Assembly: GCA_964655055.1 (NCBI GenBank)
Contig: CAZZLI010000003.1
Span: forward strand, 2,381-66,380
Direction of reading: 5' to 3'
Origin: an uncultured Ferruginibacter sp.
GTDB lineage: Bacteria > Bacteroidota > Bacteroidia > Chitinophagales > Chitinophagaceae
Length of the DNA stretch: 64,000 nt
Position numbers and translations under genes: made by a program. Every line of letters begins with the position of its first letter. Position 1 is the stretch's first letter. The notes beneath the pieces were generated by a model. It did not search any database. It had not been told where the DNA came from and saw only the letters and a list, made by a program, of their open reading frames with translations. Shown piece after piece: positions 1 through 64,000 of the stretch.

Positions 1-1959
1 GGAGGCATCAATCTGGAAGACATCAAAGCGCCTGAATGTTTCCATATCGAACAGGAACTGAAGAAGCGCCTGAAGATTCCCATCATGCACGACGACCAGC
101 ACGGAACGGCCATCATTTCGGCTGCAGCCCTGCTGAACGCCCTTGAACTCAAGCATAAGAAGATCGAAAAGGTCCGTTTTGTCGTGAACGGCGCCGGCGC
201 AGCGGCCGTTGCCTGTATCAAACTTTATCAGGAACTGGGTGCGAAAGCGTCCAACTTCATGGTGTTCGATAAAAAAGGTATCCTGTACAAAGGCCGTCCC
301 GATGTGGAGGAAATCAAATCGGATTTCTGCTGCGACGAAAAATACCGGAACTACGACCTGGCCAAAGCCATGAAAGATGCCGATGTATTCATCGGGCTCA
401 GTGCCGGCAATGTGCTGACTGCCGAAATGATCGGCAGTATGGCCAAAAACCCCATCGTGTTCGCCATGGCCAACCCCAACCCGGAAATCGATTACGATCT
501 GGCGGTGGCTACACGTAAAGACATCATCATGGCCACTGGCCGCAGCGATTTTCCCAACCAGGTGAACAATGTGCTCGGCTTTCCCTACATCTTCCGTGGC
601 GCACTCGACGTTCGGGCTACCGGAATCAATGAAGCCATGAAACTTGCTGCCGTGAAAGCGCTGGCCCAGCTGGCCAAAGAACCCGTACCCGATATCGTCA
701 ACCTGGCCTACAACGAAAAAACCATTTCCTTCGGAACGAACTATATCATTCCCAAACCGCTGGATCCCCGGCTGCTTTCAACCGTAGCCCCTGCCGTGGC
801 GAAAGCCGCCATGGAAAGCGGACTTGCCCAATCACCCATTACCGACTGGGAGGGTTACCGTCACGCACTCGACAAGCGGCTGGGTATCGACAACCAGCTG
901 AGCAGGGTGATCGGTAACAAGGCGCGGAAAGATCCCAAACGGGTGGTGTTTGCCGATGCCGAAAACAACAAGATCCTCAAAGTGGCGCAGCTGGTGCAGG
1001 AAGAAGGGGTGGGTTACCCGATCCTGCTGGGCGATGAGCAGATCATCCGGCAGATTGCTGCCGAAAACGCCATCGACCTTGATGAGATGCCCATCATCAA
1101 TCCGAAAGACGATGCACATAAACCCATGCGGGAGGAGTTCGGAAAGATCTTCTTTGAGAAGCGGCAGCGCAAGGGCATCAACCGCCACGAGGCCTTCAAG
1201 CTTATGAAAGACCGCAACCATTTCGGATGCATGATGGTGGAAACCGGTGAGGCCGACTGCATGATCAGCGGCATCACCCGAAACTATCCGGATGCCATCA
1301 GGCCTGCCTTGCATACCATCGGCCTTGAGGAAGGGGTGAAAAAAATTGCGGGCATGTATATCCTGTTTACAAAACGGGGTCCGCTTTTTCTGGCCGATAC
1401 CACCATCAACTTCCAGCCTACCGCGGAAGAGCTGGCCGACATCACACTACTGGTGGCCAAGGAAGTGCGGCTGTTCAACATCAAACCGCATATCGCCATG
1501 CTGTCGTACTCCAACTTCGGCAGCAGCGATTCTCCGGAAAGCAACCTCGTGCGCAAAGCCCGCGAAATCGTCAAGCAGAAAGACCCTACGCTGGTCTGCG
1601 ACGGTGAAGTACAGGGCATGCTGGCCTTCAACAAGGAAATCCTGCGCGACAACTATCCCTTTACCGAACTGCTGGAAGGCGAGGTCAACACCCTCATCTT
1701 CCCCAACCTGGCATCGGGAAACATCGCCTACAACCTGCTGCAGGAGATCGGGGGTGCCGATTCCATAGGCCCGGTTCTGCTAGGTCTGAAAAAACCGGTA
1801 CATATCCTGCAACTGGGCAGCAGCATCCGCTCCATCTTCAACATGGTGATCATTGCGGTGCTTGATGCACAGATGAAAAGCGCAGCGAATTCCGCAAAAC
1901 TGCCTGAGAACCGTAAAACCCTCTGGAGAAGGTTCAAAAAAACCAGTCACGATATCTGA
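1..1959 (+). CDS. maeB: NADP-dependent malic enzyme with C-terminal phosphotransacetylase-like domain (5' truncated by window edge)
   Basis: Frame is open from base 1 (GGINLEDIKAPECF..MHDDQHGT). Motifs GAGAA, FAMANP and TGRSDFPNQVNNVLGFP are followed by a PTA-like domain (RVVFADAE, LIFPNLASGNIAY). Confidence 0.96.
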   Translation, partial: GGINLEDIKAPECFHIEQELKKRLKIPIMHDDQHGTAIISAAALLNALELKHKKIEKVRFVVNGAGAAAVACIKLYQELGAKASNFMVFDKKGILYKGRPDVEEIKSDFCCDEKYRNYDLAKAMKDADVFIGLSAGNVLTAEMIGSMAKNPIVFAMANPNPEIDYDLAVATRKDIIMATGRSDFPNQVNNVLGFPYIFRGALDVRATGINEAMKLAAVKALAQLAKEPVPDIVNLAYNEKTISFGTNYIIPKPLDPRLLSTVAPAVAKAAMESGLAQSPITDWEGYRHALDKRLGIDNQLSRVIGNKARKDPKRVVFADAENNKILKVAQLVQEEGVGYPILLGDEQIIRQIAAENAIDLDEMPIINPKDDAHKPMREEFGKIFFEKRQRKGINRHEAFKLMKDRNHFGCMMVETGEADCMISGITRNYPDAIRPALHTIGLEEGVKKIAGMYILFTKRGPLFLADTTINFQPTAEELADITLLVAKEVRLFNIKPHIAMLSYSNFGSSDSPESNLVRKAREIVKQKDPTLVCDGEVQGMLAFNKEILRDNYPFTELLEGEVNTLIFPNLASGNIAYNLLQEIGGADSIGPVLLGLKKPVHILQLGSSIRSIFNMVIIAVLDAQMKSAANSAKLPENRKTLWRRFKKTSHDI

Positions 1960-2019
1960 TCAATACCTCAAGGGAAGCCAATGCGTTATCTTTATCAGGA
2001 AAAATACTGATCGCCGCAG

Positions 2020-2673
2020 ATGAAAAAAATACCGCTGCATAAACTACTGTTGCTGCTTTTTCTGTGTTCAGGTATAGGCTCCTGCAACTCTCCGTATGTT
2101 TCAAAGAAAAGGGGTTATTTCAACATCGACTTCCCCGAACATGCTTACCGCCGTTTCGAGGAAGCGGGCATACCCTACTCCTTCGAATATCCGGTTTATG
2201 CCACCGTAACGCAGGACACCACCTTTTTCGACAACAACCCTGAAAACGACTACTGGCGGAACATCGACTTTCCGGAATTTCACGGCAGGGTGTTCCTGAG
2301 CTATAAACGCATCGGCGGACAGGCGCTTTATAAAATAAAGCAGAACGGGATTTACAAGGATACCCTGGCCGTGAATGTGTTCGATAAGATGGTGGCCGAT
2401 GCCTTCATGCTGACCAACAAGAATGATGTGGTGGCCAATTCCATCAAAGACAGCCTGATCCGCACACCCAACGGCATCAGCGGCGTTTTCTTCAAAGTGG
2501 GCGGTAATGCCGCAACAGCACGTCAGTTCTTCCTGACCGACACGGTAAAACACTTTCTGCGCGGAGCCCTTTACTTCGACAGCACACCCAACAGCGACTC
2601 GCTCGAGCCCGTGCACAGTTTTTTGCAGCAAGACCTTGAGCATATGATCAACACCTTTCGCTGGAAAGACTGA
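2020..2673 (+). CDS. gldD: Gliding motility lipoprotein GldD
   Basis: Lipoprotein signal with Cys; motifs KKRGYFNIDFP, PYSFEYP, GGNAATARQFFLTD, HFLRGALYF. Confidence 0.85.
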   Translation: MKKIPLHKLLLLLFLCSGIGSCNSPYVSKKRGYFNIDFPEHAYRRFEEAGIPYSFEYPVYATVTQDTTFFDNNPENDYWRNIDFPEFHGRVFLSYKRIGGQALYKIKQNGIYKDTLAVNVFDKMVADAFMLTNKNDVVANSIKDSLIRTPNGISGVFFKVGGNAATARQFFLTDTVKHFLRGALYFDSTPNSDSLEPVHSFLQQDLEHMINTFRWKD

Positions 2674-2700
2674 TTGAACCGCATGCCGGACCTATTTGCC

Positions 2701-2708
2701 TAATTTTG
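2701..2708 (+). promoter_or_regulatory. Bacteroidota housekeeping -7 promoter element TAATTTTG
   Basis: Exact TAnnTTTG match 4 nt before the ATG at 2713. Confidence 0.55.
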
Positions 2709-2712
2709 CACC

Positions 2713-3297
2713 ATGATAGCCATCGACCATGTGCTGGTCAGTGATGAAATAATTGATGAACGCTTTGTCTGCGACCTCAGTAAATGTAAGGGCGGATGCT
2801 GTGTTGACGGTGATGCCGGAGCTCCCTTGGCCGAAGAAGAATTGCAATACATCGACGAAGTCATCGCCAAAGTACTCCCCTATTTATCGGATGAGAGTCG
2901 TAGCGAACTGGAGCGCCAGGGCCGGTACACCCACGACAAGGAATTCGGCTGGGTAACCCCCACCATCGGCGGCAGCGTTTGCGTTTATGGAATCAGGGAC
3001 GAACAAGGGGTGGTGAAATGCGGAATCGAGCAGGCGTACCGGGACGGAAAGATCGGCTGGGAAAAACCCATCAGTTGCCATCTCTTCCCCATCAAAACGG
3101 AAAAAAGCCGCAACGGCAAAACGGAATACATGAATTATCTGCCCCGGACCGACCTTTGCAAAGCCGCCTGCAAACTGGGTAAGAAACTCAAAGTACCCGT
3201 TTATGTTTTTCTTAAAGAACCCATCATTCGCAAATATGGTGCAGAATTCTACCAGGCCCTCGAAGCTGCAGCAGAACATCTGGGCAAACAGCCTTGA
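2713..3297 (+). CDS. DUF3109 family Cys-rich protein
   Basis: FVCDLSKCKGGCCVDGDAGAPL, CVYG, KCGIE and KPISCHLFP pattern typical of Bacteroidota DUF3109. Confidence 0.85.
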   Translation: MIAIDHVLVSDEIIDERFVCDLSKCKGGCCVDGDAGAPLAEEELQYIDEVIAKVLPYLSDESRSELERQGRYTHDKEFGWVTPTIGGSVCVYGIRDEQGVVKCGIEQAYRDGKIGWEKPISCHLFPIKTEKSRNGKTEYMNYLPRTDLCKAACKLGKKLKVPVYVFLKEPIIRKYGAEFYQALEAAAEHLGKQP

Positions 3298-3322
3298 GTA
3301 CCACGGAAAAGCAACCTAAGCA

Positions 3323-4144
3323 ATGAACCAATTTGTCCATATCATGAACCCCAGGCACCTCTTTTTTTTCGCCCTGCTTTTTTTGTCGGGCTGCAGCGTG
3401 AACAAGGCCCGAATTGACGATTCGCTGAAGGTGCATTTCGACGAATACAAGATGGAGGGCTGCTTCACCTTCATGAACAACAAAACCGGCAAGGTTACCG
3501 TGTACAATCTGGCACTCGATACCCTGCGTACCCTGCCCGCCGAAACCTTCGATATAGCCGCAAGCCTTATCGGCCTGGAAACCGGAAGGGCAAGCGATGA
3601 AAAAATGAGGCTTAACATCGATACCGCATCGGAACAAACTAAGAACAGCAGCCCCTCGCTGGAAGAGGCCTTCCGCTCCGGAATCAATCCCTATTTCCGG
3701 GAACTTGTTCGCCGGATCGGCAAAGACACGCTTCGGCTCTGGATCGATAGTCTACATTACGGCAATCAGTCAATCGGAGAAAAACCCGACAGCAGCTGGC
3801 TCAACAACGAACTGGCGATTTCTCCCGACGAGCAACTCGGACTGATGAAGCGGCTCTACTTCGATCAGCTTCCCTTCCAGAAAAGAACCCAGCAGCTTGT
3901 GCGCGACATGATGATACGCGAAAACGATACCCGGTACACGCTTGCCTACAAAACCGGCTACGGGCAGGACAAGCAAAACAAGCCCGTAGGATGGGTTACC
4001 GGCTGGATCGAGGAAAACAAACATCCCTACTTCTTCACCCTGCTGATGAAGCCCGGTAAAACGCTTACCGACTCCAACGCCACAGGACTTGAACTGCTGA
4101 AAAAAATCCTCAGCCAATACGGATTTTTCAAGGGCAACATGTAA
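3323..4144 (+). CDS. Class D beta-lactamase/penicillin-binding transpeptidase-fold lipoprotein, predicted catalytically inactive
   Basis: Lipobox LSGC. OXA-like landmarks SLIGLETG, RRIG, WL, ISPDEQ, LPF, KTG and GWVTGW are present, but STFK reads ETFD and SxV reads GIN. Confidence 0.8.
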   Translation: MNQFVHIMNPRHLFFFALLFLSGCSVNKARIDDSLKVHFDEYKMEGCFTFMNNKTGKVTVYNLALDTLRTLPAETFDIAASLIGLETGRASDEKMRLNIDTASEQTKNSSPSLEEAFRSGINPYFRELVRRIGKDTLRLWIDSLHYGNQSIGEKPDSSWLNNELAISPDEQLGLMKRLYFDQLPFQKRTQQLVRDMMIRENDTRYTLAYKTGYGQDKQNKPVGWVTGWIEENKHPYFFTLLMKPGKTLTDSNATGLELLKKILSQYGFFKGNM

Positions 4145-4204
4145 CCTCCTTGCAGGACCCCGCTGCAGCTTTTTTTGTTGTTACTTTGCAGCCACAATCA
4201 TCTT

Positions 4205-6229
4205 ATGCAAGCGTATTGCGCATCACTCACAAAAAGAATCCGGCTGCTTACCCGCGAAGTGCGAATCGGTGATCTGCTGTTGGGTGGCCAGCATCCCATC
4301 CGGGTGCAAACCATGACCACCACCGACACCATGGACACGATTGCCACGGTGGAACAATGCATCCGCTGTATTGAAGCCGGTGCCGAACTGGTACGCATCA
4401 CCGCGCCCTCCAAAAAAGAAGCCGAAAACCTGCTGCAGATCCGCAACGAACTCAGAAAGCGGGGATATACCACGCCGCTTGTGGCCGATATCCACTTCAC
4501 CCCCAACGCTGCGGAAATCGCAGCACGCATCGTGGAAAAAGTGCGGATCAACCCGGGCAATTATATCGACAAGAAAAAATTTGAGCAACTCGAATATACC
4601 GATGCCGAATACGCCGAAGAAATCGCGCGCATCCGGGAAAAATTCACGCCGTTGGTCAACATCTGCAAGGAACATGGCACCGCCATGCGCATCGGCACCA
4701 ATCATGGCAGTTTGAGCGACCGGATCATGAGCCGCTACGGCGATACCCCGCTGGGCATGGTGGAAAGCGCCATGGAATTTCTTCGGGTAGCCCGCAGTCT
4801 TGATTACCACCAGATTGTGCTGAGCATGAAAAGCAGCAATCCGCAGGTTATGGTTCAGGCATACCGGCTGCTGGTGAGCACGATGCTGGAGGAGTTCGGC
4901 GAATGCTACCCGCTGCACCTGGGTGTTACCGAAGCCGGCGACGGGGAAGACGGCCGCATAAAAAGCGCCATCGGCATCGGAACCTTACTGGAAGACGGCA
5001 TCGGCGATACCGTTCGTGTAAGCCTTACCGAGGATCCCGAATTCGAGATTCCGGTTTGCCGCGATCTGGTAAAACGCTATGCCCTTCCCGCCGGAAACGA
5101 ATTCTCCGGAATACCGGCTGCACCTGCCTATCATCCCGTTCCGGAGATCAAAAAGCTTACATACAATCCCTTTGCCTATTCCCGCAGAAAGACCTTCGCC
5201 GTGGAAAATATCGGTGAAGGCCGGGTTCCTGTCGTGATTGCCGACCTCAGCGATGTTGATGGCATAAAACCTTCAACCCTGGAAAGTGTGGGATATACCT
5301 ATGATGCCGTATCCGACAAATGGAACATCAGCGACAGTGCCGCCGATTATATTTTTACCGGCCATACGCTCATTGATTTCGGGCTGCCCGGCTCGCTTAA
5401 AGTATTGGTTTATCCGGCTGCATGGAAACAGGCCGGCCAGCCGCAGAAATATGTGCCGCTGTTTTCCGCCAAGGGATATACCGAATCGGAGGAACGGCAC
5501 AGCACCCTGAATTTCGTGATGCTCGATTGTTTCAACGACAATACCGCCATCAACGATTTCACGTTTCTGGAAGAACTTGCTAACGACCCGGCCGTGGTGC
5601 TTTGTCTGAGCAGCCGGAATGTGAATGCCGTACAAAGTATCCGGCGCATGTGCGTTGCCTTGCAGGAACGGGATATCCGCAATCCGATCATCCTGCTCTG
5701 CGACAGCAACTGGAAGACCCCCGACGAGCATCTGATCCATTTTGCCATTGAAACCGGCGCCTTGCTGCTGGAAGGCTTCGGCGACGGCATCTGTCTGGGA
5801 TACGGTCCGAATGCGGGCATGGACAACATCACGGTCAAAGGCCGCACCTATCTCGAGGTAAAAAACAAGTACCAGTTCACCAACAATACGGCCTTCTCCA
5901 TCCTGCAGGCCGCGCGCACCCGGATTTCCAAAACGGAATACATCAGTTGCCCGAGTTGCGGACGTACGCTTTTCGACCTGCAGGAAACCACGGCCAAAAT
6001 CCGGGCAGTGACCCATCACCTGAAGGGCGTGAAAATCGCCATCATGGGATGTATTGTGAATGGTCCCGGTGAAATGGCCGATGCCGATTTCGGTTATGTG
6101 GGAAGCGGTACCGACAAGATCACCCTCTATCGCGGAAAGGAAGTGGTAAAAAGAAATATCGACAGCAGTGTAGCGGTGGACGAACTTATTTCGCTGATCC
6201 GGGAGAGTGGCGCCTGGGTAAATCCTTAA
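4205..6229 (+). CDS. ispG: (E)-4-hydroxy-3-methylbut-2-enyl-diphosphate synthase, long (three-domain) form
   Basis: RVQTMTTTDT, LVADIHF, RINPGN, RIGTNHGS, HLGVTEAG and the [4Fe-4S] motifs ISCPSCGRT and MGCIVNGPGE. Start moved to ATG 4205. Confidence 0.96.
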   Translation: MQAYCASLTKRIRLLTREVRIGDLLLGGQHPIRVQTMTTTDTMDTIATVEQCIRCIEAGAELVRITAPSKKEAENLLQIRNELRKRGYTTPLVADIHFTPNAAEIAARIVEKVRINPGNYIDKKKFEQLEYTDAEYAEEIARIREKFTPLVNICKEHGTAMRIGTNHGSLSDRIMSRYGDTPLGMVESAMEFLRVARSLDYHQIVLSMKSSNPQVMVQAYRLLVSTMLEEFGECYPLHLGVTEAGDGEDGRIKSAIGIGTLLEDGIGDTVRVSLTEDPEFEIPVCRDLVKRYALPAGNEFSGIPAAPAYHPVPEIKKLTYNPFAYSRRKTFAVENIGEGRVPVVIADLSDVDGIKPSTLESVGYTYDAVSDKWNISDSAADYIFTGHTLIDFGLPGSLKVLVYPAAWKQAGQPQKYVPLFSAKGYTESEERHSTLNFVMLDCFNDNTAINDFTFLEELANDPAVVLCLSSRNVNAVQSIRRMCVALQERDIRNPIILLCDSNWKTPDEHLIHFAIETGALLLEGFGDGICLGYGPNAGMDNITVKGRTYLEVKNKYQFTNNTAFSILQAARTRISKTEYISCPSCGRTLFDLQETTAKIRAVTHHLKGVKIAIMGCIVNGPGEMADADFGYVGSGTDKITLYRGKEVVKRNIDSSVAVDELISLIRESGAWVNP

Positions 6230-6239
6230 TTCGGCTGAT

Positions 6240-6941
6240 ATGAAAGAACGGCTTGGACCGGTATTGTTTTTCTGCCTGCTGGGTCTTCATCTGGCTGCAA
6301 TCATCAACCATATTCCCTGGCTTGGCTGGGCCACCAAGCCCCTGCTGGTTCCGGTACTGGTGTTCTGGCTGCTTCAATCGACATCAGGTGTAACCAATCC
6401 CCTGAAAATCCATGCCCTATCGGCCTTGCTGTTCTCATGGGCCGGCGATGTACTGTTGATTTTCGTACCCATAAGCGCCTCCTTCTTTCTTGCAGGCCTT
6501 ACCGCCTTCCTGATTGCCCAGCTCTTTTATCTCTATTGTTTTTTACAACTCCGCAAAGCGCAGCAGCTCCCGTTTCGATTCTGGCTCCTGATTCCCGTGG
6601 GCATTTTTTGTACTGCTGTATTGTACCTGCTGACTCCCTGGCTGGGAGCGCTGAAAATTCCAGTCATGGTGTATGGAACCATCATCAGCCTTATGCTTTT
6701 CGCTGCTCTTCAACTCGGATTTTCACCCAGGCGGAACCGGCTGATTGCCGGAGGCGCGGCCCTCTTCGTGTTTTCAGATATTATGCTGGCCTGGAACAAG
6801 TTCCGTGCTCCGGTTTCGGGAGCGGATGTATTGATCATGCTGAGTTACGGCATTGCACAGTATTATCTGTGCCGGGGAATAATCGGCAATCTGAATGATC
6901 TTGAAGTCCGGAATAAGCCGCTCAACAAAACAACGAACTGA
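6240..6941 (+). CDS. Lysoplasmalogenase / YhhN family membrane protein
   Basis: Multi-TM protein with TKPL, FSWAGDVLL, F.AGL.AFLIAQ, PV.VY..II..M, GA.LFV.SD and SYG.AQ. Confidence 0.85.
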   Translation: MKERLGPVLFFCLLGLHLAAIINHIPWLGWATKPLLVPVLVFWLLQSTSGVTNPLKIHALSALLFSWAGDVLLIFVPISASFFLAGLTAFLIAQLFYLYCFLQLRKAQQLPFRFWLLIPVGIFCTAVLYLLTPWLGALKIPVMVYGTIISLMLFAALQLGFSPRRNRLIAGGAALFVFSDIMLAWNKFRAPVSGADVLIMLSYGIAQYYLCRGIIGNLNDLEVRNKPLNKTTN

Positions 6942-6942
6942 C

Positions 6943-8556
6943 ATGCGTACCGATTTTCTGGTTATCGGCAGCGGAATCGCCGGACTGACCTTTGCCTTGA
7001 AAACAGCCCGTGCCTTTCCCGACAAGACGGTGACGGTTGTTACCAAGGCCAGCAGCGACGAAACCAATACCAAATACGCGCAGGGTGGTGTTGCCGGTGT
7101 GATGGATGCCGACAAGGACAGTTTCGAACAACATATTGCCGATACCCTTACCGCGGGCGACGGACTCTGCAACGAATCGATTGTGGAAATTGTGGTGAAG
7201 GAGGGGGTTGAACGCATCCGCGAAATCATTGACTGGGGTGCCGAGTTCGACCGGGCAGCCGACGGTGATTTCAAACTCGGCAAGGAAGGGGGGCATAGTG
7301 CGTACCGGATCCTGCACCACAAGGATGTCACCGGGAAGGAGATGGAGCGGGCCCTGCTGGATAATATCAACCGGCAGCCGAATATCCGGCTGATCAGCCA
7401 TTGTTTTGTATTGGACGTGATCACCCAGCATCATCTGGGCTTTCTGGTCACCAAAGCCACACCCGGCGTCCGCTGTTACGGTGTCTATCTGCTCAATCTT
7501 GAAAACAGCAAAGTGGAAACATTGCTGGCTGACATCACACTGCTCGCAACCGGAGGCAGCGGACAGGTGTACCGAAGTACCACCAATCCTGCAATCGCTA
7601 CCGGCGACGGTATTGCCATGGTGTACCGGGCAAAGGGACGGATCGAGAATATGGAGTTCATCCAGTTCCACCCTACCGCACTCTACGAACCGGAAGTAAA
7701 GGGGCATTCCTTCCTGATCACCGAAGCGGTGCGCGGAGACGGGGGCATACTCCGGAACCAGCAGGGAGAGGCATTTATGGAGCGCTACGACCCGCGCAAG
7801 GATCTGGCTCCGCGCGATATCGTGGCCCGGGCCATCGACAATGAAATGAAGATCAGCGGTACCGAACATGTGTATCTTGATTGCAGGCATATGGACAAGG
7901 AAAAGTTCATCGGCCATTTTCCCAACATCTATGAGAAATGCAGGAGTATCGGCATCGATATCGCCCAACGCATGATTCCGGTTGCGCCAGCCGCCCATTA
8001 CAGTTGCGGGGGCATCAAAACCGATGAATGGGGCCGCACCAGCATCAACAATCTCTATGCGGCGGGAGAATGTGCGAGTACCGGACTGCACGGCGCCAAC
8101 CGGTTGGCCAGCAACAGCCTGCTCGAAGCGATGGTATTCGCCCACCGGGCCTTTGAGGATGTATGCCGTACGGTGAATCAGGAGCAGGGCAAAGCCCATG
8201 CGGAAAATCAATGCTTCCCCGAGTGGAAGACGGAGGGCACCAATGCCCCTAAAGAAATGATCCTGATCACCCAAAGCCTTAAGGAGCTCAAGATGCTGAT
8301 GAGCGACTATGTGGGTATTGTGCGCAACAACGAGCGTCTGGCCCGGGCCATGCGGCGTCTTGACCTGCTGTTTGAGGAAACCGAACTGCTCTACCAGCGA
8401 ACCATCGTATCGCCACAGCTCTGCGAACTGAGGAACATGATCACGGTTGCGTATCTGATTGTAAAATGTGCCATGTTCCGAAAAGAAAGCCGGGGATTGC
8501 ATTACAACACCGATTTCCCCGACCGTTCAGATCAGTTGCAAAATATAGTCTGGTAA
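6943..8556 (+). CDS. nadB: L-aspartate oxidase
   Basis: VIGSGIAGL, YAQGG, KEGGHS, MEFIQFHPT, LITEAVRG, APAAHY.CGG, STGLHGANRLASNSLLE, ESRGLHY. Confidence 0.95.
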   Translation: MRTDFLVIGSGIAGLTFALKTARAFPDKTVTVVTKASSDETNTKYAQGGVAGVMDADKDSFEQHIADTLTAGDGLCNESIVEIVVKEGVERIREIIDWGAEFDRAADGDFKLGKEGGHSAYRILHHKDVTGKEMERALLDNINRQPNIRLISHCFVLDVITQHHLGFLVTKATPGVRCYGVYLLNLENSKVETLLADITLLATGGSGQVYRSTTNPAIATGDGIAMVYRAKGRIENMEFIQFHPTALYEPEVKGHSFLITEAVRGDGGILRNQQGEAFMERYDPRKDLAPRDIVARAIDNEMKISGTEHVYLDCRHMDKEKFIGHFPNIYEKCRSIGIDIAQRMIPVAPAAHYSCGGIKTDEWGRTSINNLYAAGECASTGLHGANRLASNSLLEAMVFAHRAFEDVCRTVNQEQGKAHAENQCFPEWKTEGTNAPKEMILITQSLKELKMLMSDYVGIVRNNERLARAMRRLDLLFEETELLYQRTIVSPQLCELRNMITVAYLIVKCAMFRKESRGLHYNTDFPDRSDQLQNIVW

Positions 8557-8598
8557 AACATTCTTGCTCAGGCATGTGGCATTGAAACACAGCGAAAC

Positions 8599-9495
8599 AT
8601 GTACTACGTCTTATACGCCCTGCTTTGGCTGATTTCAAAAATCCCATTCTTCGTACTGTATCCGGTAAGCAGTGCTGTGGCGTTCATGCTCCATCATATA
8701 CTGGGTTACCGCAGGAACATCGTGATGGGCAATCTGGCCATCGCCTTTCCGGAAAAAAGCCAGGCAGAGCGAAAACGAATCGCCGGACAGTTTTATCGCA
8801 ACCTGACCGACACCTTTATCGAGAGTATCAAAATGCTCAGCATGAGCAAAGAAGATTTCCTGAAGCGGTGTCCATCCGATTTCAGTGTTATCGATGAACT
8901 GATCCGAAAGGGCAAAAGCGTGCAGTTGATGATGGGGCATCAGATGAACTGGGAGTATGCCAACTGGGTGCTTGCACTGAACCTTCAAACCACCTTCATC
9001 GGCATCTATCAACCTATCGGTAACAGGGCCATCGACAGGATCTTCATCCGGTTGCGGGGGCGATTCGGCACGAAACTCATTTCCACACGGGAATTCAAAG
9101 ACAAGGCGCATCATCTCTTCAACCAGCAATATGCAATTGGTCTTGGCGCCGACCAGAACACCCATCCAGGAAAAGGGGTCTGGCAATATTTTTTCAGCAA
9201 ACCCACTCCATTTATCGAAGGCCCCGAAAAAAATGCAATCCGGAAAAATATGGCAGTCGTTTTCGTTTTTATACAAAAAACCAGACGGGGAAGCTACCGG
9301 TTCTGTACCGATTATGCCATTATCGATGCCGGCCAAACGGCACCGGGAGAACTGACACGGATGTACCGCGATGCATTAGAAAAAATCATCCGGCAGCAGC
9401 CCCCTAATTATCTCTGGAGCCACAGAAGGTGGCGGCATGATTATCAACAGGAATATGCGGCAGCGTGGATCGATAATAGAAATCCTCCGTGTTGA
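8599..9495 (+). CDS. Lipid A biosynthesis acyltransferase (LpxL/HtrB-like lysophospholipid acyltransferase family)
   Basis: N-terminal TM, V..NLAIAFPE, H..NWE (HX4D/E-type), ADQ, P..YLWSHRRW. Confidence 0.88.
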   Translation: MYYVLYALLWLISKIPFFVLYPVSSAVAFMLHHILGYRRNIVMGNLAIAFPEKSQAERKRIAGQFYRNLTDTFIESIKMLSMSKEDFLKRCPSDFSVIDELIRKGKSVQLMMGHQMNWEYANWVLALNLQTTFIGIYQPIGNRAIDRIFIRLRGRFGTKLISTREFKDKAHHLFNQQYAIGLGADQNTHPGKGVWQYFFSKPTPFIEGPEKNAIRKNMAVVFVFIQKTRRGSYRFCTDYAIIDAGQTAPGELTRMYRDALEKIIRQQPPNYLWSHRRWRHDYQQEYAAAWIDNRNPPC

Positions 9496-9510
9496 TTCGA
9501 TTCAAGGCAT

Positions 9511-9547
9511 AAAAAAGCGGATGCAGGCAGGCATCCGCGGTATTTTT
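9511..9547. terminator. Intrinsic terminator between convergent acyltransferase and ArsR genes
   Basis: Stem GCGGATGC (9517-9524) / GCATCCGC (9531-9538), 6-nt loop, A-run on the left and T-rich tract on the right. Confidence 0.7.
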
Positions 9548-9566
9548 TGATTGTTGCCGGTGTTGT

Positions 9567-9863
9567 TTACTTGGCCATGTCGTTGACCAGTTTGGTCAGT
9601 TCATCTACCCGCTTGTAGTTGATCAGGTAGTAGATGAACTTCCCATCCCGCTCGGTATTCACAATGCCGGCCTTTCGCAGGATAGCCAGATGCTGGGAAG
9701 CAACCGACTGCTCAAGACGAAGGCGTACATAAATTTCCGTAACAGTGATTTTCTTTTCCTCGTCGATCAGTTTCAGCAACTGCTGACGAAGCTTGTGGTT
9801 GAGGGCCCTGAGGATAAGTGCAGCCTTTTTTACATTGTAGTAATCCATTTTGATCGTGCTCAT
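9567..9863 (-). CDS. ArsR/SmtB family transcriptional regulator
   Basis: 98 aa; LRALNHKLR, QSVASQHLAILRKAGIV and RDGKFIYY winged HTH. Confidence 0.9.
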   Translation of the reverse strand: MSTIKMDYYNVKKAALILRALNHKLRQQLLKLIDEEKKITVTEIYVRLRLEQSVASQHLAILRKAGIVNTERDGKFIYYLINYKRVDELTKLVNDMAK

Positions 9864-9925
9864 GTTCTTGGGTTTTTGATGGATGATGGAATTACTGCCT
9901 TAGATTACATCGTCCTTTCATAGTA

Positions 9926-9959
9926 ATATAAATTTTATATATAAATACGTTCAAAGATA
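9926..9959 (-). promoter_or_regulatory. -7 promoter element (TATCTTTG, 9959-9952) with downstream palindromic candidate operator (9926-9940)
   Basis: CAAAGATA on + strand at 9952-9959. ATATAAA-T-TTTATAT is a perfect inverted repeat in an AT-rich intergenic region. Confidence 0.55.
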
Positions 9960-10011
9960 GAAATTATTGAACGCAATTACAAGGGCTGTTGAATGTTTTC
10001 AAATGATTTTT

Positions 10012-10698
10012 TCAGGAAACAGGATGAGTATAAACAGGTTTACAATAAAAGGGTTCTGCCCCTGGGTTTTTCTCAAAGAGTCCTGCAAGAAAATAATTGT
10101 ACCCTATCTTATTGATTATCTGACAGTTATAAGGATTCAGGCAAAAAACCGATCGAGTACTTTTACTTAATTTTTTCCACTTCACTGCTCCACTGCCTGT
10201 GAAATAAACTGTGGCTGCTGAAAGGAATTGCTGCATAAAAAAATCATCGATGACAACCGCCTGCGGAGCAAAATCGATGTTCAAACACGGATTAAACACC
10301 GCGGTGAACACGTCCATTCTCCGGGCATCAATCATTGGACAGATGAAAAACGGGGAGGCTGTATCCTCTTGTGAAAGCTGCTCCAGCGCATCCGCTGCAA
10401 GGAGTTCCAGTGTATTGATGCAGATCAAGGGTTTGCGCAGGGCATAACAAAGTCCCTTTGCAGCAGACATCCCGATACGCAGTCCGGTATAGGACCCCGG
10501 ACCTGCAGACAAAGCAACCGCGGAGAGTTCATCCTTCTCAATTCCCGTATCATGAAACAGGCCTTCAATTGCCGTATGCAAAAAACTCGCGTGGTTGCCT
10601 GAAACATCGTTACGACGTTCCGACAGAACGGTGCCTTTTGAGGACAGCGATACATACCCCGATTCCAGCGCGGTATCAATGTTAAGGATGAGCGGCAT
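10012..10698 (-). CDS. tsaB: tRNA threonylcarbamoyladenosine biosynthesis protein TsaB
   Basis: ILNIDTA, H...L, GPGSYTGLRIG, KGLCY, PMIDARRMDV. Confidence 0.93.
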   Translation of the reverse strand: MPLILNIDTALESGYVSLSSKGTVLSERRNDVSGNHASFLHTAIEGLFHDTGIEKDELSAVALSAGPGSYTGLRIGMSAAKGLCYALRKPLICINTLELLAADALEQLSQEDTASPFFICPMIDARRMDVFTAVFNPCLNIDFAPQAVVIDDFFMQQFLSAATVYFTGSGAVKWKKLSKSTRSVFCLNPYNCQIINKIGYNYFLAGLFEKNPGAEPFYCKPVYTHPVS

Positions 10699-11293
10699 GC
10701 GTGGCTTCTTTTACCAGGGATTCCGCAGGAACATAGCGTGTACTCTCTTCCGTTAGACGCTGGAGCAAAGCATAAATCCTGCCAGCCCCTATTTTCTCCG
10801 CCCATTCAAAAGGACCGAAAGGGTAATTGGTTCCGTATTTCATGGCGGTATCGATTTCAGTCTTGCTGCTGATATTTGCCCCCAGCGCAAAATAGGCTTC
10901 GTTGATGATCATGGAAATGATCCTGGCCGAAACAAAACCGGGCTGATCGGTTACAGCAACAGGCTCCTTGCTCAGGGCCTTGAAAACGTCCCTCGTATGA
11001 GCGGTCATATGACCCGCAAATTCCCAGCGGGAATGGTGCAGAAAACCGGGCCAGTCATTGATCCGGATCACCCCTTCAATATTCCCGAAATCACCCAGGG
11101 TCCGAATAACTGACCCGAGCAAATAGGGCTTCCCCGCAACAGGCAGAGGCTGTTGAGAAGCGGAGAGGTCGATAAACGCATCTGCAGTGGGATCGAAAAG
11201 GGCCGGATGGTCCACCCGCTTAAAAGAAGAGGTATCCGCAGCGGGTGAGATTTCCTGCCATACCGCTTCGGTGCAACTGATTTCGATACGCAT
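10682..11293 (-). CDS. 3-hydroxyacyl-CoA dehydrogenase C-terminal-domain protein with degenerate N-terminus
   Basis: D.PGFVSARII..IINEA and EIDTAMKYGTNYPFGPFEW are present; no GxGxxG or catalytic His motif. Confidence 0.78.
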   Translation of the reverse strand: MRIEISCTEAVWQEISPAADTSSFKRVDHPALFDPTADAFIDLSASQQPLPVAGKPYLLGSVIRTLGDFGNIEGVIRINDWPGFLHHSRWEFAGHMTAHTRDVFKALSKEPVAVTDQPGFVSARIISMIINEAYFALGANISSKTEIDTAMKYGTNYPFGPFEWAEKIGAGRIYALLQRLTEESTRYVPAESLVKEATHAAHP

Positions 11294-11439
11294 GCGCTCA
11301 GCAATATTCGTGACGGTTATTCAACTAATTTTACGGCCTAAAATTAACCCTGCATTCCGCACAAGACGAAACTATTTTCAAAATTCAGCCGGGTGGCATC
11401 TCTAAATTAGCCGATACACGAAACTGCAAACTAAGCGCC

Positions 11440-11838
11440 ATGCAAAAAAAAATCATCAATACTGCAAAAGCCCCCTCGCCTATCGGGCCCTATAACCAGG
11501 CCGTCTGGGGCGGCAACCTCCTGTTCATCTCCGGACAAGTGCCCCTGGTTCCGGGCACCGACGAAATCATCAGTTCCGACATCGAGGCGGAAACCCATCA
11601 GGTGATGAACAACCTGCAGCAAATTTTGAAGGAAGCCGGGCTGGAATTCCGCCATGTGGTGAAAACCAGCATCTTCCTCAGCGATATGGAACTGTTCGGT
11701 CGCGTCAACAGCGTTTACGCAAAGTACTTTTCCGCCGAATCGGGAGAACCCGCGTATCCGGCCCGGGAAACCGTGGCGGTAAAAGGACTTCCCAGAAATG
11801 CCCGGGTCGAAATCAGTATGATTGCCGTCAGGGATTGA
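11440..11838 (+). CDS. RidA/YjgF family enamine/imine deaminase
   Basis: AP..IGPYNQAV, LFISGQ, VN.VY, PARETV.V..LP....VEI. Confidence 0.92.
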   Translation: MQKKIINTAKAPSPIGPYNQAVWGGNLLFISGQVPLVPGTDEIISSDIEAETHQVMNNLQQILKEAGLEFRHVVKTSIFLSDMELFGRVNSVYAKYFSAESGEPAYPARETVAVKGLPRNARVEISMIAVRD

Positions 11839-11900
11839 TCTGCGCCGAATTCCCATTCCTTGCAGCTCAGTTGTATGATCTTGTTCCAAACGGTTGGCCC

Positions 11901-12830
11901 ATGAACAAACCCCTCGTCATCATCACCGCACCGGCACATCCCCTGCTCAGGGAAAAACTCCTGGAGCAGTCCTATGACGTACTGGATCAGCCTGCCATCA
12001 CCTACGATGAACTGTACGCCATCGTCGAACCGGCAACCGGAATTGTGGTAACGACAAGGATGATGATTGATAAGAACATCCTTGACCGCGCGAAATCGCT
12101 CCAGTGGATTGCACGCCTGGGCAGTGGTATGGAGACGATCGACACGGACTATGCGGAATCAAAAAACATCCGCTGCATCAGCAGCCCCGAAGGAAACCGG
12201 AATGCGGTAGCCGAACACGCACTGGGCATGCTGCTTTCACTGATGAACCATACCGCCAAAGCCTTTTTCGAAGTCAAACAACGGAAATGGCTGAGAAAAG
12301 AAAACAGCGGAACGGAACTTTCCGGAAAAACAGTAGGCATCATCGGCTACGGCAATACCGGAAGCGCATTCGCCCGTCTGCTCGCGGGTTTCGGTGTCAA
12401 GGTGCTTGCCCACGACAAATACCGGAGGGGCTTCGCCTCAGGATACGTGAAAGAGGCAAGTCTCGAAGAGGTCTGCCGCCAGGCACAGGTCATAAGCATG
12501 CATCTTCCACTGACTTCCGAAACCAGGGGCTTCGCCAATGCAGAGTTCTTCAATAACCTTTCAGAGAAACCCTACTTCCTGAATACGGCAAGAGGGCAAC
12601 TGGTTGAAAACAAAATCCTCATCGCGGCCCTGGAAGAAGGACGGATATCCGGAGCGGCCCTGGATGTACTCGAAAACGAGGAGCTGGATACCCTAAGTCC
12701 CCATGAAGAAGCCGAATTCAATACCCTGGTCAACCACCCCCGCGTCATCATCACGCCGCATATCGCGGGCTACTCCAGGGAATCCCGGGAAGGCATGTGC
12801 CGGGTTGTTCTGGAAAAACTGGGTTTCTAA
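11901..12830 (+). CDS. D-isomer-specific 2-hydroxyacid dehydrogenase (phosphoglycerate dehydrogenase-like)
   Basis: ARLGSG, GNRNAVAEH, GIIGYGNTG, LNTARG, LDVLENE, TPHIAG. Start set at ATG 11901. Confidence 0.88.
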   Translation: MNKPLVIITAPAHPLLREKLLEQSYDVLDQPAITYDELYAIVEPATGIVVTTRMMIDKNILDRAKSLQWIARLGSGMETIDTDYAESKNIRCISSPEGNRNAVAEHALGMLLSLMNHTAKAFFEVKQRKWLRKENSGTELSGKTVGIIGYGNTGSAFARLLAGFGVKVLAHDKYRRGFASGYVKEASLEEVCRQAQVISMHLPLTSETRGFANAEFFNNLSEKPYFLNTARGQLVENKILIAALEEGRISGAALDVLENEELDTLSPHEEAEFNTLVNHPRVIITPHIAGYSRESREGMCRVVLEKLGF

Positions 12831-12838
12831 TAAAAATC

Positions 12839-12846
12839 TATATTTG
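12839..12846 (+). promoter_or_regulatory. -7 promoter element TATATTTG for greA
   Basis: Exact TAnnTTTG match 68 nt upstream of the greA ATG. Confidence 0.6.
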
Positions 12847-12852
12847 CATAGC

Positions 12853-12898
12853 TGCAACGCCTTGGATCCTTCCGGGGCGTTGTATTTTTTTTCCTTTT
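12853..12898 (+). terminator. Intrinsic terminator-like hairpin in the greA leader
   Basis: CAACGCCTTGGA-TCCT-TCCGGGGCGTTG (12-bp stem, 2 G-U pairs) followed by TATTTTTTTT. Confidence 0.7.
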
Positions 12899-12914
12899 AC
12901 AGAAACCGAAGATC

Positions 12915-13388
12915 ATGGCAGATACCAACTATGTCACGAAAGAGACGTTCGAAAAAATGAAAGAGGACCTTGCTCGGCTCAAAAGTGTCGACAGACCGGC
13001 CGCAAGCAAGGCCATCGCCGAAGCCCGGGAAAAAGGCGACCTGAAAGAGAATGCGGAATATGATGCCGCAAAAGAAGCCCAGGGACTTCTGGAGGCGAAA
13101 ATAAAATACATGGAAGGCGTCATCGCAACCGCACGCATTGTCGATGAATCCACCATCGATACCAGCAAGGTTTCGATACTCACCAAGGTGACGGTCACCA
13201 ATCTGGGGACGAAAAAACAGGTCACCTACCAGATCGTTTCTGAAAACGAGGCCGACCTCAAACTGGGAAAAATTTCAGTGACTTCCCCGATAGGCAAAGG
13301 ATTATTGGGCAAAACTGCAGGAGATGTTGCCGAAGTGCAGGTTCCGGCGGGTACCCTCAAATTCCAAATTGATCATATCGGCATCTGA
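12915..13388 (+). CDS. greA: Transcription elongation factor GreA
   Basis: IAEAREKGDLKENAEYDAAKE, IS..SPIGKGLLGK. Confidence 0.96.
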   Translation: MADTNYVTKETFEKMKEDLARLKSVDRPAASKAIAEAREKGDLKENAEYDAAKEAQGLLEAKIKYMEGVIATARIVDESTIDTSKVSILTKVTVTNLGTKKQVTYQIVSENEADLKLGKISVTSPIGKGLLGKTAGDVAEVQVPAGTLKFQIDHIGI

Positions 13389-13408
13389 TCCGACCAACAA
13401 GCATTACG

Positions 13409-13807
13409 ATGACCCTTTTTTCCAAAATCATTGCCGGAGAAATCCCCTGCTACAAGATCGCTGAAGATGATGCCTTCTTCGCCTTTCTCGATATTCATCC
13501 GCTTGCGGCCGGCCATGTGCTTGTGATTCCCAAAAAAGAGGTTGACCGCTTTTTCGACCTGGATGATACTGTGCTGAGCCGTATGCTGCTGTTTGCCAGG
13601 CCCATCGCCCATGCGATCGAGCGTTGCTTCCCCTGCAACCGTTGCGGCATCAGCGTACTAGGTCTTGAAGTGCCCCATGCCCATATGCATCTGGTACCGG
13701 TAAACAGTGCCGCCGACCTCAATTTCACGGCGCCGAAACTTTCCCTTTCCGACCCGGCTTTCCGTGAAATACAGCACAAGCTGGTTCAGGCTTTGAATAC
13801 CCGTTAA
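13409..13807 (+). CDS. HIT family nucleotide hydrolase
   Basis: TLFSKIIAGEIP, AFLDI.P...GH.LVIPK, histidine triad HAHMH. Confidence 0.93.
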   Translation: MTLFSKIIAGEIPCYKIAEDDAFFAFLDIHPLAAGHVLVIPKKEVDRFFDLDDTVLSRMLLFARPIAHAIERCFPCNRCGISVLGLEVPHAHMHLVPVNSAADLNFTAPKLSLSDPAFREIQHKLVQALNTR

Positions 13808-14370
13808 CGGCTTACCCTTCCCGGATTTTTCTTGATAAACTCATCCCAACCGCCTTTTCCAACTGTTTTTTTTCCGGGCAACGTCCCATGTTGCTGTAAA
13901 TGATGGCATACCGCTACGGCAAGGGCATCAGAAGCATCGAGGTATTTCGGTTGAAGATCGGTTGCCAGCAGGTGGCGAAGCATCTGCAATACCTGCTCCT
14001 TGGTGGCATTTCCGTTTCCCGTTACCGACTGCTTCACCTTTTTCGGCGAATACTCGGTGACGTCAAGACCATGCCGCATGGCCGCTGCGATGGCCACACC
14101 CTGGGCACGGCCGAGTTTGAGCATGCTTTGCACATTTTTTCCGAAAAAAGGGGCTTCGATGGCGAACACATCGGGGCGATACTTTATGACAAGCCCGCTA
14201 ACAGTATTATATACACGCTGAAGTTTCTTGTAGGGATCATCAGTCTTTCCGGGCCTGAGCGAACCCAGCTCAATCAGTTCTATGGAATTGCCGGAACTCC
14301 TGACAAGCCCGTATCCCATCAGCACTGTGCCGGGATCGATCCCCAGTATTACCGTAGCTTTTTTGGTCAT
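13804..14370 (-). CDS. ruvC: Crossover junction endodeoxyribonuclease RuvC
   Basis: ILGIDPG, AIEAPFF, LGRAQG, VTG.GNA.K.QV, DASDALAVA. Start moved to ATG 14370. Confidence 0.95.
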   Translation of the reverse strand: MTKKATVILGIDPGTVLMGYGLVRSSGNSIELIELGSLRPGKTDDPYKKLQRVYNTVSGLVIKYRPDVFAIEAPFFGKNVQSMLKLGRAQGVAIAAAMRHGLDVTEYSPKKVKQSVTGNGNATKEQVLQMLRHLLATDLQPKYLDASDALAVAVCHHLQQHGTLPGKKTVGKGGWDEFIKKNPGRVSR

Positions 14371-14437
14371 GGTGACGCTCGTTATGCAGGGGCTTCTTCT
14401 GCAAGTATGCCTATATTTGAAGCAAACCCGGAGCTTT

Positions 14438-15424
14438 TTGGATAAGCGCATAAAGATATTGATCAACTGGTTTTTAGGCCCGCTTATTTTCATCCTGCTG
14501 AGCTGGAGCATTTACCGGCAGCTGATGCAACAGCAGGATCTCGCAGCAAGATGGCTGCAGATGAAGGCCGTACTCCGGAATCCGGGCCTGTGGACGGCAG
14601 TTGTTCTTTCCTGCTGCAACTGGGGTATCGAATCACGCAAATGGCAACTCCTGATCCGGCAATTGCAACCCTTCTCCTTAGCACAGGCGTTCAGGTCGGT
14701 ACTGGCCGGTTGCAGCATCACGCTGTTCACCCCAAACCGCATCGGCGAATATGGGGGCCGGATCCTTTTTGTGAACGGCGAAAACCGGCTCAAGGCGATT
14801 TCCCTTAACATCGCCGCAAGCATGAGCCAGCTGTTCATCACCCTTATCATGGGATGCGCAGGGCTCTGCATTTTAAGATTCCGTTCACAGAAAGAAAACG
14901 GGGCTTCACTAATTTTACCGGAGATCTGGTCGAATGCCGTGTTGTTCATCAGCCTGATGATTACCCTGGGCCTGCTGTTCCTCTATCTGCGAATCGGATT
15001 CTGGGTACGGCTTTTCGAGCGGATTCCGGGAAGCACGAAACTGATGAAGCATGTCGCCGTTCTTGAGGATCTAGACCGGAACAGGCTCTACCAACTCCTG
15101 TTCCTCTCGTTGATCCGTTACGGGGTTTTCGTGTTCCAGTACCTGCTGCTGCTTCATGTTATGGGCGTTGAACTTGATGCATGGACCGGCTTCTGGACGA
15201 TAACGGTATTCTATCTGCTCGTGACGGCGGCACCGTCGATGGGACTGATTGAATTGCCGGTTCGTATCACCGCTCTTTGGACATTGCTGCAGCACCAGAC
15301 CGCCAATGAACTGGGCGTAAGCGGTGCGGCACTGGCCATCTGGATCATCAATCTCGCCGTTCCGGCACTGGCAGGAAGCATGATGATTTTAAGCGTGAAG
15401 ATTTTCAAGGAAAACCATGCATAA
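14438..15424 (+). CDS. Lysylphosphatidylglycerol synthase TM / flippase-like domain membrane protein
   Basis: Multi-TM protein with NWGIE..KW and TPNRIGEYGGR. TTG start at 14438 chosen because TATATTTG lies at 14412-14419; the start is uncertain. Confidence 0.75.
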   Translation: MDKRIKILINWFLGPLIFILLSWSIYRQLMQQQDLAARWLQMKAVLRNPGLWTAVVLSCCNWGIESRKWQLLIRQLQPFSLAQAFRSVLAGCSITLFTPNRIGEYGGRILFVNGENRLKAISLNIAASMSQLFITLIMGCAGLCILRFRSQKENGASLILPEIWSNAVLFISLMITLGLLFLYLRIGFWVRLFERIPGSTKLMKHVAVLEDLDRNRLYQLLFLSLIRYGVFVFQYLLLLHVMGVELDAWTGFWTITVFYLLVTAAPSMGLIELPVRITALWTLLQHQTANELGVSGAALAIWIINLAVPALAGSMMILSVKIFKENHA

Positions 15425-16217
15425 AAAACTCGCTCTATTTGCCCTTCTCGGATACCTTGTCTTCACGGAAGCCCGGGGACAAGACCAGACCTTTTGCGGC
15501 ATTCGCAACAGCTCCTTCCGGCATGGAGAAGAGGTGACGATGAAGGTTTTTTATTCCACCCTGGGCATGTATGTGGGTGCAGGAGAGGCGGTATTCACCA
15601 CCACGCTGGAACGATACAACGGAAAGCCCTCCTATCATTGCGTAGGAGAAGGAAAGTCTTACTCCTTTTTCGACAATTTCTTCAAAGTGCGTGACCGTTA
15701 TGAAACCTATATTGATACCTCGACCATGCTTCCCGTCAAGTTCATGAGAAACACCAACGAAGGCGGCTACAAGATCTATAACAATGTATCGTTCAATCAC
15801 AAGGCCGGTACAGCAACTTCAACCAACGGCGTTTTCAAAACCCCGGACTGTATACAGGATGTGATGAGTGCCATGTATTACGCGCGCAATATCGATTTTG
15901 ACAAATACAAGCCCGGAGACAAGATCCCCTTCGACATGTTTCTCGACGATGAAGTCTATCACCTCTACATCCGCTATCTCGGAAAAGAAAAAATCAAGAC
16001 TCAGTACGGAAGATTCCGCGCCATCAAATTCAAACCGCTGCTTGTGAAAGGAACCATGTTCGATGGTGGCGAGAAAATGACCGCCTGGGTTTCCGACGAT
16101 CCGAACCACCTGATATTGCGTGTAGAAAGTCCCATTTCAGTTGGATCGGTGAAAGTGGATATGTTCGGCTACAAAAACCTGCGCCATCCACTCAACTCAC
16201 TCATCAGCCTGCGATAG
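15417..16217 (+). CDS. DUF3108 domain-containing exported protein
   Basis: Signal peptide; F..GE, FFKVRDRYETY, D..SA.YYAR, W.SDD.N...L..ES.I.VG. Confidence 0.8.
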   Translation: MHKKLALFALLGYLVFTEARGQDQTFCGIRNSSFRHGEEVTMKVFYSTLGMYVGAGEAVFTTTLERYNGKPSYHCVGEGKSYSFFDNFFKVRDRYETYIDTSTMLPVKFMRNTNEGGYKIYNNVSFNHKAGTATSTNGVFKTPDCIQDVMSAMYYARNIDFDKYKPGDKIPFDMFLDDEVYHLYIRYLGKEKIKTQYGRFRAIKFKPLLVKGTMFDGGEKMTAWVSDDPNHLILRVESPISVGSVKVDMFGYKNLRHPLNSLISLR

Positions 16218-16250
16218 GAAAATCCACGAATCCGTCACCGTCGTAGAGCA

Positions 16251-17132
16251 TCAGAGTTCCGCAAGGGTGAATCCTTCTTTTTTGCGAACCCCTTTTTCCG
16301 TGTCGTTAACCGAGCAGCATTCCAACAAGGGATCATGCTCGAAATACAGGATCCAGTCCTGCTTTACGGCTTTTTCCAGAAGCCGCTTCTTTTCCAGCAG
16401 CGTGGTAAGGGGAAACATATCATACCCCATCACATAAGGCAGGGGGAGGTGTGCCGCCGAAGGCATGAGGTCGGCCAGATAAACGATCTGTATTCCCTTG
16501 TAGGCTACAACGGGAAGCATCATGGCATCGGTATGCCCTCCGGCAATGAGGAAAGACAGGCCCGGAATGCCCTCAACAGGTTCCGGCATCAGCGTAGTTG
16601 ACTGGTTTGCCAACAAGGCTTCACTTCGGTATTCAAGAAAAGAAAGCTGACCGCTTTCCTGAATAGGCAGGATATTTTCACGAAGGAAACTGGCCTTCTC
16701 CCGGTCATTGGGTTGTGTGGCCCATGCCCAGTGATTCCTGTTGCTCCAGTAACGGGCGTTGGGAAAAGCGGGAATCAACCGGTCTCCCGCACGGATGATG
16801 CTTCCGCCGCAATGATCGAAATGCAGATGGGTGAGCAACACATCGGTGATGTCGTTTCGGTGAAAGCCATGGGCAGCGAGTGATTTGTCAAGTGTATCCG
16901 TACCATGCAGGTGATAATGGCCGAAAAATTTCGCATCCTGCTTGTCACCGATACCGGTATCCACCAGCAGGAGTCTGTTGCCTTCCTCAATCAGGAGGCA
17001 ACGCATGGCCCAGGAACAAAGATTGTTCTCATCAGCAGGATTCAGCTTGTTCCAGATGCTTTTGGGCACTACGCCGAACATGGCGCCCCCATCGAGTTTA
17101 AAATGTCCGGTGTTTATGGTATACAGTTGCAT
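16251..17132 (-). CDS. MBL fold metallo-hydrolase
   Basis: FKLDGGAMFGVVPK, LVDTGIG, THLHFDHCGG, GHT, FEHDP. Confidence 0.92.
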   Translation of the reverse strand: MQLYTINTGHFKLDGGAMFGVVPKSIWNKLNPADENNLCSWAMRCLLIEEGNRLLLVDTGIGDKQDAKFFGHYHLHGTDTLDKSLAAHGFHRNDITDVLLTHLHFDHCGGSIIRAGDRLIPAFPNARYWSNRNHWAWATQPNDREKASFLRENILPIQESGQLSFLEYRSEALLANQSTTLMPEPVEGIPGLSFLIAGGHTDAMMLPVVAYKGIQIVYLADLMPSAAHLPLPYVMGYDMFPLTTLLEKKRLLEKAVKQDWILYFEHDPLLECCSVNDTEKGVRKKEGFTLAEL

Positions 17133-17155
17133 GACCGTTGATTAAACGAATAAAA

Positions 17156-18469
17156 TCATTCCCTGGACTTTCTCAGACAGAGCGACAGGCCTGCAAGTCC
17201 GATGATGAAAAACACCATCAGGGCCAGCACGCTGTTCCGCTGCGAGCCGGTGAGTTCATTGATGATGCCGAAGGAAAACAAACCGAGTACGATCGCCAGC
17301 TTCTCTGTGACATCATAAAAACTGAAGAAGGAAGCGGTGTCTTTGGTTTCAGGCATCAGTTTGCTGTAGGTACTGCGACTAAGGCTTTGTACACCGCCCA
17401 TAACAAAGCCTACACAGGTACCCAGGATATAAAACTGTGTGATACCCCCTCTGGGAACAAAATAACCGGCAATGCAGATGAGAATCCAGCAGGCTACTAC
17501 TACCATCAATGCCGGAATATTCCCGATGGCGCGTGAAAGTCGTGAAATCAGAAATGCGCCGGGAATGGCCACCAGCTGGATAAGCAGGATGGCCACGATA
17601 AGATTCGGGGTGGGAATATCCAGCTCACTTTTACCATAAAGTGTTGCCGCCAGCATAACCGTTTGCACACCCATGTTATAAAAAAAGAAAGATCCCAAAA
17701 ATTTCTTGAGCCGTGGCAAGGCCTTGAGCTGATGCCAGACCTTGATTAGTTCGTGATACCCACCAACGAGCCAGCCCGAACTGCTTGAAGCTGTTGGACC
17801 TGTTGGCGAAGCGGAAGGCAGGCGACTGACCGCATACCAGCCGAAGAGCAGCCACCATAATCCGGTAACCAAAAATGAGCTTTGATATTGGATGATGCTG
17901 TTCTCGTTGCCGCCGATCAGTTCGGGTCGGAAGATGAATACAAAACAGATACATTGCAGGATCACACTCCCTACATAGCCGAAAGCAAAGCCGCGGGCGC
18001 TCACCCGGTCGCGGTCTTCCGGTGCGGCAATCTCGGGCAGGTAGGAGTTGCTGAACACATAACTGCTCCAGAAACTGAAACAGGCCAGCATCATAAACCC
18101 CACGCCAAGCGATACGGTTGAAGCCCCGGTGAAAAACCAGAGGCAGGAGCAGGAGATGCTGCCCAGGGTGAGGAAAAAACCCAGAAACTTTTTTTTATTG
18201 CCCCGGTTGTCGGCGATGGAGGTAAGCAGCGGCATCACCAATGCCACCGCCAGCAACGATATGGCAAGGGCATAATTATAGAGTGACGTATTCACATAGG
18301 AGTGACCCAGAAAAACAACCTTATCATTACTTGTAGAAGCATCACCGTCACCGGTCATGCTCTCAAAATAGGCCGGGAAAATGGTGGATGTGATGACCAG
18401 GTTGTACACCGAATTGGCCCAGTCGTACATGGCCCATCCGTTGATGGTCTTTTTGTCGGCGGTTTGCAT
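17156..18469 (-). CDS. MFS transporter (UMF1/YxiO/ATG22-like)
   Basis: GWAMYDWANS, NSYLP.IA, RVSARGF..GYVG, GG.QSLSRS.YS, FSFY. Confidence 0.88.
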   Translation of the reverse strand: MQTADKKTINGWAMYDWANSVYNLVITSTIFPAYFESMTGDGDASTSNDKVVFLGHSYVNTSLYNYALAISLLAVALVMPLLTSIADNRGNKKKFLGFFLTLGSISCSCLWFFTGASTVSLGVGFMMLACFSFWSSYVFSNSYLPEIAAPEDRDRVSARGFAFGYVGSVILQCICFVFIFRPELIGGNENSIIQYQSSFLVTGLWWLLFGWYAVSRLPSASPTGPTASSSSGWLVGGYHELIKVWHQLKALPRLKKFLGSFFFYNMGVQTVMLAATLYGKSELDIPTPNLIVAILLIQLVAIPGAFLISRLSRAIGNIPALMVVVACWILICIAGYFVPRGGITQFYILGTCVGFVMGGVQSLSRSTYSKLMPETKDTASFFSFYDVTEKLAIVLGLFSFGIINELTGSQRNSVLALMVFFIIGLAGLSLCLRKSRE

Positions 18470-18573
18470 CAAAGTTCAACTGATACCGATTAACGGCATT
18501 TAGAAATGAAAGTAAGGAAAATTATTCAGCCGGATTTGAAAAGAGGGTTTTGCCGAAGCAAGGGAAAAAGATC

Positions 18574-19929
18574 TCAGTCCTTCCAGCGCCTGAAGTCGAG
18601 TTTGATGGTCCGGCTAAGGACGATAGCAAGCCAGAGCAGCAGAACAGGAACAACAGTCGTCAGCATCCGTGTTTCCGCCGATCCGGGAATACTGCCGCCC
18701 AGGTAGATGAGGGTGAACAACAATAAAAAACGAACCGCGAAGGGAAGGCGTCGCCAGTTGACAAGCGTCGGGTAAACGGCGATCAACATCAACAGCAAAA
18801 GCGTACCGCTCATCGGCAACCGAGCAAGGGTCGAAGGCTTTTGCGGCATATACGAATAGGGAAAGTTAAAGAAGATTCTTCCCAGGTTGCTGAAACAGTT
18901 CCGGATGAATTTTACCGGATGATTGCGGATGTTTTCCATCGCTTTCCGCTTATAGGCATCATCACGGGCAACTCCGGTGTACCGGTCGAATGTGTCATAA
19001 TCGGCCTTGTGGCGGCGGTTGATGGAGTCCATATACGAAGACACATAAACGGTTCTGTTGATCAGATTCAATCCCCCACCCTTTGCCTTCTCTCTACCTA
19101 TATTCGTCAGGGATACCACATCCTCATCCTTTGTATCGGTAGGACCGGGCATATAGCTTCCGTATTCGTCCTCAAAGGGGGAAGACATCGGATAGAGATT
19201 GAGACCGGCCGAAGTGCCCCAGTAGAAATAGCGTCCGCTTAATGACAGCGTATAGGCCAGATACGGCAACACGCATAAAAAAGCAACCAGCAGCAACTGT
19301 AGCAAAGGTTGGTAATGACTGTTCCTCCGGTCAAATAACCATAGCAGGAGCATGCCCGCCAGCAGCAACAACAGTACATACCCGAAAATCAACTTGGTCA
19401 GGATGAGCAAGGACAAGGTAATGCCGGATAATAAAACAAGGCGGATGGAACCGGCACGGGATTTTGCATGCAACAACTCAGCAACCAGATATAAAAAAGC
19501 CGTAGTCAAAAAAATAGCGAGCGACTCGGAATAGAGCAAACCGATATAGTCAACGGCATTAAAATAAAACGCCCAAAAGAAGGAGGCCATCAACGTGATC
19601 TTTACCGAAACGAAACGGCGGAGGGCAGCATATAAAAAAACCAGAGAACCATACAAAAGCAAGCCGTTCAACAAGCGCATGATCAGCAAGGGTGCGTCGA
19701 GAAGGTAAAACGGCAAAAGGAAAAGGGGATAGCCCGGACCCACTTCCAGGTCTACATGGGGAGGGGGTGGAGAAAAGAAGCCCTGTGAAAGATTCCGCAC
19801 ATAATTCATGTGGCGCACTTCATCGCCATGAAGGCCTGCGCTGCTGGTAAAAACAATGAAGATGAGATAAACGAACAGAACCGGCAGAAAAAGAAGCCAG
19901 GGACGATCAAAAATCCGGCTGTTTTTCAT
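18574..19929 (-). CDS. GT-C fold glycosyltransferase-like membrane protein (ArnT/GT39/PMT-like)
   Basis: Polytopic; first periplasmic loop carries GDE, then PGYPLFL, YSESL and a large soluble loop. Confidence 0.65.
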   Translation of the reverse strand: MKNSRIFDRPWLLFLPVLFVYLIFIVFTSSAGLHGDEVRHMNYVRNLSQGFFSPPPPHVDLEVGPGYPLFLLPFYLLDAPLLIMRLLNGLLLYGSLVFLYAALRRFVSVKITLMASFFWAFYFNAVDYIGLLYSESLAIFLTTAFLYLVAELLHAKSRAGSIRLVLLSGITLSLLILTKLIFGYVLLLLLAGMLLLWLFDRRNSHYQPLLQLLLVAFLCVLPYLAYTLSLSGRYFYWGTSAGLNLYPMSSPFEDEYGSYMPGPTDTKDEDVVSLTNIGREKAKGGGLNLINRTVYVSSYMDSINRRHKADYDTFDRYTGVARDDAYKRKAMENIRNHPVKFIRNCFSNLGRIFFNFPYSYMPQKPSTLARLPMSGTLLLLMLIAVYPTLVNWRRLPFAVRFLLLFTLIYLGGSIPGSAETRMLTTVVPVLLLWLAIVLSRTIKLDFRRWKD

Positions 19930-20054
19930 GAGTGAATATTTATTTTTTCCGATGGCACTTGGAATGGCCTATTCTGATTTATGGTTGGTATCAAGCAGCC
20001 CTTACCGGTATTTAATTAATCGTTTGCTTTTTTGGAACCGTGGTTTTACACTGT

Positions 20055-21116
20055 TCAAGCCGAAGATTTTTTTCCGTCCGACTGCTGCACCCGAAGCGAA
20101 GTACCCAGATGGAACATTTCCTCGAAATAGCGCTTGTTCTGCAGCGAGAGGAATCCAAGGCCTAGAAATTGTATGGAAGCCAGAAAGGTGATACCGCCCA
20201 CGAGGAAGGATTGCGGATTCTTTTTGAACTGGGTTGAAAGACTCTCCGAGAACGGGTAATCCACATGGGGCACCTGACGGTACAGTTCACCCATATAGGA
20301 AAGCGTGTCATACAATAGCCAGACCAACTGGTAAAGGGAAAGACAGAGCAGGATTGCACCGATGCCCATGAAGAAGATGTAGGGCCTGAAGATGAAGCCC
20401 GACATCAGCCCGGAAAAGAAACTGCGTAATACCCGAAGGCTTGATGTGCGTTTCCCCTTGAACTTGTTCTGCTCGGTCCAGTCGAGATGCGCAGGAATCT
20501 CGATCATCCGGGCACGAAGGATCATCGACTTGTAGATGATTTCGGGCATCATCTCGTAATCGCGGGTTTTCAGGTTTACGGAAAGTATGTACTCCCTGCG
20601 GTAGGCACGAACCATTCCGGTAAACGTATAATATTTGTCCTGTGCGGCAAAGCTCATGAAGCGGTTCACCCATTTGCTCATGACACGGCGCTGGAAGGGA
20701 ACGGCGGTTACTTTTCCGCCCTTCATATAGGGTGAGGCGATTACAATATCGGCGGCATTGGCAACCAGGGTATCCACCATCTGTTCCACATATTCCACGG
20801 AATAGCTCAGATCCACATCCAGCACCACAATCACCTCCCCCGCCGAGTTGCGGAAACCCGTCTGCAAGGCCATACCCAGGTTGAGGTTCACGGGATGGTG
20901 GATGATCCGTACTTCCGGCCGGCGCCGGGCATAATCATCGCCGATAGCACCCGTTTTATCCTTGCTGCCATCGTTGACAATCAGGATTTCCCAGTTGTAC
21001 TTATGGCTCTTGCTTTCCAGATAGCGGATCACCACATCCAGATTTCCGGGAAGAATGGCCTCCTCGTTATAGCAGGGCAGTATGACGCTTATTAAAATCT
21101 TGCCAGTGGTATCCAT
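20055..21116 (-). CDS. Family 2 glycosyltransferase with C-terminal TM helices (polyprenol-phosphate sugar synthase, GtrB/ArnC/DPM-like)
   Basis: ISVILPCYNEE, IVNDGSKD, DVD, VIASPY..GG, two C-terminal TM segments. Start at ATG 21116 is supported by the upstream TATATTTG. Confidence 0.85.
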   Translation of the reverse strand: MDTTGKILISVILPCYNEEAILPGNLDVVIRYLESKSHKYNWEILIVNDGSKDKTGAIGDDYARRRPEVRIIHHPVNLNLGMALQTGFRNSAGEVIVVLDVDLSYSVEYVEQMVDTLVANAADIVIASPYMKGGKVTAVPFQRRVMSKWVNRFMSFAAQDKYYTFTGMVRAYRREYILSVNLKTRDYEMMPEIIYKSMILRARMIEIPAHLDWTEQNKFKGKRTSSLRVLRSFFSGLMSGFIFRPYIFFMGIGAILLCLSLYQLVWLLYDTLSYMGELYRQVPHVDYPFSESLSTQFKKNPQSFLVGGITFLASIQFLGLGFLSLQNKRYFEEMFHLGTSLRVQQSDGKKSSA

Positions 21117-21167
21117 CGAATTTTGAACGTTTACAATTACGGAATGATTGATCGGTTTTTTACGGAA

Positions 21168-21175
21168 CAAATATA
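21168..21175 (-). promoter_or_regulatory. Internal -7 promoter element TATATTTG upstream of GT2
   Basis: CAAATATA on + strand in an AT-rich gap 52 nt upstream of ATG 21116. Confidence 0.5.
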
Positions 21176-21254
21176 TAACTAATTGATTACGATGCCCTTG
21201 GGACTCAAACAACTTGCTTCGTATGCAATATTCATTAACTCCATTTGGGCAGAT

Positions 21255-22553
21255 TTATTTTACGCCGGGATAACCCGGCTGAATTTTTTTTGCAGATGAG
21301 GCCTGAATCAGGAAATAGGACAAGGTCGAACAAAGCAAAAAAACCAAAGCGGTAAACAATGAAACCGGTGCCACCAGAAAAACCAATCCTGTCAAAATTG
21401 TTTTCAGCAGGAGGTGTACTTCAAACGAACCGCCTTCGCGCATCAGGAGAAATACGGGAAACAGCAACATCACCCCGTAATAACTCAACGTTCCCGGGTA
21501 AATCAGCAAAGCAGCCAGCAACACAACAGGCCAGTGCCATTCCGCCCTATTTTTACGGTTGAGCCAATACAGAACAAACAGCGTCAGGAGCAACAGGCAG
21601 AACAAGAGCAAGGTGTAGGGCAGGGAGTTCTCGAGTGTAATCAGTTTCCACCGAAGCATCACAGCGAGCAGCGATTGGTTGATGGGCTCCTGGAATACCC
21701 AGGCAGGCAGCCTTTTGGAAGGATTGTCGAACAGGTAAGTGAGAAAGATTCCCTTTCCCCAGATTCCCAGGGTGATAAGACCATAAGCCAATCCCGTTGC
21801 CGCAGCGTACAGCAGTGCCTTCCATTGCTTCCGGAAAAGAAAAACCAGTCCGAAAAAAGCCATATAGGGTTTTACCAGAAATCCCAGCGCCAGAAATACG
21901 CCGGCAATCGGACGATGCTCATAGCGCTTCATCAAAAGCAAAAGATAAAGCGTGATGAAATTCGTCTGTAAAAACTGAACCGTTTGGCGGGAAGCACCCA
22001 GGAGCAGTACAAGGGTGGCAACCAGTATCCATCCCTTCGACCCCTGGTCAGAAAACCATATCCGGAAGATCTGATGGATGCAGAGCGGTAGGAAAAGCCA
22101 GGTGAATACCATCCAGGCTTTTTCGGCAACCGGATACGTCATTGCACCAAAAGGCGCATACAACAACATGGAAGGCGGAGGATACATGGCACCCGTTTGC
22201 ACGATTTCCTCCGTAAACTCACGGTAATCGAGCGGAGGCAGATCCGACAAGCCCGAAAAGACCTTGCCCAGATGCTCCGGATTATAAACATCATATCCAA
22301 ATACGGCAGCCTTGCCGTATAAATAAAAAGCGGAAAAATCAAAAACGGCCGGATGGTTTAAACGCTCTACCAGTTTCGCAATAAAGAAAACGAGAACAAA
22401 AGACAAGATAACCCGGGAGAGAAGGGAATACAGTTTTGCGGAAGGGCCGCCCTCTCTGCGCTGTTGATAAAAACAAAAACAGGCAGCCGAAGCAAGCGCC
22501 ATCGCCGTGAAAGGCTGTTGCCAGATCGACCGTATCCATTCGCTCCAATTCAT
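21255..22553 (-). CDS. Glycosyltransferase family 87 (DUF2029) GT-C protein
   Basis: DF..FY, YPP, Q.N, LG...KPY and NQS motifs; polytopic membrane protein. Confidence 0.78.
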   Translation of the reverse strand: MNWSEWIRSIWQQPFTAMALASAACFCFYQQRREGGPSAKLYSLLSRVILSFVLVFFIAKLVERLNHPAVFDFSAFYLYGKAAVFGYDVYNPEHLGKVFSGLSDLPPLDYREFTEEIVQTGAMYPPPSMLLYAPFGAMTYPVAEKAWMVFTWLFLPLCIHQIFRIWFSDQGSKGWILVATLVLLLGASRQTVQFLQTNFITLYLLLLMKRYEHRPIAGVFLALGFLVKPYMAFFGLVFLFRKQWKALLYAAATGLAYGLITLGIWGKGIFLTYLFDNPSKRLPAWVFQEPINQSLLAVMLRWKLITLENSLPYTLLLFCLLLLTLFVLYWLNRKNRAEWHWPVVLLAALLIYPGTLSYYGVMLLFPVFLLMREGGSFEVHLLLKTILTGLVFLVAPVSLFTALVFLLCSTLSYFLIQASSAKKIQPGYPGVK

Positions 22554-22586
22554 CAAGATAATTTAAATTTCAGAGCAATTTTCTGC

Positions 22587-24020
22587 TCATGTAGCCATCC
22601 ATAACAGCAATCCTACCAGTATGAAAATAACATAACTGACTTTATCCTTCAAGGCATAAATGATGGGGTCATCGGTCATGTTTCCCCTGTTGGTAACCAC
22701 CCATACCCTGCAGATCCAGAACAGGAAGAGCAGGCTGATACCCCACATGAATTTAGGATGGGTATAGAGTCGAAGTATTTCAGGGCTGTTGATATAGAGT
22801 GAGAAAACCACCACCGAAACGAAACCACTTACAACACCCATGGAACGGAGCAGGGGCAAATCGTCACTGAGATATTCCCTCCCGCGCTCGAGGAGGCCAG
22901 AGGTACCTTCCACCTTCATCAACTCCGAAAAACGCTTCACAAAAGCCAGGTTGAGGAAAAGGAAGGTGGAAAAAGCAATAAGCCAGAAAGAGATGGGAAT
23001 ATCGGTAGCCACACCACCGCCCACGACACGGGTCGAATAGAGCAGGGCAAGCACGAATACGTCCAGCAATACCAGCCGCTTCAAGACTACGGAATAGATA
23101 AGCGACAAGACAAAATACATAAACAATAAGGCCAGAAAATGCCAGCTGAGCAGAGCACCGGTTACAACACCGCATAGCAGCAACAGGATCACCAAAAAGG
23201 TTCCGGCCACCAGCGAAAGGTCGCCCGAAGCGAAAGGCCTTTTGCATTTTCGGGGATGGATACGGTCGGATTTCAGGTCAAAAAAGTCGTTGATGACATA
23301 TCCGGCGGATGCCGTGAAACTGAAGGCCAGAAAAGCCAGAAAAGCCTTGCCGATCGAATTACCGGAACCCAGGGAATGGGAAGTGATTACGGGAACAAAT
23401 ACGAGCAGGTTTTTCACCCACTGGTAAGCACGGATTGCCTTGACGGAGGAAATCAGAAAATTCGGCCGGTCGGCCGGCCAGTAATTCTTCAGCCGTGAAA
23501 CCTTACCGGTTCTTCGCTCGAGCCAGCGCGATCCGTTGACCAGATAAGCATAGCGCGCTCCGGCAAAAACCGGCAGGTCGGCATAGGAGTTGCCCACATA
23601 ATCGAATCCCTGTGCTCCAAACTTTTCGCTCAGCATGGCCTGTTTGTTGCTTCCTTTGAGGTTGACCGCATCGGTTCCGTAAACCTCATCGAAAAGCGGA
23701 TGCATAGCGGCAACTGACCGCGCGGCCGCCAATGGAGATGCGGTGGCCAGCACCAGCCTGCGGCCCGATTGCTTTTGCTCGCGCAGAAACTGCAGCAGCG
23801 ACTGGTTGAAGGGCAGGGTTTGATAGGGGAAGTCGATCCGGGAAAAGATCTGGTTCTTAAGCTTCACCTTTCCCTGAAGCAACCAGATGAAGCAATAGAA
23901 GATACGGAAAGGATTCCTACGGATGTACGCGACAAAACCCTCCATCAACAGGTCGGTGTTGATGAGGGTGCCGTCCATATCGACCACAAGGGGTATCTGC
24001 TTGTCAGTTTCCTCGGTCAT
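22587..24020 (-). CDS. HAD phosphatase-UbiA prenyltransferase fusion (decaprenyl-phosphate phosphoribosyltransferase-like)
   Basis: N-terminal DMDGTL; C-terminal R..QWVKNLLVF, YVINDFFDLKSDRIHPRK..RPFASG, KRFSEL, DDP...ALKD. Confidence 0.85.
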   Translation of the reverse strand: MTEETDKQIPLVVDMDGTLINTDLLMEGFVAYIRRNPFRIFYCFIWLLQGKVKLKNQIFSRIDFPYQTLPFNQSLLQFLREQKQSGRRLVLATASPLAAARSVAAMHPLFDEVYGTDAVNLKGSNKQAMLSEKFGAQGFDYVGNSYADLPVFAGARYAYLVNGSRWLERRTGKVSRLKNYWPADRPNFLISSVKAIRAYQWVKNLLVFVPVITSHSLGSGNSIGKAFLAFLAFSFTASAGYVINDFFDLKSDRIHPRKCKRPFASGDLSLVAGTFLVILLLLCGVVTGALLSWHFLALLFMYFVLSLIYSVVLKRLVLLDVFVLALLYSTRVVGGGVATDIPISFWLIAFSTFLFLNLAFVKRFSELMKVEGTSGLLERGREYLSDDLPLLRSMGVVSGFVSVVVFSLYINSPEILRLYTHPKFMWGISLLFLFWICRVWVVTNRGNMTDDPIIYALKDKVSYVIFILVGLLLWMAT

Positions 24021-24042
24021 ATTTTTAAAGGCAACTTTCGAT

Positions 24043-25020
24043 TCAGTCGCCCCGGATTGTTTTGGTTTTTAGCGGTTTGCCCGAAAGTGTTTTGGTGAAC
24101 GCCTCCATCGGCATCAGGTCGAAATGCTTCTTGAGCATGGTGATGGCAATCTCAAAGATTTTCAGTTTGCGCTCGCTCCGGATATTCATTCCCGGGAAAA
24201 AAGACAGGGAAGGAACATGGTCAGCTCCCATCAGATCAAGTGGATGCAGCAGATAACTGGGCGATGTCCTTGTTATTTTGCTCAAAAAAATCGATACCCA
24301 CAGATATAATTTCATAAGTCCCACCGACACGTTGCTGATATAGAGCAGATAGCTCTGGTGATATGGCAGCTTAAAAAACGGCATGGTGGTCACCGGAATC
24401 TCCAGCAGCTTTTCCCCTTTACCCAGATCCCATTGATAGGGCTTTAGCGGATAAAAACCCTCTTTGTAAGACCCGAAAAGTTCTTTGCGGCTCTCCTTTT
24501 CCTCTTTGGTGAGCTTGGAATTCCAGAAATAATACTGACGCATGAGCGGAGCGATGTAGGTAGGCAGTATGGAAGCGTCAAAAATATAGTTGCGCTTCTT
24601 TAGCACCTTAAGCAGGTCGTAACTCCAGCTGAAGCCGGGCCCGCGGAACATATTTGTGCGTACGCCGGTGGCCTTCAGGATGGCTTCTTCGGCGATGCGG
24701 ATCTCATTGTCGATCTTTTCGGCGGAATAGGTCTTCAGCCACGATTCATGATGGAAGGAATGATTGCCCACTTCGTGACCCCGTTCCACGATGCTGCGCA
24801 GCACCTTATGGTTCTTTTCGATGGCGGCGTCCTGCCCCACGATGAAGAAGGTGATTTTCACGTCGAGCTTGTCGAGCACATCGAGCACCAGCGGCAGAAA
24901 GACGTCGAGGTAGGAGGGAAAGCTTTCCCATCCATCGTCGCCGTGCACTTTCATATAAGACCACTGGTCGTCGAGATCAAGAGAGATACTGGCAGGCAGC
25001 TTCTGTTTACCCATTGGCAT
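24043..25020 (-). CDS. Polysaccharide deacetylase family protein
   Basis: SISLDLD, ITFFIVG, GHEVGNHSFHH, FRGPG, YLLHP.D. Confidence 0.85.
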   Translation of the reverse strand: MPMGKQKLPASISLDLDDQWSYMKVHGDDGWESFPSYLDVFLPLVLDVLDKLDVKITFFIVGQDAAIEKNHKVLRSIVERGHEVGNHSFHHESWLKTYSAEKIDNEIRIAEEAILKATGVRTNMFRGPGFSWSYDLLKVLKKRNYIFDASILPTYIAPLMRQYYFWNSKLTKEEKESRKELFGSYKEGFYPLKPYQWDLGKGEKLLEIPVTTMPFFKLPYHQSYLLYISNVSVGLMKLYLWVSIFLSKITRTSPSYLLHPLDLMGADHVPSLSFFPGMNIRSERKLKIFEIAITMLKKHFDLMPMEAFTKTLSGKPLKTKTIRGD

Positions 25021-25026
25021 TTGCTA

Positions 25027-26337
25027 TTAAGCGTTCAAAATTTCTTCCAGTTTGGTTTCTGCCACCCGCACGGTTTCATTCACGTTCAGGGTTCCGTCCT
25101 TGATGTGCGATGTGTTCACCACATACACATGCGGTACTGAAGTGCGGATGCCGGGCAGCTTGTCGGAGTAACCCAGACGGGCCACGGTGATCACATGCTT
25201 GGCCTTAGCCACGCCGGCAAAAACTATATCGGCCGCTGTGAGCGACGGATACATCTGCAGGAAATGGTCGAGGAAGTATTTCCGGATTTCTTCATCGGGC
25301 TTGTCGAACAGCGGATCATCGGCCACCACATATTTGGGCAGATAGATCAGCGAGTTCCCGCCGAGATATTTCGGGTCAACCAGTGCCGTCATTTCAATCA
25401 CCCCGGTAAAGGGGAACCGGTCGTCGGTGATGTTGGTGATGTAAAATTCGCTGATGGGCTTGCGCAGCAATACCGCCATGCAGATCACGCCCAGGTATTC
25501 CACCCCGTTGAGCTTTTCTTTTTCAGCGGAACTAAGTCCGGTGCAAAGTTGCGCCGCCATGGAAGAAGGCAGGGTGACAATCACCTCATCGAAAGAATCT
25601 GCCGATCCACCCGAATGCACGATGGCAGGTTTTCCGTCGGCTCCGGTGCGTATTTCGTTAACCGGAGTCCGGGTGTGAATTTTTACCCGCTCATCGGTCA
25701 ATGTTTTTTTGAAGGCTTCAATCACCTGCTTGTACCCGCCGGTCACAAAACCGAACATCTCTTTTTTGAGTCCGCTGCGCCTTGCACCATAAAGCCGCTG
25801 TATGGTTGCCCAGATGAATACGGCCGAAGTGCGCTTGTAACTGTCGCCCAGTTTGGCCCGCAGCAAAGGCAGCCAGATCTTGTTATAGGTATTTTTCCCC
25901 GACCAGCGCCGCAGCCATTCGGTTACCGGCACCTGCTCCAGCTTTTTCCAGTTTTTGATGCGCGATGCAACCAGGATGGTAAGACCAAGTCGGAATTTAT
26001 CAAACAGGTTGAGCGTGGGAAACTTGAGGAACTCGATGGTGTCGGACATGGAATGCAGCTTCCCTTCAATGTAGAATCCGGTTTTGGTTTCCACCCACTC
26101 GAGGTTGTTTTCCAGACCGATATCTTTAAGGATACTCCGCGTACGAAAATCGGACAGCAGGATGACATGGTAGAACTTATCCCACTCCACGCCGTCCATC
26201 GACCATGAACTTACCAGACCGCCCAGTTCAGGTGCGGCCTCGTAAATCGTCACCGAATGCCCTTGTTGGGCCAGCCGGTGGGCCAGGGTCATACCCATGA
26301 TGCCTCCTCCGACAATTCCCCATTTTTTTGCTTGCAT
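25027..26337 (-). CDS. NAD(P)/FAD-dependent oxidoreductase (amine oxidase/HemY-like fold)
   Basis: IVGGGIMG, YEA..ELGGL, DKFYHVIL, W.PLLRAKLG, GY..GG. Confidence 0.85.
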   Translation of the reverse strand: MQAKKWGIVGGGIMGMTLAHRLAQQGHSVTIYEAAPELGGLVSSWSMDGVEWDKFYHVILLSDFRTRSILKDIGLENNLEWVETKTGFYIEGKLHSMSDTIEFLKFPTLNLFDKFRLGLTILVASRIKNWKKLEQVPVTEWLRRWSGKNTYNKIWLPLLRAKLGDSYKRTSAVFIWATIQRLYGARRSGLKKEMFGFVTGGYKQVIEAFKKTLTDERVKIHTRTPVNEIRTGADGKPAIVHSGGSADSFDEVIVTLPSSMAAQLCTGLSSAEKEKLNGVEYLGVICMAVLLRKPISEFYITNITDDRFPFTGVIEMTALVDPKYLGGNSLIYLPKYVVADDPLFDKPDEEIRKYFLDHFLQMYPSLTAADIVFAGVAKAKHVITVARLGYSDKLPGIRTSVPHVYVVNTSHIKDGTLNVNETVRVAETKLEEILNA

Positions 26338-26394
26338 ACCGTTTCCGGATTTCTTCGATTCAGAAAATTGAATACCGTCTTTCAGACAAACAGC

Positions 26395-27369
26395 TTAGGA
26401 TCTTACCATGAACTGCTTCTGCCATTCGATGGTGCGGATCAGTCCGTCCTCCAGATTCCAGACCGGCTTGAAGCCCAGTGTGGTACTCAGTTTGGTAATA
26501 TCCGGAACCCTGCGCATCACATCCTCATAATTACCGAAGGTGGAATAGGGAATGAAGTTCAGTTTAGGCTCCGAATCGGGGCCGTTGATCAACCGCCAAA
26601 TGAGTATAGCGAGGTCTTTGATGGATATCTCTGTATCCGATTTGGGTCCGGTATTGAAGATTTCGTTGTCGGACTTGTTGCTCTCGATACAAGCCACGAG
26701 GGCGTTTACCGTATCGTCCACATAGGTGAACGTGCGGGTCTGGTTACCGTCGCCGTGGATGTCGATGGTTTCATTTTTATAGGCCTTCTCAATGAATACC
26801 GATTGGGGTCCGCCCCACCAGGTCAGGTTCTGGTTGGGTCCATAGGAACCGAAAAAGCGGGTAATGGTATAAGGCAACCCGTATTCGTCGTGATTGGCAA
26901 TGATATACTGCTCACCGTACATTTTGGAAAGCGCATAGGCCCAGCGCTTCACGGTGGTGGGGCCCATCACCAGGTCGGAACCTTCGGCAAAGGGAATGTT
27001 AGGATTCTTTCCATAGACATCCGAGGTGGAAGCAAAGAGGATCTTCGATTTGTCGAGAATACACTTATGCACCACATTACGGAGCATCAGGTAGTTTTCC
27101 TCCAGCGTGCGCAGGGCATTTGTGTAGCGGGGAATCTTCTGCGAAGCCAGATGCACGATGATATCGGCCCGAACGTCTTTCAAAATGAGCGGGTTGGCGA
27201 TATCCCCCACGATGAACTGGAATTTGGGGTGGTTGCGGATTACCTCCACGTTGCGCAAAAAACCATAGTTGAGGTTGTCCATACCGATGACCTCATGCCC
27301 CCGCTCGAGAAGGCACTTGGAAAGATTCGATCCTACAAAACCTGCTGCTCCTGTGATTAAGATTTTCAT
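26395..27369 (-). CDS. NAD-dependent epimerase/dehydratase (UDP-glucuronate decarboxylase / ArnA-dehydrogenase-like extended SDR)
   Basis: ITGAAGFVG, HLAS, FASTSDVYGK, RWAYALSK (YxxxK), RFF..YGP, GDG.QTR.F.YV.D, RR.PD. Confidence 0.88.
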   Translation of the reverse strand: MKILITGAAGFVGSNLSKCLLERGHEVIGMDNLNYGFLRNVEVIRNHPKFQFIVGDIANPLILKDVRADIIVHLASQKIPRYTNALRTLEENYLMLRNVVHKCILDKSKILFASTSDVYGKNPNIPFAEGSDLVMGPTTVKRWAYALSKMYGEQYIIANHDEYGLPYTITRFFGSYGPNQNLTWWGGPQSVFIEKAYKNETIDIHGDGNQTRTFTYVDDTVNALVACIESNKSDNEIFNTGPKSDTEISIKDLAILIWRLINGPDSEPKLNFIPYSTFGNYEDVMRRVPDITKLSTTLGFKPVWNLEDGLIRTIEWQKQFMVRS

Positions 27370-27761
27370 TGTTTACCTATTTGTTTTGATTCATGAGTGT
27401 TTTTCGGGTATTCCTGCCTTTTCTCCCCCTAAACTTCAGACCCGATTCTTGCCTTCATACCAAAACTCCGCCAAGCTTCGGCACGATGGCCGGGGCAAGG
27501 ACCGGAAATGGGTTTGTTCAGACCCGGAATAAGAAACTGGGATATTGAATCGGGGGCTCCGCATCATCCGCCTGTAACATTGAACTTTTACGAAAAAACA
27601 GGCTTCTGCAGGGGGTTAGATTACAAATGTAACCGCTATCCCCCGAAAAAACATGTTTTCCCGTGTCATCTAAACGATAACTGCCCGATTTTATTGCACA
27701 TACAATTATGTTTTTTTTGCAATAAAACAGAACCCGGAAGGATAAAAATGAGGAAAATCGC

Positions 27762-28550
27762 TTACAGACGGCCGCTATAAATCAGGGCAAGCATCAAAAG
27801 TCCCGCTAAAATCCGGTAAATACCCCAGATCCGGAACCCGTAACGCTGTACAAATCCAATGAAGAAGCGGATGGCCAGAACAGCAACCACGAAGGCTACC
27901 AGGTTGCCTACGGCGAGTAATTTTAATTCGGAGGAGGAGAAGCCGCCATAATCCTTCCAGTATTTGAGCATCTTGTATCCGGTGGCGGCCAGCATGGTGG
28001 GTACGGCAAGAAAAAACGAGAACTCGGCTGCGGCTTTACGGGTAAGTTGCTGCTGCATGCCGCCGATGATGGATGCTGCACTGCGGCTCACTCCGGGAAC
28101 GAGGGCAAGACATTGCCAGAAACCGATGGCCAGAGCCTTGGGTCCGGTTATTTTTTCATCATCATCAATATCACCTCCGGTAAACCACCGGTCGGCAAAC
28201 AGGAGAACAACGCCCCCAACCAGCAGGGTGATTGAAACGGTAAGGGCGCTTTCCAACAAATCATCGATTTTTTTGGCAAAGAAAAAACCCAGCAACAGCG
28301 CCGGCAATACGCCCAGGGCCAGTTTGAGGTAAAAATCGAAACGCCGGAAATCGGTGAATTTTTTCCAGTAAAGGACCACCACGGCAAGGATGGCCCCCAG
28401 CTGTATGGCCACGGTGAAGAGTTTTACAAAATCGGTATCGGGAAGCTGCAGCAACTTCTGGGTGATGATCATATGGCCTGTAGAGGAAACGGGAAGGAAT
28501 TCGGTCAGGCCTTCAACAATGGCAATGATAATGGCCTGCAGGGTTGTCAT
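27762..28550 (-). CDS. uppP: Undecaprenyl-diphosphate phosphatase
   Basis: VEGLTEFLPVSSTGH, IQLGAIL, PGVSRS, AAEFSFFLA.P. Confidence 0.96.
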   Translation of the reverse strand: MTTLQAIIIAIVEGLTEFLPVSSTGHMIITQKLLQLPDTDFVKLFTVAIQLGAILAVVVLYWKKFTDFRRFDFYLKLALGVLPALLLGFFFAKKIDDLLESALTVSITLLVGGVVLLFADRWFTGGDIDDDEKITGPKALAIGFWQCLALVPGVSRSAASIIGGMQQQLTRKAAAEFSFFLAVPTMLAATGYKMLKYWKDYGGFSSSELKLLAVGNLVAFVVAVLAIRFFIGFVQRYGFRIWGIYRILAGLLMLALIYSGRL

Positions 28551-28596
28551 ATGAAATGCTGGAGACAGTGAATAATTCGGGAAAAGGCAGGACGCA

Positions 28597-28875
28597 TCAG
28601 GCTTCCGACTGCGGCTTTCTCATGATGGCGAATACTTCCACCAGAAAGCCGGCAATGATCAGCAGCGGAGCGATGGTGATGCGGGTGGTGCTGTAGATTT
28701 CCGCATCGTTGAATTTTGCAGGATCGGCACTTTTACCGCCCACCATCAGAAAAAATCCCAGTGCAATCATCAGCGCACCCACACCCATCCAGAGGTAGTT
28801 GCTGCGGTCAAAAAGAGGGTTGCCTGATTGTTTTTTCATCTTTTGGGTTGCCAGTGCCGGTTCATTTTTTTTCAT
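28597..28875 (-). CDS. DUF3098 domain-containing membrane protein
   Basis: F...NY..M..G...I..GF.LM.G and RITIAP..I..G; conserved position between ftsX and uppP. Confidence 0.85.
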   Translation of the reverse strand: MKKNEPALATQKMKKQSGNPLFDRSNYLWMGVGALMIALGFFLMVGGKSADPAKFNDAEIYSTTRITIAPLLIIAGFLVEVFAIMRKPQSEA

Positions 28876-28899
28876 AAAAAGCAAAATTTGCAGATGCGA

Positions 28900-29781
28900 T
28901 CAATAGAGGTCGTCGAGTTTCATTTTCAGGTATTTCAATACAGAACGGCTGGTGCTCACATAGGAAATCACGATACCGAGCGTGACAATGCCGAAAATGA
29001 TCAGTAACATGTTGCGGCCATCGCGCAGCATCCTGAGCCAGGGCACAAAACTTTCGGCCAGCAGCATGAATCCGAACAGGGCTACAATGGCCAGGAGTGC
29101 GGCAATCACGCCGTTCAGGATTGCGCGCATGGTCAGCGGCCGCGAAATGAAGCTGCGCGTGGCCCCCACCATCTGCATCGTTTTGATGAGGAAGCGGTTG
29201 CTATACATGGCCAGCCGTATGGTATTGTCGATGGAAATGATCACAATCACCGACATGATGATGGCGAAAAGCAGGATAGCTGCGGCAATATAGCGGGTAT
29301 AGGAACTCACATAACCTACTGTTTCGGTAGGATACTGGAACTCGGACATTACGGTGGGAAACCCTTCTTCAAGCGAGGTCTTGAGCAGGGAAAGGCTATC
29401 GCTGTTCATATAATCGGCCTTCACAAAGAAATCGATGCTTTCGGGCAGGGGATTGTTGCTGATGAATTTTTTCCAGGAACTGTCGTTTTCCGCATTCCAC
29501 TTGGTTATGGCCTTCTCTTTGGTGACATATTCCACCGATTTCACATAGGGAAGCGCTGCAATGAAATTCTGTAGGGAGTCGATCCCTTTTTTGGGCGCCG
29601 AGGGCGAAACCCAGGCATGCACCTGTATGTTTTCACGGAACATTTCCCCAGATTTGCGGAGGTTGAGGAACAACCAGCCAACGATGCCGAACAGGAAAAG
29701 GACCAACGCAACCCCTACAATAGCATAGCCGTAGGAAGGTTTGCTGCGTTTGGCGGAAACAGATTTTCCGTATAAGGACAT
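28900..29781 (-). CDS. ftsX: Cell division permease FtsX
   Basis: SV.YVTKE.A, NPLP.S, I.NTIRLA.YS.RF.IKTMQ.VGAT..FI.RP. Confidence 0.9.
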   Translation of the reverse strand: MSLYGKSVSAKRSKPSYGYAIVGVALVLFLFGIVGWLFLNLRKSGEMFRENIQVHAWVSPSAPKKGIDSLQNFIAALPYVKSVEYVTKEKAITKWNAENDSSWKKFISNNPLPESIDFFVKADYMNSDSLSLLKTSLEEGFPTVMSEFQYPTETVGYVSSYTRYIAAAILLFAIIMSVIVIISIDNTIRLAMYSNRFLIKTMQMVGATRSFISRPLTMRAILNGVIAALLAIVALFGFMLLAESFVPWLRMLRDGRNMLLIIFGIVTLGIVISYVSTSRSVLKYLKMKLDDLY

Positions 29782-30013
29782 AGAGAATAATAATTATACA
29801 AAGCGGTCGCTGCATCAACTGCATCTTACAACCGGTAATAGCGCAAAGTAAATGATTTTTTATGGCTTTGACTTACTTTTACGGCTCCCGAAACTCCCCG
29901 AATACCCCTGATTATTTCCTTTTCCGGCAAATGCAGTTTTCCTAAGGAAAGTGTAATACCCGATAACAGGCTGGGGTTTACCCGGAGCAGTTGAATCATT
30001 AACAACAGGCAAA

Positions 30014-32932
30014 ATGGAATACCGCTTCAGCGAGATAGAACAGAAATGGCAGGAACACTGGAAGACCAACCGGACTTATGCCGTAACGCATGACCTTAAA
30101 AGGCCCAAATGTTATGTGCTCGACATGTTCCCCTACCCCAGCGGTGCCGGTTTGCATGTGGGCCATCCGCTGGGCTATATCGCCAGCGATATTTACAGCA
30201 GGTACAAGCGGCTGAAGGGATTCAATGTACTGCACCCGATGGGCTTCGACAGTTTCGGGTTGCCCGCTGAACAATACGCGCTGGAAACGGGAATGCATCC
30301 GGCCGTTACCACAAAACAGAATATCGAGACATTCAAAAAACAACTGGACCGCATCGGTTTCTGCTACGACTGGAGCCGAGAAATCCGAACCAGCGACCCC
30401 GGCTATTACCGCTGGACCCAGTGGATTTTCTTGGAACTCTTCAACAGTTATTTCGATACCCGCGCCGATGCGGCCCGCCCCGTTTCCGAACTGGTGAAGC
30501 GGTTCGAGGAAGAAGGCGGTTCCGTAATTATCGAAAGAAAAACCTTCCGCTTCAGTGCAACCGAATGGAACGCATTCGACAAAATGAGGCAAGAAGAGAT
30601 TCTGATGGAGTTCCGCCTGGCGTTCAGCAAGATTGGTGAAGTCAACTGGTGCGAGGCCCTGGGTACCGTACTGGCCAACGACGAAGTGGTCAACGGTTTA
30701 AGCGAGCGCGGCGGACATCCCGTTGTCAAAAAGAAGATGCGGCAATGGTTCCTGCGCATCACCGCCTATGCTGAACGCCTGCTGCGCGGACTGGAACAGG
30801 TCGATTTCAGCGAAAGCATGAAGGAAATGCAGCGCAACTGGATCGGCCGTTCGGAAGGTGCCGAAATCGATTTCAACCTTGACGGAAACGATCTGAAGAT
30901 AACGGTATTCACTACACGACCCGATACCGTCTTCGGTGTGGATTTCCTGGTGGCGGCACCCGAACTCGATTGGATTGAACAGATCACCACTTCCGGGCAA
31001 CAGGCTGCCGTGGCGGAATATGTGGCCTATGTGAAAAGCCGCAGCGATGTGGACCGCATGGCCGAGAAAAAAATCAGCGGTTGCTTTACCGGTTCCTATG
31101 CCCTTAACCCATTCAACGGAAAAAAGATCCCGGTATGGATCAGCGAATATGTGCTGGCCGGTTACGGTACGGGCGCCATCATGGCTGTACCCTGCGGCGA
31201 TGAACGCGATTTCCGTTTTGCACAACACTTCTCCATCCCCATCACCAACATCATCGGCGAACAGTTCAACGGAGAAAAGGCCAATCCCACAAAAGATGCC
31301 CTGCTTGAAAACAGCGGCAGGTTTTCGGGTATGCCCATGCGTGATGCCGCTGCGGCCATCATTGCACTTGCTGAACAGGAAGGCTTCGGCATCCACAGGA
31401 TCAACTACAAGATGCGCGATGCCGGTTTCAGCCGACAACGCTACTGGGGCGAACCCTTCCCCATCGTATGGCAACAACAGATCGCCCATCCGCTTCAGAA
31501 GGACGAATTGCCCCTTACCCTGCCGCATGTGGATACTTATGGTCCGGGCAAGGAAGGCGAAGGACCACTGGCCAATATCACCGAATGGATCAACATTGCT
31601 GAAGACGGCAAGCAACCCGCAGGCCGCAGGGAAAGTTCCACCATGCCGGGATATGCAGGCAGCAGCTGGTACTTTCTGCGGTTCATGGATCCGCATAACA
31701 ACACCTCATTTTGCGATCGTTCCGTCAGCGATTACTGGAATCAGGTTGATCTGTATGTCGGCGGAACTGAACATGCTGTGGGTCATTTGCTGTACAGCCG
31801 CATGTGGACCAAGGTATTGTTCGACCTCGGGCATATCGGCTTCGACGAGCCGTTCAAAAAACTGCTGAACCAGGGTATGATCCAGGGAAGCAGCCGCTTT
31901 GTGTACCGGCTCAATGGCGTGGAGGCCGTTGAAAGCCCGGGGCCTGTCTTCATCTCCGCAGGAATCTATGAAACGGGAAAAACTGAAATGCATGCTGACG
32001 AAAACTGGTGGACATGGCTGGGCAAAAAACTTCCTGCCGAAACCCTCAATACGCTCCGACCTACGGGGGCTGAAGTAAGCATTTCGCCCCTGCATGCCGA
32101 TGTTCGTTTTGTGGATGGCACCGAACTCGATCAACAGGCGTTCAGCAACTGGAAACCGGAAACAGCAAATGCCTGCTTTATCGGCGAAGACGGTCTGCGT
32201 TGCTCCGAAAAACAACAGGGGATGTACCGCTGCGGCGTTGAGGTGGAAAAAATGTCGAAGTCGAAGTACAATACCGTCAACCCCGACGATTTGTGCAACC
32301 GGTACGGCGCCGATACCTTCAGGATGTATGAAATGTTTCTGGGGCCCGTGGAACAAAGCAAGCCCTGGGACACGCAGGGCATCGAGGGCGTGCACCGTTT
32401 CCTGAAAAAACTGTGGCGCCTGTTTTACGACGAGAAAAAAGGTTTCATCGCCAACACAGATACTCCCACGGATGCCGAACTGAAAGTATTGCACCGAACC
32501 ATCCGAAAGATCGGGGAAGACACCGAGCGCTTCAGTTTCAATACCGCCGTGAGCGCCTTCATGATTTGTGTGAATGAACTGTCTGAACACAACTGTCATA
32601 AGAAGGATATCCTGCAATCGCTGCTGGTGCTGCTTGCTCCCTATGCACCGCATATCACCGAAGAGCTTTGGCAGCAGCTGGGCAACACCGGTTCGGTGCT
32701 TGATGCGGCTTTCCCGGAATATGACCCCAGGCTGCTTGTGGAAACCACGCGTACCTATCCGGTTTCTGTAAACGGGAAACTGCGGACCAATATCGACCTG
32801 CCTGCCGATACCAACCAGCAATCGGCTGAGGAACTGGTACTGCAAAACGAGGTGGTCCAAAAATGGCTGGAGGGTAAATCTCCCAAAAGGATCGTGTTTG
32901 TGAAAGACAAGATGATCAATCTGGTGGTTTGA
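30014..32932 (+). CDS. leuS: Leucine--tRNA ligase
   Basis: LDMFPYPSGAGLHVGH (HIGH), editing domain FTTRPDT/GTGAIMAVP, KMSKS. Confidence 0.98.
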   Translation: MEYRFSEIEQKWQEHWKTNRTYAVTHDLKRPKCYVLDMFPYPSGAGLHVGHPLGYIASDIYSRYKRLKGFNVLHPMGFDSFGLPAEQYALETGMHPAVTTKQNIETFKKQLDRIGFCYDWSREIRTSDPGYYRWTQWIFLELFNSYFDTRADAARPVSELVKRFEEEGGSVIIERKTFRFSATEWNAFDKMRQEEILMEFRLAFSKIGEVNWCEALGTVLANDEVVNGLSERGGHPVVKKKMRQWFLRITAYAERLLRGLEQVDFSESMKEMQRNWIGRSEGAEIDFNLDGNDLKITVFTTRPDTVFGVDFLVAAPELDWIEQITTSGQQAAVAEYVAYVKSRSDVDRMAEKKISGCFTGSYALNPFNGKKIPVWISEYVLAGYGTGAIMAVPCGDERDFRFAQHFSIPITNIIGEQFNGEKANPTKDALLENSGRFSGMPMRDAAAAIIALAEQEGFGIHRINYKMRDAGFSRQRYWGEPFPIVWQQQIAHPLQKDELPLTLPHVDTYGPGKEGEGPLANITEWINIAEDGKQPAGRRESSTMPGYAGSSWYFLRFMDPHNNTSFCDRSVSDYWNQVDLYVGGTEHAVGHLLYSRMWTKVLFDLGHIGFDEPFKKLLNQGMIQGSSRFVYRLNGVEAVESPGPVFISAGIYETGKTEMHADENWWTWLGKKLPAETLNTLRPTGAEVSISPLHADVRFVDGTELDQQAFSNWKPETANACFIGEDGLRCSEKQQGMYRCGVEVEKMSKSKYNTVNPDDLCNRYGADTFRMYEMFLGPVEQSKPWDTQGIEGVHRFLKKLWRLFYDEKKGFIANTDTPTDAELKVLHRTIRKIGEDTERFSFNTAVSAFMICVNELSEHNCHKKDILQSLLVLLAPYAPHITEELWQQLGNTGSVLDAAFPEYDPRLLVETTRTYPVSVNGKLRTNIDLPADTNQQSAEELVLQNEVVQKWLEGKSPKRIVFVKDKMINLVV

Positions 32933-33005
32933 TAACCAAAGGGCAGGTTGGCCTTTCTCTTGAACAAAAGTCGCCACAGGTTGTTATCCGAAGTATCTTC
33001 ATACC

Positions 33006-33524
33006 ATGGCACACGCATCAACAGAACTCATAACCGCACTCCGGGAAACGGCAGCTCGCCTGCGCAATGGTGCGCATTATGCCTGGGGACATCACGGAGC
33101 ATGCAACTGTGGCAATCTGCTTCAAACCATCACACCGTTTTCGGAAAGCGAACTCCGCCGGACCGCCCATCAATCAACGGGTGAATGGACCGAGCTCTTC
33201 GAATCCTATTGTCCCTCCACCGGTTCACCGCTTGACCTGATTGCCCGGCATCTTGAAGCAATCGGACTCACACCGACTGACATGCGGCATGTCGAATACC
33301 TTTCGGACCGGGCTGTACTGCAGCATCTCAAAGGCGGATTCCGCTGGCTGAAGCGCAATAAAAAAGAAGATGTGATAGATTATTTTGAAGCCTTTGCCGA
33401 TATGCTCGAAGAAAAAATGGCAGAGGCCTTACCATTTTCACTCGAAGCGCTGCTCACCTCATCAAACTCCGAAGTAGCGGCGAAAAAAAGGAATACCCAA
33501 GCACTCCCCGTGTTGCCGGATTGA
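33006..33524 (+). CDS. Hypothetical protein with His/Cys cluster
   Basis: Fills the leuS-dxs gap with host-like codon usage; YAWGHHGACNCG and YCP.TG motifs. Confidence 0.75.
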   Translation: MAHASTELITALRETAARLRNGAHYAWGHHGACNCGNLLQTITPFSESELRRTAHQSTGEWTELFESYCPSTGSPLDLIARHLEAIGLTPTDMRHVEYLSDRAVLQHLKGGFRWLKRNKKEDVIDYFEAFADMLEEKMAEALPFSLEALLTSSNSEVAAKKRNTQALPVLPD

Positions 33525-33621
33525 TTTCCTGAAACCCTTTCGACGAACTACATTCCACCCGATCGCTTATCCGGCGGGGTTACGGATAAAAAAATTACCT
33601 TTAACGCTGAAACACAGCATC

Positions 33622-35571
33622 ATGGAAATACGCCCCGGAGCCCTTCTGGCCCAGATCAACAGTCCGGCTGACCTGAAAAAGTTCAGCAAGGAACAGATGC
33701 ATCAGGTCTGCGACGAATTGCGGCAGTACATCATTGACATCGTCAGCGTTCACGGAGGCCATTTCGGGGCCAGCCTGGGTGTGGTGGAACTTACCGTTGC
33801 CCTGCATTTTGTGTACAATACCCCTTACGACCAGCTGGTCTGGGATGTGGGGCATCAGGCCTATGGCCATAAAATCCTGACCGGTAGGCGCGACCGCTTC
33901 ACCAGCAACAGGAAATACAACGGTCTAAGCGGATTCCCCAAAAGAAGTGAAAGCGAGTACGATACCTTCGGCGTTGGGCATTCTTCCACCTCCATCAGCG
34001 CGGCTCTGGGCATGGCCATGGCGGCAAAATTGAAGGGGGAAAAGAACCGCAAATCGATAGCCGTAATCGGCGACGGGGCCATGACCGCCGGACTTGCTTT
34101 CGAAGCGATGAACCATGCCGGTGTGGCCGACAGCGATCTGCTGATCATCCTCAACGACAATTGCATGAGCATCGATCCCAATGTGGGCGCGCTCAAGGAA
34201 TACCTGACCGATATTTCCACCTCACCTACCTACAACAAACTGAAAGACGAGGTATGGAACATGCTGGGCAAACTTCCGGTAGGAAAAAATTTCAGCCGCA
34301 GCATGGCGCATAAGCTCACGGAAGGCGTAAAGGGTGTGGTGAACAGCCGCTCGAATCTTTTTGAAGCGCTGAACCTGCGCTATTTCGGACCAATCGACGG
34401 CCACAACATTTCGAAACTGATCGACACGCTGGAAGACCTGAAAAAAATACCCGGACCCAAGATCCTGCATACGATCACGGTTAAAGGGAAGGGGTATAAA
34501 CTGGCCGAGGAAGACCAGACCAAATGGCATGCCCCCGGGCTGTTCGACAAGGTCACCGGAGAAATCCATAAGAAGACCTTTCCGGTTCCCCAGCCGCCCA
34601 AGTATCAGGATGTGTTCGGACATACCATCATCGAACTGGCCGAACAGAATGAAAAAATCATGGGCATCACCCCGGCCATGCCCAGCGGTTCTTCGCTGAA
34701 ATACATGATGGAGAAAATGCCCGACCGCGCGTTCGATGTGGGCATTTGCGAACAGCACGCCGTAACCCTCAGCGCCGGACTGGCCACCCAGGGTATGCGG
34801 GTATTCTGCAACATCTACTCCTCCTTCATGCAACGGGCTTACGACATGGTGGTGCATGATGTGGCCATACAAAAACTACCGGTCATCTTCTGCCTCGACC
34901 GGGCCGGTCTGGTAGGCGAAGATGGTCCCACCCATCACGGGTGTTACGATATCGCCTATATGCGCTGCATTCCCAACATGATTGTGAGCGCTCCCATGAA
35001 TGAAAAGGAGTTGCGCAACCTCATGTACACGGCACAGCTCGAAAAAAACAAACTGCCCTTTGTCATCCGTTATCCGCGTGGGGAAGGTGTCATGCCGGAA
35101 TGGAAAACCCCGTTCGAAGAAATTGAAATCGGCAAGGGCAGAAAAGTGAAAGATGGAGAAGGGCTGGCCGTATTGTCGTTCGGACATCCGGGCAATTTCG
35201 TTTCAGCCGCCCTGCGGGAACTTCAGGCTGAAGGATTGAATCCGGCTCATTATGACATGCGCTTCGCCAAACCGCTGGATGAAGCCCTGCTCCACGAACT
35301 CTGCGGCCGTTTCGAAAAGTTCATCACCGTGGAGGACGGTACCATACAGGGCGGATTTGGCAGCGCGGTTCTTGAATTCATGAGCCGGTACAATTATAAA
35401 ACCGACCTGCACATCATGGGCATCCCCGACCGGTTGGTTGAACACGGAACACCCAAACAATTGTATGAGGAAATCGGGCTGGATGCACCCGCCATCGCGC
35501 AACAAATCAGGGTTATGTTTAAAAAGAAGCAACCGGTATCCTCCGGTGTTACGGCATCAATTCAAGGATAA
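33622..35571 (+). CDS. dxs: 1-deoxy-D-xylulose-5-phosphate synthase
   Basis: GGHFGASLGVVEL, WDVGHQAY.HK, GDGAMTAG...E..N, NDN, DVGI.EQHA, DRAGLVGEDG.THHG, IRYPRG. Confidence 0.97.
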   Translation: MEIRPGALLAQINSPADLKKFSKEQMHQVCDELRQYIIDIVSVHGGHFGASLGVVELTVALHFVYNTPYDQLVWDVGHQAYGHKILTGRRDRFTSNRKYNGLSGFPKRSESEYDTFGVGHSSTSISAALGMAMAAKLKGEKNRKSIAVIGDGAMTAGLAFEAMNHAGVADSDLLIILNDNCMSIDPNVGALKEYLTDISTSPTYNKLKDEVWNMLGKLPVGKNFSRSMAHKLTEGVKGVVNSRSNLFEALNLRYFGPIDGHNISKLIDTLEDLKKIPGPKILHTITVKGKGYKLAEEDQTKWHAPGLFDKVTGEIHKKTFPVPQPPKYQDVFGHTIIELAEQNEKIMGITPAMPSGSSLKYMMEKMPDRAFDVGICEQHAVTLSAGLATQGMRVFCNIYSSFMQRAYDMVVHDVAIQKLPVIFCLDRAGLVGEDGPTHHGCYDIAYMRCIPNMIVSAPMNEKELRNLMYTAQLEKNKLPFVIRYPRGEGVMPEWKTPFEEIEIGKGRKVKDGEGLAVLSFGHPGNFVSAALRELQAEGLNPAHYDMRFAKPLDEALLHELCGRFEKFITVEDGTIQGGFGSAVLEFMSRYNYKTDLHIMGIPDRLVEHGTPKQLYEEIGLDAPAIAQQIRVMFKKKQPVSSGVTASIQG

Positions 35572-35585
35572 ATCCGAAAGAAGAA

Positions 35586-36341
35586 TCATGCTTTTACTGC
35601 CACAGAATGTACGGCAGCAGCAACTTCCCTGATGAGTGAGGGGTCTTTTTCAATGGCGTTACCTACAACAATCACATCGGCACCGTGGCGGCAGTTGAGG
35701 TAGGCTTTCTCCGGATCGGTGATGCCGCCGCCGACAATCAGTGGTACTTCTATGGATCGGGAAACTGCCCCGATCATGTGCTCCGAAATCGGTTTCTGCG
35801 CCCCGCTTCCCGCATCCATATAAATCAGTTTCATGCCCAGCATTTCTCCCGCCATGGCGGTACATACCGCAATCTCTTCCTTGTTGGCCGGAATGGGGCT
35901 GGCGTTTGAAATATAGGATACGGTTGTGGGCGCACCTCCGTCAACCACCATATACCCGGTGGGCATGATTTCCAATCCGCTTTTTTTCACCATCGGCGCC
36001 GAAATAACATGCTGGCCGATCAGCAGTTCGGGATTGCGGCCGCTGATCAGGGAAAGATAGAGCAGGGCATCGGCATAGCGGCTCAACTGGCCGGGACTTC
36101 CCGGAAACAGGATAACCGGAATGGTACAGGATTTTTTGATGAGCTGCACGCATTCATCGAGATAACTGGATACCACCAGGCTTCCGCCGACAAAGAAATA
36201 ATCGACACGGGCTTCTGCGGCAAGGGCTATGGTCGATTCCAGGCTGCTATCGTTGACCTTATCGGGATCGATAAGCACCACAAACGACTTTTTCCCTGCT
36301 TTTTTCCGGGATGCCAGTGAATGATATATCGCGTTAGCCAT
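35586..36341 (-). CDS. Geranylgeranylglyceryl/heptaprenylglyceryl phosphate synthase (group II, Bacteroidota type)
   Basis: LIDPDK, FFVGGS, ILFPG, SLISGRNP, YMDAGSGA, VGGGI, VVGN. Confidence 0.9.
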   Translation of the reverse strand: MANAIYHSLASRKKAGKKSFVVLIDPDKVNDSSLESTIALAAEARVDYFFVGGSLVVSSYLDECVQLIKKSCTIPVILFPGSPGQLSRYADALLYLSLISGRNPELLIGQHVISAPMVKKSGLEIMPTGYMVVDGGAPTTVSYISNASPIPANKEEIAVCTAMAGEMLGMKLIYMDAGSGAQKPISEHMIGAVSRSIEVPLIVGGGITDPEKAYLNCRHGADVIVVGNAIEKDPSLIREVAAAVHSVAVKA

Positions 36342-36573
36342 CAGTTGACGATACGGCTATGAACCTTGTCAGGCCATGCCTTTGAACAAAACATAAAGAT
36401 AATGAATCCGACCCTTCCTCAGATCCGGCCGCAAGATAATGCCAAAGCGCCTTGCTTCCACCAACGGAGTCCGAGGTTTCAGTCCGGGCTGTCTATTGGG
36501 GTTGATCTCTCACCCGACTGCCATCAGTTTCAACGGCTTGCGCCCGGCTTGGCCGATAATCGTAAATTCGTAT

Positions 36574-36975
36574 ATGGATATCAGCACTGAGATACAATTT
36601 CAGACGGCCCGCAGCGGGGGAAAGGGTGGGCAACATGTCAACAAGGTGGAAACCATGGTTATCGGCAGCTGGCGGGTGGATGACTCCGCATTCCTGAGTC
36701 AGGAAGAGAAGGAGCGGGTAAAAAAATTGCTGGCGGCAAGAATAAACGGCGAGGGATACCTGATGGTGCGTAGCCGGAAAGACAGGACCCAGCTGGGTAA
36801 CAAGGCGATAGTTGTACGCTTGATGAACGATCTTGTAATGAGGGCGCTGATTGTACCCAAAAACCGGAAAGCGACCCGTCCGGGAAAAGCTGCCCGGCAA
36901 CGGCGGATTGATGAGAAGAAAAAACAGGCCGAACGAAAACAAAACCGATCGCGGCATTCCTGGCAGCGGGATTAG
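36574..36975 (+). CDS. arfB: Alternative ribosome rescue peptidyl-tRNA hydrolase ArfB
   Basis: RSGGKGGQHVNKVET, R.Q..N and a basic C-terminal tail. Start moved to ATG 36574. Confidence 0.92.
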   Translation: MDISTEIQFQTARSGGKGGQHVNKVETMVIGSWRVDDSAFLSQEEKERVKKLLAARINGEGYLMVRSRKDRTQLGNKAIVVRLMNDLVMRALIVPKNRKATRPGKAARQRRIDEKKKQAERKQNRSRHSWQRD

Positions 36976-37005
36976 AGCGACCGGAAGTTGCAGCCCCGAT
37001 GCCAA

Positions 37006-38315
37006 TTAACCCAACACAACTAAAGTAAGAGGGACAGCGTTAGGCAACATGCTATGAGCGACCTGAAACGACTACAAATCATACGTTGTAAAACAGAAAT
37101 TTTTAGCACCATAACGCAATACATCAAGTCTAAAGCTGGATACCCCCGGATATATTCATACCCGTTACCCAATCGCCAACAGACAGCACGTTGATTAAAA
37201 ATTGTATATACGGAGTAAGAAAATGTTGATGCCCAAATGAGTATGTTGATAACTTAAAGTACTATGGAAGGAAAAGAACACATCGATTACCAACCTTTTT
37301 TGAAAGAAATCCTTTCAAAAATTCAGCTTGCCCGGTATGAAATGCTCAAAACCGTCAGCAAACAAACGGTGGCTCTTTACTGGCAAATAGGGAAATCCGT
37401 AAGTGAAAAGGTGAAAAGTGAAAAATGGGGGAAATCTGTTGTAGAGCAACTCTCGAAAGATTTACAAACCGAGCATCCCGGAATCAGAGGTTTTTCAGCT
37501 CGGAACATTTGGAACATGAAAAACTTTTATGAATTTTATTCGTCAAATGAAAAACTGCAACCACTGGTTGCAGAAATTGGTTGGACACAAAACTGCCTCA
37601 TTTTAGAAAAGTGTAAAGACAACCAACAAATAGAATACTACCTGCGGAAAACCAAACAAATGGGCTGGTCTAAAACGGATTTGATAGATAAAATCCAAAA
37701 AAATCACTTCGAAAATCAGGCATTGGCACAGAATAATTTTCAGGCAACCGTTTCGCCGGAACTCAAAGCTCAGGTGGCCTGGGAATTTGCAGATGATTAC
37801 AACATTGAATTACTCAATCCCGATTTACCTATTAGTGAAAAGGAACTGGAAAACGCCATTGTGACCAATATCGTGAAATTTTTATCTGAAATGGGTGGCC
37901 ATTTTGCTTTTGTAGGACGCCAGTTCAAAATTGATTTTCACGAGAAGGAATATTTTATTGATTTGCTGTTTTTCAATCTCAAGCTCAATTGTTTTGTGAT
38001 TTTTGAACTCAAAGCAGGAGAATTCGACCCTAAAGATGTGGGGCAAATAAAATGGTATATGGAATTGGTAAACAACAAGATAAAAGAGCAAAACCATAAT
38101 CCTGCAATTGGTATCATTTTATGCAAAAACAAAGACCGATTGATGGTAGAATACATGCTTGCCAATAATCAGGATGCTTTGGGCGTAGCTACGTTTAACA
38201 GATACGAAGAACTGCCGGAAACTTATGCAAAATATCTTCCAAGCGAAGAGGAGATCATTAAAAGATTATCTAACCTATAAAAATTTATTACGGATTTTAA
38301 CCCAATAAAACCAAA
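37006..38315. mobile_element. AT-rich horizontally acquired islet bounded by imperfect 19-bp direct repeats
   Basis: Abrupt shift to A/T-ending codons. TTAACCCAACACAACTAAA (37006-37024) vs TTAACCCAATAAAACCAAA (38297-38315), 16/19 identical. No integrase inside. Confidence 0.5.
37264..38280 (+). CDS. YhcG/DUF1016 family PD-(D/E)XK nuclease domain protein
   Basis: LYWQIG, WG..V...LS.DL, GFS.RN...M..FY, E.ELE.A, F.FVGRQ, IDLLFF, ELK...F.P...GQ..Y, N..IGIILC. Confidence 0.9.
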   Translation: MEGKEHIDYQPFLKEILSKIQLARYEMLKTVSKQTVALYWQIGKSVSEKVKSEKWGKSVVEQLSKDLQTEHPGIRGFSARNIWNMKNFYEFYSSNEKLQPLVAEIGWTQNCLILEKCKDNQQIEYYLRKTKQMGWSKTDLIDKIQKNHFENQALAQNNFQATVSPELKAQVAWEFADDYNIELLNPDLPISEKELENAIVTNIVKFLSEMGGHFAFVGRQFKIDFHEKEYFIDLLFFNLKLNCFVIFELKAGEFDPKDVGQIKWYMELVNNKIKEQNHNPAIGIILCKNKDRLMVEYMLANNQDALGVATFNRYEELPETYAKYLPSEEEIIKRLSNL

Positions 38316-38371
38316 CCAAGAGGCACTGCATTTATGTATTATCCCGTTCTGAACGGTGCAGGGTAAATCAA

Positions 38372-39433
38372 TTGAAAACCATAGGAACCATATCGGCAGT
38401 TTTTCTTGCCTTCGTTTTCTGTGCTTTTGTGCAGGAGCGCTTCGCACCCCATCCCTTCAAATTGGTTGTTCCCAGGGGTTGGCCCAAACCCTATCCGGAA
38501 GTTTTTGCCAAAAACCCCCTTACCGAGGAGGGGTTTCAACTGGGGCGAAAGCTGTTCTACGACACCCGGCTGAGCCGCGACAGCAATTTCGCCTGCGCCA
38601 GCTGCCATCAGCAATTCGCCTCCTTTGCCCATTTTGAGCATGACCTGAGCCATGGTTTCAACAACGGCTTTACCACCCGGAATGCCCCGGTACTGATCAA
38701 CCTCGCCTGGATGCGACAGATGCACTGGGATGGCGGCATCAACCATCTGGAAGTCCAGCCCCTGGCCCCGATTACGGCACCCAATGAAATGGCGGAAACA
38801 ATCGATGGTGTGATGGCCAAACTTCGGCGGGACGGGGAATATCCCGCAATGTTCAAAGCCGCCTTCGGCAACGAAACGATCAACAGTGAACGGATGCTGC
38901 GCGCACTGGCCCAGTTCACAGGAAGCATCCAATCGTACAATACCAAATACGACCGGGTGATGACGGGAAAAGACAGCTTCACGGTAAGTGAAAAAACCGG
39001 CTACGATTTTTTCAACATCTACTGCAACAGCTGCCACAAGGCTCCCCTCTTCACCGACAACCTGTTTCACAATACCGGCCTACCGCTCAAACCCAGGTTG
39101 AAAGATGCCGGCAGGATGCAGGTGACTAAAATGCTATCCGACACCCTGAAGTTCAAAACCCCCACCCTGCGCAACATCACGGTTTCGGCGCCGTATATGC
39201 ACGACGGACGCTTTTACGGGTTCGGACAGGTTATCGACCATTACCGCAACCGGATTGATACGGCAAGTCCTTACATCGACCCGCTGCTGAAAAAGAAAAT
39301 CCGCATATCCGACCAGATGAAGCTGGATCTGATTTCCTTCCTCCATACCCTTCGCGACGATACCCTGCTGAAAAGCACACGATATGCACCGCCTCCCAAC
39401 GGCCGGGATTTCAAGACGGACATACACTTCTGA
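38372..39433 (+). CDS. Di-heme cytochrome c peroxidase/MauG superfamily protein
   Basis: Signal peptide; CASCH and CNSCH; RN.P, WDG, FKTPTLRN, PYMHDG. Confidence 0.9.
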   Translation: MKTIGTISAVFLAFVFCAFVQERFAPHPFKLVVPRGWPKPYPEVFAKNPLTEEGFQLGRKLFYDTRLSRDSNFACASCHQQFASFAHFEHDLSHGFNNGFTTRNAPVLINLAWMRQMHWDGGINHLEVQPLAPITAPNEMAETIDGVMAKLRRDGEYPAMFKAAFGNETINSERMLRALAQFTGSIQSYNTKYDRVMTGKDSFTVSEKTGYDFFNIYCNSCHKAPLFTDNLFHNTGLPLKPRLKDAGRMQVTKMLSDTLKFKTPTLRNITVSAPYMHDGRFYGFGQVIDHYRNRIDTASPYIDPLLKKKIRISDQMKLDLISFLHTLRDDTLLKSTRYAPPPNGRDFKTDIHF

Positions 39434-39451
39434 ACAACCGGAAACAAAAAA

Positions 39452-39483
39452 CCGGCAAAAACAAAACAGATGTCTTTTGCCGG
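39452..39483. terminator. Probable terminator hairpin between convergent genes
   Basis: CCGGCAAAA (39452-39460) / TTTTGCCGG (39475-39483). Confidence 0.5.
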
Positions 39484-39523
39484 CTTCCTGAACGGGGCTG
39501 TACCCGTCGGAGTATCTTTCATG

Positions 39524-40171
39524 TCAATTCTGGCGGGTGGTCCTTTTGCCTTTTAGGGTCTCCTCGATTTTGCGCTGGTTTTCGATTTCCACGCGCTGCT
39601 CGTCCTGCTTCCGCTTGTTTTCTTCAATATCCTTTTCAATCTTCTCTTTTTTCTTGGCCAGATCAGCCGATTCGTTCACCAGCTTTTCCAGCTTTTGTTC
39701 GGCTTTCTTGGTGGCGGATGACTGGTCGTTTATCTGCAGTTCAAGATCGTAGGCCGATACTGCCGGAAGCTGGTTGGCGAGGTATTGTTTCGCATCGGTC
39801 ATGACCCGGTCATACTCCGAATCGCCCAGGAATTTCTCATACCCGGAAGAGACCAGCAAGGTCACGGTTGTGCTGTTCTTGTCTTTTTTCCCTTTAGACT
39901 TGGCTTTGACATAAAGGTCATAGGTTTCGTTGCCGAATTCAGGAAGCCTTACCCCGCTGTACAGCACATATCCTTTGCTGTCTTTTCCCTTATAGCCCAT
40001 TTTCTGCATCCTTTCCTCGATGGCTTTGTACACCACATTTTCCGGATAGGGCATTTCCAGCTCAACGGCAGGCTGGGTCGTCTTCTGAAATTCGGCGGTA
40101 GTCACCCTGGCCTGAGCGAAGAGAGAGAGAGAGGCAAAAGTCATCAGCAGGGTGTAAACAAATTTTTTCAT
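39524..40171 (-). CDS. Hypothetical exported protein with C-terminal coiled coil
   Basis: Sec signal (MKKFVYT..SLFAQ) and a Lys/Glu/Gln-rich heptad tail. Confidence 0.75.
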   Translation of the reverse strand: MKKFVYTLLMTFASLSLFAQARVTTAEFQKTTQPAVELEMPYPENVVYKAIEERMQKMGYKGKDSKGYVLYSGVRLPEFGNETYDLYVKAKSKGKKDKNSTTVTLLVSSGYEKFLGDSEYDRVMTDAKQYLANQLPAVSAYDLELQINDQSSATKKAEQKLEKLVNESADLAKKKEKIEKDIEENKRKQDEQRVEIENQRKIEETLKGKRTTRQN

Positions 40172-40344
40172 GGTTGAAATAATTAGTATTAACAAAGAAA
40201 ATTATTGCGCTAAATTACTGTTTCAGCAATGAACTCTTACCGGAAGCGGTGGTTTTTGAACAGGGTGTTGAAAACCTTTTTCACCGGAACTTGATCTGCA
40301 GGAAGGTGCGATAAGAGTAAATTTGCTCAAACATACCAAGCCGT

Positions 40345-41880
40345 TTGGGAGAAATCAAAAAACTTGCGGGGCAAACCTTATGGTACGGGCTGAGTTCAAT
40401 TGCGGCCCGGCTGATCAATTATCTGCTGACGCCCTATTTGACCTATAGCCTGGTCATCAAAACGGCCGACTTCGGGAAGATGGCCCTGGTCTATGCCGCC
40501 ATTCCGGTATTCAATGTCATTTTCACCTACGGGTTTGAAACCGCGTTTTTCCGGTTTTCCTCTTCCGATGAACGGCACAACCGCTCGGTGTACAGTACCT
40601 CCCTATGGTCGCTCCTTTTCAGCACGCTCCTGCTTTCGTTCTTGCTCTGGATGCAGCAGCATCGGCTTGTAGGCACGCTGGGGCTGGATGCAACGCCCCA
40701 ATTGATCCGGCTTGGCATTATCATCATTGCCCTCGATGCCCTTTCTGCCATTCCCTTCGCAAGGCTGCGCCAGGAGGGACGACCGGTGAAATTCGCCCTC
40801 ATCCGGATTTCCGGTATTCTGATCAATGTTTTTCTGACCTGGTTTTTCGTGAGCTTTTGTACATCGGCGGCCAAGCAAAATCCGCAGAGCTGGGTATTAT
40901 CCTTTTTCAGCAGCGAAACCAACCCCATCGTGTATGTGATGCTGGCCAATCTGATCCAGTCGGCCCTCACCCTCTTGCTGCTGGGACGGGAGATCCTGCA
41001 GATACGTCCCACGTTCAACGGAACCTTATGGCTGCGCATGATGGTGTATGCGCTGCCCCTGCTGGTAGCCGGACTGGGCGGGATGATCAACGAAACCCTG
41101 GACCGGCTGATGCTGAACTGGTGGATGCCGGGTACCGTGGAAGAAAAGCAATCCGCTGTGGGCATTTACAACGCCTGTTACAAACTGGCTATCCTGATCA
41201 CGCTGTTCATACAGGCGTTCCGTATGGGAGCGGAACCTTTTTTCTTCCGCAGGGCGCGGGAAGCGGATGCGGGCCAGACTTATGCGCGCGTCATGAAATT
41301 TTTCGTGATTGTGGTTTCGCTGATGTTCCTGGTGGTAGCGCTCTTCATTCCCGTCTGGAAATATTTCATCGGGCCTCGCTACTGGTCGGGCTTATCGGTG
41401 GTGCCCGTGCTGCTTTTTGCCAACATTTTCCTGGGCATCTACTACAACCTGAGCATCTGGTACAAGTTGTCGAACAAAACCATGGCCGGAGCCTGGATCA
41501 CCGTGGCCGGTTCGCTGGTGACCATTGTGGTAAACTATCTCTTCATCCCCAGGTTCGGTTTTAACGCCTGTGCCTGGTCAACCTTCCTGTGTTACGGTAC
41601 GATGATGGTGATTTCGTTCAGGTGGGGACAAAAGCAACATCGCATTCCCTATGCCTGGAAAAAACTGCTTGCCTATCTGGTGATTGTGGCCCTGCTCTTC
41701 TTCATACACCGAGGCCTGAGCCTGTTATGGCCCAATCCGGTTTTTGTACTGGTTGTTGCCAGCCTGCTCACGCTTGCCTATTGCCGGTTCATTGTACTGG
41801 TAGAGAGAAAAGAACTGGTTCATCTGCCGCTGTTGGGAAAATTCATCAGACAGGATAAGAAGCCACAGGCTAAAAATTGA
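40345..41880 (+). CDS. Polysaccharide biosynthesis flippase (Wzx/MOP superfamily)
   Basis: TTG start; KKLAGQT.WYGLSSI, YG.ETAFFRF, PFA.LR, G.INET.DR, QAFRMGAEPFFF; about 14 TM. TAAATTTG at 40318-40325. Confidence 0.88.
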   Translation: MGEIKKLAGQTLWYGLSSIAARLINYLLTPYLTYSLVIKTADFGKMALVYAAIPVFNVIFTYGFETAFFRFSSSDERHNRSVYSTSLWSLLFSTLLLSFLLWMQQHRLVGTLGLDATPQLIRLGIIIIALDALSAIPFARLRQEGRPVKFALIRISGILINVFLTWFFVSFCTSAAKQNPQSWVLSFFSSETNPIVYVMLANLIQSALTLLLLGREILQIRPTFNGTLWLRMMVYALPLLVAGLGGMINETLDRLMLNWWMPGTVEEKQSAVGIYNACYKLAILITLFIQAFRMGAEPFFFRRAREADAGQTYARVMKFFVIVVSLMFLVVALFIPVWKYFIGPRYWSGLSVVPVLLFANIFLGIYYNLSIWYKLSNKTMAGAWITVAGSLVTIVVNYLFIPRFGFNACAWSTFLCYGTMMVISFRWGQKQHRIPYAWKKLLAYLVIVALLFFIHRGLSLLWPNPVFVLVVASLLTLAYCRFIVLVERKELVHLPLLGKFIRQDKKPQAKN

Positions 41881-41943
41881 CCGTACAATACTTATTGGGT
41901 ATATTGCATAAGCGTCGTTCCTGTCAACCCTCAATTCGAATCC

Positions 41944-42585
41944 ATGTCAAACAAAACCTTCGCCCTGCTTGCCTTTCTTCTATTACCGCTCCTGTCTATC
42001 GCACAGACAAAAAAGCCCCGGAAATTTGACGATACCGACCGTGAGAACTTTTTCCGGTTCGGCGTAAAAGGCGGCGTGAATGTCAATAAGATCAAAGGGC
42101 AATCCTTCCAGTCCGGCTTCTCCTACAATTACCAGTTGGGCGGTTTCCTGCAATTCAATTTCAGCAAGCGGTTCGGCATACAGCCGGAGGTGAACCTGGT
42201 GCAGGCGGGAGGGGAATTCACGGACGACCCCACCGATATTTATGACGACCTGTTCCGCGACGGGGGGCAGAAAAAAGCCAGCCTGACCTATATGGAAGTC
42301 CCGGTATTACTCAACATCAATGTGGGGGAAAGCAAGCATGTTAAACTGCAGCTGGGACCGGCCATCAACTTCCTGCTCAAACAAAATGTCGAACAGCTGG
42401 TCAACAACAACACAACGGTGTACAAGAATACGGAGTTCAGCGCCATGGGCGGACTTTGGCTGCAGCTGCCCCTGATCCATATCGGAGGAAGATACAAGTA
42501 CGGCTTCACCAACATCAACGGCATCGACAACAAGGAAACCTGGCGCAACCAGTCGATCCAGGTATTTATCGGACTGACGTTCTGA
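41944..42585 (+). CDS. Porin family / outer-membrane beta-barrel protein
   Basis: Signal peptide, FGVKGGVN, QPE, Y.EVP, alternating strands and terminal Phe. Confidence 0.82.
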   Translation: MSNKTFALLAFLLLPLLSIAQTKKPRKFDDTDRENFFRFGVKGGVNVNKIKGQSFQSGFSYNYQLGGFLQFNFSKRFGIQPEVNLVQAGGEFTDDPTDIYDDLFRDGGQKKASLTYMEVPVLLNINVGESKHVKLQLGPAINFLLKQNVEQLVNNNTTVYKNTEFSAMGGLWLQLPLIHIGGRYKYGFTNINGIDNKETWRNQSIQVFIGLTF

Positions 42586-42714
42586 TTCTGATTTATTCCT
42601 GAATGAACGGGTATAAACGCTTATACCGAAATTCCTTCCACATCCTGCCATAATTTTATCCGATGAAGGCGGTCGATTGTTCCGCCCGGTTGATGTCGTC
42701 CGAAACGGATACGT

Positions 42715-43437
42715 ATGATTGCAACAATACCGCTGGAAGAACTGCTGGTCATCGATATCGAAACCGTATCGGAAAAGAAGGATTTCTACGAGCTCAGTTC
42801 CGAATGGCAAAACCTATGGGATGAAAAAACAACATGGTCGAGGCCCCAGGATACGGATGCCGCCGGTTTTTATCCGCAACGGGCCGGGGTGATGGCCGAG
42901 TTTGCCAAAATCATCTGCATCAGTGTCGGTTTTTTCCATAGGGATGACGTCCGGCTTTCGTTTCGGGTGAAAGGGATTTACGGTGATGATGAGCGGTCTG
43001 TTCTTCTACAATTCACAGAAACCCTGACTCAGTTCGGAAGCCGGCAAAAGAAATGGTGTTTTGCCGGGCATAATATCCGGGAATTCGATATCCCTTTCCT
43101 CTGCCGCAGAATGATCATCAACCAACTTTCGCTGCCGGCTTGTCTGGATATGCAAAACAGGAAGCCCTGGGAAACCAACCTTATTGACACCTTTCAATAC
43201 TGGCGCTTCGGCGATTACAAACAATTCACTTCGCTCAAACTATTGGCCGCGGCACTGGGCGTGCCTTCCCCAAAAGACGATATCGATGGCAGCCAGGTGG
43301 GGGCCGTATACTGGAAGGAGCACGACCTTGAACGAATCGCGCTCTATTGCCGCAAGGATGTGGCTACCGTGGCCAATATCATCCTGCGGTTCCGAAACCA
43401 GCCTCTGCTCGAACCGGGCCAGATGGTTTTCATCTAG
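42715..43437 (+). CDS. Stand-alone PolB-like 3'-5' exonuclease (DEDD)
   Basis: IDIET, AEF.KI.CIS.G, HN..EFD.PF, KPWE...IDT..W, YC.KDV. Confidence 0.88.
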   Translation: MIATIPLEELLVIDIETVSEKKDFYELSSEWQNLWDEKTTWSRPQDTDAAGFYPQRAGVMAEFAKIICISVGFFHRDDVRLSFRVKGIYGDDERSVLLQFTETLTQFGSRQKKWCFAGHNIREFDIPFLCRRMIINQLSLPACLDMQNRKPWETNLIDTFQYWRFGDYKQFTSLKLLAAALGVPSPKDDIDGSQVGAVYWKEHDLERIALYCRKDVATVANIILRFRNQPLLEPGQMVFI

Positions 43438-43596
43438 CCGGTCCCCAACAAAACTCAAGATCTCATACAGGGCCCGTGGTCCACAATCCAACCCGGTCCG
43501 GATTTTAGACACCCACTTTATGTCACTCTTTTTTCTCCATCACAGGGGTTCCATCCGAAAAACGATATCTTTCCAAAAAAAGCGAGAAATAAAAAA

Positions 43597-45189
43597 ATGA
43601 CGGAACAGGGTTCGTTTTTCAGCAGTTGGAAAAATGATCTGCCGGCTTCCATCGTCGTGTTGCTCGTTGCGCTTCCCCTTTGTCTGGGCATTGCGCTGGG
43701 CAGCGGGGCCCCCTTATTTTCGGGCATCATCGCAGGAATCGTTGGAGGTATTGTCGTGGGCTTGCTGAGCAAATCCAACCTCAGCGTGACGGGTCCGGCA
43801 GCAGGACTAACCGTGATTGTTTCCGGAGCCATCACCCAATTGCAGGTATTTGAAGCGTTTCTGATGGCCGTGGTGATTTCGGGTGCCATTCAGGTTCTGC
43901 TTGGGTTCCTTCGGGCAGGAATTATCGGCGATTTTATTCCCAATTCAGTGATCAAGGGGATGCTTGCTGCTATCGGGCTTATTCTTATGCTCAAACAGCT
44001 TCCCTTTCTTGCAGGTTATGAAACCGATTTTGAAGGAGATGAGAACTTCAACCAGATTGACCGGCAAAATACATTTTCCGCAATCCTAAGACTGGCGGAC
44101 CAGATAACCCCCACTGCGCTGCTGATTGGTTGCGCGGGCATCGTCATTATGAGGGTATGGGAGTCGCCCCGGATCAAACGAATTTCCGGGCTGCAGCTGC
44201 TTCCCGCCCCGCTGCTGATTGTCGTGTTGGCCGCATCAGCCAATCAGTTTCTGGTTGACCGGTATCCGTCGTGGTCGTTGCAGCAAAAGCATCTTGTCGC
44301 CTTGCCGGTTGCCGCCAACCTGAAAGCATTTGCCGGCTTTTTCACCCTACCCGATACAAAGTATATTTTTGACCTCAGGGTATGGACGACCGGGCTGACC
44401 CTTGCTATCGTAGCAAGTCTTGAAACCCTTTTGGGCATAGAGGCGGTGGATAAGCTCGATCCCCTGAAACGGATCACACCAGCAAATACTGAACTGAAGG
44501 CACAGGGATTTGGCAATATGGTTTCCGGGCTGCTCGGGGGATTACCGGTCACCTCGGTCGTGGTAAGAAGTTCAGCCAATGTGAGTGCCGGGGGTGTAAC
44601 AAAATTAAGCACCATCCTCCATGGTATTTTTCTTTGCATTTGTGTCCTGCTGATTCCGGGATTACTCAATAAGATTCCGCTCTGTGCGTTAGCAGCTATT
44701 TTGATGTTCACCGGTTACAAGCTGGCGAAAATTTCCTTGTTCAGGTCATTTTACCTGGAGGGGTGGGATCAGTTTGTTCCTTTTGTTGTGACCATCGTCG
44801 CCATCCTGTTTACCGACCTCCTCAAGGGTATCGGTATCGGTCTGCTCGTTGGCATACTTTTCACCATCAAAAGCAATTTCAAATCGGCCGTATTGATCGT
44901 ACAAGACGGGAGGAATTACCTGCTGCGGTTCAGACGGGATGTTTCGTTCCTGAACAAGCCACTCATCAAAAGCATGCTCGGCTCCTTACCGTCGGACACT
45001 TACCTGTTGATTGATGCCAGCCGGGCCGACTTCATCGACAAGGACATCATCGAAGAGGTCAACAATTTCATCACACATGCCGCAAGCAAGAACATCGGGG
45101 TCGATGTGAAAAAAAACGAGAACAATCTGACACATCAAATGTTGATGCCGGGTAACAATCCGCCGGTTGAAAAAACCGGAACCTCCTAG
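43597..45189 (+). CDS. SulP (SLC26) family inorganic anion transporter
   Basis: D..AS.VV.LVALPLCLGIA, S..S..GPAAG, SLETLL...A.DK, ELKAQG.GN, RSSAN; short STAS-like tail. Confidence 0.92.
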   Translation: MTEQGSFFSSWKNDLPASIVVLLVALPLCLGIALGSGAPLFSGIIAGIVGGIVVGLLSKSNLSVTGPAAGLTVIVSGAITQLQVFEAFLMAVVISGAIQVLLGFLRAGIIGDFIPNSVIKGMLAAIGLILMLKQLPFLAGYETDFEGDENFNQIDRQNTFSAILRLADQITPTALLIGCAGIVIMRVWESPRIKRISGLQLLPAPLLIVVLAASANQFLVDRYPSWSLQQKHLVALPVAANLKAFAGFFTLPDTKYIFDLRVWTTGLTLAIVASLETLLGIEAVDKLDPLKRITPANTELKAQGFGNMVSGLLGGLPVTSVVVRSSANVSAGGVTKLSTILHGIFLCICVLLIPGLLNKIPLCALAAILMFTGYKLAKISLFRSFYLEGWDQFVPFVVTIVAILFTDLLKGIGIGLLVGILFTIKSNFKSAVLIVQDGRNYLLRFRRDVSFLNKPLIKSMLGSLPSDTYLLIDASRADFIDKDIIEEVNNFITHAASKNIGVDVKKNENNLTHQMLMPGNNPPVEKTGTS

Positions 45190-45238
45190 AATGTATCAAG
45201 GTCCCTTCAGGGCTGAACAACCTAATAAGCCATCGCAG

Positions 45239-45874
45239 ATGAATAAATACGAAAAACTGCTGCTCGAAAACAAGGCCTGGGCCAAAGAAAAACTTCTGGA
45301 TGACCCGGATTTTTTCAGCAGACTGGAAAAAATCCAGTCTCCGGAATTCCTTTGGATCGGGTGCAGCGACAGCCGTGTTCCGGCCAATGAAATCACCGGA
45401 ACAAAGCCCGGAGAAATCTTTGTTCACCGGAATATCGCCAATATGGTGGTTCATACCGACCTCAACCTGCTGAGCGTGCTGCAGTATGCGGTGGAGGTAT
45501 TGCATGTCAAACACATCATCATTTGCGGCCATTACGGCTGCGGCGGTGTCAAAGCGGCCATGACACGACACTCGTTCGGTATCATCAACAAATGGCTGAG
45601 AAACATCAAAGATGTGTATGCGGTAAACCGCAGTGAAATCGACCGACTTCCCGATGAGAACAGCCGGGTGAACAAACTCATTGAAATCAATGTAAGGGAG
45701 CAGGTGTTCAACCTGGCCAAAACCTCGATTGTTCAACGATCGTGGAAAAAGTTCAATTACCCGCACCTGCATGGATGGGTTTACGATCTGCACGATGGCA
45801 TCATCAAACCGGTTTATGAAATGGAGTCCGGAACCCAGATTGATCCGCTGTTCGCTTTTGACGACCTTGAATAA
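45239..45874 (+). CDS. can: Beta-class carbonic anhydrase
   Basis: WIGCSDSRVP, FVHRNIAN, CGHYGCGG. Start moved to ATG 45239. Confidence 0.94.
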   Translation: MNKYEKLLLENKAWAKEKLLDDPDFFSRLEKIQSPEFLWIGCSDSRVPANEITGTKPGEIFVHRNIANMVVHTDLNLLSVLQYAVEVLHVKHIIICGHYGCGGVKAAMTRHSFGIINKWLRNIKDVYAVNRSEIDRLPDENSRVNKLIEINVREQVFNLAKTSIVQRSWKKFNYPHLHGWVYDLHDGIIKPVYEMESGTQIDPLFAFDDLE

Positions 45875-45909
45875 CCCGGTGGGTTACCATGTCTTTTGCC
45901 TTCTCAACC

Positions 45910-47169
45910 ATGTCTACCTACCCGGAAAAAAAGGAATTCAGAAAATTGTTGATCATCGGCGGCGGCGCAGCCGGATTCTTCTGTGCCGTGAATGCCGCTG
46001 AACATGCGCCCGGCCTTCAGGTGGTAATACTGGAAAAAAGCGGCAAGCTGCTCAGCAAGGTCAAAATCAGTGGCGGCGGCCGGTGCAATGTCACCCACAA
46101 CTGCGAAAGCCCGACTGATCTGCTCGAAGCCTATCCGCGGGGGAAATCCTTGCTGAAAAAAGCGTTCCGCCAATTCTTCACGACCGATACCGTTGATTGG
46201 TTCGCCCAACGGGGCGTACAATTGAAAACCGAAGCCGACGGCCGCATGTTTCCCGATACGGATAATTCACAAACCGTGATCGACTGCCTGATGAAACGGG
46301 TACAGGAACTGGGCATCCGCATTCAACTGTTCGCAGAGCCTGAACAACTGTATTTTGACGGAAAGCGTTGGCAAATCGAATTACGCAGCGGCGACAAGCT
46401 CGAAGCGGATTTTGTATGCATTGCCTCGGGCGGCTATCCCAAATCAAGCGGTTACGACTGGATCCGCAAACTCGGCCATACCATCACAGCGCCTGTTCCC
46501 TCCCTCTTCACCTTCAACATGCCCGATGATCCGATAACCGCACTTCAGGGCATTACCGTTCCCCATGCAGTTGCGGGGATCCGCGGCATAAAACAGATAT
46601 CACAGGGCCCTTTACTGATCACCCACTGGGGTATGAGTGGCCCGGCTATTTTGAAACTGTCGGCCCTGGCGGCACGGGAACTGGCGGAGAAACACTGGAA
46701 TTTCACAGCGGTCATCAACTGGCTGCCGGAATACCATGAGCAAAGCCTGAAAGAAAAATTGCAGGAACTGCGGTTTTCACTTGCGGGCAAATTGATGGAA
46801 AACCAATGTCCGCTCGGTCTGCCTTTGCGGCTCTGGAACCACCTGCTTCGTGAAGCCGGGATACCCGGGCACACCCGCTGGTCGGACATGACTGCGAAAG
46901 CGCAGAACCTGCTTGTAAAATGCTGCTGCAACCACGAATATGCCGTAAAAGGCAAAACGACATTCAAGGAAGAATTTGTTACGGCCGGTGGCGTATCGCT
47001 CGACGAGATCGACAGCAATACGCTGGAAAGTAAAAAAGCGCCGGGCGTCTATTTCGCCGGTGAAGTGCTCGATGCAGACGGCATCACAGGCGGCTACAAC
47101 TTCCAGCAGGCCTGGACCACAGGATATCTGGCAGCGAAAGCGATTGCAGTGGCCTGTGAAAATGGTTGA
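45910..47169 (+). CDS. HI0933/YhiN (BaiN-like) family flavoprotein
   Basis: GGGAAG, K..ISGGGRCNVT, E..GRMFP, L.THWG.SGPA.L, T.GGV, GE.LD.DG.TGGYN.Q.AW.TG. Confidence 0.92.
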   Translation: MSTYPEKKEFRKLLIIGGGAAGFFCAVNAAEHAPGLQVVILEKSGKLLSKVKISGGGRCNVTHNCESPTDLLEAYPRGKSLLKKAFRQFFTTDTVDWFAQRGVQLKTEADGRMFPDTDNSQTVIDCLMKRVQELGIRIQLFAEPEQLYFDGKRWQIELRSGDKLEADFVCIASGGYPKSSGYDWIRKLGHTITAPVPSLFTFNMPDDPITALQGITVPHAVAGIRGIKQISQGPLLITHWGMSGPAILKLSALAARELAEKHWNFTAVINWLPEYHEQSLKEKLQELRFSLAGKLMENQCPLGLPLRLWNHLLREAGIPGHTRWSDMTAKAQNLLVKCCCNHEYAVKGKTTFKEEFVTAGGVSLDEIDSNTLESKKAPGVYFAGEVLDADGITGGYNFQQAWTTGYLAAKAIAVACENG

Positions 47170-47215
47170 TCAGCCCAACGCCGTTATCCGGTCCTGAAGC
47201 GTAGTTATCTTCAAC

Positions 47216-47659
47216 TTATTTCTCCTCCCCGGCAAGCGCCATGAACATCGTCGTGAAAAAGAACAGGATGATTTGTGCGGTAAGCGAAAGATAACTGTGC
47301 GCATCAAAAAACACCGCCCAGGGATGCTTCGATCCGGAAAGCACCATCAGGGCCAGAACAGCTGTAAGCAGACAGATGCCTGTTCCCAATACCATCAGCA
47401 CCCGGGCAGCCGGTTTCCCCCAGTGGCCAGAATTTATTGTTTTGCTGTAGCGAAACAACAGGAAATAGGCCAGACTGTAAATAAGATAGGGTACCAGGCT
47501 CACAATCAGCCGGTAAGCCGCATCACTGCCGGGAACTGCAGCGATCACACCCGCAAAAAGTTTGAGTAAAAAGACCAACAACACAACTGCCAGCACAACC
47601 GTAATCAATCCCCCTGCAATCAGCAGAAACAGCATCAGGTATTTGTTCGTACGGCCCAT
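47216..47659 (-). CDS. Hypothetical membrane protein (about 4 TM)
   Basis: Four hydrophobic segments; fills the gap between the flavoprotein and rpsA. Confidence 0.65.
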   Translation of the reverse strand: MGRTNKYLMLFLLIAGGLITVVLAVVLLVFLLKLFAGVIAAVPGSDAAYRLIVSLVPYLIYSLAYFLLFRYSKTINSGHWGKPAARVLMVLGTGICLLTAVLALMVLSGSKHPWAVFFDAHSYLSLTAQIILFFFTTMFMALAGEEK

Positions 47660-47703
47660 CAATGGCTGGCAAATTAATCAATCAACCGCAATTCAGCCGG
47701 ACA

Positions 47704-47734
47704 AGAAAAATCCCATGGACGGATCCATGGGATT
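47704..47734 (-). terminator. Intrinsic terminator of rpsA
   Basis: Perfect 11-bp stem AATCCCATGGA / TCCATGGGATT with a 4-nt loop, followed by TTTTTC on the minus strand. Confidence 0.8.
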
Positions 47735-47764
47735 AAAGTACATGCGTTATGAAAAGGACTCAGC

Positions 47765-49726
47765 TTATTCAGCCTTGGGCTCCTCGGGTGCTGCAGCAGG
47801 TGCCGCACCGGTATCACCCGAAGTTGAACTGTCCATCTTGGCTTTGAGGTCGGCGAGAGCGCCGATATCGCCCAGCGTGGATTTTTCGACTTTGGACTGC
47901 AGGTTCTTGACGGCCTTTTTGGTCACTTCGGCTTCGGCCTTCTTCTCTTTCATCACCGTCTGCTTCTCCTCTTCGATGGCCTGCTCCCAGAGGCGGGTAT
48001 GGCTCAATACGATGCGCTTGTCGTTGCGGTCGAATTCAATGACCATGAAACGGGAAACCTCTTCGGCAACAAGGCTCTTGCCATCTTCCTTCATCAGGTG
48101 CCGGTTGGGGGCGAAGCCTTCCAGACCATAGGGAAGCTGTACGATGGCACCCTTGTCATCTTTCTTCATGATGGTGCCTTCATGGATGCTGCCTACCGGG
48201 AAGGTCGACTCCAGGGTATTCCAGGGATCTTCCTCGATCTGCTTGTGTCCGAGCTGCAACTTGCGGTTGTCCTTGTCGATGTTCATGATGATCACATCGA
48301 TGGTGTTGCCCACTTTCGTGTATTCGTTGGGGTTATTGAAGCGCTTGAGCCAGCTGAGGTCGCTGATATGGATCATACCGCCGATACCGGTGGCCAGTTC
48401 CACAAATACGCCGTAGGGGGTGATGTTCTTCACCAGGCCGCTGTGGCGGCTTCCCTCGGGGAATTTCACTTCAATATCGCTCCAGGGATCGCCGGTAAGC
48501 TGCTTGATGGACAGGCTCATTTTGCGGCTGTCCTTGTCGAGCGTAACGATCTTGGCCTGGTATTCGTCGTTAAGCTTGAAGAATTCCTTGGCATTCACCG
48601 GCGTATTGGCCCAGGTGATTTCACTTACGTGTACCAAACCTTCAACGCCCGGCATGATTTCGAGGAAGGCGCCATAGTCTTCGATATTCACCACCTTGCC
48701 CTTCACCACTTCGCCCTCGCGAACCTGCTCGCCCAGGGTATCCCAGGGATGCGGGGTAAGCTGCTTGAGGCCGAGGCTGATGCGGCGCTTGTCGTCGTCG
48801 AAGTCGAGCACCACCACATTGATCTTCTGATCGATCTTGAGTACTTCGCTGGGATGGTTGATCCGACCCCAGGAAATATCGGTGATGTAGAGCAGACCGT
48901 CGAGTCCGCCCAGGTCGAGGAAGGCACCGAAGTCGGTGATGTTCTTGATGGTTCCTTCCAGCACCTGACCTTTCTCGAGCTTGCCCATGATTTCGGCGCG
49001 CTGCGCTTCGATATCGCTTTCGATAAGTGCCTTGTGCGACACCACCGCATTCTTGATGGCTTCATTGATCTTGACCACTTTGAATTCCATGGTCTTGCCC
49101 ACGAACTGGTCATAATCGGTAACCGGTTTCACATCAATCTGCGATCCCGGCAGGAAGGTCTCCATGCCAAACACATCCACGATAAGACCGCCTTTGGTTT
49201 TGCTGGTAACCACACCGGTAACGATATCCCCGGTCTTATGCAGTTCCATGATTTTCTCCCAGGCACGTGTGGTACGGGCCTGCTTCCGGCTGAGGTGCAG
49301 ATTACCGTCGCGGTCTTCCTTCTCCACCACCATCACTTCCACAAGATCGCCCACTTTGAGGCCTCCGGGAATGTCGCGGAATTCGTTGAGGGAGATCAGA
49401 CCGTCGCTCTTGAAACCGATGTTGACCACGGCGTCGGTCTTGGTGATGGCTTCAATCGTAGCCTGGATCATTTCACCGTCGTTGATCTGACGGAAGGTGT
49501 TGTCGTACACGGAATCGTACTTCTTCTTCTCTTCGTTGCTGTAGCTGGTCACATTCCTTTTGTCGACACTCCAGTCAAAATCGTCGTGTGCGGTTTGAAC
49601 GGGTGCCTCATCAACAGCAACGGCTGTTTCCACAGGCACATTTGTTGTCGCAGCAGCTTCAGCCTCGGGCGAGGAAGACGCTTCCTGTGCATCTGCGTTT
49701 AATTGTTTAAAAAAATGAAATGACAT
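47765..49726 (-). CDS. rpsA: 30S ribosomal protein S1
   Basis: Six S1 repeats (FLPGSQID, ITDFGAF.DLGG.DGL..ITD.SWGR, DYGAF, GL.HVSE); Bacteroidota C-terminal extension. Start moved to ATG 49726. Confidence 0.96.
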   Translation of the reverse strand: MSFHFFKQLNADAQEASSSPEAEAAATTNVPVETAVAVDEAPVQTAHDDFDWSVDKRNVTSYSNEEKKKYDSVYDNTFRQINDGEMIQATIEAITKTDAVVNIGFKSDGLISLNEFRDIPGGLKVGDLVEVMVVEKEDRDGNLHLSRKQARTTRAWEKIMELHKTGDIVTGVVTSKTKGGLIVDVFGMETFLPGSQIDVKPVTDYDQFVGKTMEFKVVKINEAIKNAVVSHKALIESDIEAQRAEIMGKLEKGQVLEGTIKNITDFGAFLDLGGLDGLLYITDISWGRINHPSEVLKIDQKINVVVLDFDDDKRRISLGLKQLTPHPWDTLGEQVREGEVVKGKVVNIEDYGAFLEIMPGVEGLVHVSEITWANTPVNAKEFFKLNDEYQAKIVTLDKDSRKMSLSIKQLTGDPWSDIEVKFPEGSRHSGLVKNITPYGVFVELATGIGGMIHISDLSWLKRFNNPNEYTKVGNTIDVIIMNIDKDNRKLQLGHKQIEEDPWNTLESTFPVGSIHEGTIMKKDDKGAIVQLPYGLEGFAPNRHLMKEDGKSLVAEEVSRFMVIEFDRNDKRIVLSHTRLWEQAIEEEKQTVMKEKKAEAEVTKKAVKNLQSKVEKSTLGDIGALADLKAKMDSSTSGDTGAAPAAAPEEPKAE

Positions 49727-49869
49727 AAAAATACCCCGGGTTTTTAAACGGGGCAGCGAAGTTAGGCTTTTCCGGGCGATTTGAGGCATCGGGGACCGAA
49801 TTGCTCAGGCGTATAATGCTCCCGGAGACAACGGGTTGATTTTCAGGGATATGAGGCAGGGTAAAGGGG

Positions 49870-50679
49870 TTATGAAAGGAGCTGGTCCATATCGCGGTCG
49901 TTGGCGATTTTTCCCCGTGCCTCCAGCATCCGCATGTCCTTGGCGTCGCGGAGAAACTCGGAGGCAAAAATGAAGTTGTTGAGCAGCTCGTTTTTCGAAA
50001 AGATAATCTGCTCCTTGTTGCCGCTCCACTCCTTCCGGCCCTGATACAGGTAGAGGATGTTTTCTCCGATCTCCATCACGCTGTTCATGTCGTGAGTATT
50101 AATCACGGTGGTCATGTTGAACTCCCTGGTGATGTCGTGGATGAGCTTATCGATCACCATGCTGGTTTGCGGATCGAGGCCCGAATTGGGTTCGTCGCAG
50201 AACAGGTATTTGGGATTGAGCACGATGGCCCGGGCAATCCCCACGCGTTTTTTCATCCCGCCGCTGAGCTCGGCAGGAAATTTCCGGTTCACATCCTTAA
50301 GGTTAACGCGTTCCAGCACCTCGTTGACCCGCTGCAGTTTTTCGGAAAAACTTTTCCTGGTGAACATATCGAGCGGGAACATGATGTTCTGCTCCACCGT
50401 CATGCTGTCGAAAAGGGCCGAACCCTGAAACAACATGCCGATCTGCTGCCGAAGTTCTTTCCTGTTCTCCTCATCCATATTCGTGAAGGGAACGCCGTCG
50501 TAAAGTATTTCGCCCCTGTCGGGTTCGAAAAGTCCCACCAGGCATTTCTGCAATACCGTCTTTCCACTGCCGCTGGTGCCGATGATCAGGTTGCATTTGC
50601 CCGTCTCCATTTCGTGGCTGACATCTTCCAGCACCACTTTGGTGTCGAACTGCTTATGGATATGGGTGAACGCTATCAT
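49870..50679 (-). CDS. mlaF: MlaF-like phospholipid ABC transporter ATP-binding protein
   Basis: G.SGSGKT, LFQGSALFDSMTV, LSGGMKKRVGIARA, DEPNSGLDP. Start moved to ATG 50679. Confidence 0.88.
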   Translation of the reverse strand: MIAFTHIHKQFDTKVVLEDVSHEMETGKCNLIIGTSGSGKTVLQKCLVGLFEPDRGEILYDGVPFTNMDEENRKELRQQIGMLFQGSALFDSMTVEQNIMFPLDMFTRKSFSEKLQRVNEVLERVNLKDVNRKFPAELSGGMKKRVGIARAIVLNPKYLFCDEPNSGLDPQTSMVIDKLIHDITREFNMTTVINTHDMNSVMEIGENILYLYQGRKEWSGNKEQIIFSKNELLNNFIFASEFLRDAKDMRMLEARGKIANDRDMDQLLS

Positions 50680-50684
50680 GGAGA

Positions 50685-51434
50685 TCAGTTGGCACGACTC
50701 AGCAATAACTGTGACAGTACATAATCGGCCAGCAGCAGCATGATGCAGCTGATGACCACGCTTTTGGTACTGCTTCTGCCGATTTCCAGCGCCCCTCCTT
50801 TGACATGATAGCCATAGTAGGCGGGAATGCTGCTGATGATAAATGCGAAGGTATAGGCCTTCACCAGGGCGAAGAAAACATTGTAAGGCAGAAAACTCAT
50901 GAGCAGACCACGGTCGAACGTATCCGCAGAGAGGATGTTGGATGCGGTGCCGGCGATACGTCCGCCGATGATACCCAGCACCATCGAAATCACCACAAGC
51001 ATGGGAATGGTAACCATCGCGGCAAGGATCTTGGGCATCACGAGGTAGCACTTGGTATTGATACCCATGATTTCGAGCGCGTCGATCTGTTCGCTGACCC
51101 GCATATTGCCGAGCTCGCTGGCGATTTTGCTGCCGATCACGCCGGCAAGTACGATACAAACCAGGGTGGGCGCGAATTCCAGAATCACGGTGTCGCGCAC
51201 AATCTGAGCGATGGTGGTGAGGGGAATGATGGGACTGACCAGCTGGTAGGCGGTTTGTACGGCACTTACCGCGCCGATGAATACCGAAATGATGGAAACG
51301 ATGCCGAGCGAACCGATGCCGATTTCGTTGCACTGGTGCATGAACTCCTTCCAGTACATTTTACCGTTCTCGGGACGGGTGAACATGCCTTTGAGCATGA
51401 GGATATAGCGCCCGAGGTGGGTGAAAAAGTTCAT
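50685..51434 (-). CDS. mlaE: MlaE family ABC transporter permease
   Basis: IG..SL, LEFAP, AG..GS.IASELG.MRVSEQIDALE.MG, GA...G..ST. Confidence 0.92.
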   Translation of the reverse strand: MNFFTHLGRYILMLKGMFTRPENGKMYWKEFMHQCNEIGIGSLGIVSIISVFIGAVSAVQTAYQLVSPIIPLTTIAQIVRDTVILEFAPTLVCIVLAGVIGSKIASELGNMRVSEQIDALEIMGINTKCYLVMPKILAAMVTIPMLVVISMVLGIIGGRIAGTASNILSADTFDRGLLMSFLPYNVFFALVKAYTFAFIISSIPAYYGYHVKGGALEIGRSSTKSVVISCIMLLLADYVLSQLLLSRAN

Positions 51435-51437
51435 GCG

Positions 51438-51445
51438 CAAATGTA
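51438..51445 (-). promoter_or_regulatory. -7 promoter element TACATTTG, 3 nt upstream of the mlaE ATG
   Basis: CAAATGTA on + strand; minus strand reads TACATTTG-CGC-ATG. Confidence 0.55.
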
Positions 51446-51492
51446 TTGAAAAAGGGGAAACGCGATCAGGGAATCAGCGCTACCGGAAAAGA

Positions 51493-52836
51493 TCAACCGT
51501 TGGGGTTGATGATGAGCCTTACCTTGTCGATGCGGTTCTTGCTGATGGATACCGGCACAAATGTATAGTTGTCGTGTACCAGTTTTTCTTCGAGGGAGGG
51601 AAAGGCTCCGGCAATCTCCAGCACCAGCCCGGCAAGCGAATCGCTGTCGCCACGGATTTCATCAAAACTGTCGGAAGGGATTTTGAGTGCACGGCACACA
51701 TCATTAATCATGATTTTGCCATCGAAGAGGTATTCATGGTCGCTGATTTTTTCAAGCGGAAAATCATCTTCGTCAAATTCGTCGCGGATTTCCCCGATGA
51801 TTTCCTCCATGATATCTTCAAGCGTTACGATGCCCGAAGTGCCCCCGAACTCATCGACCACCACGGCAAAATGGATGCGGCGGTTGCGGAATTCCTGCAG
51901 CAGGTCTTCAATGAGTTTATGTTCATGCACGAAAAAAGGGGGGCGGATCAGGGTATGCCAGTCGAAACCCGATTCCTGTGTTGTATTGAGAAAGGGCAAC
52001 AGGTCCTTGGTGTGAAGTACGCCCACCACTTCATCGAGATCTTTTTCAAACACCGGCAGCCGCGAATAATGCAGCTCCTCTACCCGGGCAATCACTTCGC
52101 CCAGGGTGCTCTGCCGGTTGATACCGCTTACATCGAGGCGGGTACGCATCACCCGCTTGACGGGCGTTTCGCTGAATTTCCTGATTCCCTTGAGCATCTG
52201 TTTTTCCTGCAGCGTGGCTTCGTGTTCGGGAAGCAGGTCGATGGCATCGTCCAGATCGTCGTTATCGAGCCCTGCGGAACTGCCGGGCGAAAATTTCCGT
52301 TCAATCCGGTCGCCCTGCCGCACCAGCCTGCGGGCAACACCGATGAAAAGGCTGTTGAAGATTTCCACCACCAGCGATGCCGTGCTGGCAAACCAGATCT
52401 TGTGTTGTGTGGCCCATACTTTCGGCAGTATCTCGGCAAAAAGAAGCAGCAGGGCCGAAACCACAATCACTTTGATGGCGAACATCATGGCGAAATTTCC
52501 GGCAAAGGAGGAAAACCAACCGTTGATAAGGGTATTGGCAATCAGGATCAGGCAGATGTTGACCAGGCTGTTGGCAATTAGCATGGTAGCCAGCAAGGTC
52601 TTGGGCTGTTCGAGCAAAACCACGATCCTGCGAAACGCAGGCTGCTGCTTGTTCTTCAACACATCAATATCCTTGTAGGTGAGGGAGAAGAAAGCGACTT
52701 CTGATCCTGAAAGCAGGAAAGAAACCGTAAGCAACACAATGGCCAGAAATACCAGAACGGCTGAATCTGCAGGAGTGATGGTCAGTAATGAACCCATGCC
52801 CGGAAAAAAAATCCCCCAACCCGTATGCGCTTCCAA
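51493..52836 (-). CDS. gldE: Gliding motility-associated protein GldE (CNNM-CBS-CorC)
   Basis: LSGSEVAFFSL, L.AT.LIAN..VN, E.LPK, YSRLPV, VVDEFGGTSG.VTLED..EEI.GEI.DEFD; synteny mutY-ssb-gldE. TTG start is approximate. Confidence 0.85.
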   Translation of the reverse strand: MEAHTGWGIFFPGMGSLLTITPADSAVLVFLAIVLLTVSFLLSGSEVAFFSLTYKDIDVLKNKQQPAFRRIVVLLEQPKTLLATMLIANSLVNICLILIANTLINGWFSSFAGNFAMMFAIKVIVVSALLLLFAEILPKVWATQHKIWFASTASLVVEIFNSLFIGVARRLVRQGDRIERKFSPGSSAGLDNDDLDDAIDLLPEHEATLQEKQMLKGIRKFSETPVKRVMRTRLDVSGINRQSTLGEVIARVEELHYSRLPVFEKDLDEVVGVLHTKDLLPFLNTTQESGFDWHTLIRPPFFVHEHKLIEDLLQEFRNRRIHFAVVVDEFGGTSGIVTLEDIMEEIIGEIRDEFDEDDFPLEKISDHEYLFDGKIMINDVCRALKIPSDSFDEIRGDSDSLAGLVLEIAGAFPSLEEKLVHDNYTFVPVSISKNRIDKVRLIINPNG

Positions 52837-52896
52837 AAGTTATGTATTTGATGAACAATGCCCTTCACAACCAAAGGGCCTTAGCCTGCGTGCCGG

Positions 52897-53304
52897 TCAA
52901 TGCTCCTGAGGGGGTGGCATCGCATCGTGCCCCTGGTCGCCGGGAACATCATAGCCTGATGTATTGCCCTCATGCTTCCTGTCGAGCATGATCAGGTTGT
53001 CGCCCACGATTTCGGTGGCGTATTTCTTATTCCCTTCCTTGTCTTCCCAGCTTCTGGTTTTCAGACGACCCTCGATGTACACAAGGCTGCCTTTGTGCAG
53101 GTATTTCTGGGCCAGTTCAGCCAGGCCGCGCCAAAGTACCACATTATGCCATTCAGTTTGCGATATCGGCTTTCCACTTCGGTCTTTGTACGACTCGGTA
53201 GTAGCCAGCGAAAACCGGGCGATGGGAATATTCCCTTCCAGAAACAGCATATCCGGGTCCTTGCCCAGATTCCCGATCAGCGTCACACGATTTACCCCTC
53301 TCAT
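52897..53304 (-). CDS. ssb: Single-stranded DNA-binding protein
   Basis: VNRV.LIGNLG.DP, F.LAT.E, TEWH.VV.W, KG..VY.EG.L.TR.W. TATCTTTG promoter at 53335-53328. Confidence 0.95.
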   Translation of the reverse strand: MRGVNRVTLIGNLGKDPDMLFLEGNIPIARFSLATTESYKDRSGKPISQTEWHNVVLWRGLAELAQKYLHKGSLVYIEGRLKTRSWEDKEGNKKYATEIVGDNLIMLDRKHEGNTSGYDVPGDQGHDAMPPPQEH

Positions 53305-53367
53305 GATTTCTTGATTTCAACTTTTAACAAAGATATCCTCAAACGGCAGGAGGAACGAAGCCTTCGG

Positions 53368-54444
53368 TTAAAGATACATTTTTTTGTCGTTCAGGAATTT
53401 TGAGATGATGACAGGCAGGGGCAGGGTATGCAGCAATTTCAACGGAATGGGTTCTCCGGAAAAACTTTTCGGGGCCCTGACCAACCTAACCGGTAAAAAC
53501 CGGGCATGAATTTCCTGATGGGAAAGTTTTTGCCTGTAGCGCTCCGACAGCGTCCCCAAACTGAACCCATCATGTCCGACAGTCCGTTGAACCTCCCGAT
53601 CCAGTTGCTTGAGAGACCAATCCTTAGAGGTCCTGGTTTCCATCAGGGTGAACTCGTAGAGGTTCTCCCAGATATCGCCGGCAGTACGTCGGTGCATGAA
53701 CAACCTGCCCTTGTAAGAGAGGATGAGATATAAGAAGTGGCGCTCTCTCAGCTTCAGTTTTTTTCCTTTTACCGGCAACGCATCTACCATACCTTCCCTG
53801 AAAGCGAAACAACTTTTCCGCAACACGCAGGTTGAGCATAGCGGCTGCCGGGGTTTGCATACCGTGGCGCCAAAATCCATGATTGCCTGGTTGTAAAGCC
53901 CCGGATTTTTTGAATCCAGCAGTTCCGCCGCATAGGTTGCAAAAAGTTTTTTGCCCGCCGTACTGTCTGAAGGCTGACTGATGCCGAAGTACCTTGCAAT
54001 CACCCGGTAAACATTACCGTCCACCACGGCATGCGGCAGGTTGTATGCGAATGAAGCAATCGCAGCAGCAGTATAGGTTCCCACGCCTTTTAGGGACAGG
54101 ATTTCAGGATAGGTATCGGGAAATTTTCCCTTCAGGGGTCCGGCGATATGCCTGGCCGTTGCCAGCAGGTTTTTGCAGCGACTATAATAACCTAGTCCCT
54201 CCCAGAGCTTGTACACAGTCCGGTCATCGGCAGCGGCAAGCCTGCGGACATCGGGGAAGCGGCTGACAAAGCGGTTGAAATAGGCCGTACCCTGTTCCAC
54301 CCTTGTTTGCTGCAGGATGATTTCACTAAGCCAGATCTTGTAGGGGTCTTTTTCCCCCTTCCAGGGCATAATCCGTTGATTTTCAATGCTATTCCAGTGC
54401 ATTAGCCCTTTCCGGAATTTTTTGGCAACATCTTTGTCCTGCAT
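53368..54444 (-). CDS. mutY: A/G-specific adenine glycosylase MutY
   Basis: Y.IWLSEIILQQT, WEGLGYYSR, L.GVG.YTA, VDGNV.RV, CKPRQPLCSTC (Fe-S). Start moved to ATG 54444. Confidence 0.95.
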   Translation of the reverse strand: MQDKDVAKKFRKGLMHWNSIENQRIMPWKGEKDPYKIWLSEIILQQTRVEQGTAYFNRFVSRFPDVRRLAAADDRTVYKLWEGLGYYSRCKNLLATARHIAGPLKGKFPDTYPEILSLKGVGTYTAAAIASFAYNLPHAVVDGNVYRVIARYFGISQPSDSTAGKKLFATYAAELLDSKNPGLYNQAIMDFGATVCKPRQPLCSTCVLRKSCFAFREGMVDALPVKGKKLKLRERHFLYLILSYKGRLFMHRRTAGDIWENLYEFTLMETRTSKDWSLKQLDREVQRTVGHDGFSLGTLSERYRQKLSHQEIHARFLPVRLVRAPKSFSGEPIPLKLLHTLPLPVIISKFLNDKKMYL

Positions 54445-54645
54445 AGGAAACAAATTTCGGAGGTATTGCCCGTTCCTGAACAAGATCCGCAGGCCATTAT
54501 TTTTAAGCCCTTACATAATTTAGTTCCGTTTTATGCGTTTTAAGATTGAGCGAAAAAAAATGCCCTGATAATCAACAACCAACAGTATTTTTAATCGCCC
54601 ATTTAATTAATTTACCACTTGAAAATCAATTAAATAAGTCAACCC

Positions 54646-54966
54646 ATGAGAAAAGCAGACCTAATCAGTGAAATTGCCGATAAAACCGGTATTCCCAAGG
54701 TGGATGTCATGGTTACCCTTGAAACCATGTTCAAGGAAATCAAACGTTCGCTGATCGAAGGCGAAAACATCTATATCAGGGGATTCGGCAGCTTCATCAC
54801 CAAGAAGCGCGCTGCCAAAATTGGCCGCAACATTAAAAAGAATGTAGCCGTGGAAATTCCCGAGCACTACATCCCTGCCTTCAAACCCGCCAAGGAATTT
54901 GTGCAGGAAGTGAAAAACAAAAAAATAGACGAGTCGGCCACCCCCAGCCTGCATGCTGAAGATTAA
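54646..54966 (+). CDS. HU/IHF family DNA-binding protein
   Basis: MRKADLI..IA, YIRGFGSF..K.R..K.GRNI, P...P.FKP.K. Confidence 0.93.
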   Translation: MRKADLISEIADKTGIPKVDVMVTLETMFKEIKRSLIEGENIYIRGFGSFITKKRAAKIGRNIKKNVAVEIPEHYIPAFKPAKEFVQEVKNKKIDESATPSLHAED

Positions 54967-54993
54967 CCGACTGTAAATCAGTTTATTACGCAG

Positions 54994-55024
54994 AACTGCC
55001 GGCAACCACCGGCAGTTTTTTTTA
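54994..55024 (+). terminator. Intrinsic terminator after HU gene
   Basis: AACTGCCGG / CCGGCAGTT stem, 6-nt loop, T-run. Confidence 0.8.
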
Positions 55025-55102
55025 TTGCCGAAAAACGGCCAATATGCAACAGGCGTTCTTCGACCCAACTTGCTTATGTCGTATTTTTAGCAAAAATTTC
55101 CG

Positions 55103-55951
55103 GTGAAGAAAAATCAACTTCTGCTCCTCCTGTCCGGCGCCTCCTTACTGACCTTGCTTTTGGTTTTTGGCAAGACCACCGGAAAAAAAGAACCTGTTCC
55201 GGCTACTGCAAAACCCGAAACCCCGGCATATAATATTGAGCAGCAATCACTTGCAGCAAAAAAAGCCCTTTCTACCCCGAGGGCCAGGCTACTCGACTCA
55301 CTGGAAAAAGCGCTGGCAAACGCATCCGGTTCCGAACAACAGCAACAGGCATGCGGCTCGCTGGCCGGTTTCTGGAGAGACAGCGTTGACAACCACGAGC
55401 TATTCGTTTTTTATACGCACAAGGGGGCAATGTTGGTAAAGTCTGAAAAAAGCCTCACCTTTGCCGCCCGGCAAATTTTCAGGGATATGCGGTCTGAAGA
55501 AGACCCCCCGAAACGGATCTGGAAATCGGAAAAAGCCCGCGAGCTGTTTGATCAGGCCCGGGCCCTCAATCCTGAAAACGATTCGCTGAAGGCCGAACTT
55601 GCAGCCTGCCATATTTTCGGTGCAGGTATGGCGGGGGAGGCTTCCGAAACGATGAAAGGGGTTCAAATGCTGTTGGAAATCGTGCGTAAGGATTCCCTCA
55701 ACATGCAGGCCCAGCAGCTACTTGGTATTGGCGGGGTGCTATCTACCCAATACGATAAAGCCATAAGCAGGCTGGAACTTGTGGTAAACCGGATGCCCGA
55801 AAATCTGGAAGCGGTGTCCTGGCTGGCCGATGCTTATGCCGGTAAGGGTGACAAGGCCAATGCGGTGAAGTGGTACAATTACAGCAAGAAACTGGTCAAC
55901 AATCCCGAATTCAGCAGGGAAGTCGACCGAAGAATCGGGATGCTGAAATAA
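55103..55951 (+). CDS. Tetratricopeptide repeat membrane-anchored protein
   Basis: GTG start, N-terminal TM, TPR-like helices (LGIG...S.QYDKAI.RLE.VV..P.NLEA...LA.AY). Confidence 0.78.
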   Translation: MKKNQLLLLLSGASLLTLLLVFGKTTGKKEPVPATAKPETPAYNIEQQSLAAKKALSTPRARLLDSLEKALANASGSEQQQQACGSLAGFWRDSVDNHELFVFYTHKGAMLVKSEKSLTFAARQIFRDMRSEEDPPKRIWKSEKARELFDQARALNPENDSLKAELAACHIFGAGMAGEASETMKGVQMLLEIVRKDSLNMQAQQLLGIGGVLSTQYDKAISRLELVVNRMPENLEAVSWLADAYAGKGDKANAVKWYNYSKKLVNNPEFSREVDRRIGMLK

Positions 55952-56001
55952 CCTGAAGAATACTGTTCGAAATAATTTTTATAAAATAAAGAATTTCAAT
56001 C

Positions 56002-56091
56002 ATGCCTTGCGGTAAAAAAAGAAAGCGTCACAAAATCGCAACACACAAACGCAAAAAGCGTTTAAGAAAGAACCGCCACAAGAAGAAATAA
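56002..56091 (+). CDS. Small basic ribosomal protein bS22-like (AURKAIP1/COX24/mS38 family), 29 aa
   Basis: MPCGKKRKRHKIATHKRKKRLRKNRHKKK; A-rich 5' region; below the ORF-track size cutoff. Confidence 0.85.
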   Translation: MPCGKKRKRHKIATHKRKKRLRKNRHKKK

Positions 56092-56227
56092 TTCGTCCCG
56101 GTCATTTAAGGCTTGGTCTCCCCTTCTGCTGTTTCATCAAGGGTAAAGCGTCATATACGGGCGTAACCTATTGCAGCATCGCATCCCGGACAACCGCAGC
56201 CGTAGATTTCAGTAAACCGCGTATCGC

Positions 56228-57775
56228 TTGAACAAAGAGTTGATCATAAACGCCACCACGCAGGGCGTTGAAATTGCCCTGTTGGAAGACAAGCGCCTGG
56301 TGGAACTGCATCACGAGAAATCCGATGCTTCCTTCTCGGTGGGTGACCTCTATCTGGGTAAGGTACGCAAACTCATTCCCGGACTCAACGCCGCCTTTAT
56401 CGACATCGGCCACGAAAAAGACGCCTTCCTGCATTATACCGACCTCTCTCCCTATGCACGGTCGATCCTGAAATTCACCCAGCTCTGCATGAACAAGAAA
56501 TCGGAAGAACCCTTCGATTTCGGCAAGTTCAGGGTGGAACCGGAAATCGTAAAAACCGGTAAGATTGCCGAGGTGCTTAACGGCAAGCCCAACATCCTGG
56601 TGCAGATCCTCAAAGAACCCATTGCCAGCAAGGGGCCCCGGCTTAGTTGCGAGCTCTCACTTCCCGGAAGGTTTGTGGTGCTCACGCCCTTCAACGATGT
56701 GATTGCCGTATCGCGTAAAATCCACTCTTCCGAAGAGCGCAAACGACTTCAGAAGATCATTGAAGCCGTGAAGCCCAAGAATTTCGGTGTTATCGTGCGT
56801 ACCGCCGCAGAGGGAAGCAAGACTGCCGAATTGCATGAAGACCTGCTCTCGCTGGTCGAAACCTGGAAACTGATCCAGAACAACCTGCGTGGTGCCACAC
56901 CGCCCACCAAGATCCTAAGCGAGCAGGCGAAAACCACCAGCATGCTGCGCGACCTGCTGAATGCCGATTTCAACCGCATTGTCACCAACGACCGGAACCT
57001 ATACACCGAAACCAAGACCTATATCCAGCGCATCGCTCCTGAAAAATCGGAGATCGTATCGCTCTACAGCAACGGCTCACCCATCTTCGACAGTTTCGGT
57101 ATCACCAAGCAGGTGAAAGCCGCATTCGGCAAAACGGTGAATCTGCCGAGCGGGGCCTACCTGGTTATTGAACATACTGAGGCGCTGCATGTGATTGACG
57201 TGAACAGCGGCTACAAGAGTGCCAGCAACAACCAGGAGCAGAATGCCCTTGAAACCAACCTTGAAGCTGCGGCCGAAATAGCACGCCAGTTGCGACTCCG
57301 CGATATCGGCGGCATCATTGTGGTAGACTTCATCGACATGAAGCTGCCCGAAAACAAGAAAAAGCTGGTGGAAGCGATGGAAACGGCGATGGCCAGCGAC
57401 CGCGCCAAGCATTCGGCCCTGCCCATCAGCAAGTTCGGCATCATGCAAATCACCCGGCAACGCATGAAGCCTGAGGTGAACATAAACACTTCCGAGCTTT
57501 GCCCAAGTTGCAGCGGTACGGGAAAAATTTCCTCAAGCATCGTACTTTCCGACGATATCGAAAAGAATCTGAACTATCTGATCATGCAGAAGCACAGCGG
57601 ACTGACCATTGCTGTGAATCCCATCATCCATACCTATCTCACCAACGGATTTCTTTCAATCCGCCGTAAGTGGAGCTGGAAATACAAACAGCGCATCCGC
57701 GTGAAGGCCAACAACACCTATCACCTCACAGAGTTCCGGTTCTTCGACCGGCATGGCGACGAAATCAAAATCTAA
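56228..57775 (+). CDS. Ribonuclease E/G family
   Basis: TTG start; G..Y.GKV....PGLNAAF.DIG, QI.KEP...KGPRL, IVRTAA, E.TEALHVIDVNSG, RQLRLRD.GGII..DFIDM, CPSC.GTG. Confidence 0.95.
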   Translation: MNKELIINATTQGVEIALLEDKRLVELHHEKSDASFSVGDLYLGKVRKLIPGLNAAFIDIGHEKDAFLHYTDLSPYARSILKFTQLCMNKKSEEPFDFGKFRVEPEIVKTGKIAEVLNGKPNILVQILKEPIASKGPRLSCELSLPGRFVVLTPFNDVIAVSRKIHSSEERKRLQKIIEAVKPKNFGVIVRTAAEGSKTAELHEDLLSLVETWKLIQNNLRGATPPTKILSEQAKTTSMLRDLLNADFNRIVTNDRNLYTETKTYIQRIAPEKSEIVSLYSNGSPIFDSFGITKQVKAAFGKTVNLPSGAYLVIEHTEALHVIDVNSGYKSASNNQEQNALETNLEAAAEIARQLRLRDIGGIIVVDFIDMKLPENKKKLVEAMETAMASDRAKHSALPISKFGIMQITRQRMKPEVNINTSELCPSCSGTGKISSSIVLSDDIEKNLNYLIMQKHSGLTIAVNPIIHTYLTNGFLSIRRKWSWKYKQRIRVKANNTYHLTEFRFFDRHGDEIKI

Positions 57776-57794
57776 CGATCTGCGAATCCGGGCG

Positions 57795-58490
57795 TCAATC
57801 GCGCTGCCTTCCCTGATAAATCATAATGTACTGAAACAGCATGGCCACCGATGCCAGGGCTGAAACCACATAGGTTAGGGCGGCCCATTTCAGGGCATCT
57901 TTGGCTTTTTCCTGTTCCTGCGGACGGGTGATATTGGCTTTCTGCAGCCATTGCAGGGCGCGGGCGGAAGCATCAAACTCGACGGGCAGTGTAACCAGCG
58001 AAAAGGCGGTGGTTACGGCAAAGAGGATGATACCCACCAACAAGACGGTCTGGTTGCCACCCCCGAAGCCCATCATGCCCAGGCCGGCAATGATGACCCA
58101 TTGAGAGAGGTTGCTGCTCACCTGTACCAGCGGAACCATCTTGCTGCGCATCATCAGCATCGAATAGGCGGTGGCATGCTGTACGGCATGTCCGCATTCA
58201 TGGGCGGCAACGGCAGCAGCCGACACATTGCGGCCGGCATATACATCCGGACTGAGGTTGACCGTCTTCTTTACAGGATCGTAATGGTCGGAAAGAAAGC
58301 CCTGCACGCTCACCACGTTCACATCGTAAATGCCGTTGTCGCGCAGCATTTTTTCGGCTACTTCCTGACCGCTAAGTCCCGATGTGGTCGGCAACTGGCT
58401 GTATTCCTTGAAGCGGCTTTTCAGTCGGGCCTGCACGATCATACCGATGACCATGAATACCAGCGAAACCATGATTATTCCCGGAGTCAT
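57795..58490 (-). CDS. Putative neutral zinc metallopeptidase (YugP-like)
   Basis: LSDHYDP, V.LS..VY, AAHECGHAVQH, TLPVEFDAS.RA, L.WAA.TYV. Start moved to ATG 58490. Confidence 0.92.
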   Translation of the reverse strand: MTPGIIMVSLVFMVIGMIVQARLKSRFKEYSQLPTTSGLSGQEVAEKMLRDNGIYDVNVVSVQGFLSDHYDPVKKTVNLSPDVYAGRNVSAAAVAAHECGHAVQHATAYSMLMMRSKMVPLVQVSSNLSQWVIIAGLGMMGFGGGNQTVLLVGIILFAVTTAFSLVTLPVEFDASARALQWLQKANITRPQEQEKAKDALKWAALTYVVSALASVAMLFQYIMIYQGRQRD

Positions 58491-58637
58491 ATCAAATAGG
58501 TTTTTGTTTTGCGAAAATAATGTCAAAAAATGTACCTGAGAAAGGGTGTGACAAAAAGTCAAATATCCGGAATTTTCCCTCCCTGTGCGACGGATACTGG
58601 GCGTGTCCGACCGGACCGGCTTTACGTGAAGCAATTT

Positions 58638-58767
58638 GTCTGAACTATAATGGGTATGATTGAATGAAGACTATGAAGGGAGCCTTTGCATCGACAGCAT
58701 CTCTCCTGAAATTGCATACGCCACTCTGCGGACTTTGCCTGTTCTCCTCCGCGATCTTTGCGTGAAA
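58638..58767. repeat. Dispersed composite intergenic repeat, copy 1
   Basis: 39-bp unit 58638-58676 is 32/39 identical to 63819-63857. Second module ends CTTTGCGTGAAA (58724-58767). Confidence 0.65.
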
Positions 58768-58865
58768 AAAAACAGCAGCAGTAGACCCGCTTTTCAAACA
58801 GATTTCATCAAGAAATTATCTGACGAAACAATAAAGTAAATAAACGAAAAGAATCTGCAAGAAAC

Positions 58866-60716
58866 CTAACCCCGCAGCAGCCCGCGAATTTCCTGAACCA
58901 GTTCGCCACTGGTAATCGGCACGCCCTTGATCTTGTTGTAGCCGATGGCATCAATCAGATAGACATCGCGGAGGATTTTGATGAGCTGACCGTTATTGAT
59001 TTCCGGCACAAGCACCCTGTCGAAATTGCGGAGCAGCGTGCCCAGGTTCCGGGGGAAAGGCCGCAGGTAGCGGAGCTGTGCATGCGATACGGCAAGTCCT
59101 TCCTGCTGCAGCTGCGTCACCGCGGTTTTGATGGCACCATAGGTACTACCCCAGCCCAGCACAAGCACACGGCCTTTATCCGGTCCGCTGTCGAGCTGCT
59201 GTTCGGGAATATGCAGGGCGATGCGGTCAACCTTGGCCTGACGCGTTTTCACCATGTGCTGGTGGTTCTCATTATCGTAACTGATGTTGCCGGTGATGTC
59301 CTGTTTTTCAAGTCCGCCTACCCGGTGCTCCAGTCCCGCAGTACCCGGAACAGCCCAGGGGCGCACCAGACGCTCATCCCTTTTATACGGCATAAATTTT
59401 CCGTCGACGGCATCGGCAGAAGAAGCAAACCGCACATCTATCGGCGGAAGATCGGCCGCAAGCGGATAGCGCCAGGGTTCGGCACCATTGGCAATATACC
59501 CATCGCTTAAAAACACAACCGGTGTCATATGCTGCACACTGATACGGCAGGCTTCATACACCGCGTCGAAACAATCGCTGGGGGTGGATGCGGCAAGGAC
59601 CGGCATGGGACATTCCCCGTTGCGCCCGTAATAGGCCTGCAGCAGATCGCTTTGTTCGGTCTTGGTCGGAAGCCCGGTACTGGGTCCGCCACGCTGCACA
59701 TCAATAATAAGCAACGGAATTTCGAGCATCACGGCAAGGCCCATGGCTTCCGATTTCAGGGCCATACCCGGACCACTGGTAGTTGTTACCCCCATCGAGC
59801 CACCGTATGCTGCACCGATAGCGGCAGTGATGGCGGCAATTTCATCTTCAGCCTGAAAGGTTTTCACCCCGAACTGCTTGTGGCGGCTGAGTTCATGTAA
59901 AATATCGCTGGCCGGCGTAATGGGATAGCTGCCGAGAAACAGTGGCAGTCCGCTTTTTTGTGAGGCGGCGATCAATCCGAAACTCAGGGCCTGATTACCC
60001 ATGATAGAGCGGTAGTTTCCGGGCTCCATCCGTGCACCGGGCACCCGGTAGCGCGTACGGAAGGTTTCGGTGGTATCGCCATAATGATATCCGGCACGGA
60101 GCGCCTTCACATTGCTTTCAAGGATTTCGGGCTTCTTACCGAACTTGGCCGTAAGGAAAGCGATGGTGTTTTCCATTTCGCGGTTGTACATCCAGTACAG
60201 AAAGCCCAGCACAAACATGTTCTTGGCGCGGTCTTTCTCCTTGGTGCCCATGCTGATGTCGCGCAGAGCTTCCCGCGTCAGTTTCGTCACATCGATCTTT
60301 ATCAGCTGATAGCTTTCAAGGCTTCCGTTTTCGAGCGGGTTATCGCCTTCGGCATAATTGGCCAGGCGAAGGTTTTTGGTATCGAAGCCATCGGTATTGG
60401 CAATGATGATTCCGTCTTTGCGTAGTGCGGAGAGGTTCACTTTGAGCGCTGCGGCATTCATGGCCACCAGCACATCACAGGCATCGCCGGGCGTGTAGAC
60501 GGCATCGCTGCTGAAGCGCAACTGGAAGCCGCTCACTCCGGGCAAAGTACCCTGGGGGGCCCTGATTTCGGCAGGAAAGTCGGGGAAGGTGGCCAGGTCG
60601 ATACCCAGCAGGGCGGTGTTGTTGGTGAACTGGCTGCCGGTAAGCTGCATACCGTCGCCACTATCGCCGGCAAATTTGATCACCACATCGTTCAGTACCT
60701 GTTCGGCTGTACTCAT
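58866..60716 (-). CDS. korA: 2-oxoacid:acceptor (ferredoxin) oxidoreductase subunit alpha
   Basis: FAGDSGDGMQLTG, PAEIR, GYPITPAS-like GSYPITPAS, QAEDEIA, SGPG..LK.E, QRGGPSTGLPTKTEQ.D, GWGSTYG. Start moved to ATG 60716. Confidence 0.92.
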   Translation of the reverse strand: MSTAEQVLNDVVIKFAGDSGDGMQLTGSQFTNNTALLGIDLATFPDFPAEIRAPQGTLPGVSGFQLRFSSDAVYTPGDACDVLVAMNAAALKVNLSALRKDGIIIANTDGFDTKNLRLANYAEGDNPLENGSLESYQLIKIDVTKLTREALRDISMGTKEKDRAKNMFVLGFLYWMYNREMENTIAFLTAKFGKKPEILESNVKALRAGYHYGDTTETFRTRYRVPGARMEPGNYRSIMGNQALSFGLIAASQKSGLPLFLGSYPITPASDILHELSRHKQFGVKTFQAEDEIAAITAAIGAAYGGSMGVTTTSGPGMALKSEAMGLAVMLEIPLLIIDVQRGGPSTGLPTKTEQSDLLQAYYGRNGECPMPVLAASTPSDCFDAVYEACRISVQHMTPVVFLSDGYIANGAEPWRYPLAADLPPIDVRFASSADAVDGKFMPYKRDERLVRPWAVPGTAGLEHRVGGLEKQDITGNISYDNENHQHMVKTRQAKVDRIALHIPEQQLDSGPDKGRVLVLGWGSTYGAIKTAVTQLQQEGLAVSHAQLRYLRPFPRNLGTLLRNFDRVLVPEINNGQLIKILRDVYLIDAIGYNKIKGVPITSGELVQEIRGLLRG

Positions 60717-60889
60717 GCCTCTGATTTTCGCACGCAAGGTACACCGAAATAGGCACTTGCAGGACGGTGCGTCCAACGGCAACAAGAAGCCGGGCTTCGG
60801 TGTTGCGGTCGGCAAAAGCCTTATCTTGCAGACGAGGCGGGGATTTCAGGCCCGCTTTGTTGTATTTATTGGACAAGCAGCTCCCCCGC

Positions 60890-61648
60890 ATGCTCAAGGA
60901 AATCATCATTGCCGTACAATCGTATTTTGAAGCCCACCGCTTCATTGTGAAGCACCGACTGTGGAAATGGATCCTGATTCCCGGAATCATCTATTGCCTG
61001 CTGTTCTGCACCGGCATGTATTTTTTCTGGAAAAGCAGCAACTGGGTGATTATGGAGCTACTGGAAACCACGGGCATCGGGCGCTGGATGAATGCGCTCG
61101 ACAGCAGCTGGCTCAAGCTCCTGTTCATCTTCGGGCAGGTGATCCTAAAGCTGGTGCTGATGCTGTTTTACTTCTCGCTTTTCAAATACCTGTTCCTGAT
61201 CCTGGGTTCTCCGCTCTTTGCCTACCTGAGCGAAAAAACGGAAGCCATCATGCAGGGCAAGGATTTTCCATTCAGTCTGCCGCAGTTGCTTACAGACATC
61301 GTGCGCGGTATCCGTCTGGCGCTCCGCAATACACTCTGGCAAACCGTCTATGTCATCTCCATCCTGCTGCTCTCCTTCATTCCGGTGGCGGGTTGGTTCA
61401 CACCGTTGATTGCCCTGATGGTGGAATGTTATTATCTGGGTTTCTCCATGCTGGATTATAGCTGTGAACGGCGACAGTTCAGTCCCGCTGAAAGCATTGC
61501 CTTCATCAACAGGCACCGCGGTCTGGCTATAGGCAATGGCCTGGTATTCTACCTGATGCATCTGATTTTCGTTGTGGGCTGGTTGCTGGCACCAAGTTAT
61601 GCGGTCATTGCCGCCACCATCAGTTTTCACAAAACCCAAAAACCGTAA
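60890..61648 (+). CDS. EI24/CysZ-like membrane protein
   Basis: I.GSP.FAYLSEKTE, RG.R.A.RN, IP..G, YY.GF.M.DY..ER. Confidence 0.8.
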   Translation: MLKEIIIAVQSYFEAHRFIVKHRLWKWILIPGIIYCLLFCTGMYFFWKSSNWVIMELLETTGIGRWMNALDSSWLKLLFIFGQVILKLVLMLFYFSLFKYLFLILGSPLFAYLSEKTEAIMQGKDFPFSLPQLLTDIVRGIRLALRNTLWQTVYVISILLLSFIPVAGWFTPLIALMVECYYLGFSMLDYSCERRQFSPAESIAFINRHRGLAIGNGLVFYLMHLIFVVGWLLAPSYAVIAATISFHKTQKP

Positions 61649-61650
61649 CC

Positions 61651-62349
61651 ATGCCCGCAACGGTTTATCTGGTTCCCTCCCTGCTGGCGGAAGGTGCCAC
61701 GGCAAGCATCGCTCCGGCGGTGGTATCGGCCATCAGAAGCAGCACGGTGGTATTCGCCGAAAACATCCGCACCACGCGGCGTTTTTTCAAGGCGGTGGAT
61801 GCTTCCATTATCATTGACAACTACAAATGGCATGAAATCGATCCCGACAACTCCGAACAACAGGCTATCTTCAAACGCCTGTTGGCCGAAGAGAAACAGA
61901 TTGCTTTAGTCAGCGAAGCCGGATGTCCGGGTGTGGCCGATCCCGGACAGCAGCTGGTAGACCTTGCCCATAAGAACGGAGCGCGTGTAATTCCGCTTGC
62001 AGGCCCGAGTGCTATACTGCTTGCGCTGATGGCGAGCGGCATGAACGGTCAGCGTTTCAGTTTTTTCGGATACCTGCCCATAGAATCCGCTGAGCGCAAC
62101 AAGGCCTTGCGCAATCTGGAAGCACAGTCGAAAAAAGAAGGAAGCACCTGCATATTCATTGAAACACCCTACCGCAACAATGCCCTGTTTCAGGCCATCT
62201 GCGAAACCTGCGCGGGAACAACAAGACTCTGCATTGCCGCAGATCTTACCGGCGATCAGGAATTCATCCGTACGCTGAATGTAATGGCCTGGAAAAAACA
62301 GGCACCGGACCTGCATAAGCGACCGGCGATTTTTCTGCTGCAGGCCTGA
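61651..62349 (+). CDS. SAM-dependent tetrapyrrole-methylase family protein (RsmI-like)
   Basis: YL.P..L, EN.RT.RRF, SEAGCPGVADPG, P..GP.AI.LAL.ASG, F.GYLP, FIETPYRN. Confidence 0.88.
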   Translation: MPATVYLVPSLLAEGATASIAPAVVSAIRSSTVVFAENIRTTRRFFKAVDASIIIDNYKWHEIDPDNSEQQAIFKRLLAEEKQIALVSEAGCPGVADPGQQLVDLAHKNGARVIPLAGPSAILLALMASGMNGQRFSFFGYLPIESAERNKALRNLEAQSKKEGSTCIFIETPYRNNALFQAICETCAGTTRLCIAADLTGDQEFIRTLNVMAWKKQAPDLHKRPAIFLLQA

Positions 62350-62396
62350 AACCTCCTAGATATCTGTAATGCACCAATTTCATTGGCGCAAACAGC

Positions 62397-62452
62397 TATC
62401 ACATCGGCATTATCCGTAAAATTTTTTGGGGTAAAGGCAAAGTCACTTTCGT
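62397..62452. repeat. Left copy of a >=56-bp inverted repeat (partner 63945-64000)
   Basis: 47/56 ungapped identity to the reverse complement of 63945-64000; identical 15-bp end CAAAGTCACTTTCGT. Confidence 0.75.
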
Positions 62453-62471
62453 ATGGGAACAATCAATCGGC

Positions 62472-62897
62472 CTACTCACCCATCTTGACAATTCGGTCCA
62501 CCACATATCGGCTGTATCCCCGCCAGGGCAATGCCGCTTTATATTCGCGGTAATGCAGGTCGAAATAGCCGCCGCTGTGCAGCATGAGGATGTTGGCGAT
62601 GCTGTCGCTGGCAACCGAAAACTCGAATTCATACGATTGTATGGCACCTGTGGTTCCGGAACGGAATCCGCTTTGAATGAGTTTGCCCTCGTAGGTTTTG
62701 AAGACGTTGCCTTTCTTGACGAGGTAATTCAACTCGCCCGATTTGACGCCCTCACCGAAAACATAGTAGTGTTTCCACCAGAACCAGGTGCCACCTACAA
62801 CAAGGAGGAGAAGGAACGCGTAGAGCAGAAAACGCCGGAGTGTGCGCAGGATTCCGCCTGCGACACCCGATGCAGCTGGGGTATTGGAATCGGCCAT
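62472..62897 (-). CDS. Conserved single-TM hypothetical protein
   Basis: One TM, then YVFGEGVKSGEL...VKKG..FKTYEG.L, F.FSV, L.Y.E...A..WRG...Y.V. Confidence 0.75.
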   Translation of the reverse strand: MADSNTPAASGVAGGILRTLRRFLLYAFLLLLVVGGTWFWWKHYYVFGEGVKSGELNYLVKKGNVFKTYEGKLIQSGFRSGTTGAIQSYEFEFSVASDSIANILMLHSGGYFDLHYREYKAALPWRGYSRYVVDRIVKMGE

Positions 62898-63002
62898 GGT
62901 AAAAAGATTTTCACACAAGATAAGACGATGCTTTAACAAAAAATTAGTTGTGCCGTCTGAGGGGATGTCCGCAATTCCGTTAATTTGTGCAAAACAACTG
63001 CC

Positions 63003-63698
63003 ATGGATACCGTAAAACCCAAACTGCTCATTTGCGAAGACGACGCCAACCTGGGCGCCGTGCTCAAGAATTATCTTGAACTCAACGACTACGAAATCGT
63101 ACTGGAGCGCGATGGCCGGCTCGGTCTTGCGGCTTTCCAGCGGGAGAAATTCGACCTCTGCCTGCTCGATGTGATGATGCCGAACATGGACGGTTTCGCC
63201 CTGGCGGAAGCCATCCGCGACATCAATCCCGATGTGCCGCTGTTCTTCCTCTCCGCCAAAACCATGAAGGAAGACATCATACAGGGCTACAAACTGGGGG
63301 CCGACGACTATATCACCAAGCCTTTCGACAGCGAGGTGCTGTTGCATAAGATCAAAGCCATACTGAAACGAAACGAGGAAATCCACCGCGATGTGGAGAA
63401 TGCGGAATACGACCTGGGCGGTTTTCATTTCAATCCCCGTTTGCGGGAACTGAGCCAGGGCGGAAAAACCACCACGCTTTCACCCAAGGAAAGCCAGTTG
63501 CTGCGCATGCTTTGCGAATACCGCAACGATTTGCTGCCCCGCGAACTCGCCCTCAAACGCATCTGGGGAAGCGATACCTATTTCAACGGGCGCAGCATGG
63601 ACGTGTATATCGCCAAGCTGAGGAAGTACCTGAAGGAAGATGACCGCATTGAAATTGTGAATATCCATGGAAACGGGTTCAGGCTGGTGACGCGGTAA
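63003..63698 (+). CDS. OmpR/PhoB family response regulator (RprY-like)
   Basis: EDD, LDVMMP.MDGF, FLSAK, GADDY.TKPF, winged helix with RSMDVYIAKLRK, I.N.HG.GF. Confidence 0.93.
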   Translation: MDTVKPKLLICEDDANLGAVLKNYLELNDYEIVLERDGRLGLAAFQREKFDLCLLDVMMPNMDGFALAEAIRDINPDVPLFFLSAKTMKEDIIQGYKLGADDYITKPFDSEVLLHKIKAILKRNEEIHRDVENAEYDLGGFHFNPRLRELSQGGKTTTLSPKESQLLRMLCEYRNDLLPRELALKRIWGSDTYFNGRSMDVYIAKLRKYLKEDDRIEIVNIHGNGFRLVTR

Positions 63699-63818
63699 AA
63701 ATGTTGAGTGGTAAATTTTAAATGGTAAATGAAGCCGGGTTGAGGAATGGTAGCTGTGCATGAATTTCCTTCTGGGCCAACCTCAAACCTTCAAACCAGA
63801 AACCTTTGAAACTTTTTC

Positions 63819-63930
63819 GTCTGAACTGTGATTGAAATGATTACATGAAGACTATGATAAAAAAGCCGGGCCTTGCCCGGCTTTTCTTTGCGCTTTCTTT
63901 GCCGGTTTCCTTCGCGGGCTCTGCGTGAAA
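63819..63930. repeat. Dispersed composite intergenic repeat, copy 2 (interrupted by a terminator)
   Basis: GTCTGAACT...ATGAAGACTATGA (63819-63857) and a module ending CTCTGCGTGAAA (63886-63930). Confidence 0.65.
63859..63885. terminator. Bidirectional intrinsic terminator
   Basis: AAAAAA-GCCGGGC-CTT-GCCCGGC-TTTT. Confidence 0.8.
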
Positions 63931-63944
63931 TTTTTTTATCTGAC

Positions 63945-64000
63945 ACGAAAGTGACTTTGGTTTTAGCCCAAAAATTTTCCCGTAGAATGCCAATGTGATA
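63945..64000. repeat. Right copy of the >=56-bp inverted repeat (runs off window edge)
   Basis: Reverse complement matches 62397-62452 up to the last base of the window. Confidence 0.75.

What the first reader, a model, noticed from the sequence alone, without database searches (positions are those of the whole stretch)
3323..4144. Intact class D beta-lactamase-fold lipoprotein with systematically replaced catalytic residues (pseudoenzyme)
Seen: where OXA enzymes have PASTFK, this protein has PAETFD (codons GAA and GAT). The SxV motif is GIN, while KTG, the omega-loop Trp and the rest of the scaffold are retained, with no frameshift or premature stop. Established: the S70 nucleophile and carboxylated K73 are essential in class D enzymes and BlaR sensors. 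Both changes need multiple nucleotide substitutions and make the pocket acidic, which argues for selection rather than decay. It sits in a housekeeping run (DUF3109-this gene-ispG), not a resistance island. Inference: a surface or periplasmic binding or scaffold protein, possibly for a cationic ligand or peptidoglycan fragment, that automated pipelines would mislabel as an AMR gene.
Basis: partly seen in the sequence, partly recalled or inferred. Interest (0 to 1): 0.65.

Follow-up and report, generated by a model that had tools for sequence, protein, structure and literature searches.

The report
Catalytically dead class D beta-lactamase lipoprotein
A freshwater Ferruginibacter carries an intact lipoprotein descended from the family's own class D beta-lactamase that has lost every residue needed to attack or hold a beta-lactam yet is still kept by selection, and the same loss has happened repeatedly in related bacteria, which hints that these "resistance enzymes" also have a second, non-enzymatic job.

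Summary
ORF 3323-4144(+) is a class D beta-lactamase-fold lipoprotein with PAETFD in place of PASTFK and GIN in place of SxV. It has also lost the P-loop tryptophans, Trp211 and the Arg250 carboxylate anchor. YGN, (F)WL, KTG and GWxTGW remain.

It is not an error or a decaying pseudogene:
- The same protein is found on 20 independent contigs.
- Six sequence clusters (64-99% identity) form one clade sharing E/Q74, D77 and G120.
- The clade sits inside catalytically intact Ferruginibacter orthologues, at the same gldD-DUF3109 position.
- dN/dS within the clade is 0.13-0.16. That is purifying, but about 2.5-3x relaxed compared with intact orthologues (median 0.05).
- The predicted fold matches CPD-1 of Chitinophaga pinensis (TM 0.94).

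Dyad loss is recurrent. About 24 of 196 Chitinophagaceae genomes carry a dyad-less single-copy homologue, from at least 6 changes on the gene tree. Three other dead pairs gave dN/dS 0.07-0.16; only one of them has unsaturated dS.

Best reading: a pseudoenzyme kept for a non-hydrolytic binding or scaffold role. The ligand is unknown. The "acidic pocket for a cation" idea is not supported, because position 74 is E or Q and the pocket rim drifts. I rate it a new variant of a known kind, of moderate interest.

The parts
3323..4144 (+). [quoted passage not shown]
   Evidence: Relatives P0003-P0006 start at the residue aligned with M8.
3344..3394 (+). Signal peptide with lipobox L-S-G-C (Cys24 at 3392-3394). 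The segment after it, CSVNKARIDDSLK, is conserved in intact and dead relatives.
   Evidence: Read from the sequence. C24 is invariant in 121 aligned relatives.
3536..3556 (+). Remnant of motif-1 (SxxK): P72-A-E74-T-F-D77-I. The nucleophile Ser70 is replaced by Glu (GAA) and the carboxylated Lys73 by Asp (GAT).
   Evidence: Both columns are 100% S and K in 105 intact relatives.
3614..3652 (+). Remodelled P-loop. It is two residues shorter. The Trp95 equivalent is Ile (I99) and the Trp105 equivalent of motif-2 (FxxW) is Lys (K107). The conserved K98, G101, R104 and D110 are also replaced.
   Evidence: pLDDT falls to 60 here. Motif roles are from PMC12389319.
3674..3688 (+). Remnant of motif-3 (SxV): R118-S119-G120-I-N122. 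Ser118 is replaced by Gly and Val120 by Asn.
3758..3766 (+). Motif-4 YGN retained (Y146-G-N148)
3794..3802 (+). Motif-5 FWL present as S158-W159-L160. The Trp that holds carboxy-Lys73 in active enzymes is retained. The nearby omega-loop tip residue (Val153 equivalent) is Pro155 in the whole clade.
3950..3958 (+). Motif-6 KTG retained (K210-T-G212). The following Trp211-equivalent is Tyr here and N, K or Q in other clade members.
3989..4006 (+). Motif-7 GWxTGW retained (G223-W-V-T-G-W228)
4085..4087 (+). G255, at the position of the Arg250 carboxylate anchor. It is Arg in 95% of intact relatives and Gly or Thr in the clade.
   Evidence: The equivalence to OXA-48 Arg250 is inferred from helix register and from the alignment to 7K3M.
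4150..4177 (+). Terminator-like hairpin plus T-run six bases after the stop codon. It may end a gldD-DUF3109-bla-like transcription unit.
   Evidence: This is a pattern match only, and the region holds no more such matches than shuffled sequence.
2020..3297 (+). Upstream neighbours gldD (2020-2673) and DUF3109 (2713-3297), same strand, separated from this gene by 39-bp and 25-bp gaps. This linkage is conserved in related genomes.

Best explanation
The gene encodes a lipid-anchored periplasmic protein. It is the vertical descendant (orthologue) of the intrinsic CPD-1-type class D beta-lactamase that almost every Chitinophagaceae genome carries.

In one freshwater Ferruginibacter lineage the acylation machinery and the substrate anchors were replaced:
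- Ser70 to Glu or Gln
- carboxy-Lys73 to Asp
- Ser118 to Gly
- Val120, Trp95 and Trp105 of the P-loop, Trp211 and Arg250

The motifs that hold the fold together (YGN, WL, GWxTGW, KTG) were kept.

The protein therefore cannot be acylated by, hydrolyse or properly bind beta-lactams. This is inferred from the established mechanism, not assayed.

The gene is nevertheless kept intact under purifying selection, so it has a non-hydrolytic role that depends on the folded domain. I take this to be a binding or scaffolding role in the cell envelope that the ancestral lipoprotein already had alongside catalysis. Asp77 may substitute for the carboxylate of carboxy-Lys73 next to the retained Trp159, and Glu/Gln74 may fill the space next to Lys210. 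Both contacts are inference.

Shown: homology, fold prediction, motif losses, clade, synteny, selection regime and recurrence. Inferred: lack of activity, the location, and the nature of the retained role.
For: - Class D homology and fold. AlphaFold model pLDDT 86.7; Foldseek top hit 7K3M with TM 0.94 and rmsd 1.8 A.
- Fifteen positions that are at least 90% conserved in 105 intact relatives are replaced in every clade member. They include S70, K73, N76, W95, W105, S118, V120 and R250 equivalents. 76 of 107 conserved columns are retained.
- The clade is monophyletic (SH-aLRT 100) and nested among intact Ferruginibacter sequences.
- Neighbour proteins GldD, DUF3109 and IspG show the same genomes are each other's closest relatives, with identical gene order.
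- dN/dS is 0.163 (dS 0.57) and 0.127 (dS 0.49) within the clade, against a median of 0.053 (5-95%: 0.034-0.087) in 18 intact pairs.
- All frames are open, although neutral simulation gives P about 0.004 of staying open at 0.25 substitutions per site.
- There is a single copy and no intact class D paralogue in the 98.8%-complete genome.
- Other dead lineages give the same signal: dN/dS 0.158 (dS 0.38), 0.10 and 0.07. The last two pairs have dS of 1.14 and 1.76, near saturation, so only the first is a clean estimate.
- 196 of 201 family genomes keep one homologue whether or not the dyad is present.
Against: - No assay, transcript evidence or coordinates of the model were available.
- Constraint is clearly relaxed compared with intact orthologues, and the stem branch is long (0.83 substitutions per site), so much of the original function is gone.
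- No conserved new surface or partner could be identified.
- With only five independent clade sequences, the invariance of D77, S119 and G120 is not statistically meaningful (58% of all positions are invariant).
- Gene context is conserved only within the Ferruginibacter-like group, not across the family, so context says little about the role.
Confidence: 0.7

Rival explanations
1. New catalysis. The Glu74/Asp77 pair (with Lys210) forms a new active site, for example a carboxylate-based hydrolase or a metal site acting on a cell-wall or other substrate.
For: D77 and G120 are invariant in the clade, and E/Q74, R118 and S119 are newly fixed at the core of the old site. Among dyad-less representatives, Q/E at position 70 and D/N at position 73 recur often: QxxD x5, QxxN x3, several ExxX and NxxD.
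Against: Position 74 is Gln in one clade member, which normally abolishes acid/base or metal-ligand function. The pocket rim drifts freely within the clade. Other dead lineages carry A, G, P, H or Y at position 70 and lose KTG as well, so no common new site exists. D/N at position 73 is also what the mutational path from AAR would give.
Confidence: 0.1
2. Slow decay. The gene lost its function and is a young pseudogene that has not yet been disrupted.
For: dN/dS is 2.5-3x higher than in intact orthologues and the stem branch is long. Single, very recent nucleophile losses also exist in relatives (PAYTFK, PAATFK).
Against: Divergence inside the clade reaches dS above 1-2 with dN/dS 0.07-0.17. 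Every member keeps a 265-273-codon open frame. Neutral simulation closes the frame in over 99% of runs at 0.25 substitutions per site. The same pattern appears in independent lineages.
Confidence: 0.05
3. It still binds beta-lactams non-covalently and acts as a sponge or sensor.
For: The fold, KTG and the omega-loop Trp are retained.
Against: The residues that anchor the beta-lactam carboxylate and form the pocket walls (Arg250, Trp211, Trp105, Val120) are replaced and variable (roles from PMC12389319). There is no fused signalling domain, and BlaR1-type sensing requires acylation of the serine.
Confidence: 0.05
4. The open frame is kept for reasons unrelated to its protein, such as translational coupling or regulatory sequence for neighbouring genes.
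For: Tight spacing with DUF3109 upstream (25 bp) and conserved gldD-DUF3109-gene order.
Against: Such constraints do not produce protein-level purifying selection across the whole domain or retention of the fold-defining motifs. A terminator-like hairpin follows the gene. The downstream neighbour is not conserved. Dead homologues in other genera lack this context.
Confidence: 0.03

Closest known systems
CPD-1, the class D beta-lactamase of Chitinophaga pinensis DSM 2588 (Cpin_0907; PDB 7K3M, 8EP6)
   Same: It is the best sequence and structure match (E=6e-63; TM 0.94, rmsd 1.8 A, 44% identity). Both belong to the same Chitinophagaceae group, in which each genome has one chromosomal homologue. 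They share family-specific segments (KRLYFDQLPFxK, GWIEENxHPxFF, the C-terminal GxFKG).
   Different: CPD-1 has PASTFK, SAV, the P-loop Trp residues and the Arg before the last helix. The window protein has PAETFD and GIN, a P-loop two residues shorter without the Trp residues, and Gly for the Arg.
OXA-48-type carbapenem-hydrolysing class D beta-lactamases
   Same: Same fold (TM about 0.91, 28-29% identity). The YGN, WL, KTG and GWxxGW motifs align.
   Different: The catalytic Ser70, carboxy-Lys73 and Ser118, and the substrate anchors Trp105 and Arg250, are all absent here. This protein is a lipoprotein, chromosomal and vertically inherited.
BlaR1/MecR1 sensor domain (the known non-hydrolytic use of the class D fold)
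   Same: A class D fold used for something other than resistance by hydrolysis. The BlaR1 model matches at 131.7 bits, and 1NRF at E=2.9e-30.
   Different: BlaR1 keeps Ser and Lys and works by being acylated. It is the C-terminal domain of a membrane zinc protease. The window protein has neither the serine nor any fused domain, and scores far below the BlaR1 cut-off of 400.
Pseudoenzymes in general (catalytically dead homologues retained by selection)
   Same: It meets the operational definition: enzyme homology, catalytic residues replaced, purifying selection.
   Different: I found no described dead clade of class D beta-lactamases in the searchable literature. Here the dead form is the orthologue itself, not a duplicated paralogue, and the loss recurs in many lineages.

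Membership tests
Class D beta-lactamase (functional enzyme; seven motifs as listed in PMC12389319) | Overall class D fold and sequence homology | tested here: met
   NF012161 E=7.6e-50. Foldseek TM 0.94 to 7K3M and about 0.91 to OXA-48.
Class D beta-lactamase (functional enzyme; seven motifs as listed in PMC12389319) | Motif-1 S70-x-x-K73 (nucleophile and carboxylated lysine) | tested here: not met
   E74-T-F-D77. The columns are 100% S and K in 105 intact relatives.
Class D beta-lactamase (functional enzyme; seven motifs as listed in PMC12389319) | Motif-2 FxxW at the P-loop tip, and the Trp95 core of the P-loop | tested here: not met
   W107 to K and W99 to I, with the loop shortened by 2 residues.
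Class D beta-lactamase (functional enzyme; seven motifs as listed in PMC12389319) | Motif-3 S118-x-V120 | tested here: not met
   G120-I-N122.
Class D beta-lactamase (functional enzyme; seven motifs as listed in PMC12389319) | Motif-4 YGN, motif-6 K(S/T)G and motif-7 GWx(T/V)GW | tested here: met
   Y146GN, K210TG and G223WVTGW.
Class D beta-lactamase (functional enzyme; seven motifs as listed in PMC12389319) | Motif-5 FWL | tested here: inconclusive
   S158-W159-L160. Trp and Leu are kept. Phe is replaced here and in one other clade member, and kept in three.
Class D beta-lactamase (functional enzyme; seven motifs as listed in PMC12389319) | Arg250 and Trp211 substrate anchors | tested here: not met
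   G255, at a column that is Arg in 95% of intact relatives, and Y213 after KTG. The equivalence to Arg250 rests on alignment register.
Class D beta-lactamase (functional enzyme; seven motifs as listed in PMC12389319) | Score above NCBI's curated class D cut-off | tested here: not met
   169.4 bits against a cut-off of 250.
Class D beta-lactamase (functional enzyme; seven motifs as listed in PMC12389319) | Hydrolysis of, or acylation by, beta-lactams | not testable with these tools
   Needs nitrocefin and Bocillin-FL assays.
CPD-1-type intrinsic class D lipoproteins of Chitinophagaceae (orthologous group) | Nests within the group in a tree; single copy per genome | tested here: met
   It lies in a 24-row clade (SH-aLRT 99) with 16 intact Ferruginibacter sequences. 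There is one copy in the own genome, and 196/201 family genomes have a homologue.
CPD-1-type intrinsic class D lipoproteins of Chitinophagaceae (orthologous group) | Same chromosomal position as intact orthologues of related species | tested here: met
   DUF3109 lies immediately upstream in 69/71 and gldD in 62/71 related loci with intact motifs. Same-genus genomes G191 and G056 also have DUF3109 upstream.
CPD-1-type intrinsic class D lipoproteins of Chitinophagaceae (orthologous group) | Lipoprotein signal with conserved Cys | tested here: met
   LSGC lipobox; C24 is invariant in 121 sequences. Lipidation itself was not tested.
BlaR1/MecR1 beta-lactam sensor | Sensor domain fused to an N-terminal membrane zinc-protease domain, and an acylatable serine | tested here: not met
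   The protein is 273 aa with only a signal peptide before the domain. NF000326 scores 131.7 against a cut-off of 400. Ser70 is absent.
Pseudoenzyme (operational definition) | Enzyme homologue lacking catalytic residues and kept under purifying selection | tested here: met
   Absence of activity is inferred, not measured.

The most novel reading that the evidence does not exclude
The intrinsic CPD-type class D beta-lactamase lipoproteins of Chitinophagaceae have a second, non-hydrolytic function in the cell envelope that selection acts on. It is exposed by repeated natural 'catalytic knock-outs': at least 6 changes of dyad state on the gene tree, about 12% of sampled genomes, and a large share of all 50%-identity clusters near this protein. 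These dead forms stay as intact, single-copy genes under purifying selection. If so, the dead orthologues are a ready-made tool for asking what chromosomal beta-lactamases do besides destroying antibiotics.
Probability: 0.45. Interest if true: 0.75.

Novelty: new variant of a known kind. Interest (0 to 1): 0.58.

Why it matters
1. Annotation. Public sources already name members of this clade 'beta-lactamase class D'. Among the 150 best 50%-identity cluster representatives, 59 do not read SxxK at the dyad positions, about 48 of them full-length. Homology-based resistome counts in soil and freshwater metagenomes may therefore be inflated by proteins that cannot hydrolyse beta-lactams. A simple motif filter (S70, K73, S118) would remove them.

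2. Biology. What chromosomal beta-lactamases of environmental bacteria do besides antibiotic defence is an old open question. Orthologues that lost catalysis several times and yet remain under purifying selection are a natural experiment on it. Several dyad-less homologues lie in closed or nearly closed genomes (for example G028, G169, G033, G172, G185), which may be cultured isolates.

3. Evolution. This is pseudoenzyme formation without gene duplication, recurring in one bacterial family.

Tried and rejected
- Sequencing or assembly error: rejected. 20 independent contigs carry the 99%-identical protein.
- Hidden intact paralogue in the same genome: none found.
- Neutral pseudogene: rejected.
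- Exact-pattern scan of metagenome contigs for PA[EQ]TFD[VI]..SLIGLETG: 0 hits, although the pattern matches all ten known loci. The collection may withhold near-identical records, so it says nothing about clade size.
- First AlphaFold run with an 11-sequence alignment was poor (pLDDT 53.5). The 121-sequence run was good. Neither gave coordinates, so E74-K210 and D77-W159 distances could not be measured.
- IQ-TREE codon models were fitted, but omega could not be recovered from the report. I relied on pairwise Nei-Gojobori estimates, which are saturated for the deepest pairs.
- The tree of cluster representatives lumps nearly all dead forms together, including the window clade with P0128 and P0129 (SH-aLRT 98). 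Trees of the neighbouring DUF3109 and GldD proteins place those organisms in a different well-supported clade, which suggests long-branch or heterotachy attraction. AU tests do not reject a single group (p=0.055 and 0.25), so independence of that particular pair of losses is likely, not proven. Independence of other losses rests on their nesting among intact sequences.
- Functional link to gldD/DUF3109: the linkage holds only in the Ferruginibacter-like group, so I do not use it to infer function.
- Sigma-70 promoter scan: uninformative for Bacteroidota.
- Literature searches for a described dead class D clade found nothing relevant. The library is incomplete, so this is weak evidence of novelty.
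- Earlier notes of this scan concern an unrelated cluster at 18.5-27.4 kb.
Full report
**1. Observation**

The window has an uninterrupted ORF at 3323-4144(+) of 273 codons. Its N-terminus is a signal peptide ending in the lipobox LSGC (Cys24). Close relatives start at the residue aligned with M8, so 3344 is the likelier start.

- Pfam places the protein in PF00905 (66.7 bits).
- NCBIfam's best model is the class D beta-lactamase main model (E=7.6e-50). The score, 169.4 bits, is below the curated cut-off of 250.
- The nearest solved structures are 7K3M and 8EP6, the class D enzyme of Chitinophaga pinensis (E=6e-63). OXA-48 and the BlaR1 sensor follow at about 1e-30.

Residues 72-77 are PAETFD (GAA at 3542-3544, GAT at 3551-3553). 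FRSGIN replaces FKVS(A/S)V. KTG, YGN and the omega-loop Trp are present.

**2. Anatomy against the seven class D motifs**

A recent structural review lists seven motifs and their roles (PMC12389319). I compared 105 relatives that keep the dyad with the clade described below. Fifteen positions that are at least 90% conserved in the intact set are replaced in every clade member.

| Feature | Role | State in the window protein |
|---|---|---|
| Motif-1 SxxK (70-73) | catalytic | lost: E/Q74, D77 |
| Asn76 equivalent | conserved | replaced: A, T or S |
| Trp95 equivalent | core of the P-loop | replaced: I, P or T |
| Motif-2 FxxW (Trp105 at the P-loop tip) | substrate side wall | lost: K, M, A or deleted; loop 2-3 residues shorter |
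| Motif-3 SxV (118-120) | catalytic | lost: G120; N, T or G at 122 |
| Motif-4 YGN | structural | kept |
| Motif-5 FWL | holds carboxy-Lys73 | Trp and Leu kept; Phe is Ser here |
| Motif-6 KTG | bridges the cleft | kept |
| Trp211 equivalent | oxyanion hole and side wall | Y, N, K or Q |
| Motif-7 GWxTGW | structural | kept |
| Arg250 equivalent | anchors the carboxylate | G or T |
| Val153 equivalent | omega-loop tip | Pro |

- 76 of 107 conserved columns are unchanged.
- The catalytic and substrate-anchoring elements are gone, while the elements described as structural remain. KTG, which the review counts among the active-site motifs, is also kept.
- An AlphaFold model built on a 121-sequence alignment is confident (pLDDT 86.7, pTM 0.83). 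Confidence dips in the P-loop and omega-loop.
- The model superposes on 7K3M with TM 0.94 and rmsd 1.8 A.
- The equivalence of G255 to OXA-48 Arg250 rests on alignment register and my recollection of the OXA-48 C-terminus, so it is inference.

**3. Not an error, not a lone sequence**

The large protein search returned five further clusters, P0002-P0006, at 99-64% identity. All have PAETFD or PAQTFD plus RSG. Everything at 61% identity or below has PASTFK.

- P0002 is encoded on 20 contigs from different sequencing runs.
- All recovered loci share the gene order gldD-DUF3109-this gene-ispG-YhhN-nadB-like.
- Genome records identify the group as Ferruginibacter (Chitinophagaceae). One clade member comes from a Ferruginibacter genome binned from a metagenome (isolate ME2000-08-17pf).
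- The window's genome is 2.87 Mb and 98.8% complete. It has this single class D homologue, ordinary high-molecular-weight PBPs and a class A-like homologue elsewhere.

**4. Evolutionary position**

- In a tree of 115 homologues the E/Q-x-x-D sequences form one clade (SH-aLRT 100) on a long stem (0.83 substitutions per site). Their sister has an intact dyad.
- In a wider family tree the clade lies in a 24-row group (SH-aLRT 99) with 16 intact Ferruginibacter sequences.
- Neighbour proteins agree. GldD, DUF3109 and IspG of the clade's genomes are 78-92% identical to the window's, against 75% or less for most other genomes.
- Three other species of the same GTDB genus have PASTFK.
- The position is orthologous. 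DUF3109 is immediately upstream in 69/71 and gldD in 62/71 related loci with intact motifs. ispG is adjacent in only 3/74.

**5. Selection**

| Comparison | dN/dS | dS |
|---|---|---|
| Window clade, L001-L111 | 0.163 | 0.57 |
| Window clade, L031-L113 | 0.127 | 0.49 |
| 18 intact pairs, dS 0.3-0.9 | median 0.053 (5-95%: 0.034-0.087) | 0.3-0.9 |

- Deeper pairs within the clade give 0.07-0.17, but at saturated dS.
- Constraint is therefore about 2.5-3x weaker than in intact orthologues, yet far from neutral.
- 3.8% of point substitutions in this ORF create a stop. In simulation only 0.4% of neutrally evolving copies stay open at 0.25 substitutions per site, ignoring indels. All clade members are open.
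- Within the clade, E/Q74, D77, R118, S119, G120 and P155 are fixed. The former rim (positions 80, 99, 104, 107, 122, 158, 255) varies.
- With five independent sequences and 58% of all positions invariant, fixation of the core positions is not significant on its own.

**6. The loss is recurrent**

A HMMER scan of 1.84 billion cluster representatives changed the picture. Of the best 150 hits, only 91 have SxxK, and 59 do not read SxxK at the dyad positions. About 48 of these are full-length proteins lacking Ser70 and/or Lys73, and most of those also lack SxV or KTG. Those inspected have lipoprotein N-termini of the same type.

I then sampled Chitinophagaceae genomes evenly.
- 196 of 201 genomes have a homologue, nearly always one.
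- Among about 97 homologues examined, at least 24 lack the dyad, spread over many genera.
- Ten sampled from the unexamined middle of the score range were all intact. That gives roughly 12% of genomes with a dead form.
- The gene tree needs 7 changes of state, and 6 are forced by well-supported branches.
- Examples of dead forms nested among intact ones are L010 beside intact L075, in both the class D and the DUF3109 trees, and L121/L124/L130/L131/L150 within a clade containing intact L027, L119 and L120.
- Other dead pairs also show purifying selection: 0.158 (dS 0.38), 0.10 (dS 1.14) and 0.07 (dS 1.76), against 0.03-0.05 for intact pairs. Only the first of these has unsaturated dS.

Caveat: the representative tree lumps dead forms together, including the window clade with P0128 and P0129.
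- Neighbour-gene trees separate those organisms.
- AU tests do not reject joining them (p=0.055 and 0.25).
- I therefore claim several independent losses in the family, but not the exact number.

**7. Mechanism**

From the established class D mechanism (PMC12389319), a protein without Ser70, carboxy-Lys73 and Ser118 cannot be acylated or deacylate. Without Arg250, Trp211 and Trp105 it also lacks the platform that positions a beta-lactam.

I conclude it is inactive and probably does not bind beta-lactams. This is inference and was not assayed.

Retention under selection, as the sole copy and in several lineages, argues for a non-hydrolytic role of the folded lipoprotein. The most economical reading is a role that intact family members also have. 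Its nature (binding or scaffolding in the envelope) is my best guess. No conserved new surface, partner or family-wide gene context could be found.

Asp77 may replace the carboxylate of carboxy-Lys73 next to the retained Trp159. This is a structural hypothesis only.

The 'acidic pocket for a cation' idea is weakened by Gln at position 74 in one lineage and by the drifting rim.

**8. Comparison and novelty**

The protein is a member of the CPD-1-type orthologous group by descent and by position. It fails the defining catalytic features of a class D beta-lactamase, so it should not be filed as one. It is not a BlaR1-type sensor either.

I found no description of dead class D clades in the searchable literature. 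I rate it a new variant of a known kind (a pseudoenzyme), with practical weight for resistome annotation, because members are already labelled 'beta-lactamase class D'. It also offers a useful handle on the non-resistance roles of chromosomal beta-lactamases.

Noticed in passing
L010 (genome G082), homologue at about 1479-2268: An independent degenerate homologue (PGTSFK, PST for SxV, TTG for KTG) on a long branch. It is sister to an intact sequence (L075) in both the class D tree and the DUF3109 tree, and it also has DUF3109 upstream.
   Followed up: partly
L056 and L066 (Ferruginibacter MAGs): Single-residue nucleophile losses (PAYTFK, PAATFK) in otherwise intact, short-branch sequences. These could be very recent inactivations or assembly errors. 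The first protein search also showed PASTFE, PASTFN and PAATFK variants.
   Followed up: no
L158 (genome G008, contig C64:1911-2588): A homologue with intact PASTFK, SCV and KTG motifs but one in-frame TAA. It is a possible true pseudogene or a sequencing error.
   Followed up: no
window 4150-4177: Terminator-like hairpin (TTGCAGGACCCCGCTGCAG) followed by a T-run, six bases after the stop codon. It suggests ispG is transcribed separately. The match count in the region is no higher than in shuffles.
   Followed up: partly
window 2020-3297 and 71 related loci: gldD (gliding-motility lipoprotein), DUF3109 (a Cys-rich Rv0495c-family protein) and the class D lipoprotein form a tightly spaced, conserved trio in Ferruginibacter-like genomes (69/71). 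The trio is absent in other Chitinophagaceae genera.
   Followed up: partly
own genome, contig C16:646-1269 (-): A 354-aa ORF matches the class A-type Beta-lactamase2 family (PF13354, 110 bits). The genome may therefore still encode another serine beta-lactamase.
   Followed up: no
Cluster representatives P0128-P0183: Dyad-less class D-fold lipoproteins make up a large share of the 50%-identity clusters nearest this protein, because they diverge fast and split into many clusters. D or N at the Lys73 position and Q or E at the Ser70 position recur. The best genome matches of one of them (P0136) are all in Chitinophagaceae.
   Followed up: partly

Follow-up and report, generated by a model that had tools for sequence, protein, structure and literature searches.

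Among the closest described systems are the three-component pentofuranose side-chain systems of Citrobacter youngae O1/O2, which comprise ORF15, a phosphoribose phosphatase (PRP) fused to a polyprenyl-phosphate phosphoribosyltransferase (PPPRS), the MATE protein ORF14, the GT136-family GT-C enzyme ORF12 and the SDR epimerase ORF13 (Kelly et al., PNAS 2024; PMC11127046). Two further points of comparison are the Arn system (PmrHFIJKLM), which puts L-Ara4N on lipid A, and the mycobacterial decaprenyl-phospho-arabinose pathway (Rv3806c, Rv3807c, DprE1, DprE2 and the Emb/Aft GT-Cs). Hexosamine pathways, i.e. Bordetella LgmABC, Francisella FlmF2/NaxD/FlmK and mycobacterial PpgS/Rv3779, share one scheme: a GT2 makes a polyprenyl-P-HexNAc, the lipid-borne sugar loses its N-acetyl group, and the resulting amino sugar is transferred by a GT-C on the outer side of the membrane. 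The NaxD deacetylase is of the YdjC type.

The locus studied here was found in a 64-kb stretch of DNA (the window) from a soil/freshwater Bacteroidota (Chitinophagaceae). Its seven genes lie on the minus strand at 18574-27369, separated, in gene order from the SDR to the GT-C called X451, by 57, 6, 22, 30, 138 and 125 nt. All seven ORFs were recovered at the positions given in an earlier note, whose family calls were all upheld, by Pfam and NCBIfam searches and, for X451, by a structural model. We compared the cluster with about 20 related loci. Many other genomes carry the same genes in the same order, so the cluster is more than a chance assembly. We read the cluster as a mosaic of two cassettes, each joining a lipid-linked sugar donor synthase to an outward-facing GT-C, with a probability of about 0.68.

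The cassette nearest to the C. youngae systems (module B) contains a 477-aa fusion of a HAD phosphoribose phosphatase and a UbiA-type PPPRS (22587..24020, minus strand). This HAD-UbiA protein matches NCBIfam PRK08238 (NF006088) at 585 bits and DPPRS models at up to 161 bits, and its C-terminal half aligns to the M. tuberculosis DPPRS structure 8j8j (E 4.5e-27). As in ORF15, an N-terminal HAD domain is fused to a UbiA-type domain, in an identical domain order, and both proteins carry the DxDxT and NDxxDxxxD motifs; here these read DMDGT (residue 14) and NDFFDLKSD (residue 244), the counterparts of D18 and N247/D248/D251/D255, which were mutated in ORF15. Judged from its sequence, the protein would make polyprenyl-P-ribofuranose from PRPP. 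An adjoining GT-C gene is a further shared trait. It encodes a 433-aa GT87-family glycosyltransferase (21255..22556, minus strand; PF09594, 86 bits) in which D73, in the first outer loop, is invariant; a profile of this protein and its relatives matched the solved mannosyltransferase 9dm5 at E 5.6e-10. The GT87 is the presumed user of the polyprenyl-P-pentofuranose donor. As read here from the genes, the logic would be that of C. youngae, i.e. extracytoplasmic addition from a polyprenyl-P-pentofuranose. The differences are as follows: the GT-C is a GT87, or in relatives a PMT_2 protein of 505 aa, where C. youngae has a GT136; the cluster has no dedicated epimerase and no MATE or other flippase gene (GtrA, MATE and SMR are lacking, and a tblastn search for GtrA found none in the genome); and the cassette is inserted within a second lipid-linked sugar module, between its deacetylase and GT2 genes.

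With the mycobacterial pathway, module B shares a UbiA-type DPPRS homologue accompanied by GT-Cs, and its GT-C falls in the mycobacterial GT87 family, but its phosphatase is a fused HAD domain instead of a PAP2 enzyme, and neither DprE1 nor DprE2 is present in the cluster. The lack of DprE1, remarked on earlier, was confirmed over the whole genome of the window, where no DprE1-like gene was found; such a gene follows HAD-UbiA in 19 of 20 other loci of the phylum Bacteroidota. Module B amounts to the pentofuranose system of Kelly et al. 2024 in minimal form, with no DprE1-like oxidase. The idea that the pentose arm is undescribed had to be dropped, the scheme of a PRP-PPPRS fusion with a GT-C having been demonstrated experimentally in 2024 (PMC11127046). 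In the window, the UbiA domain would move ribose-5-phosphate from PRPP onto undecaprenyl phosphate and the fused HAD domain would strip the 5-phosphate, giving undecaprenyl-P-ribofuranose; once this donor is flipped, the neighbouring GT87 would add the pentofuranose to an envelope glycan. Since there is no DprE1-like oxidase, ribofuranose is most likely the final form of the sugar.

Module A comprises the other five genes. The SDR (26395..27369, minus strand, 324 aa; PF01370, E 6e-46) is an extended, UXS/ArnA-decarboxylase-like nucleotide-sugar enzyme. Its best NCBIfam match is a UDP-4-keto-pentose/UDP-xylose synthase model (141 bits against a cut-off of 294), and its best solved relative is the human UDP-GlcA decarboxylase UXS1 (E 3e-39), followed by ArnA-DH. 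The motifs GAAGFVG, STSDVYG and YALSK are present, the catalytic Glu being replaced by Asp in STSDVYG. This replacement, and the fact that its nearest characterised relatives are UDP-GlcA decarboxylases, count against the role proposed for it below. A 572-aa UDP-sugar dehydrogenase takes the position of the SDR in other loci. Next comes a 436-aa FAD flavoprotein of the PRK07233 family, in the amine-oxidase/PPOX/CrtI superfamily (25027..26337, minus strand), matching NCBIfam PRK07233 (NF005560) at 482 bits for a cut-off of 252 and Amino_oxidase (PF01593) at E 2e-31. A search for transmembrane segments found none in it, and its matches to solved structures are weak and confined to the N-terminus. 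Six nt downstream lies the gene for a CE4 (NodB-fold) de-N-acetylase of 325 aa (24043..25020, minus strand; Polysacc_deac_1, PF01522, E 2e-23). Its metal and catalytic motifs (DLDD, HSFHH and RGPGF) are there, its nearest solved relatives are CE4 deacetylases, and it matches the ArnD model weakly (E 1.4e-4). L002, the closest relative, has a NodS-like methyltransferase beside its CE4 enzyme.

The donor synthase of module A is a polyprenyl-phosphate glycosyltransferase, a GT2 of the DPMS/ArnC/GtrB type (20055..21116, minus strand, 353 aa; PF00535, E 7e-33). Homologue comparison places its start at the ATG at 21116 and not at the TTG at 21212. The protein carries a DVD motif and two C-terminal hydrophobic segments (239-270 and 303-325). 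Its best NCBIfam matches are PgfS, PpgS and ArnC, each under its cut-off (66 bits against 370 for PpgS), and its solved relatives are PfDPMS 5mlz (E 1.4e-22), ArnC and GtrB. The last gene encodes X451, a compact 451-aa GT-C of a divergent PMT_2/ArnT-like family (18574..19929, minus strand). X451 itself has no Pfam match; 28 of the 48 members of its family match PMT_2 (PF13231), and hhalign links it, at 93% probability, with the PMT_2 protein of 505 aa that related loci encode. The earlier assignment of this protein to the GT-C enzymes is borne out by a confident alignment-based AlphaFold model (pLDDT 91, pTM 0.91), for which GT-C enzymes were the only significant Foldseek matches, with STT3/AglB/PglB, Pmt4, ArnT, ALG9/12 and AftB on top. 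G35-D36-E37, after the first transmembrane helix, is invariant.

The overall scheme of module A would resemble the Arn, Lgm and Flm amino-sugar pathways, in which a sugar is loaded, deacetylated and transferred. From the gene families, the SDR may tailor a UDP-N-acetyl-amino sugar, which the GT2 would load onto undecaprenyl phosphate; the CE4 enzyme would remove the N-acetyl group from the lipid-borne sugar, the flavoprotein would carry out an uncharacterised redox step at the cytoplasmic face, possibly in that order, and after flipping the product would be transferred by the PMT_2-like GT-C. Compared with Lgm, Flm and PpgS, module A adds the SDR and the flavoprotein, has a CE4 deacetylase where NaxD is YdjC-type, and shows low sequence identity. 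Its relatives also recall Nod-factor tailoring (the CE4 de-N-acetylase NodB and the N-methyltransferase NodS) in pairing a NodS-like methyltransferase with CE4, and fusions to such methyltransferases exist in the flavoprotein family; the window itself has no methyltransferase, and in place of a chito-oligosaccharide the substrate would be a monosaccharide linked to a lipid.

Likeness to Arn concerns the ArnA-DH-like SDR, the ArnC-like GT2, the ArnT-like GT-C and a CE4-fold enzyme placed where ArnD acts. These components, together with the position of the cluster beside uppP and outside a polysaccharide locus, would fit a lipid A or core modification, i.e. a functional analogue of Arn or Lgm conferring resistance to antimicrobial peptides through a cationic amino sugar, in place of a polysaccharide side chain. 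We consider this quite unlikely for module A. In most other genomes the module comes directly after the genes for a priming phosphoglycosyltransferase, WecG and Epimerase_2 and before Dlt-like acylation genes, all in polysaccharide loci; the likeness between X451 and ArnT is one of fold only, ArnT having a C-terminal periplasmic domain that is missing from X451; and, as the earlier note had stated for ArnB and ArnE/F, the cluster contains no ArnB aminotransferase, ArnE/F or formyltransferase domain. Module A has moreover the PRK07233 flavoprotein, which has no equivalent in Arn, and presumably uses an acetyl protecting group. Related clusters are located in polysaccharide loci, which makes a surface polysaccharide the probable acceptor.

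The mosaic reading draws on the separability of the two modules. Module A (SDR, flavoprotein, CE4, GT2 and X451) occurs alone in at least 10 genomes; it is the only module in L101 (SDR-FAD-DAC-GT2-X451), L113, L114, L117, L118, L120, L122 and L123. A PRK08238-like UbiA phosphoribosyltransferase is absent from all 8 searched genomes that have module A without a linked HAD-UbiA, and UbiA-free units start with the SDR or the UDP-sugar dehydrogenase. Conversely, module B stands alone in L125 (HAD-UbiA, GT87 and an X451-like gene), where GT2, FAD and DAC genes were not found within 8 kb. Identities between the window and L096/L099 are 86% for the SDR, 71% for the flavoprotein, 75% for the deacetylase and 68% for the GT2, against 51-54% for HAD-UbiA. 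The SDR and the UDP-sugar dehydrogenase each occur both with GT87 and with the 505-aa PMT_2 protein, so that every one of the four pairings is represented. These observations indicate separate histories for the two modules. The flavoprotein was assigned to the GT2 arm on account of its natural fusions: among the best 150 representatives 10 are over-long, 3 being fused to CE4, 2 to GT2 and 5 to NodS-like methyltransferases. The division into two arms, with the membership first proposed, is thus retained.

The fusions also weigh against the idea of one seven-gene pathway leading to a single modified pentofuranose donor used by both GT-Cs, the flavoprotein and SDR acting on polyprenyl-P-ribose as non-orthologous substitutes for DprE1/DprE2 or for the ORF13 epimerase. 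No fusion to UbiA was seen among the 10 over-long representatives scanned. The flavoprotein, SDR and UbiA genes are co-linear in the window, PRK07233 and HAD-UbiA are 3-7 kb apart in Chlorobi-like genomes, and an SDR alone turns undP-Ribf into undP-Xylf in C. youngae O2. However, the SDR, flavoprotein, deacetylase and GT2 occur together in at least 8 genomes without any PPPRS, the Chlorobi-like loci already have a DprE1-like oxidase beside HAD-UbiA, and the GT2 and deacetylase would be left without a role. A single pathway is highly improbable.

Within the two-cassette reading, the assignment of each transferase to its donor follows gene order. A GT-C comes directly after HAD-UbiA in 9/9 loci of the clade of the window, and it is a GT87 in three independent lineages, one of them the stand-alone L125; the GT87 gene is directly 3' of HAD-UbiA in the window, L002, L095, L097 and L125. 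Similarly, a GT-C, either X451 or a 510-aa type, comes directly after the GT2 in 17 of 18 loci, the X451-family gene being directly 3' of GT2 in 13 related loci. Other observations point to a different or promiscuous pairing, in which the donor of the GT87 would be the GT2 product or a housekeeping polyprenyl-P-hexose, and X451 or both GT-Cs would use polyprenyl-P-ribofuranose. GT87 orthologues (38-41% identity) are present in module A clusters of the PPPRS-free genomes G672 (L116) and G679 (L121), so the GT87 can use another donor; the X451-family GT-C beside HAD-UbiA and GT87 in L125, without GT2, may likewise take the pentose donor; and the characterised GT136 enzyme accepts Ribf and Xylf donors alike. 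Against this, the GT87 of L115 adjoins a second GT2 and so has its own donor synthase there. We hold such a re-pairing, with both modules real, to be possible but rather unlikely. Of the earlier proposal, the pairing of UbiA-HAD with GT87 and of GT2 with the ArnT-like protein is therefore a putative one, drawn from synteny.

Upstream of the cluster lies uppP/BacA, encoding undecaprenyl-diphosphate phosphatase (27762..28550, minus strand; PF02673, 260 bits; NF001390, 272 bits). The order ftsX-DUF3098-uppP-SDR is identical in L095; uppP adjoins the cluster only in the lineage of the window and is not beside it in other genera. Polysaccharide genes, namely Bac_transf, WecG, Epimerase_2 and Dlt-like MBOAT acylation genes, adjoin related clusters. 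On the minus strand of the window the TAnnTTTG motif occurs only 9 times, two of them in the locus. One, the promoter-like TATATTTG (21168..21175, minus strand), lies between the GT87 and GT2 genes, which are 138 nt apart, and precedes the GT2 ATG by 59 nt; in 7 of 16 related loci the motif likewise occurs in the 300 nt before the GT2 gene. The other, the Bacteroidota -7-type promoter-like TACATTTG (27624..27631, minus strand), lies in the 392-nt gap preceding the SDR gene; as a search ahead of the SDR gene in other loci did not recover the motif, it is a weak candidate promoter for this gene. The cluster may have two promoters and two transcription units.

The flavoprotein family comprises 980 clusters at 50% identity (E<=1e-30). 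Its gene always adjoins the deacetylase gene in the clade of the window, and, in a sample of 12 loci drawn from genomes throughout the phylum, 9 have an ArnC/GtrB-like GT2 beside it, a further sign that it belongs to module A. It is also found without CE4 and, in Chlorobi-like genomes, with HAD-UbiA, a DprE1-like oxidase and GtrA, so its step may not concern the amino group. The locus places a widespread family of flavoenzymes, whose reaction is uncharacterised, in a cassette resembling those for lipid A amino sugars.

The seven genes belong to a minus-strand run on contig C3 of a 2.87-Mb genome (174 contigs). ftsX, a DUF3098 gene and uppP (27762-28550) are followed after 392 nt by ORFs for an SDR protein (26395-27369), a flavoprotein of the PRK07233 family (25027-26337), a CE4 deacetylase (24043-25020), a HAD-UbiA fusion (22587-24020), a GT87 protein of 433 aa (21255-22556), a GT2 (20055-21212, with an ATG start at 21116 by homologue alignment) and X451, a GT-C protein of 451 aa (18574-19929), all on the minus strand. 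The gaps between these ORFs are 57, 6, 22, 30, 138 and 125 nt. The minus strand of the 64-kb window has only nine copies of the motif TAnnTTTG. The promoter-like TATATTTG (21175-21168, minus) lies 59 nt upstream of the GT2 ATG, another copy is in the uppP-SDR gap (27631, minus) and a further one falls within the deacetylase gene. In 7 of 16 related loci a copy lies at most 300 nt 5' of the GT2 gene; the nearest relative, L002, has none there. A scan of the gene boundaries for sigma-70 promoters and intrinsic terminators gave no convincing signal, promoter-like sites being fewer than in shuffled sequence. This generic scan being uninformative, it is the placement of the motif and its partial recurrence that make two transcription units plausible.

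Two further features of this region were observed. A perfect G+C-rich palindrome, GCCGGGATAACCCGGC (21264-21279), overlaps the last GT87 codons just before the motif-bearing gap, without a T-run after it on the minus strand. In L002, the closest relative (90% identity), a 292-aa SAM methyltransferase gene (L002:2849-3727) lies between GT87 and GT2, where the window has the 138-nt gap with the promoter-like motif, and this difference is a recent gain or loss.

The family calls made in the earlier note were all borne out by Pfam and NCBIfam. The first protein is an extended SDR (motifs GAAGFVG, YALSK and STSDVYG). Among solved structures it is closest to human UDP-glucuronate decarboxylase (E 3e-39), and the ArnA decarboxylase domain comes next; in the alignment it carries Asp at the position of Glu in UXS and ArnA. 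The DLDD, HSFHH and RGPGF motifs of the CE4 deacetylase are intact. The fusion protein matches NF006088 (PRK08238) with 585 bits and M. tuberculosis DPPRS (8j8j) with E 4.5e-27; PF12710 covers residues 12-151 of its HAD part, with DMDGT at residue 14, and the UbiA part has NDFFDLKSD at residue 244. The GT87 assignment rests on PF09594 (86 bits, cut-off 25), a five-sequence profile of this protein and relatives matches the solved mannosyltransferase 9dm5 (E 5.6e-10), and D73 in the first outer loop is invariant. The GT2 (PF00535, E 7e-33) is of the DPMS/ArnC/GtrB type, with a GT-A domain, a DxD motif (DVD at residue 100), C-terminal membrane helices (two hydrophobic segments, 239-270 and 303-325) and solved homologues, the best being Pyrococcus dolichyl-P-mannose synthase, ArnC and GtrB (structures 5mlz, E 1.4e-22, 9hwj and 5ekp).

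An experimental precedent exists for the HAD-UbiA fusion. ORF15 of Citrobacter youngae consists of an N-terminal HAD phosphoribose phosphatase and a UbiA-type synthase and converts PRPP to undecaprenyl-P-ribofuranose; Ribf is turned into Xylf by an SDR, ORF13, flipping is presumably done by a MATE protein, and the O antigen receives the sugar from a GT-C of family GT136 (PMC11127046). The residues mutated in ORF15 (D18; N247, D248, D251 and D255; PMC11127046) map to the HAD-UbiA motifs of the window. Since this scheme is established, the PRPP-derived arm, made of HAD-UbiA and GT87 (module B), is of a known kind, namely a bifunctional phosphoribose phosphatase and polyprenyl-phosphate phosphoribosyltransferase (PPPRS) with a GT-C, and the suggestion that the whole system might be undescribed does not hold for it (PMC11127046). 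Module B resembles the three-component pentofuranose systems in its PPPRS motif (NDxxDxxxD) and its HAD phosphatase motif (DxDxT), N-terminal as in ORF15. It differs in that no dedicated flippase gene is present at the window locus, and its adjacent GT-C is assigned to GT87, probably a family distinct from the GT136 of the prototype. Every ORF from uppP to the downstream MFS gene has a family assignment, and no MATE, GtrA or SMR protein is among them; tblastn of the whole genome with a GtrA query gave no match. The downstream MFS gene itself, Atg22-like, is not conserved with the cluster, and it and uppP were rejected as parts of the system, their adjacency being confined to the lineage of the window. 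Kelly et al. mention 'more elaborate systems' with several GT-Cs, and no mention of FAD, deacetylase, GT87 or Bacteroid was found in the supplement of their paper (PMC11127046).

Full-length HAD-UbiA, defined as above the PRK08238 cut-off, is present in 44 of 401 sampled genomes of the phylum. When HAD-UbiA alone served as query in a locus search, most matches were weak UbiA ones from Cloacimonadota, and only one was a true relative. In 20 loci of other families (L075-L094) the other six genes are absent nearby, except the flavoprotein in three. Because a DprE1-like FAD_binding_4/ALO oxidase directly adjoins HAD-UbiA in 19 of these 20 (e.g. L078:9270-17489), most copies in the Bacteroidota look like parts of arabinofuranose-type pathways, and a DPA-like donor pathway seems common in this part of the phylum. 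In a Chlorobi-like genus (g72), SDR, PRK07233 and GtrA genes and one for a 637-aa protein without Pfam match also follow HAD-UbiA. The window is unlike the mycobacterial DPA pathway, as had been proposed from the lack of DprE1/E2: tblastn with the DprE1-like query from L078 found no such gene in the whole genome, the flavoprotein belongs to another superfamily than DprE1 (FAD_binding_4/ALO), and the cluster has no DprE2 either.

The closest public relatives of the cluster are in Ferruginibacter MAGs, which places its source organism in the Chitinophagaceae; the UbiA fusion of L002 is 90% identical, and another locus, L095, shares the order ftsX-DUF3098-uppP-SDR-FAD-DAC-UbiA-GT87 (FAD, flavoprotein; DAC, deacetylase). 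The linked gene set, for which a neighbourhood survey had been advised, recurs in a Chitinophagaceae-type clade (HAD-UbiA 46-60% identical), and it does so as two modules. It begins there with an SDR or a 572-aa UDP-sugar dehydrogenase, after which come flavoprotein, CE4, an optional Epimerase_2 or methyltransferase, HAD-UbiA, a GT-C (505-aa PMT_2 type or GT87), GT2 and a second GT-C (X451 type or 510-aa PMT_2 type). The five genes other than HAD-UbiA and GT87 (module A: SDR or dehydrogenase, flavoprotein, CE4, GT2 and X451) occur without HAD-UbiA in eight loci (L101, L113, L114, L117, L118, L120, L122 and L123), and in 8 of 10 genomes with module A alone no PRK08238-like gene turned up when the entire genome was searched. 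This supports the earlier placing of SDR, flavoprotein and deacetylase in the GT2 arm. Conversely, HAD-UbiA, GT87 and an X451-like GT-C stand on another contig of genome G484 (L125:7285-11361), with no GT2, flavoprotein or CE4 gene within 8 kb. The gene after HAD-UbiA encodes a GT-C in 9 of 9 loci, the one after GT2 in 17 of 18, and all four combinations of SDR or dehydrogenase with GT87 or the 505-aa PMT_2 protein were found. Between the window and loci L096 and L099, module A proteins are 68-86% identical and HAD-UbiA 51-54%. These separate occurrences, adjacency rules, mixed combinations and differing identities support two cassettes with separate histories.

Some loci show variants of this arrangement. 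In G484:C2 (L115:3333-7304), a variant of module A has GT87 beside a second GT2, a GFO/IDH/MocA oxidoreductase and a hexapeptide acetyltransferase. In Draconibacterium GCA_054684775 (L097:11483-16150) GT87, GT2 and the 510-aa GT-C are split by frameshifts or stops, with a transposase (rve) nearby, and the cluster looks degraded in its distal half. Outside the window, the genome itself carries at C15:25465-29742 two UDP-sugar dehydrogenase homologues alternating with a pair of SDR paralogues (30-33% identity with the cluster SDR), all of which could supply UDP-uronic acid precursors.

Clusters of the clade often lie in polysaccharide loci, 3' of the priming transferase and 5' of Dlt-like AMP-ligase/FkbH, carrier-protein and MBOAT genes. 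In three loci (L096:14363-18967, L098:15851-20220 and L113:11557-20981) such a set, composed of FkbH or AMP-ligase, carrier protein, MBOAT and a DUF1574-like protein of about 320 aa, follows the cluster directly, which suggests that the same glycan may also be acylated extracytoplasmically. Because the relatives sit in polysaccharide loci, a surface polysaccharide would be the most likely acceptor; lipid A/core or glycoproteins are less likely.

Module A resembles the Arn, Lgm and Flm pathways in its working without being a member of them. None of the seven proteins has an ArnB aminotransferase or formyltransferase domain by Pfam or NCBIfam, and ArnE/F are also absent; the earlier note had named the lack of ArnB and ArnE/F in separating the cluster from the arn operon. 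Bit scores fall well short of the cut-offs of the Arn models (ArnC 66 bits, cut-off 529; ArnD 21, cut-off 382; ArnA 115, cut-off 777), and for both reasons module A was placed outside Arn. X451 matches ArnT at the level of the fold only. It has no Pfam match itself; 144 relatives were found, many annotated as ArnT-like, and 28 of 48 aligned ones match PMT_2. A search of the PDB by sequence with the family profile gave no match, so that the GT-C kinship is visible in the fold search only. The AlphaFold model from the 48-sequence alignment (pLDDT 91, pTM 0.91) upholds the reading of this polytopic protein as a GT-C: all seven Foldseek matches with E<=0.001 are GT-C enzymes, as are the next two dozen, with STT3/AglB/PglB, Pmt4, ArnT, ALG9/12 and AftB among the matches. 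A G-D-E motif follows the first helix, D36-E37 in the first outer loop being invariant or nearly so. By hhalign the X451 profile shows no relationship with GT87 or with the 510-aa GT-C of related loci, and the three were thus considered distinct GT-C families.

Members of the X451 family also occur in other settings. At C59:5452-7356 of the same genome, outside the window, a GT2 (29% identity) adjoins an X451 paralogue (38%) without flavoprotein or deacetylase, resembling a simple two-gene Gtr-like module. In Mucilaginibacter terrae GCA_042679325 (L112:10001-11389) an X451-family GT-C (35% identity) lies among unrelated genes with no donor-synthesis gene nearby.

The flavoprotein matches NCBIfam PRK07233 over residues 5-434 (482 bits, cut-off 252), a family labelled 'hypothetical protein' that carries no assigned function. 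It has no transmembrane segment, and its similarity to solved structures (protoporphyrinogen oxidase, PF1083, 3ka7, phytoene desaturase) is weak and N-terminal. A role as UDP-galactopyranose mutase was rejected, there being no GLF (PF03275) match at E<=0.01 and no mutase among the solved-structure matches. That flavoprotein and SDR substitute for DprE1/DprE2 was also rejected, as both occur without any PPPRS. An exhaustive search gave 980 clusters (50% identity) with E<=1e-30 for the family. Above its cut-off it is represented by 18 copies in 17 of the 401 phylum genomes, and among Chitinophagaceae by 12 of 301 species. Six of the 18 copies are 3-7 kb from HAD-UbiA, and at least eight are in genomes without a PPPRS-like UbiA. 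In 9 of 12 flavoprotein loci from these phylum genomes an ArnC/GtrB-like GT2 adjoins the flavoprotein or lies within 6 kb of it, two of these nine having the order GT2-FAD-CE4. Eleven of the 150 best representatives have lengths of 666-837 aa; the ten scanned (within P0241-P0358) are fused to a NodS-like SAM methyltransferase (five), a CE4 deacetylase (three) or a GT2 (two), and none to a UbiA domain. These natural fusions make the flavoprotein a functional partner of GT2, deacetylase and methyltransferase, and fusion to the cytoplasmic GT2 domain points to a reaction at the cytoplasmic face.

We propose, with a probability of roughly one in three, that PRK07233 proteins carry out a flavin-dependent redox reaction on a polyprenyl-P-linked monosaccharide at the cytoplasmic face, a step that would be new to glycobiology, or alternatively on the polyprenyl chain. 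In module A, the target would most likely be the amino-bearing carbon or nitrogen exposed by CE4. Oxidation of the amine freed by the deacetylase is accordingly one candidate reaction, which fits the amine-oxidase family, the 6-nt gap between the flavoprotein and CE4 genes, and the fusions; in relatives it may be paired with N-methylation. In another candidate reaction a sugar hydroxyl would be oxidised as by DprE1, the SDR serving as reductase. As for the polyprenyl chain, a third candidate substrate, the nearest named families are HpnE, PPOX and CrtI, whose substrates are membrane-embedded and lipophilic, and the flavoprotein is also found without CE4, as well as beside HAD-UbiA, the DprE1-like oxidase and GtrA in Chlorobi-like loci. 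A literature search found no description of module A or of the PRK07233 flavoprotein.

Judged from gene content, module B would make undecaprenyl-P-ribofuranose, from which GT87 would transfer ribofuranose. In module A the SDR (in other loci, dehydrogenase and Epimerase_2) would tailor a UDP-N-acetyl-amino sugar, to be loaded by GT2 onto undecaprenyl phosphate and relieved of its acetyl group by CE4; the flavoprotein would modify the lipid-linked intermediate and X451 would transfer the finished sugar. This scheme has weak points: the cluster is without a flippase gene, GT87 orthologues occur in genomes without PPPRS, which bears on the GT87 donor pairing, and X451-type GT-Cs are found beside HAD-UbiA without GT2, which bears on that of X451.

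The cluster is real, conserved and modular, and one of its components is a real enzymatic novelty. Through extracytoplasmic decoration, GT-C enzymes shape surface antigens and phage receptors as well as resistance to cationic peptides, and few donor pathways are known. Bacteroidota build such pathways from interchangeable 'synthase plus GT-C' cassettes; the cluster brings GT87 and PMT_2 transferases into the 2024 pentofuranose scheme, and delimits a five-gene Arn-like module, probably for an amino sugar, with an invariant flavoprotein of a family of about 1,000 clusters. Carriers in culture are Ferruginibacter sp. SUN106 (GCA_050611765) and, with a locus that looks degraded, a Draconibacterium isolate. 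Once identified, the flavoprotein reaction would add a new enzyme class to the glycoengineering toolbox and allow annotation of hundreds of similar loci. If the proposal is true, the PRK07233 product would represent a new class of lipid-linked donor for GT-Cs in many bacterial phyla and in archaea.
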